DNA of 64,000 bases from Clostridia bacterium (GTDB lineage Bacteria > Bacillota > Clostridia > TANB77 > CAG-508): the NCBI GenBank assembly GCA_017456555.1, contig JAFTJF010000007.1, positions 3,257 to 67,256 on the forward strand, given 5' to 3'. A model generated the notes under the pieces. That model saw only the letters and a list, made by a program, of their open reading frames with translations. It made no database searches and was not told where the DNA came from. Positions 1 to 64,000 of the stretch are shown here, one piece after another. How positions within the stretch are numbered: the stretch's first letter is position 1; each line of letters opens with the position of its first letter. The position numbers and the translations under genes were made by a program.

Positions 1-17
1 TTTTTTCTAATATTTAT

Positions 18-294
18 AAATAATAATTTGTCGAGCTATTACTTTTAAGATTTTCTGTGACGGATATTTATAATATATTTAAATCGAAACCCCACAAACG
101 AAAGGTTAGAAAATATATTAAGAAAATTTGAGGGTTGTTCACGACTTAATTTTCTTGAAAAGAAAATTAAGAAAGATGAAAGCGGCTCAAATTTTGTTAA
201 TTAGATTTTCTCCTTAAGTGAGTGTGAAATAAAATATATTATAAATATTTCAGTTACAGAAAAATTATATTATCTATTCTACAAATTATTATTT
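18..294. repeat. Long imperfect intergenic palindrome (rod-like hairpin element A)
   Basis: Nested inverted repeats read directly: aaataataatttgt 18-31 / acaaattattattt 281-294; ttttctgtgac..tatttataatatattt 51-80 / aaatatattataaata..gttacagaaaa 232-263; aaaatttgag / ctcaaatttt; central cttaattttctt 145-156 / aagaaaattaag 160-171. Confidence 0.85.
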
Positions 295-301
295 TTTATT
301 C

Positions 302-1051
302 CTATACTATTTCCTCTAACTTTTCCAATATATAATGACTTATTAATTGATATCCCTCTTCTTTCAAATGAATCCCATCATTTTGTCTATAAATAGTTCC
401 TTTTCCCTCAAACTTATCAGCAACATCAATATAATTCACATTTCTTTTTTTACACAAAACTTTAATTTGCTCTTCAAGTTTATCTCTTCTTTCCTTCATC
501 TCAGGTTTAACCGAACCATCTAAAGTAATTACATCAATTGTCTCATCATCAATCAAAAACATTTGTAAATAACAAAGTTTTGCTTCAGGAAACCTATTTT
601 GTAATTCAACAATTACCTCTTCTAAATCACCAATTACTGTATTTTGATCTGAAATCGCATTTGGGTTTTCATCAACAACTCCAATTTCCTTTTTTAAAGA
701 ATTATCAATAAATCCAAGCCCATAACTAATAATATCATTAGCTCCACCATTAAATACAATAATATCTGGATTTCCTTTTAAATTTTTAGCTTGATTTATT
801 AGCACAATATCATCTGTACCAGTATTATCTGTAATTGTACAACCACTTCTACTATTATTTATAATTTTTGAATTTGGCAGGCTTTCAGAAAAATAATATT
901 CAAAACTTTTAGAATCATTTCCATGTCCTTGAATCAATGAATCTCCTAAAAAAGCAATTGTTTTTCCATCTAATCTATCATCCACAAAATTACTTATTAT
1001 CGCAATTATACATATTAATAATATAATAAAAATTGTTATATATTTTTTCAT
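302..1051 (-). CDS. SGNH/GDSL-family hydrolase with N-terminal membrane anchor
   Basis: FLGDSL block I, GGAND block III, DGIH block V; hydrophobic N-terminus. Confidence 0.9.
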   Translation of the reverse strand: MKKYITIFIILLICIIAIISNFVDDRLDGKTIAFLGDSLIQGHGNDSKSFEYYFSESLPNSKIINNSRSGCTITDNTGTDDIVLINQAKNLKGNPDIIVFNGGANDIISYGLGFIDNSLKKEIGVVDENPNAISDQNTVIGDLEEVIVELQNRFPEAKLCYLQMFLIDDETIDVITLDGSVKPEMKERRDKLEEQIKVLCKKRNVNYIDVADKFEGKGTIYRQNDGIHLKEEGYQLISHYILEKLEEIV

Positions 1052-1183
1052 TTGTTCCTCTTCTGTTTTTATATTTCTTTCATTTTATATAAAACCATAA
1101 AAAAAATCAAATATAAAATATTATTCAAATACTTAATCTGAAATTTCCTACTTTTGCAGCAACCATTATACAAATATAGACAC

Positions 1184-1216
1184 AAAAAAGATGAAGATTT
1201 TTAAATCTTCATCTTT
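1184..1216 (-). terminator. Intrinsic terminator after ftsH
   Basis: aaagatgaagattt-tt-aaatcttcatcttt stem followed by a T-run on the - strand. Confidence 0.8.
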
Positions 1217-1273
1217 CTCATTATAATTTACTTAATTTCATTTTTTTTAGATATCTATCTTATTATAAATATC

Positions 1274-3118
1274 TTATTTAAAAAATTCTTCAAATTCTTC
1301 ACTTGTTATTTTCTCTTTTTCTAATAAAGTAAGTGCTACTCTATCTAAAGTATCCATATTTTCTAAAAGGATTCTTTGTGCTGTTTCATATGCATTATCT
1401 ATTAACACTTGAATTTGATTTCCAACTTTGTCTATAACTTTATCTCCAAAGATTTGTAATTCATATGGATCATCAACTTTTAAAGAAATTGGACCTAAAC
1501 TATCATCCATTCCATATATAGTAAGCATATCTTTGGCAATTCCAGTCGCAACTTCTATATCATTACTTGCTCCAGTTGATATTTCATTTAATGCTATTTT
1601 TTCAGCAGCTCTACCACCCATTAAAGCAACCATTTTTTCTAATAGTTCTGTTCTTGATACATAATATTTATCTTCATTTGTTTTATACATTGTGTATCCA
1701 CCAGCTAAACCTCTTGGTATAATAGAAACTTCTTTTACGTCAGTTTGAGTTGGTAAAAATTTACTTACTACAGCATGTCCTGCTTCATGATAAGCTGTTA
1801 ATTTTTTATCTTTATCTGAAATTACTCTATTTGTTTTTTCTAAACCTACAGTTATCTTCTTAACTGCATTTTCAATATCATCATTTGATATTTCTTTATG
1901 TTTTAATCTTGTTGCAATAATTGCAGCTTCGTTTAAAACATTTGCAAGTTCAGCTCCAGTAAATCCAGCTGTATCTCCTGCAATTGATTTAAAATCAACA
2001 TCATCTGCAAATTTTTTGTTTTTGCTATGAAGTTTTAATATTTCTTCTCTTCCTATTAAGTCTGGTGCAGGAATTGTTACTTGTCTATCAAATCTTCCTG
2101 GTCTTAATAAAGCTTTATCTAACATTTCTGGTCTATTTGTTGCAGCTAAAACTATAATAGTTTCTGTTGTATCAAATCCATCCATTTCAACTAATAATTG
2201 GTTTAATGTTTGGTTATTTTCTGTTTCTGAACCACTATTACTTGTTCTTCTAGAACCTATAGCATCAATTTCATCTATGAAAATTATACATGGTGCCATT
2301 TTTTTAGCTTTTTCGAATAATTTTCTAACTCTTGATGCACCAAGACCTGCAAACATTTCGATAAATTCAGACCCACTCATTGAAATAAATGGAACTCCTG
2401 CTTCTCCAGCAATTGCTCTTGCAATTAAAGTTTTTCCAGTTCCTGGTTTTCCATATAATAAAATTCCTTTAGGAATTTTTGCTCCCATATCTAAATATGC
2501 TTTTGGTTTTTTCAAAAAATCTACAATTTCGATTAATTCGCCTTTTTCTTCATCAAGACCTGCAATATCGTCAAATCTTACATCTGGAGATTTACTTCCA
2601 TCTTCTCCACCATAAACTTTTCCGCTATCTCCTCCAAGTCCTTGCATCTTAATCATCATAACCATTAAAACTACTAGCAAAATTGTTGGTAATAATGAAA
2701 ATAATGTATCTGAAATTCTAAGTACTGGATTAACTGGTTCTTGTATTAATTCAATTTTCTTTCCTTCTTTGTCAACTTTTTCTTGAACCATTTCCATAAA
2801 AGCTTGTAAGCTTGGAACTAAAACTATTTTTTCTCTTTCTTCCTCTTCACCTTCACCTTTAAGAATAACATTAATTGTTGCACTTCCTGAAGTCATTTTT
2901 ATTTTTTCTACTTTATCTTCATTTATTGAAGTAATAACTTCAGTATAAGGAATTTCTTTTTCATCTTTTTCTTTATTAATTACATACATGCTATAAATAG
3001 ACATTAATATACATGCTCCTAATGCAATTAATAATAAAATAGTTTTTGTTGATTCAAAATCTCTTGGTTTCTTTTCTTTTTGTTTTCTGCTTTTTGGTTT
3101 CTTTTTGTTATCTTTCAT
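1274..3118 (-). CDS. ftsH: ATP-dependent zinc metalloprotease FtsH
   Basis: 2 TM, Walker A GKPGTGKT, Walker B IIFIDEID, SRH ALLRPGRFDR, HEAGH zinc motif. Confidence 0.97.
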   Translation of the reverse strand: MKDNKKKPKSRKQKEKKPRDFESTKTILLLIALGACILMSIYSMYVINKEKDEKEIPYTEVITSINEDKVEKIKMTSGSATINVILKGEGEEEEREKIVLVPSLQAFMEMVQEKVDKEGKKIELIQEPVNPVLRISDTLFSLLPTILLVVLMVMMIKMQGLGGDSGKVYGGEDGSKSPDVRFDDIAGLDEEKGELIEIVDFLKKPKAYLDMGAKIPKGILLYGKPGTGKTLIARAIAGEAGVPFISMSGSEFIEMFAGLGASRVRKLFEKAKKMAPCIIFIDEIDAIGSRRTSNSGSETENNQTLNQLLVEMDGFDTTETIIVLAATNRPEMLDKALLRPGRFDRQVTIPAPDLIGREEILKLHSKNKKFADDVDFKSIAGDTAGFTGAELANVLNEAAIIATRLKHKEISNDDIENAVKKITVGLEKTNRVISDKDKKLTAYHEAGHAVVSKFLPTQTDVKEVSIIPRGLAGGYTMYKTNEDKYYVSRTELLEKMVALMGGRAAEKIALNEISTGASNDIEVATGIAKDMLTIYGMDDSLGPISLKVDDPYELQIFGDKVIDKVGNQIQVLIDNAYETAQRILLENMDTLDRVALTLLEKEKITSEEFEEFFK

Positions 3119-3140
3119 AAATTACACACATTCCTTTTTA

Positions 3141-4223
3141 TTATATTTCAGAACCATCTGGTTCACGATTTTCTTCTGAAGTTTGAGTATCTTCCTCTGT
3201 TTTTTCTTCTTTTTTCTCTTCTGTATTATCTTTATTTTCGTCTTTGTTTTCCTCTTCTTTGTTTTCTTCTAAAGTCTTTTCTTCATTCATTTCTGCTTTT
3301 ACTTGTTTTTGAACTTCAATAATTTTTTGTAGTTCTTCTCTTTGTTTTAACAAATCGTATTTTATCATAAATATTGCAGCAATTACATAGATATAAGCAA
3401 TTAATAAACGTATTGCTTCAAAATATGGAACACTAAATCCAGTAGTAATTAATACAACATCTAAAATCGTATCTAATATTAATGGTAATGTTAAAGCATA
3501 AATAGACAATGTCATCATTGGATCCATTTTAAAATTAACACCACATATTCTAGCAGATATTAATCCTAACAATGTAAGTACAAATACATCACTAAGTATA
3601 AACATTAGATTTACAAATACTAAAGCTATAAATATAATTATTGAATATGTTACTACAATTCTTAAAATTCCAAACTCCTCTAAAGTTTTTACTAACTCTT
3701 GTTTGTTTGAAATTTTAAATTCATTTTCAAGATTTATTGGGTCTGTTTCTGTATTAATAGTTGTTAAACTATCATAAGAATTTTCAAGTTCTGAACCTTC
3801 ATATGAGAAAATAAATTTATCTCTTAATAATATAATTCCACTTGATGCATCATATAATTTATTTCTATATTGTTCTTCTTGTTCTTTAGAAATTTCATTT
3901 CCTGTATCAACTACTATTTTGAAATCAAATTCTTCATCATAACCTTCTTCATATCTTGTTGTTTCTAAAATTCCATTTGAAAAACTAAAGTCTGGAAATT
4001 CATTTTCTATATAGTTATTTGCTTTATTTAACATTTTTGTCATATCATAAGCTACACCACATGTAACTAAAAAAGAAATTAGTACAGTTAATAAAAATAA
4101 GTATTTAAATGCTACTGATAATTTTTCTCCTAAGAAAAATCCATAATCTTCTAATTCAAATATTGATTTTTTTACTCTTTGAAAAAACTTCATTTCTTTT
4201 TTATCTTTAGATTTTGTTTCCAC
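3141..4223 (-). CDS. DUF1189-like membrane protein
   Basis: N-terminal TM, extracellular loop starting 'PDFSFSNGIL', further TMs, acidic tail; family assignment from recall. Confidence 0.6.
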   Translation of the reverse strand: METKSKDKKEMKFFQRVKKSIFELEDYGFFLGEKLSVAFKYLFLLTVLISFLVTCGVAYDMTKMLNKANNYIENEFPDFSFSNGILETTRYEEGYDEEFDFKIVVDTGNEISKEQEEQYRNKLYDASSGIILLRDKFIFSYEGSELENSYDSLTTINTETDPINLENEFKISNKQELVKTLEEFGILRIVVTYSIIIFIALVFVNLMFILSDVFVLTLLGLISARICGVNFKMDPMMTLSIYALTLPLILDTILDVVLITTGFSVPYFEAIRLLIAYIYVIAAIFMIKYDLLKQREELQKIIEVQKQVKAEMNEEKTLEENKEEENKDENKDNTEEKKEEKTEEDTQTSEENREPDGSEI

Positions 4224-5326
4224 TATACATACTCCCTTCTAATTACCTCGTTTATAAGTAGTGGAGGCACATTTAGAATTACTTCATCTCCTGGGTTTAT
4301 ATCATCGCTATCTGTTATATCAATAGTAGCATGACACAAACCTATTCTACCAATAATTTTATATTCTTTTCCATTTATTTTTACTTTACAATGATTATCT
4401 TTAAATAATTTTTTTACTTCCATTAATATTGCAATTATATTATTTTTAAATGTAAAATCTTCTCTTTTGTCTGCTCTATTAAATCCATCCATATGCCCAA
4501 CAGGAATTGTTGCAATTTTTGTTTCCCTTTTTGTTACATAAGTATTTCCATAACTTATAGTATATCCTTTTGGAACATTTTTTATTTCAGCAATCTTAGT
4601 TTTCAAAACACCAATTGGTATTAATTCTGTATTTTTCAAAAGAGTTCTTCCTTGAAAAAGAGAACCTATTCTAACTGCATCTAATCTCATTTCTGGATAT
4701 TTTAAAAATGCAGTTGAAGCACATATATGTAAGATTTTAGGTCTTAATGATTTTTCTTCAAGAACTTTTACTACTTCCATAAATCTATTAAATTGAATTC
4801 TTGTCCATTTCTCATCAATAGCTTTTGCAAAATGAGAAAACATACCTTCTATTTCTATGTTTTCCGCATTTTCAAAAACTTTTAATATTTCTTCTATATT
4901 TGAATATAAGATTCCATATCTTCCAAAACCTGTATCAATTTTTAAATGTGCTTTATATTTTTCTTTATTTAAATCTTTCAATACTTTTTTTAGTAATTCA
5001 AGTTCTTCAAAACTTCCAATTGTTACTGTTATATCATTTTCTACCATCATTTTCAATTCTTCTTCAATTGAAGTTGGCGAAAGCATTAAAACTTCTTCCT
5101 CAATTCCTGCTTTTCTTACTTTTAAACCTTCTTCATAGGTTGCAACAGCTAAAGAATTTATTCCGTTTTCAATTAGAAATTTAGAATATTGTACGATATC
5201 CAATCCTCCGCCATTTCCTTTAACAACAGCATAAATTTTTGTATTAGGAGTTTTTTCAGAATTTATTTTTTTTACTACTTCTATATTATTTATAAAATTC
5301 TTTTTATCTATTTCTACTACTTTCAT
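4223..5326 (-). CDS. alr: Alanine racemase-family PLP enzyme
   Basis: AVVKGNG PLP lysine, HLKIDTGFGRYG, FSHF, VRIG, ISYG catalytic Tyr. Confidence 0.85.
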   Translation of the reverse strand: MKVVEIDKKNFINNIEVVKKINSEKTPNTKIYAVVKGNGGGLDIVQYSKFLIENGINSLAVATYEEGLKVRKAGIEEEVLMLSPTSIEEELKMMVENDITVTIGSFEELELLKKVLKDLNKEKYKAHLKIDTGFGRYGILYSNIEEILKVFENAENIEIEGMFSHFAKAIDEKWTRIQFNRFMEVVKVLEEKSLRPKILHICASTAFLKYPEMRLDAVRIGSLFQGRTLLKNTELIPIGVLKTKIAEIKNVPKGYTISYGNTYVTKRETKIATIPVGHMDGFNRADKREDFTFKNNIIAILMEVKKLFKDNHCKVKINGKEYKIIGRIGLCHATIDITDSDDINPGDEVILNVPPLLINEVIRREYV

Positions 5327-5402
5327 AAAATACCCTTTTTGAAAATTACAATATTTATTATAATCTATAATTCCTTAAATTTTCATTAATTTAGTTATAT
5401 TT

Positions 5403-6461
5403 CTATTTCTTTGTTGTTAATTTCTTTTTCAAAGTTCTTAAAGTTCTAAATGCTTTTTCAGAAAATTTATATAATTTATATACTAAAGGTTTATATGGAA
5501 TATAGATTTCTCCAATAAATTCTGTAAAATCAGCATTAAAGCCTTTTTTAAATCTATATAAACCATATTGTGGATGAGATTCATCTACAACTCCTGAAAC
5601 TCCTCTAAAGTCATACATATCTGCACCCATTTTTATTGCTTCTTGAATCATTGTCCATTGAAGCAAATAGTTTGGCATTAAATTTCTATGTTTGTTACTG
5701 CTTGCTCCATACAAGTACCAAACTTTGTTACCATACATAATTGGTATTATTCCTGATATTGGTTTATCTTCATGATAAGCCATTAAAAGTTTCATATGAT
5801 TTGGAGCCATTTCATCATACATTTTCTCGAAATATTCTAAAGATCTAATAATAAAATTATCTCTTTCTCCTGTTTCAATCATTATTTCATGAAATGCTTT
5901 TAAATCTTCTCTTGTTCCTTCTTTTATAACAACACCTTTTTTAGTTGCTAAACGAACATTATATCTTGTTTTTTGATGAAGTTCTGCAAAGATTTGCTCT
6001 TCTGTTTTTCCTTTTAAATTTAATCTAAAAACAAATCTTGGTTGAATTTCATCTTTAAAATCTTTGCTATCATCTTTTATTTTAAAACCATATTTTGTAA
6101 TTATTTTTCTAAATTCTTCATCAGATTTTAAAATATCAGGTTCAACTCTTAAAACAAAAGCTTTATATTTTTTTGCTAAAAGATCTGCTCCATCTCTTAA
6201 TTCTTTTATAACTTCTTCATTATAAAGATCACAAACAGGTCCTCTTGCAGAATACATAATATTTCCAAATATAGGAATTTTTCTAACCCATACACAAAGA
6301 CTGCCTCTTATTTTACCATCTTTGTCTTCTGATAAAATAACTTCTTTTTTCCAACTTGTTTTTACATTTCCCCATTCAAGAGATTGTTGGAAATTACATC
6401 TTTCATGAGATTCCAAAAATTTCTTATATTCTTCTTTATCTTTTTCTTCTAATAGTCTCAA
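5403..6461 (-). CDS. FemABX-family peptidoglycan peptidyltransferase
   Basis: FQQSLEWG, KTRYNVRLA, YLYGASS, YDFRG, GLYRFKKGF motifs. Confidence 0.92.
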   Translation of the reverse strand: MRLLEEKDKEEYKKFLESHERCNFQQSLEWGNVKTSWKKEVILSEDKDGKIRGSLCVWVRKIPIFGNIMYSARGPVCDLYNEEVIKELRDGADLLAKKYKAFVLRVEPDILKSDEEFRKIITKYGFKIKDDSKDFKDEIQPRFVFRLNLKGKTEEQIFAELHQKTRYNVRLATKKGVVIKEGTREDLKAFHEIMIETGERDNFIIRSLEYFEKMYDEMAPNHMKLLMAYHEDKPISGIIPIMYGNKVWYLYGASSNKHRNLMPNYLLQWTMIQEAIKMGADMYDFRGVSGVVDESHPQYGLYRFKKGFNADFTEFIGEIYIPYKPLVYKLYKFSEKAFRTLRTLKKKLTTKK

Positions 6462-6488
6462 AACTTTAATCCTCCAAAATAATTTTAT

Positions 6489-7874
6489 CTATTGTTTTTC
6501 TACAATTGTTCCTTCTTTGCTATCTTTAACAGTATAACCATTTTCTATTAAAATATCTCTAATTCTATCTGATTCAGCCCAATTTTTATTTGTTCTTGCT
6601 TCATTTCTTTCTTGAACTAATTTTGTTATTTCTTCAGGTAGAACATTTTCTTGTTTTTGATAATTTTTTAAATCTAATCCTAAAACTTCATCAAATTTTA
6701 ATAAAAGATTTTGTAATTTTTTTGATTTATTAGGATTTTTTACAACATCCCAAACAACACTCATCGCAACCGGCATATTTAAATCATCATTAATTGCTTC
6801 TAAGAATTTTTCTTCATATTCTTTTATAGCTTCATCAGAAACATCTTCATTTCCTTCTGCGTGTTTTAAATATCCTTCTCTTAATCTATTTAATGCTACT
6901 TTTGCAGCATCCATAGCTTCAAATGTAAAATTGATTTGAGCTCTATAGTTTGATGTAAAATTAAACATTCTATAAACTAATGGCTCGTATCCTTTTTCTT
7001 CTAAGTCTTTTAAAGTATATAGATTATTTAAACTCTTAGACATTTTTCCACCATTTATTTGTAAGAATTCAACATGCATCCAATAATTTGCTGGTGTTTT
7101 TCCTGAAAAACCTTTACTTTGTGCAATTTCATTTTCATGGTGAATTGGAATATGATCAACTCCACCAGTGTGAATATCAAATTGATCACCCAAGTATTTA
7201 TACCCCATAGCAGAGCACTCTAAATGCCAACCTGGATAAGATTTTCCAAAGAAAGAATCCCATTTCATAATATGATTTTCTGGTGCTTTAATCCAAAGAG
7301 CAAAATCTGAAATATTTCTTTTGCTTTGATCAAATTCTACTCTTGCACCAGCTTTTTGTTCATCAACATTTCTATTTGATAACACACCATATTTATCTAG
7401 TTTTGATGTATCAAAATAAACTGTATCTTCTGTTTGATAAGAAAATCCATTTTCTATGATTTTTTTAACATATTCTTCCATAACATCAATATGTTCTGTT
7501 GCTCTAGCAATAATCTCTGGTCTGTCTACATTTAATTTATCAATATCAGCTAAAAATGCATCCATATAAAATTGTGCTATTTCAAATGGATCTTTGTTTT
7601 CTCTTTTAGCTGCTTTCATCATTTTGTCTTCACCTTCATCAGCATCTGATACTAAGTGACCAACATCAGTGATGTTCATAACATGTTTTAAATTATAACC
7701 ATTATATTTTAAAACTCTTCTTAAATTATCCATAAATAAATATGCTCTTAAGTTTCCTATGTGAGCAAAATAGTAAACAGTAGGACCACATGAATACATT
7801 CTTATCTCTTTCTCATTTAGAGGTTTAAACTCTTCTTTTTTTCTTGTAAGCGTATTAAAAATTTTTATACTCAT
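6489..7874 (-). CDS. cysS: Cysteine--tRNA ligase
   Basis: CGPTVY, HIGN, PGWHLECSAM, KMSKS. Confidence 0.97.
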   Translation of the reverse strand: MSIKIFNTLTRKKEEFKPLNEKEIRMYSCGPTVYYFAHIGNLRAYLFMDNLRRVLKYNGYNLKHVMNITDVGHLVSDADEGEDKMMKAAKRENKDPFEIAQFYMDAFLADIDKLNVDRPEIIARATEHIDVMEEYVKKIIENGFSYQTEDTVYFDTSKLDKYGVLSNRNVDEQKAGARVEFDQSKRNISDFALWIKAPENHIMKWDSFFGKSYPGWHLECSAMGYKYLGDQFDIHTGGVDHIPIHHENEIAQSKGFSGKTPANYWMHVEFLQINGGKMSKSLNNLYTLKDLEEKGYEPLVYRMFNFTSNYRAQINFTFEAMDAAKVALNRLREGYLKHAEGNEDVSDEAIKEYEEKFLEAINDDLNMPVAMSVVWDVVKNPNKSKKLQNLLLKFDEVLGLDLKNYQKQENVLPEEITKLVQERNEARTNKNWAESDRIRDILIENGYTVKDSKEGTIVEKQ

Positions 7875-7946
7875 ATGTTCATCTCCTTTACTTTTTTATA
7901 ACACTCGAGCGGATTTTTAGGTCCGCTCTTATTTTAATTAAATTAA

Positions 7947-10894
<2,948 letters not shown>

Positions 10895-11011
10895 AAATCC
10901 TCCTTTGTCTTTCAAAAATATAATTTTTATAATCACATTTTTTCACTATTTTAACAAATGTATTATATTACAATTCAGTAAAAAGATAAAGCCTTTTTTG
11001 TTATTTTTTTC

Positions 11012-11878
11012 TTAATTTTCAAGCAAAAAAATCTCGTCTATTCCAGTAAAAATCTGTGCTCCCTCTGAAATTAGTTTATTAGTACCACTAGAATTTAAAG
11101 ATGTTATATTTCCTGGAACTGCAAAAATATCTTTTCCCTGTTCTAAAGCATAGTTAACAGTAATTAAACTACCACTATTTTCTTTTGCTTCAACCACAAT
11201 TACCTTCTTGGAAAGTCCACTAATAATTCTATTCCTCATAGGAAAATTATATTTCTCTGGTTTGGTCCCTAACTTAAATTCAGAAATTATAGTTCCATCA
11301 TTTTCTAAAATTCTTTCAAAAACTTTTTTATTTTCAAAAGGATAAATATCATTATCACCAATACCAGTTCCCAAAACAGCAATCGTTTTCCCAACATTAC
11401 TATCCAAAGCACCCAAATGTGCATATTTATCAATACCTAGAGCCAAACCACTAACAACGTTTACATTCCTATCAGCAAGTTCTTTAGCAATTTTTCTAGC
11501 AACAAATCTTCCATAATAAGAAGCATCACGTGAACCAACAATAGAAGCACAATCTTCATAAAGATTTTCAAGTCTCCCTCTTACATATAAAAAAGCAGGC
11601 CTATTTTCAATAACCTTTAAAGAGTTTGGATATTTTTCAGAATTACACAAAATCAAACTAATCCCATTTTTCTCCATAAAACAACTATATTTATCTAAGT
11701 TCCTCTTTTTAACATCATCAAAAATTTTCTGAGTACACTTTTCAGAAAACTCCAAATCTTCCAAATCTCTTTTATTCAAACTCCAAATAATTTCAGAACT
11801 CTCAAACTTCTCTAATAATTTTAATTTATTTTTATTACTAATATCTAAATTAGAAAACCAAATATCATATAAATTCAA
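11012..11878 (-). CDS. dprA: DNA-processing protein DprA
   Basis: IVGSR, VSGLALGID, NFPMRNRIISGLS, SGSLIT; probable TTG start 11878 after AGAAAGGAG (the longer ORF call overlaps the folD terminator). Confidence 0.93.
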   Translation of the reverse strand: MNLYDIWFSNLDISNKNKLKLLEKFESSEIIWSLNKRDLEDLEFSEKCTQKIFDDVKKRNLDKYSCFMEKNGISLILCNSEKYPNSLKVIENRPAFLYVRGRLENLYEDCASIVGSRDASYYGRFVARKIAKELADRNVNVVSGLALGIDKYAHLGALDSNVGKTIAVLGTGIGDNDIYPFENKKVFERILENDGTIISEFKLGTKPEKYNFPMRNRIISGLSKKVIVVEAKENSGSLITVNYALEQGKDIFAVPGNITSLNSSGTNKLISEGAQIFTGIDEIFLLEN

Positions 11879-11935
11879 GTAAAAACTCCTTTCTGTGATT
11901 TTGGGACGGAGAAAAAAATCATCCTCAAATCCCAC

Positions 11936-11963
11936 AAAAAAGAGCATAGAAAATTCTATGCCC
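11936..11963 (-). terminator. Intrinsic terminator after folD
   Basis: gcatagaa-aa-ttctatgc stem plus T-run on the - strand. Confidence 0.7.
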
Positions 11964-11978
11964 CTTATTATATTATTT

Positions 11979-12827
11979 TTAATTTAATTTTAGTTTCGCA
12001 GCCTTAACCACATTGTTCAAAAGCATCGCAATTGTCATAGGCCCAACCCCACCAGGAACTGGAGTAATATGACTAGCCTTATCAAAAATAGCATCATAAT
12101 CCACATCACCACAAATTGAACCATCATCTAATCTGTTAATTCCAACATCAATAACAACTGCCCCATCTTTAACCATATCAGCCTTAACAAATTTAGGTTT
12201 ACCAATAGCTGCTATAATTATATCTGCTCTTTTAATAACCTCTCCAATATCTTTTGTTCTAGAATGACAAACTGTAACTGTAGAGTTCTTATTAAGCATA
12301 CATTGAATCATAGGTTTTCCTACGATATTACTTCTTCCAAGAATAACTGCATTTTTTCCTTCTGTTTCAATATTATATTCTTCAAGCATTTTTATTACAC
12401 CATAAGGTGTACAAGAAACAAATGCATCTTCTCCAATTGTTAAATTTCCAACATTTATAGGATTAAATCCATCAACATCCTTATTTGGCGAAATTGATCT
12501 AAATGCTTTATTTACATCTATATGTTTTGGAACTGGACATTGTAATAAAATACCATGAACAGAATCATCTTGATTTAGTTTTTCTATTGTTTCCAAAAGC
12601 ATTTCTTCTGAAATTGTTTCTTCAAATAAAAATTCTTCAAATTCAATTCCTACTTTTTCACATGCTTTAGATTTATTTCTAACATATACTGTTGATCCTG
12701 GATCATTTCCAACCATTATTACTGCAAGTTTAGGATTAATTCCTTTCGCTTTTAATTCCTCAACATCTTTTTTTAGCTCTTTTCTTACTTTTTTTGCAAG
12801 TTCTTTTCCATCAATTATTTCTGCCAT
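11979..12827 (-). CDS. folD: Bifunctional methylene-THF dehydrogenase/cyclohydrolase
   Basis: KDVDG, GRSNIVGKP, DVGINR, TPVPGGVGPMT. Confidence 0.97.
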   Translation of the reverse strand: MAEIIDGKELAKKVRKELKKDVEELKAKGINPKLAVIMVGNDPGSTVYVRNKSKACEKVGIEFEEFLFEETISEEMLLETIEKLNQDDSVHGILLQCPVPKHIDVNKAFRSISPNKDVDGFNPINVGNLTIGEDAFVSCTPYGVIKMLEEYNIETEGKNAVILGRSNIVGKPMIQCMLNKNSTVTVCHSRTKDIGEVIKRADIIIAAIGKPKFVKADMVKDGAVVIDVGINRLDDGSICGDVDYDAIFDKASHITPVPGGVGPMTIAMLLNNVVKAAKLKLN

Positions 12828-12858
12828 TTTTTCTCTTTGTTAGAATCTAACAATCCTC

Positions 12859-14193
12859 CTATCTTACTTTTTTAACATAAATTATACTTGCTATAACTCC
12901 TGCAATTGCTATAAATGTAACAACTGCATAAACAATATTAGCAATATTAGTTCCAACTTCTGGTAAAACTCCAACATCTTCTTCTAACTCTTTTAATCTA
13001 TCTTCTTCAGACATTTGTGTTGGGTCATCTACAATATTTTCATTTCTTACTGAATTATTAACAGTATTATTAACTGTATTATTTGCTACAGTATTTTCTT
13101 CTTCATCTTCCTCTGGTTTTTCTACAACTAATAATCTTGAAGCAACATATACTGTTTTTCCATTATATATAATTCTTGACCAGCCATTATCTGCATAACC
13201 AGTTCTTTCAACTGCTTGTCCTTTAGTTAAATATCCTACTTTTTCACTATCTGTTGACCAACTTGCTCTTAAATTACAATTTTGTTTTGCATAAAGATTT
13301 TCATGTGTATCTTTAAAAACAACTTCTTCCTCTTCTTCTGGTTCTGTTTTTGTTAAATACTCACTATATACATAAGCTGTTTGTCCATTATATTCAACTT
13401 TAGACCAACCGTTATCTCCTATAGCTTTTCTTGTAAATTTTGTATCTTTTTCTACAGTTGCTATTTTTTCACTATCTGTAGAATAGCTTTTTCTTACATT
13501 ACATTTTTGTGTTGTATATACAGTTTCATTCACATCAGTAAATTTTGGTTCTTTTGAAGTTGTTGTTCCAGAATTATTATCTGTTGAAGTACTTCCATTA
13601 TTTCCTGTTGTTGAACCTGTTCCTGTATTACTTCCAGTATTTGACCCTGAATTTGTACCAGTACCTGTGCCAGTTCCTGTTCCGCTTCCTGTACTTGAAT
13701 TCGAACCACTTCCAGTATTTGAACCTGTTCCACTATTACTTCCTGAACCTGTATTAGAACCTGTTCCAGAACCAGAATTATTTGAAGTTGTATCTCCAAC
13801 TATTGTTAGTGAACCACTTTTGGTTCCACCTTGTTCTATATAACCACCTTCACTATTTCCTATATTTATTGATGTAACACTAATTTTAGTAGTACCTGCA
13901 ACTTTTGCAGAGAAGGTTACTGAGTTTGGAAAATCTGCCATACCACTCATATATGTTAATGTTTTAGAAGCTGTTGTTCCATCACTGTAAGTTACTGTAA
14001 CTTTAGCATCTGCCCCATATGCGCCAGATGGTAAGATTAAAGATACTGTAAAATTTTCTCCTACTTTTACTGATGCAGGACAATTTATTCCAGCAACACT
14101 ATCTGCTGCATAAATATTAGTAGCAAATACAGATAAAATTCCAATTGTTATTATTAATAAAATTAATGAAATTTGAGATATTACTTTCTTCAT
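12859..14193 (-). CDS. Cell-surface protein: signal peptide, Ig/cohesin-like domain, G/S/T/N linker, two SH3b domains, LPEVG sorting signal
   Basis: Two repeats 'CNVRKS...NGWSKVEYNGQTAYV' / 'CNLRAS...NGWSRIIYNGKTVYV'; LPEVG + TM + KKVR. Confidence 0.8.
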   Translation of the reverse strand: MKKVISQISLILLIITIGILSVFATNIYAADSVAGINCPASVKVGENFTVSLILPSGAYGADAKVTVTYSDGTTASKTLTYMSGMADFPNSVTFSAKVAGTTKISVTSINIGNSEGGYIEQGGTKSGSLTIVGDTTSNNSGSGTGSNTGSGSNSGTGSNTGSGSNSSTGSGTGTGTGTGTNSGSNTGSNTGTGSTTGNNGSTSTDNNSGTTTSKEPKFTDVNETVYTTQKCNVRKSYSTDSEKIATVEKDTKFTRKAIGDNGWSKVEYNGQTAYVYSEYLTKTEPEEEEEVVFKDTHENLYAKQNCNLRASWSTDSEKVGYLTKGQAVERTGYADNGWSRIIYNGKTVYVASRLLVVEKPEEDEEENTVANNTVNNTVNNSVRNENIVDDPTQMSEEDRLKELEEDVGVLPEVGTNIANIVYAVVTFIAIAGVIASIIYVKKVR

Positions 14194-14232
14194 TTTTCAC
14201 CCGTCCTCTTTTTACATTTTCTTTTGAATATT

Positions 14233-14928
14233 TTATACTTCCTCTGCTTTTACAATCAATCTTGTTGTTGAAGCATTTTCACATGTTATTAATGTTATTT
14301 CAATTTTTTCATCATCTTGTAATAAACATTTTAAATCATCAGCTTCTGCTGAATATATTTCTGTAATTTTATATTTGGTTTCTTTTAAATCTGGCTCAAC
14401 TATAGTAAAGAAATCTCCAACTTCCATTTCTGATAATTTTTCAAAAACACCACTTTTATTGTGTCCAGCTATACAGAAATTCCCATAATTATTTAAACTT
14501 CCACCATATAATCTGATTACACCATTATCTAAAGCTGCATCTTCAGTTGAATCAAGAATATATTGTTCAACATCTAAATCCTCTATAATAATTTTTCCTA
14601 ATACATCATAACCATTATGTTTTTCAATTAATCCTTCAGAAACTGTTGTTGAACCAAGTGTGTTTGTAGTATTTGTTTCTTCTTTTTTACTTCTAAAACC
14701 AATAATAGCTATTATCACAACAATTATACCAATTACAACTCCAATAATTATTGCTTTTTTCTTAGTAAATCCTTCTTCATAATCATCTTGCTCATACATT
14801 TCTTGATTGTTGTAATTTGGTTCATATTTTTCTTGATTATTATCGTTTTGTTCATAATTTTTTGGTGTATAATTGTAATCTGTATCAAAAGAATATTTTG
14901 AATCAGCTGAGTGTTTTCCAGGCGCCAT
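14233..14928 (-). CDS. Sortase (class D-like)
   Basis: TM anchor, IAGHN, TLITC and downstream R (catalytic His/Cys/Arg). Confidence 0.9.
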   Translation of the reverse strand: MAPGKHSADSKYSFDTDYNYTPKNYEQNDNNQEKYEPNYNNQEMYEQDDYEEGFTKKKAIIIGVVIGIIVVIIAIIGFRSKKEETNTTNTLGSTTVSEGLIEKHNGYDVLGKIIIEDLDVEQYILDSTEDAALDNGVIRLYGGSLNNYGNFCIAGHNKSGVFEKLSEMEVGDFFTIVEPDLKETKYKITEIYSAEADDLKCLLQDDEKIEITLITCENASTTRLIVKAEEV

Positions 14929-14943
14929 TTTAAATTCCTCCTT

Positions 14944-15771
14944 TTATCTTATGAATATTAATCCTAATATTATAATTCCAAGTATTACTCTATATATTGC
15001 AAATATTTTAAAACTACCTTTTTTCAAGTAATCCATTAAAAATTTAACAACTATTAATCCAACAATAAAACTTGATAAAACACCAATCCAAAATGGAATT
15101 GAAGTTAGAGCAAATTTTGTTATATCAACTAAAACTGCTGCTGCAACTATTGGTGTTGATAAAAGAAAAGAAAATTTAGCAGCACTTTCTCTATCAATTT
15201 TTAAACTTCTAGCAACTGTCATTGTAATTCCAGAACGTGATACTCCTGGAAAAGCTGCTGCTAAAGCTTGTGAAAGCCCTATTAATAAAGATTGTTTAAA
15301 AGTTATATTTTCATATTTATGTTTATTTTCTGCTTTTTTATCTACTATTGCTAAAATTATTCCCATAACAATTAAGGCAATAGCAATCATTCCCATTTCT
15401 ACTTTAAAGTTTCCATTTATTATCATTTCTGAAACTTCGTCTAAAACTAATGCTAAAATTCCAGCTGGTATTGTTGCAATAACTAAATACCAAAACATTT
15501 TTCCTTCAACTGAATCTTCTTTTTTAACAACTTTTTTAAATCCAGCTTTTATTAATTTTATCCAATCTTTTATAAAAAATAATCCAATTGCAATTAATGT
15601 ACCAAAATGAAGTGCAACATCAAATGAACCTCCAAAATCTTCCACAAATTGTGGGTTTTGTGTCCAGTTAAAAATCCATGGTATAACATTTAAATGTGCT
15701 GAACTTGATACTGGTAATAATTCTGTTAATCCTTGTACTATACCTAATATTAAAGCCTGTAATACAGTCAT
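14944..15771 (-). CDS. uppP: Undecaprenyl-diphosphate phosphatase
   Basis: GIVQGLTELLPVSSSAH, PGVSRSG. Confidence 0.96.
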   Translation of the reverse strand: MTVLQALILGIVQGLTELLPVSSSAHLNVIPWIFNWTQNPQFVEDFGGSFDVALHFGTLIAIGLFFIKDWIKLIKAGFKKVVKKEDSVEGKMFWYLVIATIPAGILALVLDEVSEMIINGNFKVEMGMIAIALIVMGIILAIVDKKAENKHKYENITFKQSLLIGLSQALAAAFPGVSRSGITMTVARSLKIDRESAAKFSFLLSTPIVAAAVLVDITKFALTSIPFWIGVLSSFIVGLIVVKFLMDYLKKGSFKIFAIYRVILGIIILGLIFIR

Positions 15772-15842
15772 TTTTATCCTCCGTTTATTTTTCTAATTTA
15801 TAAATATTTGTATTTTAAAAGTTTCGTTTTATAATCTAAATT

Positions 15843-16715
15843 TTATAGTTCTTTTAAAACATGATATAATGTTTCTTTTATGAATTCAGCAGATGTAAGT
15901 GGTGCAACTTTAGCTGGTAAAGATAAAGCCCAAATTACTTTTATTCCTTTTTCTCTAGCAGCTCTTCTATCTACTCCACCTGGATTAGATGCTAAATCAA
16001 CAATAATAGTTTCTTTTTTTATTAAATCTAATCTTTCTGCATCCAAAATTTGGAATGGTATTGTGTTTATTATTATATCAAATTTGTTAAGATTTTCATT
16101 TAAATCATTTAGGTGAACTGGATTATAACCGTAAGCTTTTATCCATGAAATATCTTCATTTTTTCTAGCTTCACAATATACTTTAGCTCCAATTCCATCA
16201 AGCATTTTAGCTAAAACTTTTCCTATTCTACCAAATCCCATAACAAGTACATTTGAACCATGAACAGTTCTTTGTGTTTCTTCCATAGCAATTTGAATTG
16301 TTCCTTCTGCAGTTGCTATTGTGTTTAATACAGAAAATTCTTCTCTTTTTAATAAATCTGTATATTGAATTCCATTTCCTTCTAATTCTTCTCTAATATT
16401 AATGTTTCCAGCAATTAAATATTTGTCTTTTAAAGCTTGAACAAAATCTGTTAATTCAACATTATTTCTTCCAAATGGTGTTGAAAGTCTTTTTCTATCA
16501 CTAGATAATGGAATTGGGCCAACAACTATTTTTGAATTGCTAACTGCTTCTTCTAATGTTGGACACATTTCTACACTTTCTAAATTTAATAATTCTTCTG
16601 AATTTTCAAGTCCATAAGTAAAAACTTTATATCCATCCTTATCTAACATTTCTATAAGTTTTACTATACGTAAATCTCCACCAACTACTGTTATTGATTT
16701 TTCCATAGATTTCAC
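15843..16715 (-). CDS. dpaA: Dipicolinate synthase subunit A
   Basis: GGDLR N-terminus, TAEG, GFGRIG, DLASNPGG, ALSLP.KVAP. Confidence 0.92.
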   Translation of the reverse strand: MKSMEKSITVVGGDLRIVKLIEMLDKDGYKVFTYGLENSEELLNLESVEMCPTLEEAVSNSKIVVGPIPLSSDRKRLSTPFGRNNVELTDFVQALKDKYLIAGNINIREELEGNGIQYTDLLKREEFSVLNTIATAEGTIQIAMEETQRTVHGSNVLVMGFGRIGKVLAKMLDGIGAKVYCEARKNEDISWIKAYGYNPVHLNDLNENLNKFDIIINTIPFQILDAERLDLIKKETIIVDLASNPGGVDRRAAREKGIKVIWALSLPAKVAPLTSAEFIKETLYHVLKEL

Positions 16716-16775
16716 CTTTTACCTCTCTTTTTATAATTTAAACTTATGTATATTTTTAATTAATATAACTTGAAA

Positions 16776-18086
16776 TTAATTATTTCCCAAGTCTTTTAAC
16801 TTTTCTTCTTTTGTTTTATCTTTTTCTTCTATTTCTTTTTCTTCAATCGCTAAATCTTTTTTTCTTTTTTCTTTATTAAAAATATAATCTAGTTTTTCAT
16901 CAATTTTTTGTTTTGATACACCATCACTCATTTCTTCAACAAGTCTTGCTGTATATTCAAGATATTTTCTAGCCTCTTCTTCTTGTTCTTTTAAAATTAT
17001 AGATTTTTCTACAATTTCATCATCATGCTCTTCTTCAACATCTTCTTTTTCATCCATTTTCACAGATACTGTTATATATTCTTTTATCTTCTCAAAGCTC
17101 TTTTCTTTTTCAGCAAGTTTTAAAAGTTTTGGTTCTATTTCTATTGCTTTATTTAAAAAGTTTATTGCTTTATCTTTATCACCTTTTTGCACATATATCT
17201 TAGCTAATTGATAATAAGACATTGCTTCTAGTTCACCATATAAACTGTTTTCAAAATATTTTTCAGCAGTATCGTAATCTCTTTGAATAAATGCAATTAA
17301 ACCTAAGTTGTAATTTGCACCATACATCTTATGATTTATTGCAGCAGCTTTTTCATACATTTCTTTTGCCATTTGGAAATCACTTAATCTTGTATATACA
17401 ATTCCTAAATTATAATACAAATCAAAATCTCCTGGCTTATAAATTAATGCAGCATTATATACATTTGCTGCTTCTTTAAATCTTTCTTGCTCACATAAAA
17501 GTTCTCCAAGTAAACAAGATGCTTCATAGCAATCTGGCTTTGTTTTAACTAATGTATCTAACATTTGAATTGCTTCATCTTTTTTACCTAAATCTCTTAA
17601 TAAATCTGCAATTTTAAAATATGATTTATAATCTTTTTTATTTATATCTACAGCTGTTACATATTCATCTATTGCTCTTCTCATTCCGCCTTCTTTTTCA
17701 TAGCATTCAGCTAGCAATTTATGGCCTAAATAACTTTCTGGATATTTAGTAACAAGTTTTACTAAAATTGTTTTTGCTGTTTTAGTATCACCTATCATCA
17801 TAAAAAACTTTGCAGCTGCAACACTTAATAATTCTGAAAAATTGAACCCTTTTGCTTCCATAATTATTATTGCTAAAGGTATTATTATTGAAAATATATA
17901 TCTGATTGTCCACCAAAATCCATTTTCTTCAATTCCAAGTTTTATTTCCACAAAACTAACTGTAATTCCTATAGCTTGCAATACTAATAAAATTATGTAA
18001 TTTGCATCATTTCTTCTAATTATTTTGAAAAATATTATTATGAATAATGAACATGCTAGTAAACTAAAAATTAATTTTTCAAGCAT
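16776..18086 (-). CDS. Membrane-anchored tetratricopeptide-repeat protein
   Basis: 3 N-terminal TMs followed by about 7 TPR repeats (YYNLG..Y, A...Y..A). Confidence 0.85.
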   Translation of the reverse strand: MLEKLIFSLLACSLFIIIFFKIIRRNDANYIILLVLQAIGITVSFVEIKLGIEENGFWWTIRYIFSIIIPLAIIIMEAKGFNFSELLSVAAAKFFMMIGDTKTAKTILVKLVTKYPESYLGHKLLAECYEKEGGMRRAIDEYVTAVDINKKDYKSYFKIADLLRDLGKKDEAIQMLDTLVKTKPDCYEASCLLGELLCEQERFKEAANVYNAALIYKPGDFDLYYNLGIVYTRLSDFQMAKEMYEKAAAINHKMYGANYNLGLIAFIQRDYDTAEKYFENSLYGELEAMSYYQLAKIYVQKGDKDKAINFLNKAIEIEPKLLKLAEKEKSFEKIKEYITVSVKMDEKEDVEEEHDDEIVEKSIILKEQEEEARKYLEYTARLVEEMSDGVSKQKIDEKLDYIFNKEKRKKDLAIEEKEIEEKDKTKEEKLKDLGNN

Positions 18087-18293
18087 AATTTTTTCTCCAC
18101 TTCTACATCCTTGTTTTAAGTACTTCTCATAATTCTCAATGATTATATCATATAGTGTTTTTTAAAACAAGAAAAATAAAGCAAAATATTCATTAATTCC
18201 TTAATATTTAAATTAATAAAATTCGACAATTTACAACATTTATCTTTTTTTATTTTGAGCAATTTCATAGCGATAGTTATAATTATCTCTATG

Positions 18294-18334
18294 AAAAAAG
18301 AGTATATAAATCTCGATAATTTATATACTCTTTT
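18294..18334 (-). terminator. Intrinsic terminator of the NRPS-HK-RR operon
   Basis: aaaagagtatataaat...atttatatactctttt inverted repeat. Confidence 0.8.
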
Positions 18335-18364
18335 ATAATAATTTATATTAATTCTTTTTATAGA

Positions 18365-19432
18365 TTAACATGGAAATTTTGCTCTTATTTCATTTATTTT
18401 ATCTAATTTATTTTCTAAAATGTTTAGCATAACATTTGCAGCTTCTGGATCGAATTGTGTTCCTATCCCTTCTTTAATTTGATTTTTTACATATTCTAAA
18501 TCCATTTCATCTCTATAAGAACGTTTTGATGTCATTGCATCAAATGCATCTGCAACACTTACAATTCTTGCTAAAAATGATATTTGATCTCCTTTTAATT
18601 TTTGTGGATATCCATTTCCATCATATCTTTCATGGTGTGAATAAATAATTGGAACAATATCTCTAAAAATTGAAGATGTTGATACAATTTGTTTTCCTAT
18701 TGATGGATGTTTTTTCAACTCATTGTATTCTTCATCTGTTAGTTTAGATGGTTTTAATAAAATTGTATCTGATATACCTATTTTTCCAATATCATGGAAT
18801 AATCCACCAATTCTTAATGTTGCAATATCTTTATCATAAAGCCCCAACTCTTGTCCTATTAAAACAGAATATGCAGAAACTCTATCTGAATGGCCTCTTA
18901 TATAAGTATCTTTTGCTTCAACTGTATATCTTAACATTTGTATTGTTTCTAAATATGCTTTTTCAATTTTATCTTTTGAAGCTTTTAATTCTTCATTCAT
19001 TTCTTTTATTGTTTGCATTTGTTCTATAGATTTAAATGCAGATTCAATAAGCAATAATAATTGATCAAATTTATCTTCTTTTTCACAATAAGCTTGAATT
19101 GATAATCTTTTTATTGTTTCTAGTGGTGGCACTAAATCCTTATGACCTGTAAGTAAAATAATATATAATTCTTTATTAAATTTTCTAATTTCTTCAACAA
19201 CAGTATCTCCATGTATTGGTGACATCATAAAGTCTAATAACATTAAATCATATTTTTCATTTTTTACTTTTTCTATAGCTTCATATGGATCTGTACATCC
19301 AACTAATGTATATCCAGAGTGTCTTAAAAATACAGATAATGAATCTATAATTCCAATCTCATCATCAACTGCTATAATTTTATAATTTTTATTTTGATTT
19401 TCATTTTCATTTTGTTGTGCTGAAAGTCTCAT
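18365..19432 (-). CDS. REC-HD-GYP response regulator (cyclic dinucleotide phosphodiesterase, RpfG-like)
   Basis: AVDDE and LLD receiver motifs; GHSDRV, LFHDIGK, HHERYDGNGYP, DAFDAMTSKRSYR; ATG 19432 after GGAGG. Confidence 0.93.
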   Translation of the reverse strand: MRLSAQQNENENQNKNYKIIAVDDEIGIIDSLSVFLRHSGYTLVGCTDPYEAIEKVKNEKYDLMLLDFMMSPIHGDTVVEEIRKFNKELYIILLTGHKDLVPPLETIKRLSIQAYCEKEDKFDQLLLLIESAFKSIEQMQTIKEMNEELKASKDKIEKAYLETIQMLRYTVEAKDTYIRGHSDRVSAYSVLIGQELGLYDKDIATLRIGGLFHDIGKIGISDTILLKPSKLTDEEYNELKKHPSIGKQIVSTSSIFRDIVPIIYSHHERYDGNGYPQKLKGDQISFLARIVSVADAFDAMTSKRSYRDEMDLEYVKNQIKEGIGTQFDPEAANVMLNILENKLDKINEIRAKFPC

Positions 19433-19451
19433 AGTATACCTCCACAATTTA

Positions 19452-21455
19452 TTAATTATTCATTGGTAAATATATTTTAAATTCTGTACCTTTGTTTGAA
19501 GTTTCAAGTTTTATATCACCATTAAATTTTGCTTTTATCATTGAATATGACATAAACACTCCAAGTCCAGTTCCTTCTTTACCTTTTGTTGTTATCATTT
19601 CTTTAAATAATTTATCTTTTATATTGTCTGGGATTCCTGGTCCATAATCTTTTACAGAAATTAAAATTTTATTATTTTCTAATTTTGCACTTAAATCTAT
19701 CGATTTATTTGGTTCCTTTTTATAAGCTTGTATAGCATTAGAAATTAAATTGTTTAATACTTGTACTAAACTATTTATATTTCCTTTTAAAATCACATCA
19801 TTGCTAACATCATTTTTTATATTTAGAGTTACTAATGCGGATTGAAGTTCGTGTTTCATTAAAATATTTGTGTGGCTAAATAATTCTTTTATAGTGAAAT
19901 CAACGGTGTCATCTCCAGATAAATTAACAGCTTGTCCTTTTACTGTTGTAATTACTTCAGACATATATGATAATTGACCTTTAATTTTTTGAAGCCAAAC
20001 TTTCATATCACTCGCAATTTCATGCATATCTTGTTCATTAACTTGTGGATTTCCAATTGATGCATCAAACTCATTTACTAAATCTGTTAGACCTGCTACA
20101 CCACCAGATATAGAGAATATTGGTGTTTTTAAACTGTGTGCAATACCACCAACCATTTGTCCTAAAGATGCTAAACGTTCTCTTTCTACAAGCATATTTT
20201 GTTTATTATGAATATCTTCTATTTGAGCATTATTTAATTTTTGAATATCATTAAATGCAACAACTAAATCTCCAATTTCATCATTTGAAACTACTGGTAA
20301 AAGAATTTCTTTTCCACTTTCATTACAAATATTTCTAAATCCTTTATGAATTTGTCTTAAAGATTTTGAAATAGATGATGAAAATATTGCTATTATTATT
20401 GCACTAATTGCAGCTAAAAATAATGCTGTTAAAACTAAATAATTTAAAGCTGTTTTAGAAAAAATATCATATAAAATTCCTATATAAACATTTCCTGTAT
20501 CTGTTTTTAATTTTATAGAACTTCCTTGAGTATCTACTCCATAGCTATCATATAATCTTCCATTATTTTGTTCAGAAATTTGAATTGTATACTCTACAAT
20601 AAAATTACTTATTTCTTCACCCTTTAGCATTTCATAAGTTTTATCTTGATTTAAAATAAATACTCTATCAGTATCATTATATAATTCAAAACCATTTGCA
20701 ATTTCTTTTATTTCAGCGTTTGTATAAACTTTTTCTGTGTCAAATTTCTCTGTTAAAATTTTATTATATACGCTATACAAAACATCTTCTTTTTCTATTA
20801 CACTTACTGAATATCCAACTAAAGCTGTAAGAATAATTGCAGCTATACAAATTGGAAATACTAGTATCATAATTCTTTTTCTTAAGCTAACTCTAAAACC
20901 AATGTCTGAACCTTCAATATATGTTTGTGTTAAAATTTCATCATATAAATTCTTTGAAAATATGAAAGACACAACACCTAACAATATTGAAAATGATGCT
21001 AATAATATTATTATTTTTGCAATCATTATACTTAAGTGGCTACCCGTTAAAGATAAAACTAGTATTGTTATTATTGATGGTGTTAAAATCTCAAACATAT
21101 AAAATTGATATGGTAGTGTTAAACATTTTTTTCTAATTAATTTTATTTGTTCTTTATCACTATATCTTTTGGTTAAAGACATTTTATACCATTTATCAAT
21201 ATCTTTTAATGCAAACTTTGTGAAAAATACGATTCCTAATACAATTACAATTCCTAAAATCAAAAATTGTGTATTAAAAGATATGTATGACATTTGAACA
21301 TCAAATGGAGTATTTATTGTTCCTGGTCCATAATTTAAAATTTTAGGTATTATCATCATCAAAATTAATATAATTATAAATGCTATAGCAGCATATCTAA
21401 AAGAAATTATATTACTTGGTGTACTATTCCATTTTATTTTTTTCTTATTTCTCAC
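19452..21455 (-). CDS. Multi-TM sensor histidine kinase with HAMP
   Basis: About 6 TMs, DEIGDLVVAFN HAMP, IAHSLKTP H-box, NLISNA, DYGPGI, GTGLG. Confidence 0.93.
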   Translation of the reverse strand: MRNKKKIKWNSTPSNIISFRYAAIAFIIILILMMIIPKILNYGPGTINTPFDVQMSYISFNTQFLILGIVIVLGIVFFTKFALKDIDKWYKMSLTKRYSDKEQIKLIRKKCLTLPYQFYMFEILTPSIITILVLSLTGSHLSIMIAKIIILLASFSILLGVVSFIFSKNLYDEILTQTYIEGSDIGFRVSLRKRIMILVFPICIAAIILTALVGYSVSVIEKEDVLYSVYNKILTEKFDTEKVYTNAEIKEIANGFELYNDTDRVFILNQDKTYEMLKGEEISNFIVEYTIQISEQNNGRLYDSYGVDTQGSSIKLKTDTGNVYIGILYDIFSKTALNYLVLTALFLAAISAIIIAIFSSSISKSLRQIHKGFRNICNESGKEILLPVVSNDEIGDLVVAFNDIQKLNNAQIEDIHNKQNMLVERERLASLGQMVGGIAHSLKTPIFSISGGVAGLTDLVNEFDASIGNPQVNEQDMHEIASDMKVWLQKIKGQLSYMSEVITTVKGQAVNLSGDDTVDFTIKELFSHTNILMKHELQSALVTLNIKNDVSNDVILKGNINSLVQVLNNLISNAIQAYKKEPNKSIDLSAKLENNKILISVKDYGPGIPDNIKDKLFKEMITTKGKEGTGLGVFMSYSMIKAKFNGDIKLETSNKGTEFKIYLPMNN

Positions 21456-21475
21456 AAGTATCCCTCCGATTAATT

Positions 21476-24400
21476 TTAAATAAAATTCACTTCTCTCATG
21501 TATTTTACTATTTTTTCTATATATTTTTTATCTATTTTTTTCCACTCTGATTTTAATAAACTTAAATATTTTTTTGTATATTCTGATTTTATATTTACTG
21601 AGAAATTATAGTCAATAGAAATATTTGAGTTTTTTGTATTATTTATATCATTTATAATTCCAAATAAAATTTGAGCATTTTTACTTTTTGAAATTTCAAC
21701 AATTCTTTCTTGAAAATCTTTTTCTGAAACTTTTTCTATATTAATTCCGAAAGAAACTAATACATCAATTATTTCTTTTATTTCAACAAAATTGTGATTA
21801 TACAAATGAAATACTTTATTATCTGCTATTTTATTTTTTGCAAGATTTATTATTGCTTTAGAACAAGTATCTACTGGAGTAAATTCAATTTTTTGTTCCA
21901 ACATTTCTTCAGATACACAACCTAATACTACCATAGATTTTATTCTTGTATAAAAAGCATTTTCATTTATATTTTCTTGGAATTTTCCATCTAGAGCTCT
22001 ACCAGATAAAATTCCAATTCTATGAATTTGTGCAACTAAGCTTTTTTCCATATATTCTAAAACAATTTTTTCTGCTTCAAATTTACTATTAACATATACA
22101 TTGTCCATATAATTTTGTCCAATATATAAATTATTTTCAGAAAATTCGACATTTCTATTATCTTGTTTTACTAAATAATTTCCAGAAACACTTATTGATG
22201 ATATATGTATAAATCTTAGCTTATTTTCATAAGAAAATTCTGCAACATTTCTTGTTCCCTCAATATTTATGGTTTTAAAATCTTCATAATTGCCATAATG
22301 TTTTACTCTTGCTGCTGTATGGATTACTGTTGATACACTATTTTTTATTTCTTTTATTATATTTTCATCAAGACCGATATTTTTCTCAGAAATAGAGCCA
22401 TCAACAACCAATACTCTTTTATCTAAATAATTTGACAAATCTTCATCAAAATAGAATTTATATTGTTCAATTAATCTATCTTTTGGTGACTTATCTTTTT
22501 TACCTCTAACTAAACAATATATTTTTGAAGTTGTAGTTTTTAAAATTTCATTTAATAAATGAATTCCAATAAAGCCATTAGCTCCTGTTAAAAATACATT
22601 TCCTAAAACTTCATTATCTAAATCTTTCTTATCTAGTACTTCTGATAATTCATCTATATTATGTTTAAATTTATCTGGTATTTGAGCATCTTGTTCTTTA
22701 TAAGTCGAATTATTACTGTCAATATTTTCAGCTAAAGTTCTTATTGTTGTATATTTATAAAAATCTTGTGTATTCAAATTATAATTATATTGAAGTAATA
22801 ATGTTTGAACTTCTATAATTCCTAAAGAGTCTAATCCAAGAACCATAAATGGAGTATCTATATCGACCTCTTCAACTTCTAAAGTTTTACATATAATCTT
22901 AGATAACGTTTTTTCTGTTTTTGTTTTACCTTTTTCTATATTTGATGTTTCAAGTTTTATTTTTGGAAGTTTTTTTCTATCAAGCTTACCATTTGGAGTA
23001 AGCGGAAATTTATCAATTTTAAAATATACTGCTGGTATCATATAGTTAGGCAAGTCTTTTAGTAAAATTGATGTTATTTTATTTGTATCTTGTTCTTCTT
23101 CTGAAATATAATAGCAAATTAAATATTTTTGATTTTCATCTGCAATTACAACATTATTTAATATTTCAGGAATTTGGTTTATTTTATTTTCAATTTCTTC
23201 AAGTTCAACTCTATAACCACGAATTTTAACTTGGAAATCTGTTCTTCCCAAATGAACAATTTCTCCACTATTTGTATAATAAGCTAAATCATTTGTATTA
23301 TATATTATTTGATTTTTCTCAAATGGAGATTTTACAAACTTTTCTTTTGTAAGTTCTTCTCTATTTAAATATCCATTTGATACACCATCTCCACCAATAT
23401 ATAATTCACCTGGTGTATATGTTGGAAGTAAATTTTTATCTTTATCTAATATATAACATTTTGTATTTGCAATCGGTTTACCAATTGTAATCATATTTTT
23501 TGATTTTATTTTTTTAATAGTTGACCACACTGCTGTTTCTGTTGGCCCATACATATTAAATATATTTGCTTTTGTTAAGTTTTCAAATTTTTCTACAAGC
23601 CCTTTTGGAAGCCCTTCACCACCAACCATTATATCTGTCATATTTTTAATAAATTCTGTTGTATTTTTATTTTCTAATAATGCTTTAAATCTTGATGGAG
23701 TTGTTTGAATCATTGTTACATTATTTTCTAAACATACTTTATTTAATTTTTCAGAATTATTTTGCTCTAACTCATTTGCCAGTACTAAAGTCATTCCAGA
23801 AGTTAAAGCTCCCCAAAATTCTAAAACAAATATATCAAAACATATTGTTGTTATTGAAACCATTACTTTTTCAGGAGCAAATTTAATTATTTCTTTTGTT
23901 CCTAGTAAAAAGTTATTTATATTTTTATGTTTTAGCATAACTCCTTTTGGTTTCCCAGTTGAACCAGAAGTATATATTAAATAAATTAAATCTTCTGGTT
24001 TTATACTTTCTTCAACTTCAACATTTTCTCTATTATAAGCAGTTGACTCTAAGCCAATATCAACTTTTTTAATATTTAATTTTTCATTTATAATTTTTTG
24101 AGTTTTCTTATTAGATAATAGCATTTTAGCACCACTATCTAATAACATATATTCTATTCTCTCTTCTGGATATTCTGGATCTATTGGAAGATATGCCCCA
24201 CCAATTTTTAATATTGCTAAAAGTCCAATTGCAAGTTCTAAAGAACGATTAACACAAATACCTATAATATCTTTATATTTTGCACCTTCTAGTTTTAAAC
24301 TATTAGCTAAAATATTAGATTTTTCATCTAATTCTTTATATGTCATACTTCTATTTTCAAAAATTACAGCTTCTTTTTCTGGGTATTTTTTTACCATTTC

Positions 24401-25786
24401 TTTAAAATATTTTATAACATTTTTGTTTTTATTATATTTTAAAGTTGTATCATTAAAATCCACTAAAAGCTTTCTTTTTTCGTTTTCAGTAATTATTTCA
24501 ATATCTTTAATTAAAACTTTATCAGTATCTAAAATTCTATTAATCATTTCCATAATTCTAGAATGCATATTTTTTACATATTCATCAGAATATTTCAATT
24601 TTTTAAAATCATAACATACTGTTAATATTCCTTCTTCATCTAAATCTAAAAATTGTATAGTCATATCATCAGTTACATTTTTATTAAATGCCCATCTTGT
24701 TGAATATTTGTATTCAGTTTCGTTGTTAGCTTTTGTTAATTGATATGAAAGAACAATGTTATATAAATTTGGAACTGAAGAATCTTTTTTTCTTAGCTCT
24801 TCTAATAACATTTGATATGGATATTTTTGATGTCTAAGTAAAGAAACAGTATCTTTAGAAATTTCATTTGCAAAACTAATAAAGTCTGTATCTGGTTCCA
24901 CATTTACTTTAAAAGGAACAACATTTACAAACATTCCTACAATGTTTTTTTCTTTAAAATTAGTTCTATTTAATATTGGAGTACCAATACTAAATTCCTT
25001 TGAATTAATGATTTTTGAAATATAAACCGAATAAACAGCCATAAGGAAATTAAATACTGTAAGCTTATTTTTATTACAATATTCATTAATTAATTTCATT
25101 TTGGCTTTAGGAATAGAGAAAGTTAATCTTTCTCCAAGGCATGAAAATTCTGTATTTTTCTCAGAACTATCTGAAGGTAAAATTGCTGGATTTATATTAT
25201 TTGAAAATAACTCATTCCAGTATTCTTTATCTTTTAAAAATTTTGAACTATTAAAATATTCTTTTTCATTTTCTGCATAATCAATATATGAAAATTCTAC
25301 ATCTTCACTAGCAATATTATTTTTTATATTTGAATATGCTTTCATTATTTTTCTACAAGTTAAACCTAAAGTCCAACCATCAGAAAGAATGTGATGAATG
25401 TTTAATAAAAATCCACCAGCACCATTTTCAAATCTAAAAATTTTAAATTCATATAAAGCTGACTCAAATAAAGAAAAATGTTTTGCCATAAGCATATTTT
25501 CAATTTGATCAACTTCTGATTTATCTTTTATATCTATAATTTCAATATCTGGAATTGTTTTCTCAGATATAAATTGTTTTACTTCATTTGCTTTTTGAAT
25601 TAATTGAATATGAAAAACATCATTTTCTTTTATTACTGTTTCTATTGCTTGTTTCAAAGCATCAAAATCAAGAACAGAATCTATAATTGCTGTTCCACAA
25701 ATATTATTAACAGAAGTATTTTTATAAAACTTTTCTGTAAGTAGTATTGATTTTTGTGGATATGTTAAACTAACTAATTTTTTCAT
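21476..25786 (-). CDS. Single-module NRPS C-A-T-R (terminal thioester reductase), predicted Gly-activating
   Basis: C: HHILSDG; A: YTSGSTGKPKG, YGPTE, QVKIRGYRVE, NGKLDR; T: LGLDSL; R: TGANGFIG, YVNSK. Confidence 0.93.
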   Translation of the reverse strand: MKKLVSLTYPQKSILLTEKFYKNTSVNNICGTAIIDSVLDFDALKQAIETVIKENDVFHIQLIQKANEVKQFISEKTIPDIEIIDIKDKSEVDQIENMLMAKHFSLFESALYEFKIFRFENGAGGFLLNIHHILSDGWTLGLTCRKIMKAYSNIKNNIASEDVEFSYIDYAENEKEYFNSSKFLKDKEYWNELFSNNINPAILPSDSSEKNTEFSCLGERLTFSIPKAKMKLINEYCNKNKLTVFNFLMAVYSVYISKIINSKEFSIGTPILNRTNFKEKNIVGMFVNVVPFKVNVEPDTDFISFANEISKDTVSLLRHQKYPYQMLLEELRKKDSSVPNLYNIVLSYQLTKANNETEYKYSTRWAFNKNVTDDMTIQFLDLDEEGILTVCYDFKKLKYSDEYVKNMHSRIMEMINRILDTDKVLIKDIEIITENEKRKLLVDFNDTTLKYNKNKNVIKYFKEMVKKYPEKEAVIFENRSMTYKELDEKSNILANSLKLEGAKYKDIIGICVNRSLELAIGLLAILKIGGAYLPIDPEYPEERIEYMLLDSGAKMLLSNKKTQKIINEKLNIKKVDIGLESTAYNRENVEVEESIKPEDLIYLIYTSGSTGKPKGVMLKHKNINNFLLGTKEIIKFAPEKVMVSITTICFDIFVLEFWGALTSGMTLVLANELEQNNSEKLNKVCLENNVTMIQTTPSRFKALLENKNTTEFIKNMTDIMVGGEGLPKGLVEKFENLTKANIFNMYGPTETAVWSTIKKIKSKNMITIGKPIANTKCYILDKDKNLLPTYTPGELYIGGDGVSNGYLNREELTKEKFVKSPFEKNQIIYNTNDLAYYTNSGEIVHLGRTDFQVKIRGYRVELEEIENKINQIPEILNNVVIADENQKYLICYYISEEEQDTNKITSILLKDLPNYMIPAVYFKIDKFPLTPNGKLDRKKLPKIKLETSNIEKGKTKTEKTLSKIICKTLEVEEVDIDTPFMVLGLDSLGIIEVQTLLLQYNYNLNTQDFYKYTTIRTLAENIDSNNSTYKEQDAQIPDKFKHNIDELSEVLDKKDLDNEVLGNVFLTGANGFIGIHLLNEILKTTTSKIYCLVRGKKDKSPKDRLIEQYKFYFDEDLSNYLDKRVLVVDGSISEKNIGLDENIIKEIKNSVSTVIHTAARVKHYGNYEDFKTINIEGTRNVAEFSYENKLRFIHISSISVSGNYLVKQDNRNVEFSENNLYIGQNYMDNVYVNSKFEAEKIVLEYMEKSLVAQIHRIGILSGRALDGKFQENINENAFYTRIKSMVVLGCVSEEMLEQKIEFTPVDTCSKAIINLAKNKIADNKVFHLYNHNFVEIKEIIDVLVSFGINIEKVSEKDFQERIVEISKSKNAQILFGIINDINNTKNSNISIDYNFSVNIKSEYTKKYLSLLKSEWKKIDKKYIEKIVKYMREVNFI

Positions 25787-25819
25787 ATTCTACATCCTAA
25801 AATATTTTATCACAACAAA

Positions 25820-25847
25820 ATTATATCTTAACTTCCTTAAAAATCAA
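25820..25847 (-). promoter_or_regulatory. Putative sigmaA promoter of the NRPS operon
   Basis: TTGATT-16bp-TATAAT on the - strand. Confidence 0.55.
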
Positions 25848-25925
25848 GATACTTCTAGTATTTGTATAAAATATATTTTTATAAAATTTTATATAAAAAA
25901 TTTACACAATATTTAATTTATCTTT

Positions 25926-26237
25926 TTAATAATATTTAACAAACAAATATATTATTAAAGCAATTTCAGCAATTAAAATTGTTGGCATACCAACTGTAAA
26001 TTTTAATTTTTTAGTCTTATGTCTAAAAGTATACATACCAGCTATTGTTCCAATTCCACCACCAAGTAAGCAAAGCATCATTAAAGTGCCTTCTGGAATT
26101 CTCCACCAATCTTTTTTAGCTTTCAATTTATCAATCCCCATAGCAAGAAATCCAATAACATTTATAGTAAGTACATAAATTAAAACATATTTCCAATTAA
26201 TTAATCCAAGCAAAGCTTTCATAATCTTTCCTTTCAT
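25926..26237 (-). CDS. DUF1294 (YsdA-like) membrane protein
   Basis: DK.KA...WRIPE..L, GG..G, FRHKTKK. Confidence 0.92.
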   Translation of the reverse strand: MKGKIMKALLGLINWKYVLIYVLTINVIGFLAMGIDKLKAKKDWWRIPEGTLMMLCLLGGGIGTIAGMYTFRHKTKKLKFTVGMPTILIAEIALIIYLFVKYY

Positions 26238-26263
26238 AATCTCTATAAAATAATTTAAAGAAA

Positions 26264-26486
26264 TTAATATTTATTTAGTAATTATCAAATTAATTATATT
26301 ATGGATGAAGTTTTGGAATTGAAAGTACTTTGAACTTAGAAGTTCTTAGAGAAATTTTTGTAGGGAATCTCAAATTTACTTTGAGGGCGCTACAAAAATT
26401 AATCCTAGAACTTCTGTAAAAAGTACTTGATTGTAAAAACTGAAGTAATAATATAATAATTTGATAATCAATTAAATAATATTTAA
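26264..26486. repeat. Long imperfect intergenic palindrome (rod-like hairpin element B)
   Basis: attatcaaatta 26281-92 / taatttgataat 26457-68; agaagttct / agaacttct; aatttttgtag 26353-63 / ctacaaaaatt 26390-400; ctcaaa / tttgag centre. Confidence 0.85.
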
Positions 26487-26523
26487 CTATATAAAATCAT
26501 ATATACTTTATTTGATAATACTT

Positions 26524-29500
26524 CTACACAAATAAACTCATTTGATTTGATTTTGTCATACCTTTTAAGCAACCAAACTTCTCTAAAAGTTCAGTAACAG
26601 ATTTACCAATTTTAGAACGAGCTTGCATATCCTCAATACACTCAAAAGGCTCTTCACATCTAGCCGCATAAATACTCTCAGCAGCAACATTTCCAAGACC
26701 TGCAATTGAGTTTAATGGTGGACGAAGTTTTCCATCTTCAATTAAGAATTTTGTACTATGTGATTTATATAAATCAACAGGTAAAAATTCAAAGCCTCTT
26801 TCATACATTTCATGAACAAGCTCTAAATCATCATACATTTCCTTGTCTTTTGGAGCAGCATTATTGCCAAGAGAATTAATTTCTTTCATCTTTTCTTCAA
26901 CAACTCTTTTTCCATTTATCATAAATTCAGCATCAAATGCTTTTGCTCTTATTGAAAAATATGCAGCATAATAAGCAAGAGGCATATGAACCTTAAACCA
27001 AGCAATTCTAAAAGCATTTGTAACATAAGCTGCAGCATGGGCTTTCGGGAACATGTATTTTATTTTTTCACAAGATTTTACATACCAATCCGGTATATCA
27101 AAATCTTTCATTATTTGTTTGAAACCTTCCCATTTTTCAGGATCTTTTAAAGCTTTTCCTTTACGAACAGTTTCCATTATTTTGAAAGCTTTATCTGGTG
27201 GTAAACCTCTTTTCATTAAATAAACCATGATATCATCACGACAACATATTGCTTCTTTTAGAGTAACTACCCCTTCTTCAATTAAAGTTTGAGCATTACC
27301 TAGCCAAACGTCAGTACCATGTGATAAACCAGATAAACGAATTAACTCGTCAAATGTAGTTGGACGTGTGTCCACAAGCATTCCTCGAGCAAATTTTGTA
27401 CCATATTCTGGTATACCAAAAGTTCCAACTTCTGACCCAATTTGTTCTGGTGTAACACCTAAAGCATCAGTCGAATTGAATATTGACATAGTTTCTTTAT
27501 CATCTAAAGGTATCTCAGTTGGTGCAATTCCACTTAAATCTTGAAGCATACGAATAACAGTCGGATCGTCATGACCCAGAATATCAAGTTTCAATAGGTT
27601 TGCATCTATTGAGTGATAATCAAAGTGAGTTGTTACAATATCAGAACCAGCATCATCTGCAGGGTGTTGTACAGGAGTAAATTCGAAAATCTCTCTTCCC
27701 TTTGGAACAACTATAATTCCACCTGGGTGTTGTCCTGTAGTTCTTTTTACACCAACACAACCAGTAGAAACTCTGGCAACTTCTGCATTTGGTTTTATTA
27801 TATTTCTTTCTTCGAAATAATTTTTTGCATATCCAAAAGCTGTTTTATCAGCAACTGTACCAACAGTTCCAGCTTTAAATGTTGTACCTTTTCCAAATAT
27901 AACCTCTGTATATTTATGAGCTTTTGCTTGATATTCACCTGAGAAGTTTAAGTCAATATCAGGCTCTTTATCTCCATTAAATCCAAGAAATGTTTCGAAT
28001 GGAATATCCATTCCATCTTTAGCAAGCTTTGTTCCACATTTTGGACAATCTTTATCTGGAAGGTCAAACCCATTTCCAATTCCATAATCTGTAAAATCTG
28101 AATATTTACATTTTGGACATCTATAATGTGGTTGCAGAGAATTTACTTCTGTAATACCTGTCATAAACGCAACAAGTGATGACCCTACAGAACCTCTAGA
28201 ACCTACTATGTAACCATCTTCGTTTGACTTCCAAACCAACTTTTGAGCTATAATATACATTACGGAATATCCGTTATTTATTATAGAATTTAATTCTTTA
28301 TCAAGTCTTGTTTGAATCAATTCTGGAAGTGGATCTCCATATAATTCATGTGCTTTTTCAAATGTAATTCTTTTAATATCTTCCTCGCATCCTGGAATAT
28401 GAGGTGGACATTTTTCAGGTGAAATTGGTCTTATTCTTTCACACATATCTGCTACTTTATTTGTATTTGTTACAACAACTTCATAAGCTTTTTCTTCACC
28501 TAAATAACTAAATTCTTCAAGCATTTCTTCTGTTGTTCTTAAATATAATGGTGCTTGATTATCTGCATCATCATATTTTTGACCAGCTTGAAGTATTCTT
28601 CTATATACTTCATCTTGTGGATCCATAAAGTGAACATCACAGGTAGCAACTACCGGTTTGTTCATTTTTTCTCCTAATTCCACAATTTTCTTATTGAAGT
28701 TTCTTAAAGTGTCCCAACCTTCAACTTGTCCTTCACGAATCATGTATTCATTATTTGCTAAAGGTTGAATTTCTAAATAATCATAATAACTTGCAATTTC
28801 TTCTAAATCTTCATCAGATTTTCCTTGTACAATTGCTCTATATAATTCACCTGCTTCACAGGCACTTCCTATAATTAAACCTTCTCTATATTGATTAAGC
28901 ATTGATTTTAAAATTCTAGGTTTTTTATAGAAATAATCTAAATGTGAATAAGATACTAATTTATAAAGATTTTTTAGACCAACATAGTCTTTTGCTAAAA
29001 TTATCATGTGATATGCTGGTAATTTTCTAAAATCTGTTTCAAAAACATTATCAAAATCATCTATAGTTTTTGCATCTCTATCTTTTGCTTTTAATATCAT
29101 TTCATTAAATACTTGTACTAAAGTTTTTACGTCATCTAAAGCACGGTGAGCAACTTCAACTTTTATTCCTAATTTATCAGCTATAAAACCTAATTTATAT
29201 CTTGAAAATTCTGGGAATATAGCTTTTGCTAAACGAAGTGTATCTATATGAGTAAAATTAAATGGTAATCCTAATTGTTCACAATTGTATTTCATATATC
29301 CAATATCAAAATCAGCATTGTGAGCAACTAATACAGAACCATTCATAAATTCCAAAACTTTTGGCATTATTTTATCTATTGTTTCTGCATCTTTTACCAT
29401 ATCATCTGTTATATGAGTAACTTCTACAACTTCTGGTGGTATTGGTTTTTCTGGATTTACAAAAGTTTCAAAAGTATCTATAATTTCACCATTTTTAATT

Positions 29501-30948
29501 TTTATAATTCCTATTTCAGTTATTTTTTCTGTTATATGTGAGATACCTGTAGTTTCTAAGTCGAACACACAATATTCTGTATCTATGTCTTGACCTTTTG
29601 AATTTACAACTGCAGGGTCTTTATCTGGACAGAAATAAGCTTCTACACCATATATAACTTTTATAACATCTCCAACTTTTCCTAAAAGTTTATGAGCATC
29701 CGGAAAACTTTGAACAACACCATGGTCTGTGATTGCAATTGAGTTCCATCCCCAAGAAATCGCTCTTTTTATTAAATCTGCGCATGGAGTAATCGCATCC
29801 ATTTGGCTCATTTGAGTATGCATATGAAGTTCAACTCTTTTTTCAGGAGCGTTATCCATTCTCTTTTCTTTTTTGAAACCAGTTGATTCTAATATGGTAT
29901 TTGCCATAATTTCAACTTCTCTTGAATATGGACTATATTTTGCTTGCCCTTCAATTCTTAGTCCTTTTGCAGAAGATATTCTTCCTTTAACTTCTTTAAA
30001 TTTATCTTTTTGTAAAAATGCTTTACATCCAATTGTACTTGTTCCATCAAAAAGATTAAACATTAATATAACTTTTTCATCTTTAATATCTCTTGAATCT
30101 ATTGAACCTTCTAAAATTTCTCCATCAACGCAAACTCTCATATCTGCATCTTCAGTCATTGGAATATTTTCTATTTTTACAAGTTCAGTTCTAATCATCA
30201 TGCTTCTGCCTAAAATTAAAGGTGAAGCTTCATCTTTAACTTCAGGAGCTTTATTTTGATGTGCTTCAATTTTTGCAGCAAGCTCTGGATTTTGTTTTCT
30301 TAATTCTTCTTTTAATTTTTCTTCTTCTTCACGATTTCTTTCTTTTTCAGCTTCTTTTTCTTGTTTCTTTCTCTCTTTTGCTTGTTCAACTTCAATTTGA
30401 GCTTGTCTCTCAAGTTCCATTAAAGCTTCTTTTTCTTCTTGTTTTCTTCTTTCTATAAGTTCTTTTTCAAAATCTTTTGAAACATTTTCTGTGAACTCAA
30501 CAGTATATTGTTTATTATAAAGATTTCCAAGTAAATGCTCTAAACCTTTATCGAATTTTTGCGCAATCAAAAAAGAAGCACCCTTCATAGCTAGCTTTAC
30601 ATTAACATTTGAGTCATTTATTTCTATTTTGCTATTTGTTAAAATTGCTTTACTAAAAGGTTCTTTTTTGGCAATATATTTTATTATATTATTCCAATTT
30701 TCTGATATGGTTTGTTCTATTTCTAAATCTTTATAATTTATATCAATAGAAGCCTTACTTACCTTAAAAGCATTTACCAAATATTCTTCAAAACTCTCTA
30801 TGTCTTGTAAAGTAATAACCTTTGAAGATGCTATCTTTATTTGTAATTTATTTGTTTTTTTATATAAATTTATATTCTCAATTTCTGCTTCTATTAAATT
30901 ATTATCAACCACATAATCATTGAAAACTTCTTTTATATATTTTGGCAT
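26524..30948 (-). CDS. polC: DNA polymerase III PolC-type
   Basis: PHP ELHMHT and TDHG, exonuclease DLETTG, GSRGSVGSS, PDIDLNFSG, KIKYMFPKAHAAAY. Confidence 0.98.
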   Translation of the reverse strand: MPKYIKEVFNDYVVDNNLIEAEIENINLYKKTNKLQIKIASSKVITLQDIESFEEYLVNAFKVSKASIDINYKDLEIEQTISENWNNIIKYIAKKEPFSKAILTNSKIEINDSNVNVKLAMKGASFLIAQKFDKGLEHLLGNLYNKQYTVEFTENVSKDFEKELIERRKQEEKEALMELERQAQIEVEQAKERKKQEKEAEKERNREEEEKLKEELRKQNPELAAKIEAHQNKAPEVKDEASPLILGRSMMIRTELVKIENIPMTEDADMRVCVDGEILEGSIDSRDIKDEKVILMFNLFDGTSTIGCKAFLQKDKFKEVKGRISSAKGLRIEGQAKYSPYSREVEIMANTILESTGFKKEKRMDNAPEKRVELHMHTQMSQMDAITPCADLIKRAISWGWNSIAITDHGVVQSFPDAHKLLGKVGDVIKVIYGVEAYFCPDKDPAVVNSKGQDIDTEYCVFDLETTGISHITEKITEIGIIKIKNGEIIDTFETFVNPEKPIPPEVVEVTHITDDMVKDAETIDKIMPKVLEFMNGSVLVAHNADFDIGYMKYNCEQLGLPFNFTHIDTLRLAKAIFPEFSRYKLGFIADKLGIKVEVAHRALDDVKTLVQVFNEMILKAKDRDAKTIDDFDNVFETDFRKLPAYHMIILAKDYVGLKNLYKLVSYSHLDYFYKKPRILKSMLNQYREGLIIGSACEAGELYRAIVQGKSDEDLEEIASYYDYLEIQPLANNEYMIREGQVEGWDTLRNFNKKIVELGEKMNKPVVATCDVHFMDPQDEVYRRILQAGQKYDDADNQAPLYLRTTEEMLEEFSYLGEEKAYEVVVTNTNKVADMCERIRPISPEKCPPHIPGCEEDIKRITFEKAHELYGDPLPELIQTRLDKELNSIINNGYSVMYIIAQKLVWKSNEDGYIVGSRGSVGSSLVAFMTGITEVNSLQPHYRCPKCKYSDFTDYGIGNGFDLPDKDCPKCGTKLAKDGMDIPFETFLGFNGDKEPDIDLNFSGEYQAKAHKYTEVIFGKGTTFKAGTVGTVADKTAFGYAKNYFEERNIIKPNAEVARVSTGCVGVKRTTGQHPGGIIVVPKGREIFEFTPVQHPADDAGSDIVTTHFDYHSIDANLLKLDILGHDDPTVIRMLQDLSGIAPTEIPLDDKETMSIFNSTDALGVTPEQIGSEVGTFGIPEYGTKFARGMLVDTRPTTFDELIRLSGLSHGTDVWLGNAQTLIEEGVVTLKEAICCRDDIMVYLMKRGLPPDKAFKIMETVRKGKALKDPEKWEGFKQIMKDFDIPDWYVKSCEKIKYMFPKAHAAAYVTNAFRIAWFKVHMPLAYYAAYFSIRAKAFDAEFMINGKRVVEEKMKEINSLGNNAAPKDKEMYDDLELVHEMYERGFEFLPVDLYKSHSTKFLIEDGKLRPPLNSIAGLGNVAAESIYAARCEEPFECIEDMQARSKIGKSVTELLEKFGCLKGMTKSNQMSLFV

Positions 30949-30962
30949 ATTTTCCTCTTCTT

Positions 30963-31538
30963 TTATTCTTCCTCAATTGGTCCTACTATTTCACCAATTT
31001 GTTTTAAAACTTCTTCAACATTTTCTATATTTTTAATTTGGAATCCGTTTAAATATCCAGAACCTGGAATAACTCCTTTGGCATAAACACATAAGTCACC
31101 AAATCCAAATTTCTTTTGTCTACGGGTTTGGAAATATCTTACATCAGCAATTTCTGAATATTTTACAACTTTAGTTACATCCATAAATAAAAATTTAAAA
31201 GTATATACAGCTTTTTTCTCATAAAAAACTGCTTTTGTAGCCATTGCTAATCTTTTATCTACAAAAAGCACTAGTCCAATAACTGCTGCAAATATTAATA
31301 CAACAGCTAGTGCCTCTAAAAATCCACCAGCAGACACACATAATATTATTGAAAGTATCGCTAAAATGATTAATTCTGTGCATTTTGATATTTCATAATT
31401 AATAGAATATTTTCTTTTTAATTTTAATTTTTCGTTAGTATCTTTTTTTAAATCTTCTTCCTCTTGGAATTCTTTGTAACAGTTAGTACAAATATCTCCA
31501 TCTTTTTTTAATTTAGCTCCACAAATTCTACATTTCAT
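30963..31538 (-). CDS. Zinc-ribbon, 2-TM, bacterial PH-like domain protein
   Basis: CxxC...CxxC, two TMs, 'I.DV...QT..QK.FGFGDL' typical of bPH domains. Confidence 0.6.
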   Translation of the reverse strand: MKCRICGAKLKKDGDICTNCYKEFQEEEDLKKDTNEKLKLKRKYSINYEISKCTELIILAILSIILCVSAGGFLEALAVVLIFAAVIGLVLFVDKRLAMATKAVFYEKKAVYTFKFLFMDVTKVVKYSEIADVRYFQTRRQKKFGFGDLCVYAKGVIPGSGYLNGFQIKNIENVEEVLKQIGEIVGPIEEE

Positions 31539-31558
31539 AATTCTTCACTCTTTCCTTA

Positions 31559-32567
31559 TTAAAAAATTCTTAAAATATCTTTATAAGACACATAAAGTGA
31601 TAGTAAAATTAATAGTAAAAAGCCAGCTGATTGTATCCCTAATTCTATTTCTTCTTTTAGTGCTTTTCCTCTTATTCCTTCAATAATTAGTAAAACTATT
31701 CTTCCTCCATCTAATGCTGGAATTGGCAAAAGATTTGTTACTCCTAAAGATAAGGAAATTAAACATAATAAATATATAAAATTATATATTCCATCAGATT
31801 TTACTACTATTTCAGAAATTCCGATTGGTCCTGTCATTTGATCGATTTTTATATTTCCAGTAAACAATAATTTTACTGATTCAAACATTGATTCAACAAA
31901 ATTTACTGTTTCCCAAAATCCATAATATAATTTTTCTTTCCAAGTTGCATCAATTAAAGCAACTTGAATACCTAATATATAAGTATTTTCTTCGTATTCT
32001 GTTGGTTTTACATTGAATTCTAATTCTTCGCCATTTCTTTCAACAACCACTTTAACTTCACTTCCATCAGATCCATATAAAGCACTTGATATATCTGATT
32101 TTAATCTAATTTTCTCATCATTTATTTTTATGATTTTATCACCGAATTTCAATTCCTACTAAATTAGCTTGTGCTTCTGGAATAATCTCACTAACTGTTG
32201 TTGAAATATTATATCCAGAAAAGATTGATAAGAAAAAGAATACAATAATCGCAAAAATAATATTTACTATTGCACCTGCTGCAACAATTATTATTCTATG
32301 AAGAACTTTGGCTTTATTAAATGAGCCTTCATCTTCACTTCTTTCTTCTTCTCCAAGCATTTTTACATATCCACCAAAAGGAATACATCCAACAGTATAT
32401 ACAGTTTCTTTTCCCTTTTTAGTAAATATTTTTGGTCCAAATCCTATAGAAAATTCTTCAACTTTTACTTTGAAAAATCTTGCTGCTAAGAAATGACCTC
32501 CTTCGTGTATAAAAACTAAAAATCCTAATAAAAATATTATTTTAAAAGCGTTAATTAAAAATGTCAA
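31559..32567 (-). CDS. rseP: RIP metalloprotease RseP, split by a +1 frameshift at CGG 32144-32142 (about 335 aa if rejoined)
   Basis: HEGGH in the 5' part; PDZ 'GIEI|GDKIIKIN' across the junction; NLLPIPALDGG in the 3' part; sequence ATT-C-GGT-GAT. Confidence 0.9.
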
Positions 32568-32577
32568 TTTATTCCTC

Positions 32578-33402
32578 CTACAAAATTATTAGAATTAACA
32601 TATAAGCAAATGGTGCTATAAACATTACACTATCTATTCTATCTAACATTCCACCATGTCCTGGGAATAAGTTACTATAATCTTTTACTTCAAAAAATCT
32701 TTTAATAACAGACGCTGAGAAATCACCAATTTGCCCAATTACACTTAATATTATACTCATAAGTGCTATCCATAAATATGGCACTGAAAATCCAAAAATT
32801 GTATTTATGATTAATGTATAAAGTAAACATAGGACTAAAGCTCCAACTATTCCTGCTACACACCCTTCTATTGATTTTTTAGGACTTACTTTACTAAATT
32901 TATGTTTTCCAAATTTCATTCCTACTAAATATGCAAACACATCTGTTCCCCAAGCCGAACAAAATACATACCATATTAATATTTTTCCTGAAACTTTACC
33001 TTCAATTCCAAAAATAGCTGCTAAAAATACTAAAAATGAATATACATATACAATTCCTAATAATGTATAAGCAACATCTTGAAATGTTATTTTCATATCA
33101 GTTACTATAACATGAAAAAACAAAATCATTAATAATACTGGTATTGCAAACAATAGCATATTCATATACAAACTTACTGGAATTACATGTATAAATGCAA
33201 TTCCCAAAACACTTAAATAACTAATCCATTTAATTACATGAACATCTTTATGCGCAACACATTTTATATATTCATTCATTGCAATTAGTGCAACTATTGT
33301 AACAATTACATCAACTATATATTTATTTGCAAATGCAAGCACAGCAACAACAATAGGAAAACCTATAAGTGCTGTAATAACTCTTTTCATCATTTTTTCC
33401 AC
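32578..33402 (-). CDS. cdsA: Phosphatidate cytidylyltransferase
   Basis: SPKKSIEG, KDYSNLFPGHGGMLDRIDS. Confidence 0.96.
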   Translation of the reverse strand: MEKMMKRVITALIGFPIVVAVLAFANKYIVDVIVTIVALIAMNEYIKCVAHKDVHVIKWISYLSVLGIAFIHVIPVSLYMNMLLFAIPVLLMILFFHVIVTDMKITFQDVAYTLLGIVYVYSFLVFLAAIFGIEGKVSGKILIWYVFCSAWGTDVFAYLVGMKFGKHKFSKVSPKKSIEGCVAGIVGALVLCLLYTLIINTIFGFSVPYLWIALMSIILSVIGQIGDFSASVIKRFFEVKDYSNLFPGHGGMLDRIDSVMFIAPFAYMLILIIL

Positions 33403-33422
33403 ACTATCCTTCGTTTTATATT

Positions 33423-34130
33423 TTATTTTGCACCAAATTTTCTGTTTCTTTTAGAAAATACATCTATTGCATTATCTAAATCTTCATTTGAAAAGTCTGG
33501 CCAAAGTTTATCTAAAAACAAGAATTCAGAGTATGTAGATTGCCATGGTAAGAAACCACTTAATCTTAATTCTCCACTTGTTCTTATTAATAAATCTGGA
33601 TCAGGATCATCTTTAGTATATAAGTATTTAGCGAATAGCTCTTCTGAAATATTTTCTAGTTCTACTTTTCCATCTTTAACGTCTTTTGCAAGATTTTTAG
33701 CAGCATTAGTTATCTCATCTCTACCACCATAATTTAATGCTATATTAAAAATTGTTCCTGTATTGTTTTCTGTTCTTTTTATTGTTTTTGCAATACTTTC
33801 TTGCAATGATTCTGATAATTGAGTCATATTACCTAAAACTCTAATTACTATATTTTCTGTATCTGCTTCTTTTGCAAAATCGTCTAAATAAGTTTCTAGT
33901 AAATTCATTAATGCACTTACTTCTTCTTCACTTCTTTTCCAATTTTCTGTTGAAAATGCATATACAGTTACATATTTTATACCAATTTTATTTGCGTATC
34001 TTACAACTTTTTTTAAAGTTTCAGCTCCTTGTTTGTGTCCAAGTTTTACTGGCAAATTTCTTTGTTTAGCCCATCTTCTATTACCATCCATTATGATAGC
34101 AATATGTTTTGGCATAATTCTTTCTTCCAT
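33423..34130 (-). CDS. uppS: Undecaprenyl diphosphate synthase
   Basis: IIMDGNRRWA, AFSTENWKR, RTSGELRLSGFL. Confidence 0.97.
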   Translation of the reverse strand: MEERIMPKHIAIIMDGNRRWAKQRNLPVKLGHKQGAETLKKVVRYANKIGIKYVTVYAFSTENWKRSEEEVSALMNLLETYLDDFAKEADTENIVIRVLGNMTQLSESLQESIAKTIKRTENNTGTIFNIALNYGGRDEITNAAKNLAKDVKDGKVELENISEELFAKYLYTKDDPDPDLLIRTSGELRLSGFLPWQSTYSEFLFLDKLWPDFSNEDLDNAIDVFSKRNRKFGAK

Positions 34131-34141
34131 ATTTACTCCAA

Positions 34142-34690
34142 CTATATACTCATTATTTCTTTTTCTTTGTTTTCTAATAATTTGTCTATTTCTGCAACAT
34201 ATTTGTCTGTTAATTTTTGAATTTTATCTTCAAAATCTGCTTTTTGGTCTTCTGTTATTTCTGATCTTTTTTGTTCATCTTTAACTTCGTCCATACCATC
34301 TCTTCTTATAGCACGAACACTAACTTTTGCTTCTTCAGCAAGTTTTCTAACGTCTTTAGCTAATTCTTTTCTTCTATCAGCTGTTAATTCAGGGAAATTT
34401 AATCTAATAACTTTTCCATCATTGTTTGGATTTAATCCAATATCAGATGCTAAAATAGCTTTTTCAATTGCTTTTAATACACTAGCATCCCATGGTTGAA
34501 TAACTATTGTTCTAGCTTCTGGAACTGAAATTCCAGCAACTTGGTTAATTGGAGTTGGAACTCCATAATACTCAACAGTAATTCTGTTTAATATTGCAGG
34601 ATTTGCTCTTCCTGCTCTAACTTCTGATAAATTTTGGCTAAATACATCTATTGATTTTTGCATTCTTCCTTCTAATTCTTGTAAATTCAT
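34142..34690 (-). CDS. frr: Ribosome recycling factor
   Basis: RAGRANP, IQPWD, LNPNNDG, synteny pyrH-frr-uppS. Confidence 0.97.
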   Translation of the reverse strand: MNLQELEGRMQKSIDVFSQNLSEVRAGRANPAILNRITVEYYGVPTPINQVAGISVPEARTIVIQPWDASVLKAIEKAILASDIGLNPNNDGKVIRLNFPELTADRRKELAKDVRKLAEEAKVSVRAIRRDGMDEVKDEQKRSEITEDQKADFEDKIQKLTDKYVAEIDKLLENKEKEIMSI

Positions 34691-34755
34691 AACTTTAACT
34701 TCCTTTCAATTTCATATATATTTTTTGTTGCATTAACTAATTTATGCAATTTATT

Positions 34756-35463
34756 TTAAGATACTACTGTACCTACATTTTCACCTTTTACAGCTCTTAC
34801 TATATTTTCTGGATCACTAATTGCAAATACTAATAATGGAATATTATTATCTTTGCATAATGCTGTTGCTGTTGAATCCATAACTTTTAAATCTTGATCT
34901 AAAACTTCTCTATAAGAAATTTTGTCATATTTTACAGCAGTTGGATCTAATTTTGGATCTGCTGAATATACTCCATCTATTGTTTTTGCTAGTAATATTA
35001 CTTCTGATTCTGTTTCAGCTGCTCTTAAAGCTGCTGCAGTGTCTGTTGAAAAGAATGGATGCCCTGTACCACAAGCAAATATCACTACTCTTCCTCTATC
35101 TAAATGTTTTTCTGCTTTTCTTTTTATATAAGGTTCTGCAATTTCTCTCATTTCTATTGCAGTTTGTAATCTTGTGTATAGTCCTCTGTACTCTAAAGCA
35201 TCTTGAAGTGCTAAACCGTTCATTGCTGTAGCAAGCATTCCCATGTAATCAGCTGTAGCTCTGTCGTTCATTTTTTTACCATTTTTTAGTCCTCTCCAGA
35301 AGTTTCCTCCTCCGACAACTATTGATACTTGAACTCCCATATCTACAATTTCTTTAACTTTATCACATATTGCTCCAACAACTTCTGGATCAATTCCATG
35401 ACCTTCTTTTCCAGATAAAGCTTCACCGCTTAATTTTAATAAAACTCTTTTATAGGCTACCAT
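34756..35463 (-). CDS. pyrH: UMP kinase
   Basis: [24 protein letters not shown]. Confidence 0.97.
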
Positions 35464-35703
35464 TACCCTTCTCCTTTTATATTTAATTTTAAAAATTAAG
35501 TATACAATTATACTTTTTGTATTCTATCATAAAAGTTTTTATTTTTCACTATTTTTTTACATATTTTTTATATTTTTAAATAAGCTTCAAGCTTAGTGAT
35601 AACATAACTTTCCAATACTTGTTTTATGAAAAGTTTTATTTAAAAATTTTATTTATTTCTCATAAAAACAAACTTTTCTCTATTCAATAAATTTTATTAA
35701 AAA

Positions 35704-36231
35704 TTATATTTCATACTCAGCAATTTCTCCGTTTTTTAATCCTAAGTTTAAAAATTTTCCATCTTCTGGTATTCCCTTAAAATATGCATAAAATGCTTTA
35801 GAAACACCACTATGAGCAACCACCAATACACTTTCATGTTTTTTAGTTTTTAATTCTTCTAAAAATTCATGAACTCTTGAGAATAAATGTTTTACACTTT
35901 CTTCTGTTCCAAATTGAACTTCTGAATAATAGTTCCAATATTCATCTCTATCGGTTGTATCCCATGGTCTTCCTTCCAAATTTCCTGGATTTCTTTCTTC
36001 AAGTCTTTTATCAAAAATAGTTTCTATTTTATTTCTATTAATAATTTCTGCTGTATGTTTTGCTCTTAAAAGAGGTGAGCAATATACTACATCATACTTT
36101 AAATCCTTTATTTTTTCTGACAGTTCTTCTGCTTGTTTTATTCCATTTGAATTAATATCTTCCTCAAAAAAATTATAAACTTTAGCTAAATTAGAAGCAG
36201 TTTGACCATGTCTTACAATATAAACTTTCAT
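35704..36231 (-). CDS. Histidine phosphatase family protein
   Basis: VRHGQT, SPLLRA, VAHSG. Confidence 0.92.
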   Translation of the reverse strand: MKVYIVRHGQTASNLAKVYNFFEEDINSNGIKQAEELSEKIKDLKYDVVYCSPLLRAKHTAEIINRNKIETIFDKRLEERNPGNLEGRPWDTTDRDEYWNYYSEVQFGTEESVKHLFSRVHEFLEELKTKKHESVLVVAHSGVSKAFYAYFKGIPEDGKFLNLGLKNGEIAEYEI

Positions 36232-36305
36232 ATATATTCTCCAAAATCTATTATTAATCTTATTTTATTAGTTTAAAAAAGTAAAATACCTTTTCATATT
36301 TTAAC

Positions 36306-36746
36306 TTATAAATTAAAATCTTTAATTAGTTTTTCTTTAAATTCTTCTGGTATTAATCTAATATTTTTTATTTCATCTTTTGGTACAATGGTTGGAATAT
36401 ATTGACCTCTATGTGCATATTTAGGATCTCCTGAAAATTCTGGACCAGTTCCTGTTCCTAAAGTCCCACTTACATATTTACACAAAAATAAATACTCATC
36501 AAGTTCATCACCAATTTGTCTAAAATATAATTTTTCTTTTACTTCAACAACTATTCCAAATTCCTCTAAAACTTCTCTTGCAACTCCTTCTTCAAAAGAT
36601 TCCTCTCCTTCTACTCCACCTCCAGGAAAAACATAATATTCTCCAAAAGGTTGATTTGAATTTTCTTTTGGCTTTACATTCATTCTATGCATTAATGCAT
36701 ATCCATTTTCCATTTCAACTAATCCTGCTACTCTAGTTCTTTTCAT
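36306..36746 (-). CDS. NUDIX hydrolase
   Basis: PGGGVEGEESFEEGVAREVLEEFG Nudix box. Confidence 0.92.
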   Translation of the reverse strand: MKRTRVAGLVEMENGYALMHRMNVKPKENSNQPFGEYYVFPGGGVEGEESFEEGVAREVLEEFGIVVEVKEKLYFRQIGDELDEYLFLCKYVSGTLGTGTGPEFSGDPKYAHRGQYIPTIVPKDEIKNIRLIPEEFKEKLIKDFNL

Positions 36747-36840
36747 TTTTTCTACCTCCTAAAAATTCTATAACTAGCATATCTAAATCTTTTCCTTTTG
36801 TCTATATATATTTATAATATTTTTATATGTATAAACATAC

Positions 36841-36871
36841 AAAAAAAGATATATGAAAATCATATATCTTT
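36841..36871 (-). terminator. Terminator after greA
   Basis: aaagatatatga-aaa-tcatatatcttt. Confidence 0.75.
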
Positions 36872-36879
36872 AATTTACA

Positions 36880-37356
36880 TTATTTTTTTATTGATAATAT
36901 TTTTAGTTTTATAATTCCAACAGGAGCTTGAACTTCTACTACATTATTTCTTTTTTTACCAAGTAGAGCCATTCCAATTGGAGATTCATTTGATATTTTG
37001 TTAGCTACAACATCAACTTCTGTTGAACCAACAATTGTATATTCTACAGTTTCATCAAATTCCATATCTAAAACTTTAACAATGTTTCCTACTTGAACAA
37101 CTTCTGTATCAATTTCAGATTCATCTATAATTTTAGCATATTTGATTTTTTCTTCTAATTCAGCTATTTTTATTTCGTTATTTGCTTGAGCATTTTTGGC
37201 TTCATCATATTCTGAATTTTCTGATAAATCTCCAAAACCTAAAGCAACTTTTATTCTTTCAGCAATTTCATATCTTTCAACTGTTTTTAATCTTTCCAAT
37301 TCTTTTTCTAAATTATCGTAACCTTCTTGTGTTAATAAATATTCTTTTTCTCCCAT
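36880..37356 (-). CDS. greA: Transcription elongation factor GreA
   Basis: [23 protein letters not shown]. Confidence 0.97.
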
Positions 37357-37426
37357 TTCAAAGGCCTCCTTTATTGTTACTTCATATACTTAAATTATAA
37401 TAAGGTTTATTTTTAGTTTTGTCAAG

Positions 37427-38353
37427 TTAATTTGCTATTTTTTTTGATAATTTTAAATATTCATTTTTCCTAATTCTTCCATTTTTACCATTCAAAAAAC
37501 TTATATTAATTTTATCATTTTTTATTTCTCTTTTTATATTCTCTGGACTTGTCTTTTTATATATTAAACTTTCATAAAAAATAACATTATTAAAATCATT
37601 TAAGTAAATACTATTTCTTATATATTTTCTTGGAAGGATTAAATCAAAAAATTTAACATTAATCCCTTCAAAAGTTTTTTCTTTTATATTTATTTCATCA
37701 TTAAAATTTATAATACATGACTTTGAGTTTATATTGTATTTGTTTAATTCTTCTTCTCCAAAATCAAAATTTAATATAATATCACTTCTACTTAAAGATT
37801 TTTGATAATTATTATTTATATTTAAAATTATTCCTTGTTCATTATAAAGCTCTTTTTCTATTTTTTTAAATTTATTTTCATTTTGAGTTATTAAATTTAA
37901 TACACGAACTTCTGGAGCTAAATCTAAAATAATTTGTTTTATAACTCTATCTATATCATTTGATAATAGTGAAATTTCTTGATATCCTAAATTTCCTTTT
38001 TTAGAATTACACACATATTTTACAATATCTATGCACATATGTTTAAATAACCATTTTCCATCAAAAAACTCCACTTGTTCTTGGTTTAAAAATTCAACAA
38101 ATTCAGTATTTTCTATTAGTTCGTCTGATATACATACCTTTGTAATACATTTTACTTTTATATATTTTGATAACTTTTCATAAGTGTACTTTTCCAAATT
38201 AGGTAAAATCAATAAATTTCCATTCTCAATTTTTTCTTCTTTTAATTTCACAAATTTATACTTAAATTTATAAAATCTATTCTTTATAAATTTTAATTTT
38301 TCTTCATCTTTACTAATCCCATTTTCTAATTTTATATATACCAAAAAAATCAC
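37427..38353 (-). CDS. Conserved clostridial hypothetical protein upstream of greA (start may be TTG 38344)
   Basis: Long ORF with GAGGTG RBS near the 5' end; no diagnostic motif. Confidence 0.65.
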   Translation of the reverse strand: MIFLVYIKLENGISKDEEKLKFIKNRFYKFKYKFVKLKEEKIENGNLLILPNLEKYTYEKLSKYIKVKCITKVCISDELIENTEFVEFLNQEQVEFFDGKWLFKHMCIDIVKYVCNSKKGNLGYQEISLLSNDIDRVIKQIILDLAPEVRVLNLITQNENKFKKIEKELYNEQGIILNINNNYQKSLSRSDIILNFDFGEEELNKYNINSKSCIINFNDEINIKEKTFEGINVKFFDLILPRKYIRNSIYLNDFNNVIFYESLIYKKTSPENIKREIKNDKINISFLNGKNGRIRKNEYLKLSKKIAN

Positions 38354-38447
38354 CTCATAATTATATATGAAATGTTTTTTTATTTATTACATTTCTTTAA
38401 TTTCAAACTTATAAAAATAATTTTATAATTAATAAATTTCAATACGA

Positions 38448-38476
38448 TTTACAAATCATATAAAATAGTTTATAAT
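38448..38476 (+). promoter_or_regulatory. sigmaA promoter of the orphan ORF
   Basis: TTTACA-17bp-TATAAT. Confidence 0.75.
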
Positions 38477-38572
38477 TCCAAAGTACCAATTAAGGTATAT
38501 ATTTTTGGATGGTAAGGCCAATATCATTCATTACACATCAAGTTCAATTGAAGGGAGTGTAATATTTCCGGC

Positions 38573-38968
38573 ATGAAGTTTAGCAAAAAGAAAAAAGCTA
38601 AAATGCGAAAATACAATCAACGGAGAATTAATCGAACCTGCAAGAATATGATCGGATGTCATGTTGATTTTGAGCGTGGCTATGTTGTCAAAGACCAAGC
38701 TAAGATTAACAACATCATGTATCTTCTTGTTCAAGTGGAAAACGGTCAATATGCAATTTATAAAATTGTTAAGGTTGGAGAATATGTTAGACTTTCTGCA
38801 AAGAAAGTTCTTCGAAATCAGAAAGCCTTTTCAAATTACGTATATTGGTACGATAATAGTACAATTGAAATTTCCTCCGAAGGTAATATCGAGTCTGTCA
38901 AACGTACTTCCAGGCATATAGCATGGAAAAACGATAAACCCGTTTATATTTATATTCTCGAAGGATAA
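38573..38968 (+). CDS. Basic hypothetical protein (orphan, atypical composition)
   Basis: Own promoter, AAGGGAG RBS and terminator; higher GC than the flanks. Confidence 0.6.
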   Translation: MKFSKKKKAKMRKYNQRRINRTCKNMIGCHVDFERGYVVKDQAKINNIMYLLVQVENGQYAIYKIVKVGEYVRLSAKKVLRNQKAFSNYVYWYDNSTIEISSEGNIESVKRTSRHIAWKNDKPVYIYILEG

Positions 38969-39017
38969 AAAAGTCCTCAAGCTATTATATTGGCCATAAT
39001 AGCTTGAGGATTTTTTT
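38968..39017. terminator. Bidirectional terminator between the orphan ORF and fucO
   Basis: tcctcaagctattat-attggcc-ataatagcttgagga with A and T tails. Confidence 0.88.
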
Positions 39018-39018
39018 A

Positions 39019-40173
39019 TTACATTGCTTCTCTATATAATCTAATGAAGTCTTCTTTTGTTACTTCTCTTGGATTTCCTGGCATACATGGATCTTCCATT
39101 GCTTTTTCAGCTAACATTTCTATATCTTCTTCTTTGCATCCTGTATCTTTAACTGTTTGAGTAACACCAACTGATTTTGATAATTCTTGTATCATCCATA
39201 CAAATGTATTTATAACATCTTGGTCATTTAAATCTCTTGCATCTGGTCTTCCGATATGGCAAAGAATTTCTCTAAATCTATCTGCACAAACTACACCATT
39301 GTATCTCATAACAGTTGGAAGTATTATAGCATTTGCAACTCCGTGTGGTGTATCATATACAGCACCTAATTGGTGTGCCATTGAGTGAACTATTCCAAGT
39401 CCAACATTTGAGAATCCCATACCTGCAATGTATTGAGCTAAAGCCATATTTTCAATAGCTACTGGGTCTTTTTCATTAACAGCTTTTGGTAAGTTTTCAA
39501 ATATTAATTCAATTGCTCTCATATGGAACATATCTGACATTGTATTATGAGCTTTTGTTATATATCCTTCAACAGCATGTGTTAAAGCATCAAGTCCTGT
39601 TGCAGCAGCTGTTCCTTTTGGTAATGATTCCATTAATTCAGAATCTACTATTGCTAAAACTGGTATATCATGTGGATCTACACATACCATTTTGATTTGT
39701 CTTTCTTCATCTGTTATAACATAGTTTATTGTTACTTCTGCTGCTGTTCCATGTGTTGTAGGTAATGCTATAACTGGCATTCCTTTATTTACTGTATTTG
39801 ATAATCCATTTAATGATACTACATCATATCTATCTGGATTTGTCATTATTATTGATATTCCTTTTGCAGTATCCATAGCTGATCCACCACCAACTGTAAC
39901 TATAACATCTGCTCCTGTTTCTCTACATTTATTAACACCATCTTGTACATTTTTTACTGTTGGATTTGGTTTTACATCTGCATATACATCATATGCAATT
40001 CCAGCATCTTCTAAAACTGAAATAACTTTTCCTGCTACTCCACAATCTAATAAAGTTTGATCTGTTACAACTAAAACTTTGTTAAATCCTCTTGTTTTAA
40101 TTTCATTTGCAAGTTCAACTCTTGCTCCTCTTCCAAAATAAGATGTTTCATTTAGAATAAATCTTTCTGCCAT
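39019..40173 (-). CDS. fucO: Iron-containing alcohol dehydrogenase, lactaldehyde reductase type
   Basis: RFILNETSYFG, GGGSAMD, TAAEVTINYVITD, DALTHAVEG, GIVHSMAH. Confidence 0.88.
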   Translation of the reverse strand: MAERFILNETSYFGRGARVELANEIKTRGFNKVLVVTDQTLLDCGVAGKVISVLEDAGIAYDVYADVKPNPTVKNVQDGVNKCRETGADVIVTVGGGSAMDTAKGISIIMTNPDRYDVVSLNGLSNTVNKGMPVIALPTTHGTAAEVTINYVITDEERQIKMVCVDPHDIPVLAIVDSELMESLPKGTAAATGLDALTHAVEGYITKAHNTMSDMFHMRAIELIFENLPKAVNEKDPVAIENMALAQYIAGMGFSNVGLGIVHSMAHQLGAVYDTPHGVANAIILPTVMRYNGVVCADRFREILCHIGRPDARDLNDQDVINTFVWMIQELSKSVGVTQTVKDTGCKEEDIEMLAEKAMEDPCMPGNPREVTKEDFIRLYREAM

Positions 40174-40351
40174 CTTTTGTTCCTCCTCTTTTTATTAATT
40201 TTATTTTAAAAAAAATTATAAACACACATTTACTTTTGTATAAAATGTTATTGTCAGTTTATATAAAAAATATAATCATAATTATAACATCATATAAATT
40301 ATCACATATAGAAAATATTTTTTCAAGCATTTATTTTATTATTATATTAAT

Positions 40352-40380
40352 TTGCAAAAAGTCAAAAATTATGCTAATAT
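40352..40380 (+). promoter_or_regulatory. sigmaA promoter with extended -10 for the MBL-fold gene
   Basis: TTGCAA-17bp-TAATAT preceded by TGn. Confidence 0.55.
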
Positions 40381-40494
40381 ACTTTGGTCAGTTGCATATT
40401 TTTTCGTAATGGGCTAAGTTACGAGCAGTAAACAATGTTAGCAACTTACAGTATCTATATTCACAAGAGCAAAACAGAAAGGAGTCTCGCAACT

Positions 40495-41190
40495 ATGGAA
40501 TTAACATTCTTGGGTAGAGAAACTGGCTTGGCAGTAAATCACACATCTGCCTACTTTGTTACTGGCAACAACGAACTAGTCGTAATCGACTGTTCAGTAT
40601 CAGCTTTTCAAAAGCTAAAACAGCTTCGGCTGAAGGACTATACTCACATATATGTCCATATCACTCACACACATAGTGATCATGTGGGTGGCTTAAGCCT
40701 TTTTGTACAGTATATGTACTTCACTCTCCACAGAGTAATCACCATCATTGCACCTTCCAACACAGTTAAACAGGATATCAAAACCCTGCTTTCTATCGAA
40801 GGATGTGCCGATGACTGGTTCGTTATCACAGATGTGGAAAAGTGCAATAAAAACTGGGTTAATGCTTCCATTTTAACAGATCACACTCCTCAGCTTCACG
40901 GAAAATGTTTCGGCTATTCTTTAAGTATCAACGGAAAAAACATCATTTACACCGGTGATACAAACACTCTTGAACCTTTCGAAATCGATATTTTAGGTTG
41001 TGACGAACTTTATGTTGACGTTGCAGTTGGCAAAAGTCCTGCTCATCTCAATCTAGTAGAAGCTCTCGAAAAGTTCCTCGAGTTTGCCTCTAATGGCACG
41101 AAAGTGTATCTTATGCACTTAGATAACATTCAGATGGCTGAAGAAATTGTTGCTGAACTTGATGGAATCGAGCTCGTTCAGGTGGAATAA
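40495..41190 (+). CDS. MBL-fold metallo-hydrolase (RNase Z-like), atypical composition
   Basis: LTFLG, VIDC, THTHSDH, YTGDT, HL, LMH; ATG after AGAAAGGAG. Confidence 0.88.
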   Translation: MELTFLGRETGLAVNHTSAYFVTGNNELVVIDCSVSAFQKLKQLRLKDYTHIYVHITHTHSDHVGGLSLFVQYMYFTLHRVITIIAPSNTVKQDIKTLLSIEGCADDWFVITDVEKCNKNWVNASILTDHTPQLHGKCFGYSLSINGKNIIYTGDTNTLEPFEIDILGCDELYVDVAVGKSPAHLNLVEALEKFLEFASNGTKVYLMHLDNIQMAEEIVAELDGIELVQVE

Positions 41191-41206
41191 TTTATGTGTG
41201 AAACAT

Positions 41207-41239
41207 AAAGGCGGATTTACCAAAGTAAATCCGTCTTTT
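41207..41239 (+). terminator. Terminator after the MBL gene
   Basis: ggcggatttac-caaa-gtaaatccgtc-tttt. Confidence 0.85.
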
Positions 41240-41345
41240 CCTATATTTTCAAAACTTTTATATTTATTTATTTTTAAATTTACTATAGACTTTTTTTTCT
41301 TTTTTGTATATTATATTTATATCGTATTGTTTTTAGGAGGATTAT

Positions 41346-41717
41346 ATGTCTAAGTCTATAAAAATTTGTTTAATTTTATTTTTATTATTGATATTATCTA
41401 TTAATTTTAATTTTGTACAAGCAACCTCAGATGAAGAAATTACAGAACCAGAAACTCTTTCTGAAGGTGCTGAAGAAAATATTGAAGAAACCAATTTAGA
41501 AGAAGAAACTCCAGAATCAGACGTTCCTACACCAAGTAATCCTAGTACTTCTACTTTAGATACATTATCAACTTCTTCCGTAACAAAAGTTTCTAATATC
41601 AATAGTTATGAACAAGCAAATTTACAATTAAATAACATTTTATCAATAATCTTAATTGCAATCGGTGTTTTATTAATTCTATTTGCAATAGCACTTTTAA
41701 TAAGATTATCAAAATAA
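41346..41717 (+). CDS. Small exported acidic protein with C-terminal TM
   Basis: AGGAGG RBS, signal peptide, E/T/S-rich middle, C-terminal TM. Confidence 0.75.
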   Translation: MSKSIKICLILFLLLILSINFNFVQATSDEEITEPETLSEGAEENIEETNLEEETPESDVPTPSNPSTSTLDTLSTSSVTKVSNINSYEQANLQLNNILSIILIAIGVLLILFAIALLIRLSK

Positions 41718-41730
41718 TTAATATATATGT

Positions 41731-41758
41731 AAAACGGCTTTTTAAAAAGCCGTTTTTT
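41731..41758. terminator. Bidirectional terminator
   Basis: aaaacggcttttt-aaaaagccgtttt between convergent genes. Confidence 0.8.
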
Positions 41759-41765
41759 GTTTTGT

Positions 41766-42272
41766 CTAGCTATTAGATTGAGTTGCATAATACCATATTG
41801 CAGCAAAAATAATAACAGCAGCTACAACCAATATAATCCACATCCAAGTTGTTGTTGTCATTGTATTTGTTCCTGTATACGTTGTTGTTCCTTCTGCTGT
41901 AGTTCTTGTTGTATTATAATTTCCGTTATTTTGATTCATCATATTATTTCCTGTATTTTCAATTCCGTTCATTCCATCTTTTACTCCATTATTAACAGTG
42001 TTTCCCATATTATTAATTCCATTACCTACATTATTTCCTATATTTCTAACTCCATTTCCAACATTATTAACTCCATCTTTTACCATATTTCCTGTATCTT
42101 TTACAACATTCCCTGAAACTACATTTTTTACACTATCTTCTGTTTTGTCTATTGATTGCATAATTTCATTTCCTAGATTTATAGAATTTTCATTATTTGC
42201 TGCAAAACAAATTCCTGAAAACATAAAAATTACTAATATAGCTAAACTACAAATTAAAGATTTCTTTGCCAT
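41766..42272 (-). CDS. Exported Asn/Gly-rich repeat protein with C-terminal TM
   Basis: ATG 42272 after GAGG; signal peptide; N/G-rich repeats (NNVGNGV-like); WMWIILVV TM. Confidence 0.75.
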   Translation of the reverse strand: MAKKSLICSLAILVIFMFSGICFAANNENSINLGNEIMQSIDKTEDSVKNVVSGNVVKDTGNMVKDGVNNVGNGVRNIGNNVGNGINNMGNTVNNGVKDGMNGIENTGNNMMNQNNGNYNTTRTTAEGTTTYTGTNTMTTTTWMWIILVVAAVIIFAAIWYYATQSNS

Positions 42273-42442
42273 ATTATTACCTCTAAAAAAATAAACTATA
42301 TGAAAACTTAATTTCATATAGTTTATTATTAGTTTTTAATATAAAAATATTCTAGAAAATTTTGAAAATCGTTTATAATTTTTTACCTTACTTTATTTTA
42401 ACTTATAAATTATTAAATAATTTAATTATTTCTATCTATAAA

Positions 42443-43087
42443 TTAATATTTATTACTTATGTTTATATTCTTAATTTCTACATTTAATTCTCTTTCTATT
42501 ATATTTTGTATTTTTGAAATTTCTTCTTTATTTAATGTATATGATTTTACAACAACACTTACAACATTATCATTAACTAAAATAACAACATCTTCAAAGC
42601 CTTTGTTTTTTATCAAATTTTCTGAAATCATTATTCCATTTTTTATTTTTGTTATATTAGAAATTTCTCCTGCTGCAATTGCTTTTTGATCTTGTGGAGT
42701 TTCTGAAGAATCAATTAATTTTTGATATGTTTCAAGCATTTCAGAATACATTCTATCTCTATCCAGTCTTGTTTCTTCAAAATAATTATTTTGTTCCTCT
42801 AATTTTTCTACCGAATTACTTTTTTCACTATCAATTTCTTCCATGTTTAATTCTTCATTAGAAACAATTGCACTATTTGAAACTATTGCATCTGCATTTA
42901 CTAATTGAACATCACCTAAATTAATTTCATTTCTCGCTTCTGATATTTCTTCTTTCGGAGCTGATGCCACTTCTAGTGTTTTATTTTGTTTATCATCAAA
43001 ACTATAATTGAAATAACCAATACCAATTAATAAAAAACCAGTTAAAATTAATCCAATTTGTTTTATATATTCTTTATTATATTTCAC
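42443..43087 (-). CDS. spoIIIAH: Stage III sporulation protein AH
   Basis: YFEETRLDRDR, ENLIKNKGFEDVV; last gene of the operon. Confidence 0.9.
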   Translation of the reverse strand: MKYNKEYIKQIGLILTGFLLIGIGYFNYSFDDKQNKTLEVASAPKEEISEARNEINLGDVQLVNADAIVSNSAIVSNEELNMEEIDSEKSNSVEKLEEQNNYFEETRLDRDRMYSEMLETYQKLIDSSETPQDQKAIAAGEISNITKIKNGIMISENLIKNKGFEDVVILVNDNVVSVVVKSYTLNKEEISKIQNIIERELNVEIKNINISNKY

Positions 43088-43089
43088 AA

Positions 43090-43671
43090 TTATTCCTCCA
43101 TTTCGAAAACTTGAATTTTATGAGTAGCAACTCCAGTAACAGCTTCAACAGCAGCAATTATATTACTTTTTACATTAGAATTCGAAGCTCCTTCTGCTGT
43201 TATAATTGCACCTTCTACAACAGGCATAACTATTTTCTCTGTTACAATTCCAGAATCATTATCTGAAATAACTTCTTTTTGCATATTCTCTGTTTCTGTA
43301 ACTTTACTCACTCCAGAAGTATCTTTTTCTTCAATAGTACTAACACTTGAATTAATATTATAAATTGGAATTCTTGAACTTGTTTGAGTATATGTAAGAA
43401 GAACAGAAACATTTCCAACACCTGAAATTTTACTTAAAATATTTTCTAATCTTTTTTCCAAATCATTATTATCTATTGTTTCTGAGGAAGAAAGTTCTTC
43501 ACTTGCAAGTTCCACTCCTGTTTGATTTTGATAATCCGCTTCCACATTTTCTTCCTCTTCTAAAATTTTATTAATAACAATTAAAGTAATAATTAAAATA
43601 ATCAAAAATGATACAAGATTTTCTATTTTTTTATCTTTGTTAGTAAAAATTTTTTTAATTTTATCTAGCAT
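43090..43671 (-). CDS. spoIIIAG: Stage III sporulation protein AG
   Basis: LEKRLENILSKISGVG, VEGAIITAEGA, HKIQVFEM. Confidence 0.92.
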   Translation of the reverse strand: MLDKIKKIFTNKDKKIENLVSFLIILIITLIVINKILEEEENVEADYQNQTGVELASEELSSSETIDNNDLEKRLENILSKISGVGNVSVLLTYTQTSSRIPIYNINSSVSTIEEKDTSGVSKVTETENMQKEVISDNDSGIVTEKIVMPVVEGAIITAEGASNSNVKSNIIAAVEAVTGVATHKIQVFEMEE

Positions 43672-43679
43672 AAATCCCC

Positions 43680-44180
43680 CTATTTAAAACTTAATAAAAT
43701 CTTATCTTCATTAACTAAATAATTTTGTTTTAAAATTTCAAAAATATCTTGATAATTTTTATCAAAATTTTCATTTTTTAAATTCGTTTGATTATTTTTA
43801 TCTTGCAAAATCTCAATTTCAATTTTTTCGATATTTTCATAATTAATATCTAATAAAATACCAACCTCTTCTACTTGATATCCTAATCCTTCTATATCTT
43901 GTTTTATGCTTCCTTCTATTCCAAGAATATATATATCTTTCATATCATAATTTAAATTGCTATTGACTTCTTCAAATTCTTGCTCAAATATTTGATTAAA
44001 TTCAAAATCATAATTTAATATTTCTAGTATTGGATTTAGTGTTACAAAAATTATATAAATTCCAATAATAACTTTGGCATATTTTTTATTATTTCCATTT
44101 GGAATTAAACTTTCAATTATAATGCAAAGAACTATAGCGATTATTAATTCTTCACACCACTGTCTTATTTTTAAAATCAT
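43680..44180 (-). CDS. spoIIIAF: Stage III sporulation protein AF
   Basis: W...I, E.LIP...KKY.KV..G, operon position. Confidence 0.88.
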   Translation of the reverse strand: MILKIRQWCEELIIAIVLCIIIESLIPNGNNKKYAKVIIGIYIIFVTLNPILEILNYDFEFNQIFEQEFEEVNSNLNYDMKDIYILGIEGSIKQDIEGLGYQVEEVGILLDINYENIEKIEIEILQDKNNQTNLKNENFDKNYQDIFEILKQNYLVNEDKILLSFK

Positions 44181-44184
44181 ATTT

Positions 44185-45261
44185 TTACCTAAACATAAGT
44201 GAACTATTTGTGATTTTTATAACAATTGTTATTCCTATAATGAACATTATAGAAACAGAAATTAAAATAGCTAGCAATATTTTATAGCTATCTGCAATAT
44301 TTCCCAGCAATTTAACTATTTTTGTATCTGCTACAATTTCACAAATACTAGAGGTTATATTAAACGCAAACCATAATATAGAAATTTTTATAACAGGAAT
44401 TAAACTAATTCCAATTATAATTATTACTCCAATAATTCCTACTGAATTTTTTAATATATTCGCACATCCAATTACAGTTTCAACTGTATCTCCCATTATT
44501 TTTCCTACAACAGGAATAAAATTAGAAACAGCAGCTTTAGCAGTTTTACTAGTTAAGCCATCAACAGAACTACTTAATGTCCCTTCAATCGATAATACAC
44601 AAGTAAAAACAGTTAAAATAATTCCTAAAATCCAAATTATTGATGATTTAAAAAACTTTGATAATCTATCGATTTGAACTTTATCTGAAATATTAGAAAT
44701 TATAGATAATGTAATTGAAATTAATAGCATTGGCATTAAAAATACATTTATAAAATTACCAATAAAATTTATTAAAAATATTAATATTGGTTGTGTTATG
44801 TTTGTTGTAACTAAATTTCCTGTTGTAATCATTAGTGTTACAAATATTGGTACAAGCATATTCATAAAATTTATAATTTCATTTATAGAATCTTTAGTAA
44901 TATCTAAAATTGATACAAAAGAATTAACAATGATTGTAACAATAGCAAGATATTGAATAAAATAAGCGATTTGACTTGATGATGTATTTCCTAAATTTTC
45001 TATAATAGCTTTAAATATACTATGTATAATAATTATTATTAAAACACTTGCTAATATGTTTAAAGCAGAATTTATCTCTTTTAAAAATAGATTTCCAAAA
45101 TCACTAAATTTAAAAATATTATCAATATTTCCTGTTAAACTACTTGCAAATAATTCTGAAATATCTACATCTGGAAAAACATTTTTGGTATATTTTTCTG
45201 CCTGTTTTAAAAAATCATTTATTCCTAAAGTTGAAACTTGAGAATTTAAAATTTCTTCCAT
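44185..45261 (-). CDS. spoIIIAE: Stage III sporulation protein AE
   Basis: Polytopic; KTAK.AVSNFIPVVG, LKNSVG. Confidence 0.93.
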   Translation of the reverse strand: MEEILNSQVSTLGINDFLKQAEKYTKNVFPDVDISELFASSLTGNIDNIFKFSDFGNLFLKEINSALNILASVLIIIIIHSIFKAIIENLGNTSSSQIAYFIQYLAIVTIIVNSFVSILDITKDSINEIINFMNMLVPIFVTLMITTGNLVTTNITQPILIFLINFIGNFINVFLMPMLLISITLSIISNISDKVQIDRLSKFFKSSIIWILGIILTVFTCVLSIEGTLSSSVDGLTSKTAKAAVSNFIPVVGKIMGDTVETVIGCANILKNSVGIIGVIIIIGISLIPVIKISILWFAFNITSSICEIVADTKIVKLLGNIADSYKILLAILISVSIMFIIGITIVIKITNSSLMFR

Positions 45262-45269
45262 AAAAACTC

Positions 45270-45650
45270 CTATGGCAACAATTGAGTTAATGAACTTAAC
45301 GTGTTTGAAATTATTGGAATAGACATTGATATAACTATAATTTTTCCACCAAAATCAATTTTATTTGCAATAGAACTTTCTCCTGAATCTTTACATATAC
45401 TAACTGCATATTCTGTAAGAATTGATATTCCTGTAATCTTTAGAAGTACTTCAATAAATCCATTATTATACTTCAAAGAAAATTCTTTAATAAATTTAAT
45501 TATAGAATTTATTGTTTCCAAAGAAAAAAATATTATTATCGCTCCACCAATAAGTACACAATAAATTGCATATTCTTTTTTATATTCTTTTAAAATAATT
45601 GAAACAATTAATGTTAAAAAACCTATTCCTATAATTTTTAAAATATCCAT
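45270..45650 (-). CDS. spoIIIAD: Stage III sporulation protein AD
   Basis: LLKITGIS, ICKDSGESSIA.KI.FGGK. Confidence 0.93.
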   Translation of the reverse strand: MDILKIIGIGFLTLIVSIILKEYKKEYAIYCVLIGGAIIIFFSLETINSIIKFIKEFSLKYNNGFIEVLLKITGISILTEYAVSICKDSGESSIANKIDFGGKIIVISMSIPIISNTLSSLTQLLP

Positions 45651-45844
45651 TATAAATTAAACACCGTCCTAACAGTTTCAAACAAAGTACTAATCTCTTT
45701 TACAACTACCGTAAGTACAATAACAATTCCTGCCAAAGTAGTCATCATCGCTTGATCTTCTCTTCCAGCTTTTGTTAGAACTTGATGAAGTACTGCTACT
45801 AAAATTCCAATTCCTGCAATTTTAAATAATAAATCAATATTCAT
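45650..45844 (-). CDS. spoIIIAC: Stage III sporulation protein AC
   Basis: MNIDLLFKIAGIGILVAVL..VL..AGREDQA; ATG 45844 after AGGAG. Confidence 0.93.
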   Translation of the reverse strand: MNIDLLFKIAGIGILVAVLHQVLTKAGREDQAMMTTLAGIVIVLTVVVKEISTLFETVRTVFNL

Positions 45845-45852
45845 AAAAACTC

Positions 45853-46359
45853 CTATACCAAAATTATGCAAATTCCAAGTCCACAAATAACACCCATACT
45901 TTTATATAATTTAGAATTTTTTGATTTTTCATATTCTGCTTTTTCAATTTGCTTCTCTATTAAATTTTGTGTTAATAAAATCTCACTAACTTGTCCTTCT
46001 ATATCTGTTTTTCCAAGCAATTTTCCAAACATCTTTATTACATCTATATCTTCTTTATTAAAAACTTCATGAAACTCATCTACTGAAATTTTCCAAGCTT
46101 GATTTATTTCATCTTCACTTTCTATTACTAATTTAAATATATTTTTTTCTTCCAAATATATAATTTTAGATATTTCTTCAAAAATATTTTTTATTGGTTC
46201 ATAAGTAAATTCAATTTTTGTTTTAAACATTGTAAGAGCATTTTGAAATTTCTTTAATTCTATTAGCCTTGTTTCAAATTTTTTAGCCTTTATAATCCCA
46301 ATATAAGAACAAATTATTATTATAAAAATCATATTAATACCTTTTATTAGATTCATCAT
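45853..46359 (-). CDS. spoIIIAB: Stage III sporulation protein AB
   Basis: FGK.LGKTD.EGQ, KLYKSMG. Confidence 0.9.
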   Translation of the reverse strand: MMNLIKGINMIFIIIICSYIGIIKAKKFETRLIELKKFQNALTMFKTKIEFTYEPIKNIFEEISKIIYLEEKNIFKLVIESEDEINQAWKISVDEFHEVFNKEDIDVIKMFGKLLGKTDIEGQVSEILLTQNLIEKQIEKAEYEKSKNSKLYKSMGVICGLGICIILV

Positions 46360-47332
46360 TTTCTCCTAATAAAAATTCAATTCCAGTCATTTCTTCTTTA
46401 ATGTTTTCTTCTTGTTTTTTATACTGCATTTGCTTTTTTTCTAATAAATAAAAATCTTTTATATTTCCTTTTATTTTCGTATCTAAAAAGAATATTGCTT
46501 CAAATATATGATTGTTTATTAATTCTTTAATCATTGGATTTAAATACAAATCGTCAAAGTTTTCTCCATGTGCTGTAAAAATTCCTTTACATCCAGAACA
46601 TATTGCATAATTGATTATTTGAACATCTTCTAAAGTTCCAATCTCATCTGCAACAATAACTTGAGGAGCCATACTTCTTATTAACATTTTCATTCCTATA
46701 CTTTTTGAAACATTATCTATTACATCTGTTTTTATTCCAACTTCATTTTGTGGTACTCCTTTATACAAAGCTGCAATCTCACCTCTTTCATCTACAACTC
46801 CAACATTTATTCCTTTAAATTTTAAATTCTTTATTCCACTTGATATTTGTTTTACTAAATCTCTTAATATTGTAGTTTTTCCGCTACCAGGAGGAGAAAC
46901 AATTAATGTGTTTAATACAGTATTATTTTTTAAATCCAACATGTTTTCTAATAAATTTTCACTACATCCTGAAATCTGTTTAGAAATTCTAAAATTCAAA
47001 CTATTTATATAATTTATATTTATTACTTTCTCATTTTCAATAACACATGAACCAGAAATTCCAACTCTATGTCCACCAGTTATAGTCACAAAACCTTCCG
47101 CTATTTGTTTTTGATAACTATATATCGAATTTTCACATATATGTTGTAAAATACTTAAAATTTCTTCAGAAGTTGTTAAATATCTTATAATTTTTTCATT
47201 TGAGTTATATTTTAAAATAATTGGTTTCTGTACTCGAACCCTAATTTCTTCTAAAGTTTCTTTTTTATCTTGAATTTCATTTTCTAAAAGAGTCTTTATT
47301 TTTGAAGGAAAATATTTTAAAATTTGTTCCAT
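46334..47332 (-). CDS. spoIIIAA: Stage III sporulation ATPase AA
   Basis: EEIRVR, GGHRVG, SPPGSGKTT, DERGEIA, RSMAPQVIVADEIG. Confidence 0.95.
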   Translation of the reverse strand: MEQILKYFPSKIKTLLENEIQDKKETLEEIRVRVQKPIILKYNSNEKIIRYLTTSEEILSILQHICENSIYSYQKQIAEGFVTITGGHRVGISGSCVIENEKVININYINSLNFRISKQISGCSENLLENMLDLKNNTVLNTLIVSPPGSGKTTILRDLVKQISSGIKNLKFKGINVGVVDERGEIAALYKGVPQNEVGIKTDVIDNVSKSIGMKMLIRSMAPQVIVADEIGTLEDVQIINYAICSGCKGIFTAHGENFDDLYLNPMIKELINNHIFEAIFFLDTKIKGNIKDFYLLEKKQMQYKKQEENIKEEMTGIEFLLGENDESNKRY

Positions 47333-47364
47333 AGTCTGTCCTTTTCTTTAAATTTAATATTAAT

Positions 47365-47395
47365 AATATATATTCATTCCAAAAATATTTAGAAC
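47365..47395 (-). promoter_or_regulatory. Possible sigmaE promoter of spoIIIA
   Basis: TTCTAAA...AATATATA resembles the sigmaE consensus; spoIIIA is sigmaE-controlled in model spore formers. Confidence 0.4.
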
Positions 47396-47444
47396 TTTAA
47401 ATTCAGATTTTTAATATTAACTATCGTTGGAGGCAGGCATCGAC

Positions 47445-47478
47445 AAAAAAGGAGTATGGTAAAAACCATACTCCTTTT
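47445..47478 (-). terminator. Terminator after the DUF600-like gene
   Basis: aaaaggagtatggt-aaaa-accatactcctttt. Confidence 0.85.
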
Positions 47479-47483
47479 ATATT

Positions 47484-48227
47484 TTATTTTTTCCAATTCA
47501 ATATTTGATTATTATATGTTACATCGTCATCATCTTCATCTATAACATCATCAATTTTATTTTTCTTGAAAAATCCTTTTTTCTTTTTCTCTTTAGGATC
47601 ACTATCTGATTTTGATTGAGCTATTGCCTCTTCTACAGTTAGCGTTTTTTCGAAATCTACAATGTTTTTAACAGGTTGTTTATATATTCCTTCTACATAA
47701 GTATCTTTTCTTAATGGAATTTGCTTTTCAGTATATTTTAGATATTTATCAATTATCTTTTTATCTTTTCTGCTCAATAATTCGCTATCTTCTTTAAGAT
47801 AATTATATCTCCAAATTACATGACGTTCATAAGAATCAAATTCTGAGTTTTTCAAATCTTCATAATCAAATTCTATTTTAAATTTAAAATTTTCTATTGA
47901 AATATTTATATTACTCCAAACTTTTCTCTTTGTTTTTATTGCACGTTCACGCAAAAGTTTTATTAAATTATATACATCTGTAATTAATTTTGAATATTGT
48001 TCTTCATCAATATTAAATATTGATGGAATTTCATAGCCATTAACAAATTTTTTCTTTATTATACCTTTTGGTAAATAGTAAAAATACATTTCTCCAACAG
48101 GTTTTTGATTTGGCATGTCAATTACAGAAGCATATAAATATATACTTTCCCATTTTTCTGGAATTATATAAAATAACTTTTTTTGTATTTCTGAATACAA
48201 AATTTTTTCTTCTGGTAAACTTATCAT
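47484..48227 (-). CDS. DUF600/YezG-like immunity protein
   Basis: LY.EI......IIPEKWESIYLYA..., MYFYY, W......ENFKFKIEFDYED pattern. Confidence 0.7.
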   Translation of the reverse strand: MISLPEEKILYSEIQKKLFYIIPEKWESIYLYASVIDMPNQKPVGEMYFYYLPKGIIKKKFVNGYEIPSIFNIDEEQYSKLITDVYNLIKLLRERAIKTKRKVWSNINISIENFKFKIEFDYEDLKNSEFDSYERHVIWRYNYLKEDSELLSRKDKKIIDKYLKYTEKQIPLRKDTYVEGIYKQPVKNIVDFEKTLTVEEAIAQSKSDSDPKEKKKKGFFKKNKIDDVIDEDDDDVTYNNQILNWKK

Positions 48228-48243
48228 AAATTTCTCCTAAAAG

Positions 48244-49776
48244 TTAGTTTTGAATCAAACTTTCTCCTGTCATTTCATCAGGTTTTTCTAAGCCCATTAT
48301 ATCTAACATTGTTGGTGCTAAATCAGCTAATCTACCTTCTCTTAGCTTTTTATTGCTTGGTAATCCAACTATAGCAAGTGGAACAGGATTTGTTGTGTGA
48401 GCTGTTTGTGGCTCTCCTGTTTTATAATCAATCATTTGCTCACAGTTTCCATGATCTGCTGTTATTAATAAAGTACCATTTACTTCATTTATTGCATCTA
48501 CTACTTTTTGTGCACATTCATCAATAGCTTCTAATGCTTTAACAACTGCATCTGTATTACCTGTGTGTCCAACCATATCTGGGTTAGCAAAGTTTAATAT
48601 AATAGAATCATATTTTTCTGATTTAATTGCTTCAACTACTTTATCGCAAACTTCGTAAGCACTCATTTCTGGTTTTAAATCATATGTTTCAACTTTAGGT
48701 GATGGAACTAAAATTCTATCTTCACCTTCATATTGTTTTTCTTCTCCACCATTAAAGAAGAATGTTACGTGTGCATATTTTTCTGTTTCAGCAATTCTTA
48801 ATTGTTTTAATCCTCTTCTTGAAATGTATTCTCCAAATGTATTTCTAATTTCTTCTTTCCTATAAGCAACTTCAACATTTGGCATTGTTTCATCATAAGG
48901 AGTCATACAAACAAAATATGTGTTTAATTTTTTTGTTTCGAATCCATCGAATTCTTTATCAACAATTGCTCTTGTTATTTCTCTAGCTCTATCTGGTCTA
49001 AAATTAAAGAATATTACTGAATCTCCATCTTCAATTTTTGCTACTGGTTCTCCATTTTTATTTGTTATAACTGTTGGTTTAACAAATTCATCAAATACTT
49101 CTTTTTGATAAGATTCTTCAATAGCAGAAACTGCAGATAAAGCTTTTTCTCCAACTCCATTAACCATTGCATTATAAGCTTCTGATACTCTTTCCCATCT
49201 CTTATCTCTATCCATTGCATAGAATCTTCCAGATAAAGTTGCAATTTGACCTACACCTTTTTCTTTGATTTTTTCTTCTAATTCTGCAATATAGCTTTCT
49301 CCAGATGCTGGTGGAGTATCTCTTCCATCCATAAAGCAATGTACATATACATCTTCAAAATCTTTTCTTTTTGCTAATTCTAAAAGACCATATAAATGAC
49401 GATTATGGCTATGTACACCACCATTAGATAATAATCCCATTAAATGTAATTTTGAATTATTAGCTTTACAATTTTCAATTGCTTTTACAAATTCTGGTCT
49501 GCTAAAGAAATCTCCATCTTCAATAGCTTTAGTAATTTTTGCTAAATCTTGATATACAATTCTTCCTGCACCAATATTTGTGTGACCAACTTCAGAATTT
49601 CCCATTTGTCCTTCTGGAAGTCCTACTTCTAATCCACTTGTGTGAATTATTGTATTTGGATTTTTTGTTAATATTTCATTTAAATGTGGGATATTAGCTA
49701 ATTTTACACCATTTCCTTCTTCTTTTTCGTTGATACCAAAACCATCTAGTATCATTAACATTGTAAGTTTTCCCAT
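48244..49776 (-). CDS. gpmI: 2,3-BPG-independent phosphoglycerate mutase
   Basis: [31 protein letters not shown]. Confidence 0.97.
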
Positions 49777-49812
49777 AATATTATTTCGTCCTCTTTTCTC
49801 CTAAAAACTGTA

Positions 49813-50565
49813 TTATTTATTATAATTTACTATTTTACTAAATTCATCTGGTTTTAAACTTGCTCCACCAACTAATCCACCATCAATATCAGATGTTGAG
49901 AATAATTCTTTAGCATTTGAAGATTTTACACTTCCACCATATTGAATAATAACTTCTTCAGAAACTTCTGCTCCATAAATTCTTTTTAATTCTTCTCTTA
50001 TTGCTTTTATTGAATTATTAGCATCTTCTGAAGTAGCTGTTTTTCCTGTTCCTATAGCCCAAATTGGTTCATAAGCTATAATTGTTGCTTTAACTTGGTC
50101 AGGAGTTAATCCTTCTAAAGCAAGTCTTGTTTGAGAAGTAATAATTTCTTCTGTTTTTCCAGCTTCTCTTTCTTCTAAACTTTCTCCAACACATACGATT
50201 GGTTTTAATTCATTTTCAAAAGCAGCTTTTAATTTTTTATTTACAGTTTCATCTGTTTCATTATAATATTGTCTTCTTTCAGAGTGGCCTATAATAACAT
50301 ATTCAACTCCTATTGATTTTAACATTTTTCCTGAAACTTCTCCTGTGTAAGCTCCTGTTTCAGCAAAGTGCATATTTTGTGCACCTATTTTAATATTTGT
50401 TCCTTGTGCATTCATTAAGCAATAGAATAAATCTGTGTATGGAACACATAAAATAACTTCTGCATCAGCATCTTTAACTAATGGTTCAAAAGCTTGAATA
50501 TAATCAATTGCTTCATTTGGAAGCATGTTCATTTTCCAGTTTCCTGCAATAACTTTTCTTCTCAT
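49813..50565 (-). CDS. tpiA: Triosephosphate isomerase
   Basis: AGNWKM, GHSERR, AYEPIWAIGTG, LVGGASL. Confidence 0.98.
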   Translation of the reverse strand: MRRKVIAGNWKMNMLPNEAIDYIQAFEPLVKDADAEVILCVPYTDLFYCLMNAQGTNIKIGAQNMHFAETGAYTGEVSGKMLKSIGVEYVIIGHSERRQYYNETDETVNKKLKAAFENELKPIVCVGESLEEREAGKTEEIITSQTRLALEGLTPDQVKATIIAYEPIWAIGTGKTATSEDANNSIKAIREELKRIYGAEVSEEVIIQYGGSVKSSNAKELFSTSDIDGGLVGGASLKPDEFSKIVNYNK

Positions 50566-50576
50566 AAAAAGACCTC

Positions 50577-51767
50577 CTATTTATCTTGTAAAGCTTCAAT
50601 TCCTGGTAATTTTTTACCTTCTAAGAATTCTAGTGATGCTCCACCACCTGTAGAAATGTGTGTGAATTTTTCTGCTAATCCTGCTTTTTCAACAGCTGCA
50701 GCTGAATCTCCACCACCAATTATTTTAACTGCATCTATATCAGCTAATGCTTTTGCTATGCTGTTTGTTCCAATAGCAAATTGATCAAATTCGAATAATC
50801 CAACTGGTCCGTTCCAGATAACTGTTTTTGCATTTTTTAATTCGTTTGCATACATTTCAATTGTTTCTTGACCAATATCATATCCTTCCCATCCATCAGG
50901 AATTTCTGTATATTTAACTGTTTTACTTTCTGTATTTGGATCAAATTCTTTACCAACTTTTGTATCAACTGGTAACATTAATTTAACACCTTTAGCTTTA
51001 GCTTTTTCCATTAATTCTTGAGCTAAATCTAATTTATCTTCTTCACAAATTGAATTTCCAACACTATATCCCATTGATTTAAAGAATGTGTAAGCCATAG
51101 CTCCACCAATCATTAATACATCAACTTTTTCAATTAAGGCTTCAATAACACCAATTTTATCAGAAACTTTTTTACCACCTAAAATAGCCATAAATGGTCT
51201 TTCAGGATTTTCTAAAGCTGTTCCTAAAAAGTTTAATTCTTTTTCAATTAGGAATCCAGATACTGCAGGTAAAAAGCTTGCAACACCTGTTGTTGAACTA
51301 TGTGCTCTATGAGCTGTTCCGAATGCATCATTTACAAATACTTCTGCTAAAGAAGCAAATGCTTTTGATAATTCTTCATCATTTTTTTCTTCTCCTGCTT
51401 CATATCTTACGTTTTCAAGAAGCATAACTTCTCCTTCTTGTAAGTTAGCAGCTAAGTTTCTAGCATCTTCTCCAACAACATCTTTAGCTAGTTTTACTTC
51501 TAATCCTAATAATCTAGAAAGTTCTGCAGCTACTATGTCTAAAGAAAATTCTGGTTTTACTTGTCCTTTTGGTCTTCCTAAGTGAGAGCATAAAATTACT
51601 TTACAATTATTTTCTAATAAATATTTAATTGTAGGTAATGCAGCTACTATTCTTCTGTTATCTGTGATAACTCTTTCTTCATTATAAGGTACGTTAAAGT
51701 CACATCTAACTAATACTTTTTTTCCTTTTAAATCAATATCTTTTACTGTTTTCTTATTCATTTTCAT
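50577..51767 (-). CDS. pgk: Phosphoglycerate kinase
   Basis: [32 protein letters not shown]. Confidence 0.98.
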
Positions 51768-51793
51768 TTTCCTTTCTTAATTTATATAAAAAT

Positions 51794-51830
51794 GAGCTAG
51801 CAATAAAGGTCCGCCCTCCACCACTAGCTC
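51794..51830 (-). other. Stable stem-loop between gap and pgk (mRNA stabiliser or partial terminator)
   Basis: - strand gagctagtggtggagg-gcgga-cctttattgctagctc pairs fully with G-U. Confidence 0.7.
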
Positions 51831-51845
51831 TTTATTGCTATTTAA

Positions 51846-52865
51846 TTATCCTAATTCAGCAAAATATTTAATTGTTCTTACCATTTGGCTTGTGTAAGAA
51901 TTTTCGTTGTCATACCAAGCAACAACTTGTACTTGATATAATCCGTCTTCTACTTTAGCAACCATTGTTTGTGTTGCATCAAATAAAGATCCGTGTGTAA
52001 TACCGATAATATCTGAAGAAACTAATGGTTCTTCTGTGTATCCATAAGATGCATTAGAAGCTGCTTTCATAGCTGCGTTGATTGAATCAACTGTAACTTC
52101 TTCATTTGATCTTACTGTTGCGATTAATATTGTTGAAGATCCTGTTGGAACTGGAACTCTTTGTGCAGATCCGATTAATTTTCCGTTTAATTCTGGAATA
52201 ACTAATCCAATTGCTTTAGCTGCTCCTGTTGAGTTAGGAACGATATTTACAGCTGCTGCTCTAGCTCTTCTTAAATCTCCTTTTCTATGTGGTCCATCAA
52301 GTACCATTTGGTCTCCTGTATAAGCATGAACTGTTGTCATAATTCCTGATTGGATTGGTGCATAATCATTTAATGCTTTAGCCATAGGTGCTAAACAGTT
52401 TGTTGTACAAGATGCTGCAGAAATAATATTATCTTCTGCTGTTAATGTTCCTTCGTTTACTCCATAAACGATTGTTGGTAAGTCTTTTCCTGCTGGTGCA
52501 GATATAACTACCTTTTTAGCTCCTGCTGTGATATGAGCTGATGCTTTTTCTTTTGATGTATAGAAACCTGTACATTCTAAAACAACGTCAACTCCGATTT
52601 CTCCCCAAGGTAAGTTTGCTGCATCTTTTTCTGCATAGATTTTGATTGTTTTTCCATCAACTGTAATAGAGTCTTCTCCTGCTACTACTGTATCTGCTTT
52701 ATCATATCTTTTTTGTGCAGAATCATATTTTAAAAGATGAGCTAACATATCAGGACTTGTTAAATCGTTAATTGCAACGATTTCATACCCTTCTGCTCCA
52801 AACATTTGTCTAAATGCTAGACGTCCAATACGTCCAAAACCATTTATAGCTACTTTTACTGACAT
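51846..52865 (-). CDS. gap: Type I glyceraldehyde-3-phosphate dehydrogenase
   Basis: [24 protein letters not shown]. Confidence 0.98.
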
Positions 52866-52943
52866 AATATAAATTCCTCCACTTCTGATACTTTGAATGT
52901 CTTTTTTAGTATCTCTTTTATTTTGGTCTTTTTGACCAAAGAT

Positions 52944-52972
52944 ATTCTATAATATTTTATCGAACTTTTCAA
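52944..52972 (-). promoter_or_regulatory. sigmaA promoter of the gap operon
   Basis: TTGAAA-17bp-TAGAAT. Confidence 0.7.
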
Positions 52973-53021
52973 GTACTTTTTACAATTTTGTTACAATGAC
53001 AATTTATATAATCAAAAAAAC

Positions 53022-53055
53022 AAAAAGTGGAAATAATAAATTACTTCCACTTTTT
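53022..53055 (-). terminator. Terminator after the alpha-2-macroglobulin gene
   Basis: aaaaagtggaa...ttccacttttt. Confidence 0.75.
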
Positions 53056-53062
53056 AATTCTA

Positions 53063-56000
53063 TTATTCTGTTATTCCTATATTTACAGGATTACAAATTC
53101 CTTCTACATCAGGATTATAATAATCAAAAAATCTTATTGCTGCTCCAGTAATTGTTTCTGGATATAATGCTCTATATTGAATATCTAAAGTAATTTCTCT
53201 TCCCACTTCAAAGCTTCTTAAATAGATATTAATTTTATTGTAATTATATTCATATTTTTCTATTAATCCTTTATATTTAAGATTTAATAAAGATTCTTCA
53301 ATAGGAGTAGTTCCTTGTGGTATGTTTATTTCTAATAAACCATTTTCAATATATTCTTCATTATTTTTTACAGTTATTGTTTGATTTAATATATCATTTA
53401 CTTTTGCAAATGCATTTGTATTTATTGTTTGATTTACTTCGTCTACAGTTTGCTCTGTTCTTATATTTTGTGTTACTACTAGATTTTCATTTTTCTCTAA
53501 ATCATCATATTTTTGATAATAATTTTTTATTATCTCATATGTTATTTTTCCTTTTTTCATATCTATAGAAAATCTATTTTCTTTTGATACATTATCAAAT
53601 TCCAATTCATAAACATCTAATGCATTTTCTTTTATATCAATTTTTTGTTCTTGGTCATTTAATTTTACAGTAATTGTTTGATCTTTTAAATCTGAATTTT
53701 GAGTATAACTATTTATAGCTTTTAATGCTAATATTGTTCCTTGAGTTGTTCCCCAAGAACCTCTTGCATCTTTTTGACTTACTAAAAATTCAATAAATTC
53801 ACTATTGTTTTTCTCATTTGAATTTAATTTTGTTAAAGCCATTGATGTTAATGCTGTTGCTTGAATATTTTGATATTTTCCTCTTGTTCCATAGTAATCT
53901 GTAATTCCTGAAGTTATATAAGCACCATTTTCTGAAGTTTGTATATTTTGATTTATCATTTTTAAAACTTCATTTGCTAAATTTTTATTTTCTGTATTAG
54001 CAAAAATATTTGCAAGTAATGCTAAAGTATAATTATCACTTATTTCATCAATTTTATTTTCTAAGTAGCTTACTGATTTTTCAAGCCTTTCATCTTTTGG
54101 TACAACTTCTGATAATGCCCATATAATATATGCATTCATTGCTAAATCATTATTTGAAGCAGCTCCACCAATATAAGTAGAGTTATAATCAAAAGTTCCA
54201 TTTACATTTTGAACATCAAATAAATATTCAATCATATCCATAAGAACACTTTCTTCAACCGGATATACTTCTGAAAGTTCATCAAATTCCATTAATCCGA
54301 ATGCTGTTATTACTGGTTCTGCTGGTGCATCTCCATATAATGAATAGCCACCTTTTTCTGATTTTACTTCATATGTTAACAATTTTTGGTATCCTTTAGA
54401 AATATATTCTAAAGCCATTTCTTCTAGCTCTGCATTATTTAAATCATTTTCTCTTAAATATTTTAAAACTAGAATATCTGGATAAAGTGATGATGAGGTT
54501 TGTTCAAAACATCCTGTTGGCATTGCTAACATTGCATCTATATTTTCAATTATTTGAGCCACAGGTGAAGCATATAATTTTACTTTTATTTTTTGAGTTC
54601 CATCTATTGCCTTTTCATTAAAAATAATATCTTGTGAATATTTATTTTCAATCATTCCACTTGAAACAACATCATTTTTTTCAAAGCCATTTGGTTTTAC
54701 TACTAAAGATTTTTCAACAATATCTGAAATCTCTCCAGATTTTGATTCTATTCTTAAAGTGTTATTTCCAGCTTTTAATATTTCAATTGGTAGGTAAATC
54801 ATTTTACTTGCATTTGGTTCTACTGAAACTTGTTTTTCATATTCACCTATTGTCATCCAATCATTCTCTTTAACATTTAAATCTATTGTTAATTTATTTT
54901 CTGTATAATTATATAAAGTTACAGGAATGCTTACTTTATCAGTAACAACGGAATTTGCTGGAAGAGTATAATCTATAAAGAATTCTTTAAATACTTTAAA
55001 ACTTCCTGTTGCATATCCTATATTTCCATCTTTTGTATTTCCTACAGTTTGAATATTCCATGTTGTTATATTGTCACTTATTTGTGTACTTAAATTAACT
55101 TCTCCATTTTCTGTAACTAATTCTGGTATAAAAGCTAAGCTTTCTAAGAATATATTTCTAACATTTTCTTGGGCATCTATTTCTTTTTCAGATTCGCTTT
55201 CTACAACTCCATCTTCTAAAGCAATATCTTCTGTTACACTTGATTCTAATTTTGAATCTTGAGAGATATCAAAATCAAAGATTGAAGATGTTGTAGACTC
55301 GCTTTTTGAAGCTCCAATTGAATCTGTTGCAAAGTTCATCGCTGAATCAAGGCTAGGATCTGAAAAGTTTGTAATAGTTCCTGATTCTTGTATAACACCA
55401 CCCATTGACATTGAATCATTTACTGTTATATTTCCTGCAAAATTCGATGTAAATGTCATTATTATTACAATTATTATTAATAAAACTCCAACTAGCATTC
55501 CAGCCAATTCTGATGCATTTAAATTAAGTACTATTTTTCCATCTTGAAGTTTTGTTTTTGTTTCTTTTAATATAAATTTTCTATAAACAAAATATATTGC
55601 AATAACTATTAATAAGCTAAACTCTGTAATTTCTGATAATGCAATTGTAGAAATCCAAAATACTACTGCTTTTGAAATTATAGAAGAGAATTCATAAATT
55701 TTTGTTAAAGGTTTATTTAATTCTTTTTTTCTACTTAATGATTTTAATATTGCAAATTCTAATAATGTTAGTAAAATTAATACTCCTAATATTAAAGCAA
55801 ACATTTCATCAATATATGAATCAAATATTAATGTAAATACTCCTGAAATTAAATATACTCCAATTAGTGCAAATAATGGAACTACAATTAATTCAGCTAT
55901 CATTTTAAATATAAAATCACGTTCTTTATATAAGAATAATAAATAAGCAATTATAGCAAGTACAAGTATTGTAAATACCATAAATCCATTACTCATTACA

Positions 56001-58105
56001 TTGAAAGTTTCAAATGCATATAATGCCATTAAAACAAATATTGCACAAACATCAATTATTGGTACAAATACTTTCGCAAATTTTTCTTTCTTTTTAGAAA
56101 TAACTCTAAATATGATTAATATTACCCATACTAATGTTGACATTATTCCCAATGCTAAATATTGGTCTGTATTTGTATTTCTATAAGTTTTGTTTACTAT
56201 ATTTGGTGCAGTTGTTTTTTGTTTTAATAAAACAGAATTTAATGCCAAATCTGAAGATTCATCTATTGCCATTGCATATAAATCTGCAGCAGTCATTCCA
56301 TCATCTAAAACTATATCTTCTAATGCAAGTTTTATATTATCTATTGATAAATCATTTTCAGCTAAAGATAATATTGCTTCATCTAAAATACTTACAAGCA
56401 ATGCTGAATCAACTTTTTCATTTGATTCATTTGTTGTTACAAATTTTACATCTAATGTATCACCCGGTTTATATTCTTCTTTACTTGGCTCAACAGAAAT
56501 ATTTAATTCTTTATTTGGTTTTATAAAAATTGTTTTTTTAGAATAATTCGCTAAAGAATTATAGTTATAATCATATGTGTAAAATCTATTTGAATTTGAT
56601 CTAGTATTTGGAACATATATATCTACAATTCCAGATACATCTTCTAAATTAATTTTTACACTTTCTTCATCTGTTGCTATTGTTTTTATTAGCTCATTAG
56701 CTTTAAAAACATATATATTTTTAGTATTTGTATCAACTTTTGAATTTATAGTTATTTCAATATCTTCTCCAACATTGTATTTAACTTTATCTGTTTTTAT
56801 TAAAGCTGAAAAATTACTATTTATTAAAGCTTTATGATTTTTAGATACTTTATTTCCGTTCATATCTTCTGATTCAACAGTTATTATTTGATATTCTGTA
56901 GTTTCTAAATTTTCTGTTTCACTAGCTGTTAAAGTAATTTTTCCAATTCCATTTTCATCTGAAATTACTTGCTTTGAAACATTTCCAATTTTTACTGTTG
57001 AATAAGTTTTAATAGGAGTTCCTGTTACTTCTTTTGTAATAACATATATATCATTATCTATTCCTTGAGCAATTTCTGAATATTCAGGAATTACTTCTAT
57101 TTCATATAAATCTGTTCCACAGAAAATTGTTTTTGATTCTTGAACTAAATAGTTAGAAGTATCTGTTACTGAAAAATCTAGAGCTATTTTTGAAGCTTCT
57201 TTAAATTCATGTTCAAAAACAAAGCTACCATTTTCATCTGTAATTCCTACAACATCTTTTCCATTAATAGTTCCTTTTATTTCTGCGTTCTTTACGGGTT
57301 CACCAAAGAAATATTTTCCTGAAACTGTAATTTTAGCTGTTTCTCCAACAATATACGCTTCTTTATCTGTAGATACAGAAACTTCAAAATTTGGTGTTAT
57401 ATATGGATTTACAGTAAAGTTTTTACTTACCTCTTGTCTTCCAGTTTCAACTTTTAGTTTGTAAGTTCCACTATTTACTTCATCAGCCAATTTAAAATTT
57501 CCTGAAACAATACCATATTCTGAAGACATTGCTTCATTTATATAAACTCTATTATCATTTCCATCATATATTGAAACTTTTATATTTTGGCTTACTGGTT
57601 CATTTTCTTTTTTTGAAACCATTAAAACTCTAAAGTTTATTTCATCACCTGGTTTATAAATTCCTTTATCTAATGATATTATTACATTTGATTTAATATC
57701 ATTTACGATTGTTATTGGAATTTCAGCTGTGTCCAAATAAAATCCTGATTTTGATTTTACTTTTAAAGTATACTTACCAGATTCTAAATCCTTTGGTAAA
57801 CTTAAAGAAATTTCTCCTTCTTCACCTTTTTCAATTTCACATTTTGCTGAAATATCTTTTACTTTTTTATTATCACTATCATATAGATTTGCTGTTATTT
57901 TACTTTCCATTGATTTATAAGTATCAGTATTTGTTACAGCAATAGTGGCATTTATATCTGTTCCACTGTAATAATTTGTACTTGTTTTTACTGTTATTCT
58001 TTGTTTTCCTTTCGCAAAAAAAGACCAAAAATAATAACAAGAAAAAACTATAAGTAAGGCAATTATTATATATAATATGATTTTACCTACTTTTTTCTTA
58101 GTCAT
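53063..58105 (-). CDS. Alpha-2-macroglobulin family thioester protein with inserted polytopic membrane domain
   Basis: DKGIYKPGD and DKEAYIVGE MG-domain motifs, SDNITTW, PTGCFEQ thioester (54500-54511), WGTTQGT, DYYNP; about 8 hydrophobic segments at 55450-56160. Confidence 0.88.
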   Translation of the reverse strand: MTKKKVGKIILYIIIALLIVFSCYYFWSFFAKGKQRITVKTSTNYYSGTDINATIAVTNTDTYKSMESKITANLYDSDNKKVKDISAKCEIEKGEEGEISLSLPKDLESGKYTLKVKSKSGFYLDTAEIPITIVNDIKSNVIISLDKGIYKPGDEINFRVLMVSKKENEPVSQNIKVSIYDGNDNRVYINEAMSSEYGIVSGNFKLADEVNSGTYKLKVETGRQEVSKNFTVNPYITPNFEVSVSTDKEAYIVGETAKITVSGKYFFGEPVKNAEIKGTINGKDVVGITDENGSFVFEHEFKEASKIALDFSVTDTSNYLVQESKTIFCGTDLYEIEVIPEYSEIAQGIDNDIYVITKEVTGTPIKTYSTVKIGNVSKQVISDENGIGKITLTASETENLETTEYQIITVESEDMNGNKVSKNHKALINSNFSALIKTDKVKYNVGEDIEITINSKVDTNTKNIYVFKANELIKTIATDEESVKINLEDVSGIVDIYVPNTRSNSNRFYTYDYNYNSLANYSKKTIFIKPNKELNISVEPSKEEYKPGDTLDVKFVTTNESNEKVDSALLVSILDEAILSLAENDLSIDNIKLALEDIVLDDGMTAADLYAMAIDESSDLALNSVLLKQKTTAPNIVNKTYRNTNTDQYLALGIMSTLVWVILIIFRVISKKKEKFAKVFVPIIDVCAIFVLMALYAFETFNVMSNGFMVFTILVLAIIAYLLFLYKERDFIFKMIAELIVVPLFALIGVYLISGVFTLIFDSYIDEMFALILGVLILLTLLEFAILKSLSRKKELNKPLTKIYEFSSIISKAVVFWISTIALSEITEFSLLIVIAIYFVYRKFILKETKTKLQDGKIVLNLNASELAGMLVGVLLIIIVIIMTFTSNFAGNITVNDSMSMGGVIQESGTITNFSDPSLDSAMNFATDSIGASKSESTTSSIFDFDISQDSKLESSVTEDIALEDGVVESESEKEIDAQENVRNIFLESLAFIPELVTENGEVNLSTQISDNITTWNIQTVGNTKDGNIGYATGSFKVFKEFFIDYTLPANSVVTDKVSIPVTLYNYTENKLTIDLNVKENDWMTIGEYEKQVSVEPNASKMIYLPIEILKAGNNTLRIESKSGEISDIVEKSLVVKPNGFEKNDVVSSGMIENKYSQDIIFNEKAIDGTQKIKVKLYASPVAQIIENIDAMLAMPTGCFEQTSSSLYPDILVLKYLRENDLNNAELEEMALEYISKGYQKLLTYEVKSEKGGYSLYGDAPAEPVITAFGLMEFDELSEVYPVEESVLMDMIEYLFDVQNVNGTFDYNSTYIGGAASNNDLAMNAYIIWALSEVVPKDERLEKSVSYLENKIDEISDNYTLALLANIFANTENKNLANEVLKMINQNIQTSENGAYITSGITDYYGTRGKYQNIQATALTSMALTKLNSNEKNNSEFIEFLVSQKDARGSWGTTQGTILALKAINSYTQNSDLKDQTITVKLNDQEQKIDIKENALDVYELEFDNVSKENRFSIDMKKGKITYEIIKNYYQKYDDLEKNENLVVTQNIRTEQTVDEVNQTINTNAFAKVNDILNQTITVKNNEEYIENGLLEINIPQGTTPIEESLLNLKYKGLIEKYEYNYNKINIYLRSFEVGREITLDIQYRALYPETITGAAIRFFDYYNPDVEGICNPVNIGITE

Positions 58106-58191
58106 AGAAACCTCCCATTATCTTTTGTTTATACCATTATTTTACAGATAATCAATATTTTTTACAATATCATTTATGTAACAATTTATTC

Positions 58192-58231
58192 AAAAAAAGA
58201 GTTTGTTTAAAACACGTTTAAACAAACTCTT
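58192..58231 (-). terminator. Terminator after the 84-aa ORF
   Basis: aagagtttgtttaaa-acacg-tttaaacaaactctt. Confidence 0.8.
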
Positions 58232-58268
58232 ACCTTATACTTTATTTACAACTTAAACTTTGAAAAAA

Positions 58269-58523
58269 TTAATTTTTCTTTTTAAACCAATTAAATATAT
58301 TGATTTCTTGGAATAAGAAATCATGTAATTCTGGGAATTTTACTTCTTGGAATAAAAAGTCATGAACTTCTGTTAACACTTTTTCCTCTTTTGGTGTTAA
58401 TTCTAATACTATTGGTTTATTCCAATCTAATTCATTAAAGAATTTTTTAACTTTTCCCCATGTACCAACAACCATTGGTAAATTTCCTGCATTCTCTGTT
58501 TCAACTAATTTATATTCTTTCAT
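58269..58523 (-). CDS. Small hypothetical protein with an internal 13-aa tandem duplication
   Basis: GGGAGG RBS, candidate TTGATA-17-TATAAA promoter, own terminator. Confidence 0.6.
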   Translation of the reverse strand: MKEYKLVETENAGNLPMVVGTWGKVKKFFNELDWNKPIVLELTPKEEKVLTEVHDFLFQEVKFPELHDFLFQEINIFNWFKKKN

Positions 58524-58652
58524 TATTATAATTTCCTCCCTAGTACAAAGTATTTCTACTTATATATTTTATACTATATAACGAAAGTTTTATCAATAAA
58601 ATTTAAATTAAGTTTATATTAATTTTTAATTACCAATTTGTTACATTTTGTA

Positions 58653-59948
58653 TTATTTTGCAATTAAAGTCAAATCCTCTTTACCTATTATTTCAACTTC
58701 TTTGATTTCATTATCAAAATTTTCTTCTGACTTCATTTTTACCATTATGTAGTTTGCAGTATGTCCTTTATAGAAATCCCCATCTTTTTCTTCAAATAAA
58801 ACTTCTACTTTTTTTCCAATATATGTATCCAAATATTCATTTTCATTTTTATCAGATAATTCAAGCAATCTTTTACTTCTAATTTCTTTTACATCTCCTT
58901 GAATTTGATTTTTCATGGCTTCTGCTTTTGTTCCTCTTCTTGGAGAGTATTTAAAAACATGCATTTTATAAAATTTTATTTTTTCTAAGAAATTATATGT
59001 TTCTTCAAACTCTGCTTCTGACTCATCCGGAAAACCAACAATTATGTCTGTTGTTAAAATAACATCATTGTAATTTTTTCTTAATCTTTGAACAATCTCT
59101 TCAAATTCTTTTATTGTATATCTTCTATTCATTCTTTTTAAAGTTTCTGTACATCCACTTTGAAGAGATAAATGAAAATGATGACATATTTTGTCTAATT
59201 TTGTAAGTCGATTAATAAATTCTTCTGTAATTAATAAAGGTTCTATCGATCCAAGTCTTATTCTTTCTATTCCGTCCATTTTATTAATTTCTTCTAATAA
59301 ATCAATTAATCTATACTCTTCCTTAAAATCTTTTCCATATGATGCAACATGAATTCCTGTTATTACAACTTCTTTTATTCCTTTTAAAGCTATTTCTTTT
59401 ATTTCTTTAATAACACTTTCCGGATTTCTACTTCTTACTCTTCCTCTAGCATAAGGAATTATACAATAAGAGCAAAATCTATCACATCCATCTTGAACTT
59501 TTATTACAGCTCTAGTTTTTTCTGTATATGTTACACTTCCAAAATCTCCATATTCTTTGTTTTGCATAACATCATCTATTTTATCTAATTTTTCTTTTTC
59601 ATTTATATACTCTTCCACATATTTTACAATATTTGTTTTTTCATTAGTTCCAAGTACTAAATCTATTTCTGGAATTTTTTCAATTTCATCTTTAGCCACT
59701 TGAACATAACATCCAACTGCAACAACAATAGATTCTTTATTATTCTTCTTTGCTTGTCTTAACATTTGTCTAGATTTTCTATCTGACATATTTGTTACTG
59801 TACATGTATTTATTACATAAATATCTGCACTTGAGTCAAATTCACAAATATCATATCCATTGTTTTGAAAACTTTGAATCATTCCATTTGTTTCATATTG
59901 ATTAACTTTACAACCTAAAGTTAAAAATGCAACTTTTCTTTTTTCCAT
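58653..59948 (-). CDS. mtaB: tRNA t6A37 methylthiotransferase MtaB
   Basis: TLGCKVNQYE, NTCTVT, QDGCDRFCSYC radical SAM motif. Confidence 0.95.
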   Translation of the reverse strand: MEKRKVAFLTLGCKVNQYETNGMIQSFQNNGYDICEFDSSADIYVINTCTVTNMSDRKSRQMLRQAKKNNKESIVVAVGCYVQVAKDEIEKIPEIDLVLGTNEKTNIVKYVEEYINEKEKLDKIDDVMQNKEYGDFGSVTYTEKTRAVIKVQDGCDRFCSYCIIPYARGRVRSRNPESVIKEIKEIALKGIKEVVITGIHVASYGKDFKEEYRLIDLLEEINKMDGIERIRLGSIEPLLITEEFINRLTKLDKICHHFHLSLQSGCTETLKRMNRRYTIKEFEEIVQRLRKNYNDVILTTDIIVGFPDESEAEFEETYNFLEKIKFYKMHVFKYSPRRGTKAEAMKNQIQGDVKEIRSKRLLELSDKNENEYLDTYIGKKVEVLFEEKDGDFYKGHTANYIMVKMKSEENFDNEIKEVEIIGKEDLTLIAK

Positions 59949-59985
59949 TTATAGATTCTTCCTTTCTAAAAATTAAATTATTCCT

Positions 59986-60024
59986 TTTAAAAGAAGCACT
60001 TAATTTTTTTAAGTGCTTCTTTTA
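59986..60024 (-). terminator. Terminator after mreB/mbl
   Basis: ttaaaagaagcactta...taagtgcttcttttaa. Confidence 0.75.
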
Positions 60025-60053
60025 AGAGTTGTATAAGTATAAGGATTTTATTA

Positions 60054-61055
60054 TTATTTTCTCATTCTATCAATACTATCTAGGTTATCTAAAGCTTTTC
60101 CTGTTCCTTTAGCAACACATGAAATAGCATCTTCTGCGATCATTACATTTATTCCTGTTTTTTCTTGTAATAATCTATCTAAGCCATCAATTAAGCATCC
60201 TCCACCTGTCATGTAAATTCCTTTATCACTAATATCTGCTGCAAGTTCTGGTGGTGTTCTTTCTAAAACTGAGTGAACAGCATCTATAATTAGCATTGCA
60301 GGTTCTTCTAATGCTTCCATCATTTCACTTGAATAAACTGTTATTGTTTTTGGAAGACCAGTTATTAAATCTCTTCCTCTAACATCCATTTCCATATCTT
60401 GAATTTTTGGAAATACACAACCAATTTGTTGTTTTAATTCTTCTGCTGTTCTTTCACCAATCATTACATTGTGTCTTTTCTTTAAATATTTGATAATATA
60501 TTCATCAAATTTATCTCCAGCAACTTTTATTGATGAACTTACAACAGAACCACCAAGAGAAATAACTGCGATATCAGTTGTTCCACCACCAATATCTACT
60601 ATCATATTTCCACATGGTTTTGATATATCTATTCCTGCACCTATTGCAGCAGCTATTGGTTCTTCTATTAAATAAACTTTTCTAGCTCCAGCATTTGATG
60701 CAGCATCTATAACTGCTTTTTTCTCAACTTCAGTAACTTGAGAAGGAATACAAATCATAATTCTTGGAGCAAATAAAAATCTTCCTCCAATTTTTCCTAT
60801 AAAATATTTAAGCATTTTCTCTGTTACTGTGTAATCTGAAATTACTCCATCTCTTAAAGGTCTTGTTGCAACTATATTTCCTGGTGTTCTTCCAAGCATT
60901 CTTCTAGCTTCATGACCAACAGCTAAAACTTCTCCTGTTAAGTTGTTTACAGCAACCACAGATGGTTCTCTTAAAACAATGCCTTTGCCTTTTACATATG
61001 CAATTACTGAAGCTGTTCCCAAATCTAGCCCAATATCTTGTCCAAACATTAACAA
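60054..61055 (-). CDS. mreB: Rod shape-determining actin homolog (MreB family; Mbl-like, no mreCD adjacent)
   Basis: DLGTA, EPSVVA, PLRDGVI, DIGGGTTD, TGGG. Confidence 0.9.
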   Translation of the reverse strand: MLMFGQDIGLDLGTASVIAYVKGKGIVLREPSVVAVNNLTGEVLAVGHEARRMLGRTPGNIVATRPLRDGVISDYTVTEKMLKYFIGKIGGRFLFAPRIMICIPSQVTEVEKKAVIDAASNAGARKVYLIEEPIAAAIGAGIDISKPCGNMIVDIGGGTTDIAVISLGGSVVSSSIKVAGDKFDEYIIKYLKKRHNVMIGERTAEELKQQIGCVFPKIQDMEMDVRGRDLITGLPKTITVYSSEMMEALEEPAMLIIDAVHSVLERTPPELAADISDKGIYMTGGGCLIDGLDRLLQEKTGINVMIAEDAISCVAKGTGKALDNLDSIDRMRK

Positions 61056-61357
61056 TCTCTCCTTTAAGTTTTTATATACAAGTATATATATTACATTTGC
61101 ATTACGATTATATTACATTTATCAATAAATATCAACCCTTTTTACAATTAAATTAATATAAAATTTTCACGCATTATAACTCTATCTTTTCGTTGATATA
61201 TAAGCATTTTCACATTTTTTATACTCTTTTTATAAATCCTTTATCTTTATTTTCTAATAAATTCATAAAATATAAGTTTTTATTTGTATTAAGAATTCAC
61301 TTGTGTTATAATACCTTTGACTAAATATATAAGATTTTATAAAAGGAAGTAAATTAT

Positions 61358-62299
61358 ATGGAAAAAATATCAATAATTGTGCCATGTTATAATGAAGAAA
61401 AAGCTTTACCATTATTTTATGAAGAATTACAAAAAAATATTAAAACTTTTCCAAAAAATGTTTGTTTTGAAATCATTTTTGTAAATGATGGTTCAAAAGA
61501 TCATACATTAAACGTTATTAAAAATTTAAGCAAAAAAGATGATTCTATAAAATATATTTCATTTTCTAGAAACTTTGGAAAAGAATCTGCTATTTATGCA
61601 GGTCTAGAAAACTCAACTGGAGATTATGTAACATTAATGGATGCAGATCTTCAAGATCCACCATCTCTTTTAAAAGAAATGTATAGATTAGTTACAGAAG
61701 AAAATTATGATGCAGTTGGAACAAGACGTGTTAATCGTAAAGGTGAACCAATAATAAGAAGCTTTTTTGCAAAACTTTTCTATAAATTAATAAACAAAAT
61801 GACTCCTTTTGAAATGGTCGATGGAGCCAGAGATTTTGTTTTTATGAAAAGAACCGTTGTAAATTCTTTACTTTCTTTAAAAGAATATAATAGATATTCA
61901 AAAGGATTATTTAGTTTTGTTGGTTATGATGTAAAATGGCTTGAATATGAAAACATTCAAAGAGTTGCAGGAACAACAAAATGGTCTTTTTGGAAATTAA
62001 CAAAATATGCCCTAGAAGGAATTACAGCTTTTTCAACAACACCACTTCTTATTTCTTCTGCTATAGGTTTAATATTTTGCATAGTATCGTTTTTAATGAT
62101 ATTATTAATTATCTTCAAAACATTAATTTTAGGAGATCCTACAAGTGGATGGCCTTCACTTGTTTGTATAATATTTATGGTTAGTGGGATTCAATTATTC
62201 TCTTTGGGAATTATTGGGCAATACTTATCAAAAACATATTTAGAAGTAAAACAAAGACCTTTATACTTCATTAAAGATACAAATATAGAAAATAAATAA
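61358..62299 (+). CDS. GT2 glycosyltransferase, GtrB/CsbB-like (polyprenyl-phosphate sugar transferase)
   Basis: VPCYNEE, VNDGSKD, FSRNFGKESA, DADLQDPP, 2 C-terminal TMs. Confidence 0.92.
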   Translation: MEKISIIVPCYNEEKALPLFYEELQKNIKTFPKNVCFEIIFVNDGSKDHTLNVIKNLSKKDDSIKYISFSRNFGKESAIYAGLENSTGDYVTLMDADLQDPPSLLKEMYRLVTEENYDAVGTRRVNRKGEPIIRSFFAKLFYKLINKMTPFEMVDGARDFVFMKRTVVNSLLSLKEYNRYSKGLFSFVGYDVKWLEYENIQRVAGTTKWSFWKLTKYALEGITAFSTTPLLISSAIGLIFCIVSFLMILLIIFKTLILGDPTSGWPSLVCIIFMVSGIQLFSLGIIGQYLSKTYLEVKQRPLYFIKDTNIENK

Positions 62300-62307
62300 T
62301 AACTATA

Positions 62308-62337
62308 CTTAGAGCATATATATGCTCTAAGTTTTTT
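62308..62337. terminator. Terminator between convergent genes
   Basis: cttagagcatatatatgctctaag followed by a T-run. Confidence 0.75.
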
Positions 62338-62343
62338 ATTGTT

Positions 62344-62770
62344 TTAAAATATATTTTTTAATTTTAAAGAATCTTTTTCTCTAAAATGATTCAACCAATA
62401 TATAAACTCTTCCCCATCTTCTAACGCATCTGTAAATTCTTTATTCTTACAATTTTCTTCCAACACAACTAAGCATTTGCTTACTTTCTCAAGCTCATCA
62501 TGTTCAATAAAAAAAGCCAATTTATCTTGAGCTTTAAACCAATTTGTTTTTAAATTTTCAATTTCTTCGTTTAATTCATCTTCATTATTTTTTTCAAGTT
62601 TATTATTCTTATATAAATTATTTATTTCTTCTAATTTCAAATTTACTAAATTTATCTTTTCTTCTACTTCTCCGTGACCATTTATTAGAGGCATAATTAG
62701 TTATCAAATCTATTCCAATAACAAAAGTAATGATAAAAATAACTATGAAGAATTCTTTTTTTAATCTCAT
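62344..62770 (-). CDS. DUF4363-family protein, split by a +1 frameshift at CGG 62674-62672 (about 141 aa if rejoined)
   Basis: ATG 62770 overlaps the DUF421 stop (ATGA) and encodes the expected N-terminal TM (MRLKKEFFIVIFIITFVIGI); the conserved 'W......LAFFIEHDELEKV ... NIF' part is in the +1 frame; sequence TCA-C-GGA-GAA. Confidence 0.8.
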
Positions 62771-63444
62771 TTTTTTCCTTCCTTTTTTTGACAAAAAATT
62801 GATCCATCTCCATTTAGAACAACAACTAACGCCTCTTCTGGTTTCATTTTAAATTTACCAACTTCTTTTTCTAGCCATTTGTAATTTTTACCTATTTTAT
62901 TTAAATTATCTCCCATTATTCTTCCATCAATAACTAAATCATACGCAATACCTTCATATTCTGCATTTATATTAAAATCTTCTGGTCTTAAAGCTCTTTT
63001 TTCTGGTTTTTGAACAACACTAATTTGTCCACTTGTTTCTAAAATCGCAAATTCTACATCACCTAAATTATTAATATTGTTAACTCTTAATCTTTCTTGT
63101 AATTCATTTATTGTAAAATTTTCTTGTATTAAAGCAGTTTCATCTATCTTTCCTCTATATATTAAAATCCTAGGTTTCCCACATATTATTTCTCTCATTT
63201 TTATACTTTTTAAATTTATTACTGAAATAACTATATGCATCATTAGTAAACAAAGTATTGGTATTATTCCATATATAATTGGTGTTCCAACATCAGACAT
63301 TGGAGTTGCAGCAAGATCTGCAATCATCATAGCAATAACAAGTTCAAAAGGTTGCATTTGGCCAATTTCTCTTTTCCCCATAAATCTCATTACAAATAAT
63401 ACCAAAATATATATAATTATTGTCCTTACAAATATTAATATCAT
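62767..63444 (-). CDS. DUF421/YetF-family membrane protein
   Basis: RFMGKREIGQMQPFELV, AILETSGQISV. Confidence 0.93.
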   Translation of the reverse strand: MILIFVRTIIIYILVLFVMRFMGKREIGQMQPFELVIAMMIADLAATPMSDVGTPIIYGIIPILCLLMMHIVISVINLKSIKMREIICGKPRILIYRGKIDETALIQENFTINELQERLRVNNINNLGDVEFAILETSGQISVVQKPEKRALRPEDFNINAEYEGIAYDLVIDGRIMGDNLNKIGKNYKWLEKEVGKFKMKPEEALVVVLNGDGSIFCQKKEGKK

Positions 63445-63632
63445 ACAATCCTCTAATTTAAATCATCTCTTGAAATTTATTCAAAATTTATAATTATTTT
63501 ATATACAAATTTTATATGAATATTTTTCGCAAAAATTATTAAAATATACTTATATTTGTTTATTTAAATAATTAATACTTAAATTTATTTTTTTAATCAA
63601 ATATACTTTTTAAAGTTAAGGAGGTAAAACCA

Positions 63633-64000
63633 ATGGAAAACAATAATTCAAGTACCCAATCTAATAGTACAATGGGAACAGTTGGACAAATTATTGGTAG
63701 ATTTGTTGTTGCTGCTATTATTTTAGGAATCACAGCTTTTTTCACACCTGGTTTTTCTATAAATAATATATGGTCTCTTGCAATATCTGCAATTGTTTTA
63801 ACTGTTATGGATTATCTTATAATAAAATTCACAGGATTACATGTAATGGCTTTTGGTAAAGGATTTGTTGGATTTGTATTAGCAGTAGTAGTCTTGTATG
63901 CAACTCAGTTTTTTGTTTCAGGTTATTCAATTTCATGGATGGCTGCAATTATTGGAGCTTTAATTTATGGAGTTATTGATTATATAATGCCTGGAGAACA
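63633..64000 (+). CDS. 4-TM phage-holin-family (DUF360/YvlD-like) membrane protein, truncated by the window end
   Basis: AAGGAGG RBS, ATG 63633, MENNNSS...GRFVVAAIILGITAFFTPGFSI...AAIIGALIYG. Confidence 0.75.
   Translation, partial: MENNNSSTQSNSTMGTVGQIIGRFVVAAIILGITAFFTPGFSINNIWSLAISAIVLTVMDYLIIKFTGLHVMAFGKGFVGFVLAVVVLYATQFFVSGYSISWMAAIIGALIYGVIDYIMPGE

Follow-up and report, generated by a model that had tools for sequence, protein, structure and literature searches.

Genes and signals of the locus

Open reading frames and Pfam matches placed a trio of co-directional genes on the minus strand of the window, the whole 64,000-nucleotide stretch of DNA that was analysed. They encode an NRPS, a sensor histidine kinase (HK) and a REC-HD-GYP response regulator (RR), the last as called at 18365..19447. 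The features of the locus were:

18296..18334, minus strand: intrinsic-terminator-like hairpin followed by a U-run, 31 nt 3' of the RR stop codon
18365..19432, minus strand: REC-HD-GYP response regulator, 355 aa from ATG 19432 (Pfam, NCBIfam, RBS)
18443-18934, minus strand: HD-GYP domain of the RR (Pfam HD_5, E 1.2e-33)
19052-19378, minus strand: REC domain of the RR (Pfam Response_reg, E 8.3e-17)
19452..21455, minus strand: sensor histidine kinase, 667 aa (Pfam, hydropathy, AlphaFold2)
19455-20243, minus strand: DHp/catalytic core of the HK (Pfam)
20247-20384, minus strand: HAMP domain of the HK (Pfam, below cut-off)
20376-21455, minus strand: sensor of the HK, six TM and an extracytoplasmic PDC-like domain (hydropathy, model)
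21476..25786, minus strand: single-module NRPS, C-A-T-R, 1436 aa (Pfam and NCBIfam)
21479-22600, minus strand: thioester reductase domain (R) of the NRPS (Pfam NAD_binding_4, residues 1066-1312)
22727-22909, minus strand: thiolation domain (T) of the NRPS (Pfam PP-binding, residues 960-1020)
22964-24406, minus strand: adenylation domain (A) of the NRPS (Pfam AMP-binding, residues 461-807)
24464-25777, minus strand: condensation domain (C) of the NRPS (Pfam Condensation, residues 4-441)
25820..25847, minus strand: candidate sigma-70-type promoter, TTGATT-16 nt-TATAAT, 34 nt 5' of the NRPS ATG

The NRPS and HK genes are separated by 20 nt, and the HK gene begins with a GTG start preceded by the RBS GGAGGG. 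For the RR, the most likely start is ATG 19432, with GGAGG 7 nt 5' of it and with M1 and R2 invariant among 30 homologues; the position of the RBS and the two invariant residues rule against TTG 19447. The gap between HK and RR is therefore 19 nt, and the spacing of about 20 bp given in the original prediction was confirmed for both junctions.

Regarding the promoter and the terminator named in that prediction, the terminator is well supported: the hairpin of 17 bp (-17.4 kcal/mol, z -5.9) was equalled in stability by 0 of 200 shuffles. A simple terminator scan had passed over this AT-rich hairpin. The promoter matches at 10 of 12 positions and is retained as a candidate only, because promoter-like sites in this AT-rich DNA are no commoner than in shuffles (90 found versus 84.9 +/- 9.1).

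The trio stands among housekeeping genes, as had been stated, with polC and DUF1294 upstream and TPR, dpaA, uppP and sortase downstream; likewise, neither a transporter nor a PPTase was found within it. No HtrA-like gene is present at the window's locus, no aryl-carrier or DHB genes lie near the NRPS, and no Rfam family, riboswitches included, was found in the window. Three other gut-metagenome runs yielded contigs that carry RR, HK and NRPS contiguously at about 95% identity (one of 6426 nt covers 19268-25693 with 332 differences), so the gene arrangement is not an assembly artefact.

The NRPS contains the four domains of the C-A-T-R class in order, each with its catalytic motif; HHILSDG, the DSL serine, GANGFIG (GxxGxxG) and YVNSK (YxxxK) were read in the translation, and 55 of 55 homologues retain the His motif and the carrier serine. 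The score against TIGR01733 was 404.8 bits, over the cut-off, while that against the thioester reductase family TIGR01746 (200.9 bits) was slightly below the cut-off of 213.35. The 10-residue code of the A domain is DILSMGMVWK. The amino acid is predicted to be glycine-like solely from the 7 of 10 positions common to DILQLGMIWK, a code quoted for Gly (PMC12283262). In the PDB, linear gramicidin synthase matched the A domain with a seemingly very strong 630 bits; this was dropped as evidence for glycine, because the score sums two A domains (338 + 291 bits). On the question of a starter versus an LCL condensation domain, the PDB matches mix TycC, LgrA and the short stand-alone C chains 7c1h and 8f7h, which we take to be starter C domains, at similar scores.

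The host is a small-genome gut Clostridium, and its genome (1.67 Mb) yielded a single NRPS match, the window's enzyme. In the 88.5% complete assembly, no Sfp-type PPTase was found, nor a homologue of the PPTase that adjoins the NRPS in two related loci (L014 and L022); the one match to PF01648 is a 128-aa, AcpS-size frame.

The HK has the parts of a classical two-component kinase, namely the DHp His, the N, G1 and G2 boxes and a membrane sensor. Residues H440, N569, N573, D603, G607 and G628-T-G-x-G632 do not vary among the 55 sequences compared. Pfam matched HATPase_c at E 1.4e-19, and HAMP and HisKA both weakly, below cut-off. In the AlphaFold2 model (pLDDT 86, pTM 0.76), residues 217-330 resemble the PAS/PDC sensor 3cwf_B (VIA Z 8.6). 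Foldseek of the sensor model against the PDB gave no match at E <= 0.001, and structure comparison of the TM bundle returned no specific solved fold and no transporter-like match.

The RR combines a REC acceptor Asp with the HD..HHExxDGxGYP motifs of HD-GYP response regulators, the translation reading HHERYDGNGYP. Invariant in 30 of 30 sequences were D23, D24, D67, T95, K118 and H..HD..H..HHE..GxGYP..D; the score against NCBIfam NF053512 (204.9 bits) was under the cut-off. The closest solved HD-GYP proteins were the 3'3'-cGAMP-specific PDE 5z7c (E 3.8e-44) and the c-di-GMP PDE 4mcw (E 2.1e-38). The regulator lacks a DNA-binding domain, which leaves no obvious route for autoinduction. The GGDEF complement of the genome comprises only one REC-GGDDF protein and one GGDEF protein that is degenerate; PilZ was looked for in the 88.5% complete assembly and not found. 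A search for the c-di-GMP-I riboswitch gave no match and is uninformative, because its control was likewise silent.

Conservation of the trio and co-variation of the NRPS with the sensor half

A survey of synteny had been proposed together with the original prediction. The trio proved to be syntenic in relatives, being kept in five families, all of a single order of uncultured gut Clostridia, in changing genomic contexts, with flanking genes that vary between loci. Chance adjacency was rejected: the linkage recurs across relatives, and with just 2 HD-GYP genes and 1 NRPS in the genome, chance is very unlikely.

In all 20 NRPS-centred loci the kinase adjoins the NRPS; 14 of these kinases are of the window's sensor type and 6 of the HisKA_7TM type. 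Regulator-centred loci were counted if they had at least 6.5 kb upstream. Both NRPS and kinase were present at 56 of these 66 loci and neither at 8, one of which (L100) occupies the window's own polC/TPR site.

The sensor domain belongs to a tiny family, with 213 representatives among 1.84 billion. The sensor half of the kinase was found in 112 of the 301 genomes of the order, mostly in single copy, and 76 of 116 matches were on the same contig as a listed NRPS. Of these 76, 67 lie on the same strand directly downstream of the NRPS and 5 directly upstream, the gene order being inverted in 5 loci with the HK upstream. Wherever the neighbour was readable, the sensor domain adjoined an NRPS. In several relatives (e.g., L017, L019 and L024) the reading frames of NRPS and HK overlap. 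Two-module C-A-T-C-A-T-R relatives are also present in the same order; 0 of 33 listed two-module NRPSs occurred in a genome with the window's sensor type, a different sensor class being found there.

The co-phylogeny of NRPS and HK that had been proposed as a check turned out stronger than expected, the part of the kinase that co-varies with the NRPS being the sensor half alone. Across 73 de-duplicated loci, NRPS identity correlated with sensor-half identity at r 0.92, and at 0.91 as a partial correlation with the regulator held constant. Identity of the kinase core followed that of the regulator (r 0.85), and the partial correlation of sensor and regulator given the NRPS was 0.14. The Mantel-type permutation p was 0.002 with 499 permutations, ignoring phylogeny and with relatives that are not independent. 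Loci L036-L095 were picked for an adjacent NRPS and kinase, so they inform co-variation, not frequency.

The pattern was evident in the 69 pairs, among these 73 loci, whose regulators are at least 85% identical. In the 42 pairs with NRPS identity below 50%, all sensors were 20-33% identical and the cores 68-93%; in the 27 pairs with NRPS identity of at least 50%, the sensors were 50-99% identical. Sensor identity was bimodal, with 0 pairs at 40-50%, whereas core identity was unimodal. A total of 18 cassette types were distinguished, with six types in one group of regulator kin. More than one type occurred in 5 of 12 such groups, which is the count that is robust against kinship.

Within the sensor, the co-variation with the NRPS was r 0.92 for the TM part and r 0.87 for the extracytoplasmic part; within the NRPS, the tie to the sensor was r 0.79 for the C domain versus 0.90 for the A and R domains. 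Across 55 loci the A-domain codes comprised 20 strings in about 12 families, and 12 codes were present in 19 loci of one genus. Mean sensor identity was 0.43 between loci with the same code in different genera (n=113) and 0.26 between loci with different codes in the same genus (n=185); sensor similarity tracks the A-domain code, not the genus. For kinases of the HisKA_7TM type, which mostly adjoin two-module NRPSs, the co-variation was weaker (r 0.63, 22 loci).

Borders of the variable block were determined by blastn of congeneric locus pairs and mapped onto window coordinates:

20205..25786, minus strand: variable cassette, the entire NRPS and HK codons 1 to about 400-417 (blastn borders, congeneric pairs)

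Judged from these nucleotide alignments, the NRPS and the sensor half are swapped as one block between close relatives. For the pair L039/L047, the upstream flank is 93% identical until about 64 nt inside the NRPS; identity returns at HK codon ~417 and continues at 94-95% through the regulator and further. It returns at codon ~413 for L037/L055, with 95.3% identity over 3.4 kb, and at codon ~400 for L053/L079. The cassettes differ in the adenylation-domain code.

Since the NRPS and the sensor half are contiguous, one recombination tract could carry both without a functional tie. The breakpoints in the kinase core may merely reflect conservation sufficient for homologous recombination. Metagenome runs with a low share had been considered as carriers of alternative cassettes; this was rejected, the same cassette being present at ~95% identity.

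A proposed signalling circuit and competing explanations

Taken at the level of sequence, the trio is probably a self-contained, polymorphic module of signal synthase, receptor and effector. The C-A-T-R NRPS would N-acylate one amino acid (the code in the window being glycine-like), and its product would be released reductively as an N-acyl amino aldehyde, possibly further reduced to an alcohol. This small lipophilic compound, or a derivative of it, would be the ligand of the six-TM/PDC-like sensor of the adjoining kinase. Occupancy of the sensor would set the phosphorylation of His440 and, subsequently, phosphotransfer to the REC domain of the HD-GYP regulator, which would alter the hydrolysis of c-di-GMP or 3'3'-cGAMP and thereby cell behaviour. 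Different NRPS and sensor cassettes on a common core and regulator backbone would constitute private "pherotypes", as in agr and ComQXPA. What we infer in this scheme is the structure of the product, its exit from the cell and its binding by the sensor, as well as the sign of regulation, which cyclic dinucleotide is hydrolysed and the phenotype that results. The assignment of the NRPS as signal synthase and of the multi-TM kinase as its receptor, already made in the original prediction, draws its support solely from comparative genomics, namely co-variation and block exchange.

More tentatively, and falling somewhat short of probable, the system may represent a class of private-channel communication between pherotypes not recognised before, in uncultured gut Clostridia with small genomes, with a lipo-amino aldehyde or alcohol as signal, a co-diversifying 6-TM/PDC or 7TM/PAS kinase as receptor and cyclic-dinucleotide hydrolysis as output. 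The amino acid of the pheromone would then differ by cassette, and the response would proceed without a transcription factor.

The kinase might instead perceive the NRPS product as self-monitoring by the producer, for feedback or self-protection and not for cell-to-cell signalling, which we regard as rather unlikely. What it sensed would be the reactive aldehyde or lipid in the cell's own membrane, or envelope or protease stress caused by the product, and physiology would be adjusted in response. Self-monitoring would explain the co-variation of NRPS and sensor equally well, and the cluster has no exporter. It also suits the HtrA-like serine protease gene that stands upstream of the NRPS, in divergent orientation, at 9 of the first 20 and 27 of 60 further loci, related peptide aldehydes being reported as protease inhibitors in excerpts of PMC8210680 and PMC10979478 that cite Guo et al. 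2017. However, the HtrA-like gene lies outside the variable block and is missing from the window's locus. An external ligand would fit the co-variation of the extracytoplasmic PDC-like part, which is as strong as that of the TM part. The diversity of cassettes and codes on one backbone within a genus is the pattern of a discrimination system; simple feedback needs no diversification.

An unlikely alternative is that the NRPS product (aimed at host or competitors, e.g., a protease-inhibiting aldehyde) and the cue of the two-component system are unrelated, with the sensor half hitch-hiking at a recombination hot spot. One tract can indeed move the NRPS together with the 5' half of the HK gene, the tie to the sensor is looser for the C domain than for A and R, and related gut NRPSs have been published in terms of host protease inhibition (excerpts of PMC8210680 and PMC10979478). 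Nevertheless, the block is not a symmetric hot spot, because its left border is at the NRPS start and the DNA upstream stays 84-93% identical. A similar sensor was kept in 0 of the 42 pairs with low NRPS identity and lost in 0 of the 27 with high identity. The pairing outlasts both relocation and the inversion of gene order, and hitch-hiking accounts poorly for so small a sensor family found beside an NRPS at every readable locus, and for its separation from the two-module NRPSs.

It is very improbable that the multi-TM half of the kinase works with the NRPS to dock, export or flip the product at the membrane, with co-variation reflecting protein-protein or transport specificity: the cluster lacks a transporter, the six-TM sensor matches no solved fold and some NRPS and HK frames overlap, but the TM bundle has no transporter-like match, the PDC-like domain co-varies although unable to touch a cytoplasmic NRPS, and the sensor, joined through HAMP to an intact kinase whose catalytic residues are invariant, is built as in a receptor.

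Relation to known systems

The co-variation of an NRPS with the sensor half of a kinase is new here. In the open-access literature searched, no described locus combining NRPS, kinase and HD-GYP regulator and no NRPS-pherotype locus was found, nor a paper joining TANB77 with NRPS. Since the organisms are uncultured, their social biology is at present accessible through genomic inference only. Few biosynthetic genes of the gut microbiome are as widespread as the reductase-terminated NRPSs of gut Firmicutes. Tying one to a dedicated candidate receptor kinase, whose sensing half is exchanged along with it, provides a testable role in the bacteria themselves, in which the product would be a strain-specific signal and the receptor to examine is named. 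If the signalling reading is true, this would be the first NRPS-based pherotype system and the first quorum-type circuit of a Firmicute with HD-GYP output. The native role of the gut "peptide aldehyde" NRPSs would be kin or strain discrimination, with host protease inhibition secondary. Metagenomes would hold dozens of orthogonal pairs of small molecule and receptor, and natural cassettes with different adenylation codes would be useful for synthetic biology.

In the Xanthomonas Rpf/DSF system, RpfF is a crotonase and RpfG degrades c-di-GMP. The analogy to Rpf drawn earlier stands for the wiring, in which the synthase gene is linked to genes for a membrane sensor kinase and for a REC-HD-GYP regulator. 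Among the two-component quorum-sensing systems listed in the excerpt of PMC8895600, RpfC-RpfG is the only HD-GYP pair. The analogy fails for membership: the synthase of the trio is an NRPS and not an RpfF-type enoyl-CoA hydratase of the crotonase family, its kinase, a plain HAMP-HisKA-HATPase protein, lacks the REC and HPt of the hybrid kinase, and the locus is polymorphic and found in a Firmicute.

The polymorphism itself resembles staphylococcal agrBDCA and Bacillus ComQXPA, in which the signal-making genes and the sensor part are hypervariable, yielding specificity groups, and the rest of the kinase and the regulator are conserved; in agr, it is agrB, agrD and agrC that contain the hypervariable region (excerpt of PMC10482373). 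The trio has the same division into variable synthesis gene and sensor half and conserved core and regulator. In contrast, agr and ComQXPA use ribosomal peptides as signals and DNA-binding regulators that autoinduce the operon, whereas the trio has an NRPS with reductive release and, as regulator, a predicted cyclic-dinucleotide PDE.

In CqsA/CqsS and LqsA/LqsS, as in the proposed circuit, a multi-TM kinase senses the small hydrophobic signal of a neighbouring enzyme. CqsS has a six-TM topology and the Lqs system is a synthase/receptor pair; we know of no cassette polymorphism in either system or in the pyrazinone autoinducers. CqsS senses CAI-1 (excerpt of PMC8895600), and in Klebsiella oxytoca a peptide-aldehyde pathway gives rise to products with autoinducer activity (excerpt of PMC11480411). 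These systems have other enzymes, receptors and outputs than the trio.

Among NRPSs, those of gut commensals (Guo et al., Cell 2017) agree with the window's enzyme only in reductase-terminated architecture and origin from gut Firmicutes; their products are (N-acyl) dipeptide aldehydes and pyrazinones, associated with host protease inhibition (excerpts of PMC8210680 and PMC10979478). The best full-length NCBIfam match was to module 2 and R of AusA of S. aureus, at 771.8 bits, far under the cut-off of 2500 bits. Unlike both AusA and the gut family, the window's enzyme has one module. MxcG of myxochelin biosynthesis has the identical domain order and aligned over residues 6-1370, yet its 495.8 bits are far below the equivalog cut-off of 2300 bits, its aryl-carrier and DHB partners have no counterpart near the window's NRPS, and the A-domain code in the window is glycine-like, not lysine-like.

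Gene organization and the predicted sensor

The three genes were located on the minus strand:
21476..25786, minus strand, single-module NRPS, 1436 aa
19452..21455, minus strand, histidine kinase, 667 aa
18365..19447 as first called, minus strand, REC-HD-GYP regulator

The regulator start was moved from TTG 19447 to ATG 19432, because this ATG is preceded by GGAGG and both M1 and R2 are invariant across 30 homologues. The GTG start of the kinase is preceded by GGAGGG. With the corrected start, the intergenic gaps were 20 and 19 nt, and the originally predicted arrangement of three co-directional genes with gaps of about 20 bp was confirmed. The predicted terminator was also recovered, as a 17-bp hairpin followed by a U-run after the regulator (-17.4 kcal/mol, z -5.9). 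The promoter, TTGATT-16-TATAAT located 34 nt upstream of the NRPS ATG, is retained as a candidate, since promoter-like matches were no commoner in this region than in shuffled sequences. No Rfam family reached the gathering score in the 64-kb window (1-64000), which is thus without a recognised riboswitch, tRNA or leader.

Pfam assigned Condensation (4-441), AMP-binding (461-807), PP-binding (960-1020) and NAD_binding_4 (1066-1312) domains to the NRPS, and the motifs HHILSDG, DSL, GANGFIG and YVNSK were all found. The architecture is that of AusA module 2 plus R and of MxcG, with scores far under both cut-offs. In the kinase, HATPase_c was clear and HAMP and HisKA were weak, below the Pfam cut-off, while the regulator consisted of REC and HD-GYP domains with an intact HHERYDGNGYP motif.

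The kinase contains six hydrophobic segments, and the positive-inside rule places its N-terminus inside and residues 218-338 outside the cell. No Pfam family covered the sensor, and 213 of 1.84 billion representatives matched it at E <= 0.001, its homologues bearing generic names only. An AlphaFold2 model of residues 1-420, based on a 41-sequence alignment, reached pLDDT 86 and pTM 0.76. Modelled residues 217-333 matched PDC/PAS-like domains that serve as sensors in kinases and chemoreceptors, namely 3cwf_B (Z 8.6, rmsd 3.5 Å over 105 aligned residues), 4exo (Z 8.2), 4k08 (Z 7.7) and CitA 2j80 (Z 6.5). These Z values are middling, yet one fold came up repeatedly in the list; Foldseek returned nothing for the model at E <= 0.001. 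Conserved aromatic or polar residues on the outer face (L40, N41, Y42, F51, Y230, F285, Y289 and Y305) would fit a common ligand scaffold in which the specificity residues vary.

The locus is preceded by polC and a DUF1294 gene and followed by TPR, dpaA, uppP and sortase genes, and the trio was contiguous in independent gut-metagenome contigs at about 95% identity. In the 1.67-Mb genome assembly, which is 88.5% complete, one NRPS, two HD-GYP genes and one PPTase of AcpS size were counted. Near polC, an rseP-like M50 protease gene (31559-32567, minus strand) was split into two overlapping ORFs:
32139..32567, minus strand, M50 N-terminal part, 142 aa
31559..32152, minus strand, PDZ and M50 C-terminal part, 197 aa

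A single 335-aa ORF occupies the matching place in the closest relative (L011:1089-2096); either the organism carries a frameshift or the assembly is wrong here. Many Firmicutes carry dxr and proS between rseP and polC; in the window both are absent from this interval, which holds a 191-aa ORF without a Pfam match (30963-31538, minus strand).

Conservation of the module

Across the order, 249 of 301 genomes had an NRPS homologue, as had 35 of 41 relatives. Conservation of the trio in relatives, on which the original prediction depended, was evident from two surveys. In 20 loci fetched around NRPS homologues from five families, a kinase adjoined the NRPS in every case, with a window-type sensor in 14 and a HisKA_7TM + PAS sensor in six, and a REC-HD-GYP gene lay inside the fetched flank in 12. 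The flanking genes varied between loci, indicating that the module moves as a unit.

The second survey selected loci by regulator similarity alone. The best 80 of at least 599 relatives were used, all from uncultured gut Clostridia including Clostridium sp. CAG:508, a group which we take to be GTDB TANB77/CAG-508. The upstream flank reached at least 6.5 kb in 66 loci; of these, NRPS and kinase were both present in 56 (window-type kinase in 30, 7TM-type in 26), neither in eight, the kinase only in one and the NRPS only in one. The tight order NRPS > kinase > regulator was kept in 45 of 60 complete modules. One locus with neither gene (L100:2564-10542) has the exact context of the window, polC-DUF1294 upstream and TPR-dpaA downstream of the regulator, with a 193-aa hydrophobic membrane ORF (7312..7893) at the NRPS and kinase position. 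Its regulator is an orphan REC-HD-GYP at the same site as that of the window.

The sensor half (aa 1-400) occurred in 112 of 301 genomes, almost always as a single copy. For 76 of the 116 sensor matches, an NRPS was on the same contig among the matches listed, and for three it was elsewhere in the genome; for the other 37, NRPS placement was not readable from the matches listed, 235 NRPS matches lying outside them. Same-contig sensors were mostly directly downstream of the NRPS (67) or directly upstream (5), on the same strand; three were further downstream and one was on the opposite strand. None of the 33 two-module NRPS frames (at least 1900 aa) among the matches listed was in a genome with a window-type sensor.

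The second sensor class (HisKA_7TM PF16927 + PAS, 575-615 aa) was present in loci L015, L021, L023-L025, L029 and L030 and in 26 of the regulator-centred loci L096-L175. It takes the place of the window-type sensor next to NRPSs with two modules and, in one family, next to the single-module NRPSs as well. Two such kinases stand in tandem in L023 and L029, and one of each class in L015. In two loci of one family (L012:3423-5483, L013:14217-17875), kinase and regulator are separated by extra genes (BRO-N, SMC_N/AAA_15-type ATPase, AAA_14/DUF4143) that resemble a mobile or defence-type island inserted there, and the L013 regulator is split into a REC ORF and an HD-GYP ORF.

Joint variation and exchange of NRPS and sensor

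Sixty further loci were picked for known NRPS-kinase adjacency, a choice that is unbiased for co-variation and uninformative on frequency. The first set comprised 62 loci with all three genes, of which seven were dropped by length filters (NRPS 1380-1560 aa, kinase 640-710 aa, regulator 330-385 aa).

Identity and co-variation of module parts (55 loci, 1485 pairs; core, DHp/catalytic part of the kinase)
Mean pairwise identity: NRPS 0.38; sensor 0.28; kinase core 0.63; regulator 0.71
Correlation r: NRPS vs sensor 0.93; NRPS vs core 0.53; NRPS vs regulator 0.46; core vs regulator 0.82
Partial r: NRPS vs sensor given regulator 0.91; sensor vs regulator given NRPS 0.10

After regulator-centred loci were added and duplicates removed, 95 of 105 loci passed the filters (73 window-type, 22 7TM-type). 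The comparison of NRPS and kinase proposed as a check of the original prediction showed co-variation of the NRPS with the sensor half, with r 0.92 (partial 0.91) over the 73 window-type loci. By sensor region, r was 0.92 for the membrane part and 0.87 for the extracytoplasmic part. In the 7TM-type class the trend was similar but weaker (r 0.63, partial 0.62; 22 loci, last NRPS module only).

Regulator identity was at least 85% in 69 pairs of window-type loci. In the 42 pairs with NRPS identity below 50%, sensors were 20-33% identical in all cases and cores 68-93%; in the 27 with NRPS identity of at least 50%, sensors were 50-99% identical. Sensor identity was bimodal, with no pairs at 40-50%, and core identity was unimodal. 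The clearest case was L037 vs L055, with identities of 100% for the regulator, 92% for the core, 25% for the sensor and 37% for the NRPS.

DNA comparison located the edges of exchange. Between L039 and L047, the upstream flank was 93% identical until about 64 nt inside the NRPS, beyond which only patches of 69-74% were found; identity resumed at kinase codon ~417, with 79% over the core, and stood at 94-95% for the regulator and on into the flank downstream. In L037/L055 the right edge was at codon ~413, followed by 95.3% over 3.4 kb, and in L053/L079 the upstream flank kept 84% identity as far as the start of the NRPS, with identity back at codon ~400. The variable block thus comprises the whole NRPS together with the sensor and HAMP regions of the kinase:
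about 20205-25786, minus strand, variable block in the window, mapped from DNA comparison

Eighteen types of this NRPS-sensor cassette were distinguished. More than one type occurred in five of 12 regulator-kin groups, one group holding six, and identical types recurred across different groups. The backbone of the window was also found with a 7TM-type cassette, in L098 (core 79%, regulator 77%) and L099 (76%, 75%).

Ten specificity positions of the adenylation domain, taken from the alignment, gave 20 code strings over 55 loci, the strings grouping into about 12 code families, and 12 codes among 19 loci of a single genus. The code of the window, DILSMGMVWK, agrees at 7 of 10 positions with DILQLGMIWK, quoted for glycine in a passage of the survey PMC12283262, and DFWTIGMVHK is one position off a threonine-related code quoted there. 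For the NRPS of the window, the predicted product would be N-acyl-glycinal or N-acylethanolamine. Further strings include DSESTAEVCK and DIFSMAGIFK. Mean sensor identity was 0.43 for the same code in another genus (n=113) and 0.26 for different codes in the same genus (n=185); sensor similarity tracks the code, not the taxon.

In same-genus relatives L026 (2652-4680) and L028 (8135-10166), the kinase is present as two overlapping ORFs, one for the sensor half (444 aa in L026, 464 aa in L028) and one for the kinase half (238 and 236 aa). The break falls near the cassette boundary and may reflect a frameshift, a true split or a sequencing error. NRPS matches with stop codons were seen in several relatives (G283:C1:172078-175662, G007:C8, G010:C1). 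In G283 the sensor of the adjacent kinase is still open, and such relatives may be signal-null, receptor-positive variants.

Interpretation and output

The original assignment of the NRPS as signal synthase and the kinase as receptor is supported at the level of comparative genomics by co-variation and cassette exchange. The trio would probably be a signal-synthase/receptor/effector module in which signal and receptor diversify jointly. Comparative genomics likewise supports a putative two-component signalling locus of the pherotype type, in which an NRPS would act as synthase and HD-GYP would provide the output. It resembles Rpf in wiring, and agr and ComQXPA in population genetics; in those systems, too, a hypervariable block extends over the genes for the signal and the sensing portion of the kinase (PMC10482373, PMC12935306). 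No publication on the NRPS-kinase-regulator linkage was found in the open-access papers searched, a scope that excludes Guo et al. 2017 and its supplements.

Co-transfer could by itself link NRPS and sensor half, because they are contiguous DNA. However, the block has a sharp left edge where the NRPS starts, none of the 69 close-kin pairs was mismatched, the pairing persists through relocation and gene-order inversion, and the relation of sensor to adenylation code holds across genera. Self-monitoring by the producer is a serious, though less probable, alternative to cell-to-cell signalling, and the data fit both roles of the kinase. An HtrA-like protease gene is often divergent upstream (9/20 and 27/60 loci); it lies outside the variable block and is absent from the window.

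The HtrA-like serine protease (Trypsin_2 + PDZ), divergently upstream of the NRPS, was seen in L014, L015, L019, L020, L022 and L026-L029 and in 27 of the adjacency-selected loci L036-L095. Its position beside an NRPS expected to make an aldehyde is intriguing.

REC and HD-GYP residues of the regulator were invariant in 30/30 sequences, and H440 with the N, G1 and G2 boxes of the kinase in 55/55. Of the closest solved HD-GYPs, one is cGAMP-specific and one is a c-di-GMP phosphodiesterase. No PilZ was found in the 88.5%-complete genome, which encodes a second, stand-alone HD-GYP and two GGDEF-like proteins. The first, REC + GGDEF-like, has 309 aa (L031:1111-2040, contig 10 of the genome of the window) and the signature GGDDF, not GGDEF/GGEEF; the motif of the second (L032:1312-2448) is degenerate. 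No other cyclase-type domain found in the genome is plausibly active besides that of the GGDDF protein, which could make the nucleotide that the HD-GYP regulators would degrade.

Follow-up and report, generated by a model that had tools for sequence, protein, structure and literature searches.

Peptide-aldehyde NRPSs of gut Clostridia include that of the rup cluster of Ruminococcus bromii (ruminopeptin), and Guo et al. reportedly described, in 2017, dipeptide aldehydes and pyrazinones from NRPSs of gut Clostridia. These enzymes are R-terminated and begin with a C domain, as does the NRPS described here. AusA, the aureusimine synthetase of Staphylococcus aureus, is a two-module enzyme (A-T-C-A-T-R) without an N-terminal C domain, and its products cyclise to pyrazinones. 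In linear gramicidin synthesis the terminal Gly-T-R of LgrD, the last of 16 modules, acts with the reductase LgrE to convert glycine to ethanolamine, the second enzyme being needed to reach the alcohol. The fatty acid amide pathway of gut Clostridia (OaaC, OaaA and OaaACP) forms N-acyl amides with a C domain that takes fatty acyl donors; unlike our NRPS it uses free-standing domains and free amine acceptors and has no reductase, and the portion of its description available mentions no kinase partner. Two signalling systems also bear comparison. The Rpf/DSF system of Xanthomonas consists of the synthase RpfF, the polytopic sensor kinase RpfC and the REC-HD-GYP regulator RpfG. In the agr system of staphylococci, a hypervariable region covers part of agrB, agrD and the sensor of agrC.

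The locus described here lies in a 64,000-nucleotide window (the whole stretch of DNA analysed) of a gut Clostridia MAG of 1.67 Mb that is 88.5% complete. All features discussed are on the minus strand. The first gene of the cassette (21476..25786) is one ORF with an ATG start that encodes an intact single-module NRPS, C-A(Gly)-T-R, of 1436 aa. Pfam places Condensation at aa 4-441 (1.1e-76), AMP-binding at 461-807 (7.3e-86), AMP-binding_C at 864-934, PP-binding at 960-1020 and NAD_binding_4 at 1066-1312 (8.8e-48). The motifs include HHILSDG (131-137), SGSTGKPKG (607-615), NMYGPTE (744-750), GRTDFQVKIRGYRVELEE (847-864) and NGKLDR (932-937) in the C and A domains, with adenylation core motifs A3, A5, A8 and A10 all located, and GLDSL (984-988), TGANGFIG (1067-1074) and YVNSK (1231-1235) in the T and R domains. 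H132, D136, D833, K934, S987, Y1231 and K1235 are unchanged in 48/48 single-module relatives, among which G1068 and G1071 of the R domain are likewise invariant; the A7 motif reads TND instead of TGD in 9/48. Purifying selection acts on all three genes of the cassette, with dN/dS for the NRPS of 0.16-0.35 against four relatives. The earlier note had proposed this C-A-T-R architecture, with an intact HHxxxDG in the C domain, GxxGxxG and YxxxK in the R domain and no upstream module. The domains and motifs bear it out, and the N-terminal C domain is the sole PF00668 match found in the genome. The top solved-structure match by sequence is LgrA (779.5 bits, summed over two stretches), although the pocket of LgrA module 2 is not of the DILQ type when aligned with our NRPS. 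AusA is the best NCBIfam model, matched in its second module and R domain, but assignment as AusA was rejected (771.8 bits against a model cut-off of 2500).

The adenylation domain (aa 461-934; 22985..24406) was delimited by Pfam and motifs, and matches 1AMU with 181.8 bits. With GrsA numbering set via conserved anchor motifs, pocket residues 651, 652, 655, 694, 720, 722, 745, 753, 754 and 934 read DILQMGMVWK, the same ten residues that had been placed near the glycine code before. This code differs from DILQLGLIWK at exactly three positions, 299, 322 and 330, which are those given as variable among Gly codes in the excerpted text of PMC12283262. The same excerpts list Leu/Met299, Leu/Met322, Ile/Val330, Trp331 and Lys517 as Gly-derived residues, and the Gly code of NcmB is DILQLGVI (PMC5466765). 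The pattern D-I-L-Q-[LM]-G-[LM]-[IV]-W-K is matched throughout, and thus the code fits a glycine-type A domain.

The Condensation domain (aa 4-441; 24464..25777, with HHILSDG at 25376-25396) falls within a clade that unites all 74 N-terminal C domains and excludes all 21 internal ones (support 1.0). The tree was built from these N-terminal and internal C domains, and characterised starter C domains were compared by profile score, outside the tree. Relative to the internal profile, the N-terminal profile does better on C domains that take acyl donors: OaaC/12KH scores 143.5 bits on the N-terminal profile vs 68.2 on the internal one, RzmA starter C 133.4 vs 87.0 and CDA C1 68.5 vs 45.1; for SrfA-A starter C the values are 131.3 and 148.5. 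The internal profile is plainly LCL-like by these scores (TycC6, 464.2 bits vs 189.9 for the N-terminal profile), and the N-terminal clade itself still has its best solved match in an elongation C domain, namely TycC6 at 189.9 bits. We found two carriers in the genome, the T domain of the NRPS and the fatty-acid ACP, along with three FadD-like ligases. The earlier claim of a starter-type C domain, for which a phylogeny had been proposed as a check, is thus supported by the split between the N-terminal and internal clades and by the fatty-acid ACP being the only other carrier found; the domain appears to be of the starter-position kind.

The thiolation (carrier) domain (aa 960-1020; 22727..22909) is defined by Pfam and by its motif, with the invariant Ser987 in GLDSL. 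Only one PPTase, of AcpS size, was found in the source genome, as in 41/41 genomes of the family. AcpS-type PPTases as a rule do not serve NRPS carriers, and this counts against the signalling pathway predicted below. The thioester reductase domain (aa 1063-1436; 21479..22600) is spanned by the NCBIfam model TIGR01746 at 200.9 bits, just under the cut-off of 213.35, and has Pfam and motif support (TGANGFIG, YVNSK). It scores higher with the aldehyde-releasing R domain of AusA (136.6 bits) than with the four-electron reductase MxaA (102.7) or the R domain of M. tuberculosis Nrp (46.5). Among solved R domains AusA R ranks second, and among those of known function it is the nearest.

Directly downstream are two genes absent from the earlier note, a sensor histidine kinase that starts 20 nt past the NRPS stop and a response regulator that starts 4 nt past the kinase stop. 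No terminator-like sites were found between the three genes, which by this layout are one tight three-gene operon with the NRPS first. The kinase (19452..21455; 667 aa) was identified by Pfam, motif and transmembrane predictions and by its linkage to the NRPS. It has six predicted TM helices, with a predicted extracytoplasmic alpha/beta domain, PDC/Cache-like, between TM5 and TM6, followed by a HAMP-like linker, His440 and HATPase_c. The regulator (18365..19447; 360 aa) combines Response_reg (24-132) and HD_5 (172-335) by Pfam and NCBIfam, and has intact HDIGK (218-222) and HHERYDGNGYP (271-281). It thus has the receiver and the HD and HHExxDGxGYP motifs of the RpfG type. Assignment to the NosR-family equivalog was rejected (204.9 against a cut-off of 400). 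Only two GGDEF matches, both weak, were found in the genome. The gap of 139 nt upstream of the NRPS (25787..25925) holds a promoter-like site, TTGATT, 16 nt, TATAAT, at 25847-25820; this is a consensus match, and such sites in the region are not above shuffles (78 vs 75.4).

With the conserved kinase and HD-GYP regulator taken into account, a different function of the NRPS becomes the most likely. At all 71 non-redundant related loci with at least 2.1 kb of sequence downstream of the NRPS (71/71), a kinase gene follows the NRPS directly on the same strand. A regulator of the HD-GYP type is within 4.2 kb in 53/70 loci, and 17/70 lack a regulator next to the kinase. Outside the family, the kinase is present at 11/12 single-module loci. 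The same kinase partner also accompanies bimodular C-A-T-C-A-T-R relatives that are 34-48% identical to our NRPS. This bears on the earlier proposal that the NRPS differs from the dipeptide-aldehyde NRPSs of gut Clostridia: the difference stands for the single module, in place of two, and is weakened by the homology to bimodular relatives that have the same kinase. The glycine code and the obligatory kinase partner are further differences from those enzymes.

The A-domain code and the kinase sensor were compared across 48 single-module loci (1128 pairs). The sensor half of the kinase (aa 1-375; 20331..21455) co-varies with the code in trees, identities and DNA comparisons, and its clades correspond one to one with the code classes (Gly, Thr, Asn, His, Met-like and others). 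Each of seven code classes forms one clade with support of 100 in the sensor tree, which requires eight changes, as few as possible. The core of the kinase (DHp and catalytic domain, aa 410-667; 19455..20228) tracks the backbone and not the code in trees and identities: its tree requires 22 code changes and a Gly clade is rejected (AU p 9.5e-6). Core and regulator have a history different from that of the sensor. Sensor identity is 34-99% in same-code pairs; in different-code pairs it is 18-34%, including pairs whose cores reach 93% identity and whose regulators reach 99%.

DNA comparisons locate the boundaries of the variable block. L025 (Gly) and L046 (Thr), of the same genus, are 95.1% identical from kinase residue ~413 through the regulator and flank. 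No match was detected between their sensor-coding parts or between their upstream flanks, and their NRPS genes match in weak patches only (66-83%). L013 and L034 are 81% identical over the flank and C domain to NRPS residue ~520, beyond which two short matches (72-112 nt) are found until kinase residue ~384, where identity returns to 81%. The right-hand change-point falls within kinase residues 384-426 in all 71 different-code pairs whose cores are at least 72% identical, and T-R is also inside the variable block. These comparisons show a contiguous swapped block, A-T-R plus the sensor half, apparently exchanged between species as a unit. At the sequence level, the synthase region that sets specificity changes in step with the receptor's sensor region, and the backbone around them is conserved. 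Two considerations temper this pattern. As A-T-R and sensor are adjacent on the DNA, one exchange would carry both, whether or not they are functionally linked. Kinase sensor halves generally evolve faster than cores, and change-points alone therefore prove little.

We predict, with a probability of roughly 0.5, that the NRPS makes a signal of the N-acyl-glycinal type that is sensed by its own kinase, with c-di-GMP hydrolysis as the output. Glycine would be loaded on the carrier by the A domain and acylated by the N-terminal C domain, the fatty or short acyl group possibly coming from acyl-CoA or the fatty-acid ACP. Reductive thioester release by the R domain would give N-acyl-glycinal, and onward reduction to N-acylethanolamine is possible. 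The lipid-like product may be the ligand of the polytopic kinase, as the co-variation suggests, and the kinase may phosphorylate the REC-HD-GYP regulator and alter c-di-GMP hydrolysis, as the domains suggest. Besides the PPTase, the match of the N-terminal C-domain clade to an elongation domain, the 17/70 loci whose kinase has no adjacent regulator and the scarcity of GGDEF matches count against this pathway. Exchange of the A-T-R and sensor block would then give different species different types of signal and receptor, the cassette in the window probably being the glycine type. At a little under even odds, CAG-508 and its small-genome relatives use an undescribed form of cell-to-cell signalling. 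The autoinducer, an N-acyl amino aldehyde or alcohol, would come from the one-module NRPS, the kinase would read its amino acid side chain and the REC-HD-GYP regulator would change c-di-GMP. Species would differ in at least nine types of signal (Gly, Thr, Asn, His, Met-like, Pro and three with unassigned codes), exchangeable by swaps of 'A-T-R plus sensor'.

The product could instead act mainly outside the cell, as an electrophilic N-acyl amino aldehyde that blocks host or competitor proteases, with a kinase that only regulates or senses something else. The homology to bimodular relatives and the proximity to AusA R are consistent with this, and the available portions of PMC12327764 and PMC8518294 propose gut peptide aldehydes as protease inhibitors. 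We consider it unlikely, as it leaves unexplained why every change of A-domain code is accompanied by a change of sensor half, and the HD-GYP regulator has no DNA-binding domain by Pfam through which the NRPS gene could be controlled. Moreover, the kinase is absent from all distant multi-module relatives in other Clostridia families (0/8), and so marks a distinct subgroup. The earlier note raised the possibility of a host-directed role, in which four-electron release yields N-acylethanolamine, an endocannabinoid-like lipid acting on host receptors. The glycine code and R domain are both present, and host-active fatty acid amides come from gut Clostridia by another NRPS-like route, according to the excerpts of PMC10871352 and PMC13142362. 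But Pfam of the neighbouring genes revealed no second reductase in the cassette, the R domain scores lower on four-electron reductases than on AusA R, and the Thr, Asn, His, Met-like and other codes of sister cassettes fit poorly with a family dedicated to ethanolamides. Nothing found in this analysis supports that role, which we regard as improbable.

A signal read by its own kinase must also be weighed against explanations of the co-variation itself. Selection may diversify the NRPS alone and carry the adjacent sensor along, as a single contiguous swapped stretch would allow. Random breakpoints would sometimes spare the sensor or reach the core and regulator, but the change-points are confined and, among the 1128 pairs, zero different-code pairs keep a similar sensor (maximum 34%), making such hitch-hiking improbable. 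The variable kinase half might contact the NRPS protein and not its product, for example by docking the R domain to the membrane to allow export. The variable T-R, and a cassette in which Pfam identified no transporter gene, are compatible with this; an extracytoplasmic PDC/Cache-like domain cannot touch a cytoplasmic enzyme, and we give such docking very little weight. Comparably remote is an idle C domain, with free glycinal (aminoacetaldehyde) released and dimerising to a pyrazine, as in A-T-R enzymes that make pyrazine signals. The R-terminated single module would suit this, and the accessible part of PMC11480411 describes pyrazine and pyrazinone autoinducers elsewhere, but the C domain is under purifying selection and retains His132 and Asp136 in all 48 relatives.

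If the NRPS product is the kinase ligand, the cassette resembles Rpf/DSF in having a lipid-like signal, a multi-TM kinase and REC-HD-GYP output. The architecture of kinase and regulator matches and the signalling is predicted; the synthase, in contrast, is an NRPS and not of the crotonase type, the kinase is not a hybrid by Pfam, and phylum and signal chemistry differ. The likeness to agr lies in the contiguous hypervariable block, which joins the region of the signal maker that sets specificity to the sensor half of the kinase and is flanked by a conserved core and regulator. Here the predicted signal is a non-ribosomal N-acyl amino aldehyde or alcohol with HD-GYP output, whereas agr uses a ribosomal thiolactone peptide and a DNA-binding regulator. 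With LgrD it would share the loading of glycine and reductive release. The one-module NRPS with its co-exchanged sensor kinase thus hints at signal-and-receptor pairs of a new kind in gut Clostridia. Should the kinase indeed read the product, the cassette would provide a lipid-like quorum signal that is made non-ribosomally and comes in exchangeable types. It would also offer a direct path linking a predicted small molecule with its receptor, and a natural collection of matched signal and sensor pairs. The view of known gut peptide aldehydes would then shift from host protease inhibitors to bacterial signals.

In the order that holds the source organism, 119/121 species are uncultured (PMC13106387). 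Relatives of the NRPS were identified in 155/201 sampled genomes of the family, and their retention in very small genomes implies that the product is probably part of basic biology. The flanking genes differ among related loci, and only three loci have the flanks seen in the window.

The NRPS gene (21476-25786, minus strand) is an uninterrupted frame of 1436 amino acids. Its stop lies 20 nt from the gene for a 667-aa histidine kinase (19452-21455), which in turn is separated by 4 nt from the gene for a 360-aa REC-HD-GYP response regulator (18365-19447). No terminator-like site was identified between the cassette genes, and promoter-like sites were no commoner in a promoter scan than in shuffled sequences. 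Pfam places a condensation (C) domain at NRPS residues 4-441, an AMP-binding (A) domain at 461-807 with its C-terminal lobe at 864-934, a PP-binding carrier (T) domain at 960-1020 and NAD_binding_4 at 1066-1312, and an NCBIfam thioester-reductase (R) model covers residues 1063-1436. An earlier note, made from the sequence alone, had proposed a C-A(Gly)-T-R synthase of N-acyl-glycinal or N-acylethanolamine, and every motif that it named was located: HHILSDG (131-137), TGANGFIG (1067-1074) and YVNSK (1231-1235), along with GLDSL carrying the carrier serine (984-988). Residues H132, D136, D833, K934, S987, Y1231 and K1235 are invariant in all 48 single-module relatives (48/48), and dN/dS against four relatives is 0.16-0.35. 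As judged from these sequences, the gene is free of decay.

The ten A-domain pocket residues read DILQMGMVWK, as the earlier note had it; their placement on GrsA numbering rests on conserved anchor motifs. PMC12283262 reports that the main codes of 93 glycine-activating domains vary at positions 299, 322 and 330, gives the glycine-derived residues as Leu/Met299, Leu/Met322, Ile/Val330, Trp331 and Lys517, and includes DILQLGMIWK among the glycine codes. DILQLGVI is a glycine code in PMC5466765. Because the window code agrees at all positions with the glycine pattern in PMC12283262, and given the PMC5466765 code, glycine is the best prediction for the substrate, as the earlier note had proposed. 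The exact code DILQLGLIWK was not found in the literature searched. LgrA module 2 was tried as a glycine reference, but its aligned pocket lacks a DILQ-type code, and it therefore adds nothing to the glycine call.

The kinase has six predicted transmembrane helices and a histidine at position 440. Pfam finds only a weak HAMP match in the sensor half (E 7e-4), and HisKA_7TM is absent from the window kinase, in contrast to the ~600-aa kinases beside bimodular relatives, in which it is present. Residues 1-420, modelled with AlphaFold from an alignment of 46 sequences (pLDDT 85.6), are predicted to form a bundle of membrane helices, with an alpha/beta domain inserted between TM5 and TM6 and a HAMP-like linker. 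A fold search with the sensor model gave a single match at E <= 0.001, to an integrative model of WalK. Residues ~240-330 match the fold of 4zr7 weakly (TM 0.54-0.57), and on such weak fold matches the alpha/beta domain may be PDC/Cache-like. The regulator carries HDIGK and HHERYDGNGYP.

The closest NRPS (82% identity) is encoded in a MAG named Candidatus Scatovivens, a genus that GTDB assigns to order TANB77, family CAG-508, according to PMC13106387; the window is probably from the same family. NRPS relatives at E <= 1e-50 occur in 155 of 201 genomes of this family, in 45 of its 50 genera and in 133 of 168 high-quality genomes. Single-module relatives measure ~1415-1500 aa and bimodular ones ~2470-2530 aa; others are trimodular. 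We took 60 of the listed loci (47 single-module, and 13 multi-module selected by rank), chosen before their kinases were inspected, and added 15 loci from a homology search and the window; dropping the duplicates L020, L028 and L037 left 73 loci. Downstream sequence extends for 2.1 kb or more at 71 of these loci, and all 71 have a kinase homologue immediately downstream on the same strand; an HD-GYP regulator lies within 4.2 kb at 53 of 70. The window flanks (polC and DUF1294 on one side, TPR and dpaA on the other) are common only to loci L009, L010 and L016. Genome G076 carries two complete cassettes (L033 on contig C4, L041 on C10), both with a DIFQ-type code, and G032 has one single-module and one bimodular NRPS. 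Within the genus of the window, L078 (genome G191) has a bimodular NRPS followed by tandem kinases (597 and 615 aa) and then a regulator. L045 (G132), also of this genus, is a different cassette type with the code DIFLIGMVYK; its kinase matches fall in three pieces (437, 236 and 235 aa), and the kinase may therefore be broken or duplicated.

A class-wide sample gave a match at E <= 1e-100 in 64 of 399 genomes. Single-module loci in other families have the kinase in 11 of 12 cases and a ~500-aa regulator in 6 of 12; no kinase lies beside distant multi-module loci (0/8). At L084-L086, L090 and L091, from other Clostridia families with larger genomes, the DIFL, Asn and Thr code classes recur together with the kinase and the ~500-aa regulator. 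Such recurrence across families points to cassette transfer between families or to an old polymorphism.

The pocket codes fall into discrete classes. The glycine class, DILQ[LM]G[MV][IV]WK, holds 13 loci including the window, and DIFQ[MVI]AGIFK, with no residue assigned, holds nine. Four codes are predicted to specify Asn (DLTKIGEVGK, seven loci), Thr (DFWNIGMVHK, six), His (DSELTAEVCK, six) and Pro (DVQFIAHVVK, one). Met-like codes are DV[ASC]YLGGICK (four loci) and DVFYLG[GA]ICK (L039, L047 and L052, each with a ~600-aa kinase); DIFLIG[LM]VYK is found at L042, L044 and L045, and DFWNIGGVFK at one locus, both likewise without an assigned residue. The co-variation analysis covered the 48 single-module loci whose kinase is of the ~667-aa type. 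L030 and L045, with kinases split into pieces, are outside this set (which thus includes 12 glycine loci), as are the three ~600-aa kinase loci; L009, with a kinase cut short, was omitted from the two kinase trees only.

In the tree of kinase sensor halves (residues 1-375; this tree and the next two by IQ-TREE quick search), the seven multi-member code classes form seven clades with support of 100 each, and the 8 code changes required are the possible minimum. The tree of kinase cores (residues 410-667) requires 22 changes, and a single glycine clade on it is rejected by the AU test (delta lnL 300.6, p 9.5e-6). The C-domain tree requires 14, and places L013 (Gly) as sister to L034 (DIFQ) with support of 100. 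In pairwise identity (1128 pairs), only the sensor, A domain and T-R tell same-code from different-code pairs. Sensor identity is 18-34% between codes and 34-99% within them, whereas the ranges overlap widely for the core (22-93% and 29-97%), the regulator (62-99% for both) and the C domain (26-79% and 34-96%).

The boundaries are visible in the DNA. L025 (Gly) and L046 (Thr), of the same genus, are 95.1% identical downstream of kinase residue ~413, regulator and flank included; no similarity was detected in the sensor-coding part or upstream flank, and the NRPS gene has only weak patches (66-83%). For L013 and L034, identity is 81% from the upstream flank through the C domain to NRPS residue ~520; between there and kinase residue ~384 only two short matches (72-112 nt) remain, after which identity is 81% again to the end. 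Among different-code pairs whose cores are at least 72% identical, all 71 have the identity change-point at kinase residues 384-426; on its own this count is weak, since the sensor half is the faster-evolving part of any kinase. From the tree, identity and breakpoint patterns we infer that the exchanged unit is A-T-R plus the kinase sensor, at times also including the C domain.

Such a block structure is typical of systems that need to keep a signal-producing enzyme and its receptor in step. One example is the agr hypervariable region, which window-type cassettes resemble in their contiguous variable block. In Rpf/DSF systems a polytopic kinase and a REC-HD-GYP regulator accompany a lipid-like signal; the cassette has such a kinase and regulator, and its predicted product would be lipid-like. 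On these two likenesses we read the operon as a signal and sensor system: with a probability of about one half, it would be the glycine-type member of an NRPS-based family, its product, probably N-acyl-glycinal, recognized by the kinase sensor and its output c-di-GMP turnover. It is possible that the co-variation instead reflects hitch-hiking, since the two variable parts adjoin on the DNA, and this adjacency weakens the signal reading. So does phosphopantetheinyl transferase content: the window's genome (1.67 Mb, 13 contigs, 88.5% complete, G+C ~26%) has one such gene, of AcpS type (G000:C2:44839-45165), and all 41 family genomes searched, most of which contain an NRPS, have exactly one match each (frames of 103-169 aa, AcpS size). 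It would be unusual for an AcpS to load an NRPS carrier as well. A further weakness is that GGDEF matches in the genome are few and weak. As for c-di-GMP riboswitches, the window contains no match to any Rfam family and RF01786 was not found in the genome; a blank result for RF01051 is uninformative, as its control was also silent in every control genome.

The enzyme class is already known; a single-module form specific for glycine, always accompanied by a kinase and exchanged by type, looks undescribed. Neither NRPS pherotypes nor the combination of an NRPS, a histidine kinase and an HD-GYP regulator was found in the literature searched. The primary papers on gut peptide aldehydes (Guo et al. 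2017; Schneider et al.) may cover neighbouring genes or single-module clusters.

The earlier note had also suggested that the C domain is of the starter type. In a tree of 95 C domains from related loci, all 74 N-terminal domains separate from all 21 internal ones (support 1.0). Profiles built from 64 N-terminal and 20 internal domains were scored on solved C domains. The internal profile (TycC6 464.2 bits, LgrA 328) is clearly of the LCL elongation type. Relative to it, the N-terminal profile favours the acyl-donor domains of OaaC (PDB 12KH; 143.5 vs 68.2 bits), RzmA (starter C; 133.4 vs 87.0) and CDA C1 (68.5 vs 45.1). OaaC uses fatty-acyl-ACP, according to PMC13142362. Against a starter assignment, the SrfA-A starter C domain scores lower with the N-terminal profile than with the internal one (131.3 vs 148.5), and TycC6, though it scores only 189.9 bits, is still the best match of the N-terminal profile.

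Searches of the genome recovered a single C domain and four AMP-binding genes, of which three encode FadD-like ligases. Two carrier domains were recovered as well: the T domain of the NRPS, and an ACP encoded between plsX and rnc (plsX-acpP-rnc). Because these searches revealed no source of another carrier-bound amino acid, acyl-CoA or acyl-ACP is the logical choice for the predicted donor. Ketoacyl synthase (PF00109) was not found in the 88.5% complete genome. The organism may require outside fatty acids, and the same supply would feed the NRPS.

The nearest solved match of the R domain is an archaeal NRPS PCP-R (205.6 bits). The aldehyde-releasing R domain of AusA (136.6 bits) outscores four-electron MxaA (102.7) and M. 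tuberculosis Nrp (46.5), and no second reductase gene adjoins the NRPS, so release as an aldehyde is weakly predicted. The literature searched mentions N-acyl glycinal solely as an intermediate of mammalian anandamide metabolism.

Elsewhere in the window, a site-2 protease (Peptidase_M50 with PDZ; 31559-32567, minus strand) is encoded as two overlapping ORFs of 142 and 197 aa that match profile positions 2-115 and 102-221, respectively; the split may be genuine or may reflect a frameshift or assembly error. Between this gene and polC is a 191-aa ORF (30963-31538, minus strand) that lacks a Pfam family and whose only NCBIfam match is far below threshold. The G+C content of 8001-10000 is 0.371, compared with ~0.26 elsewhere.
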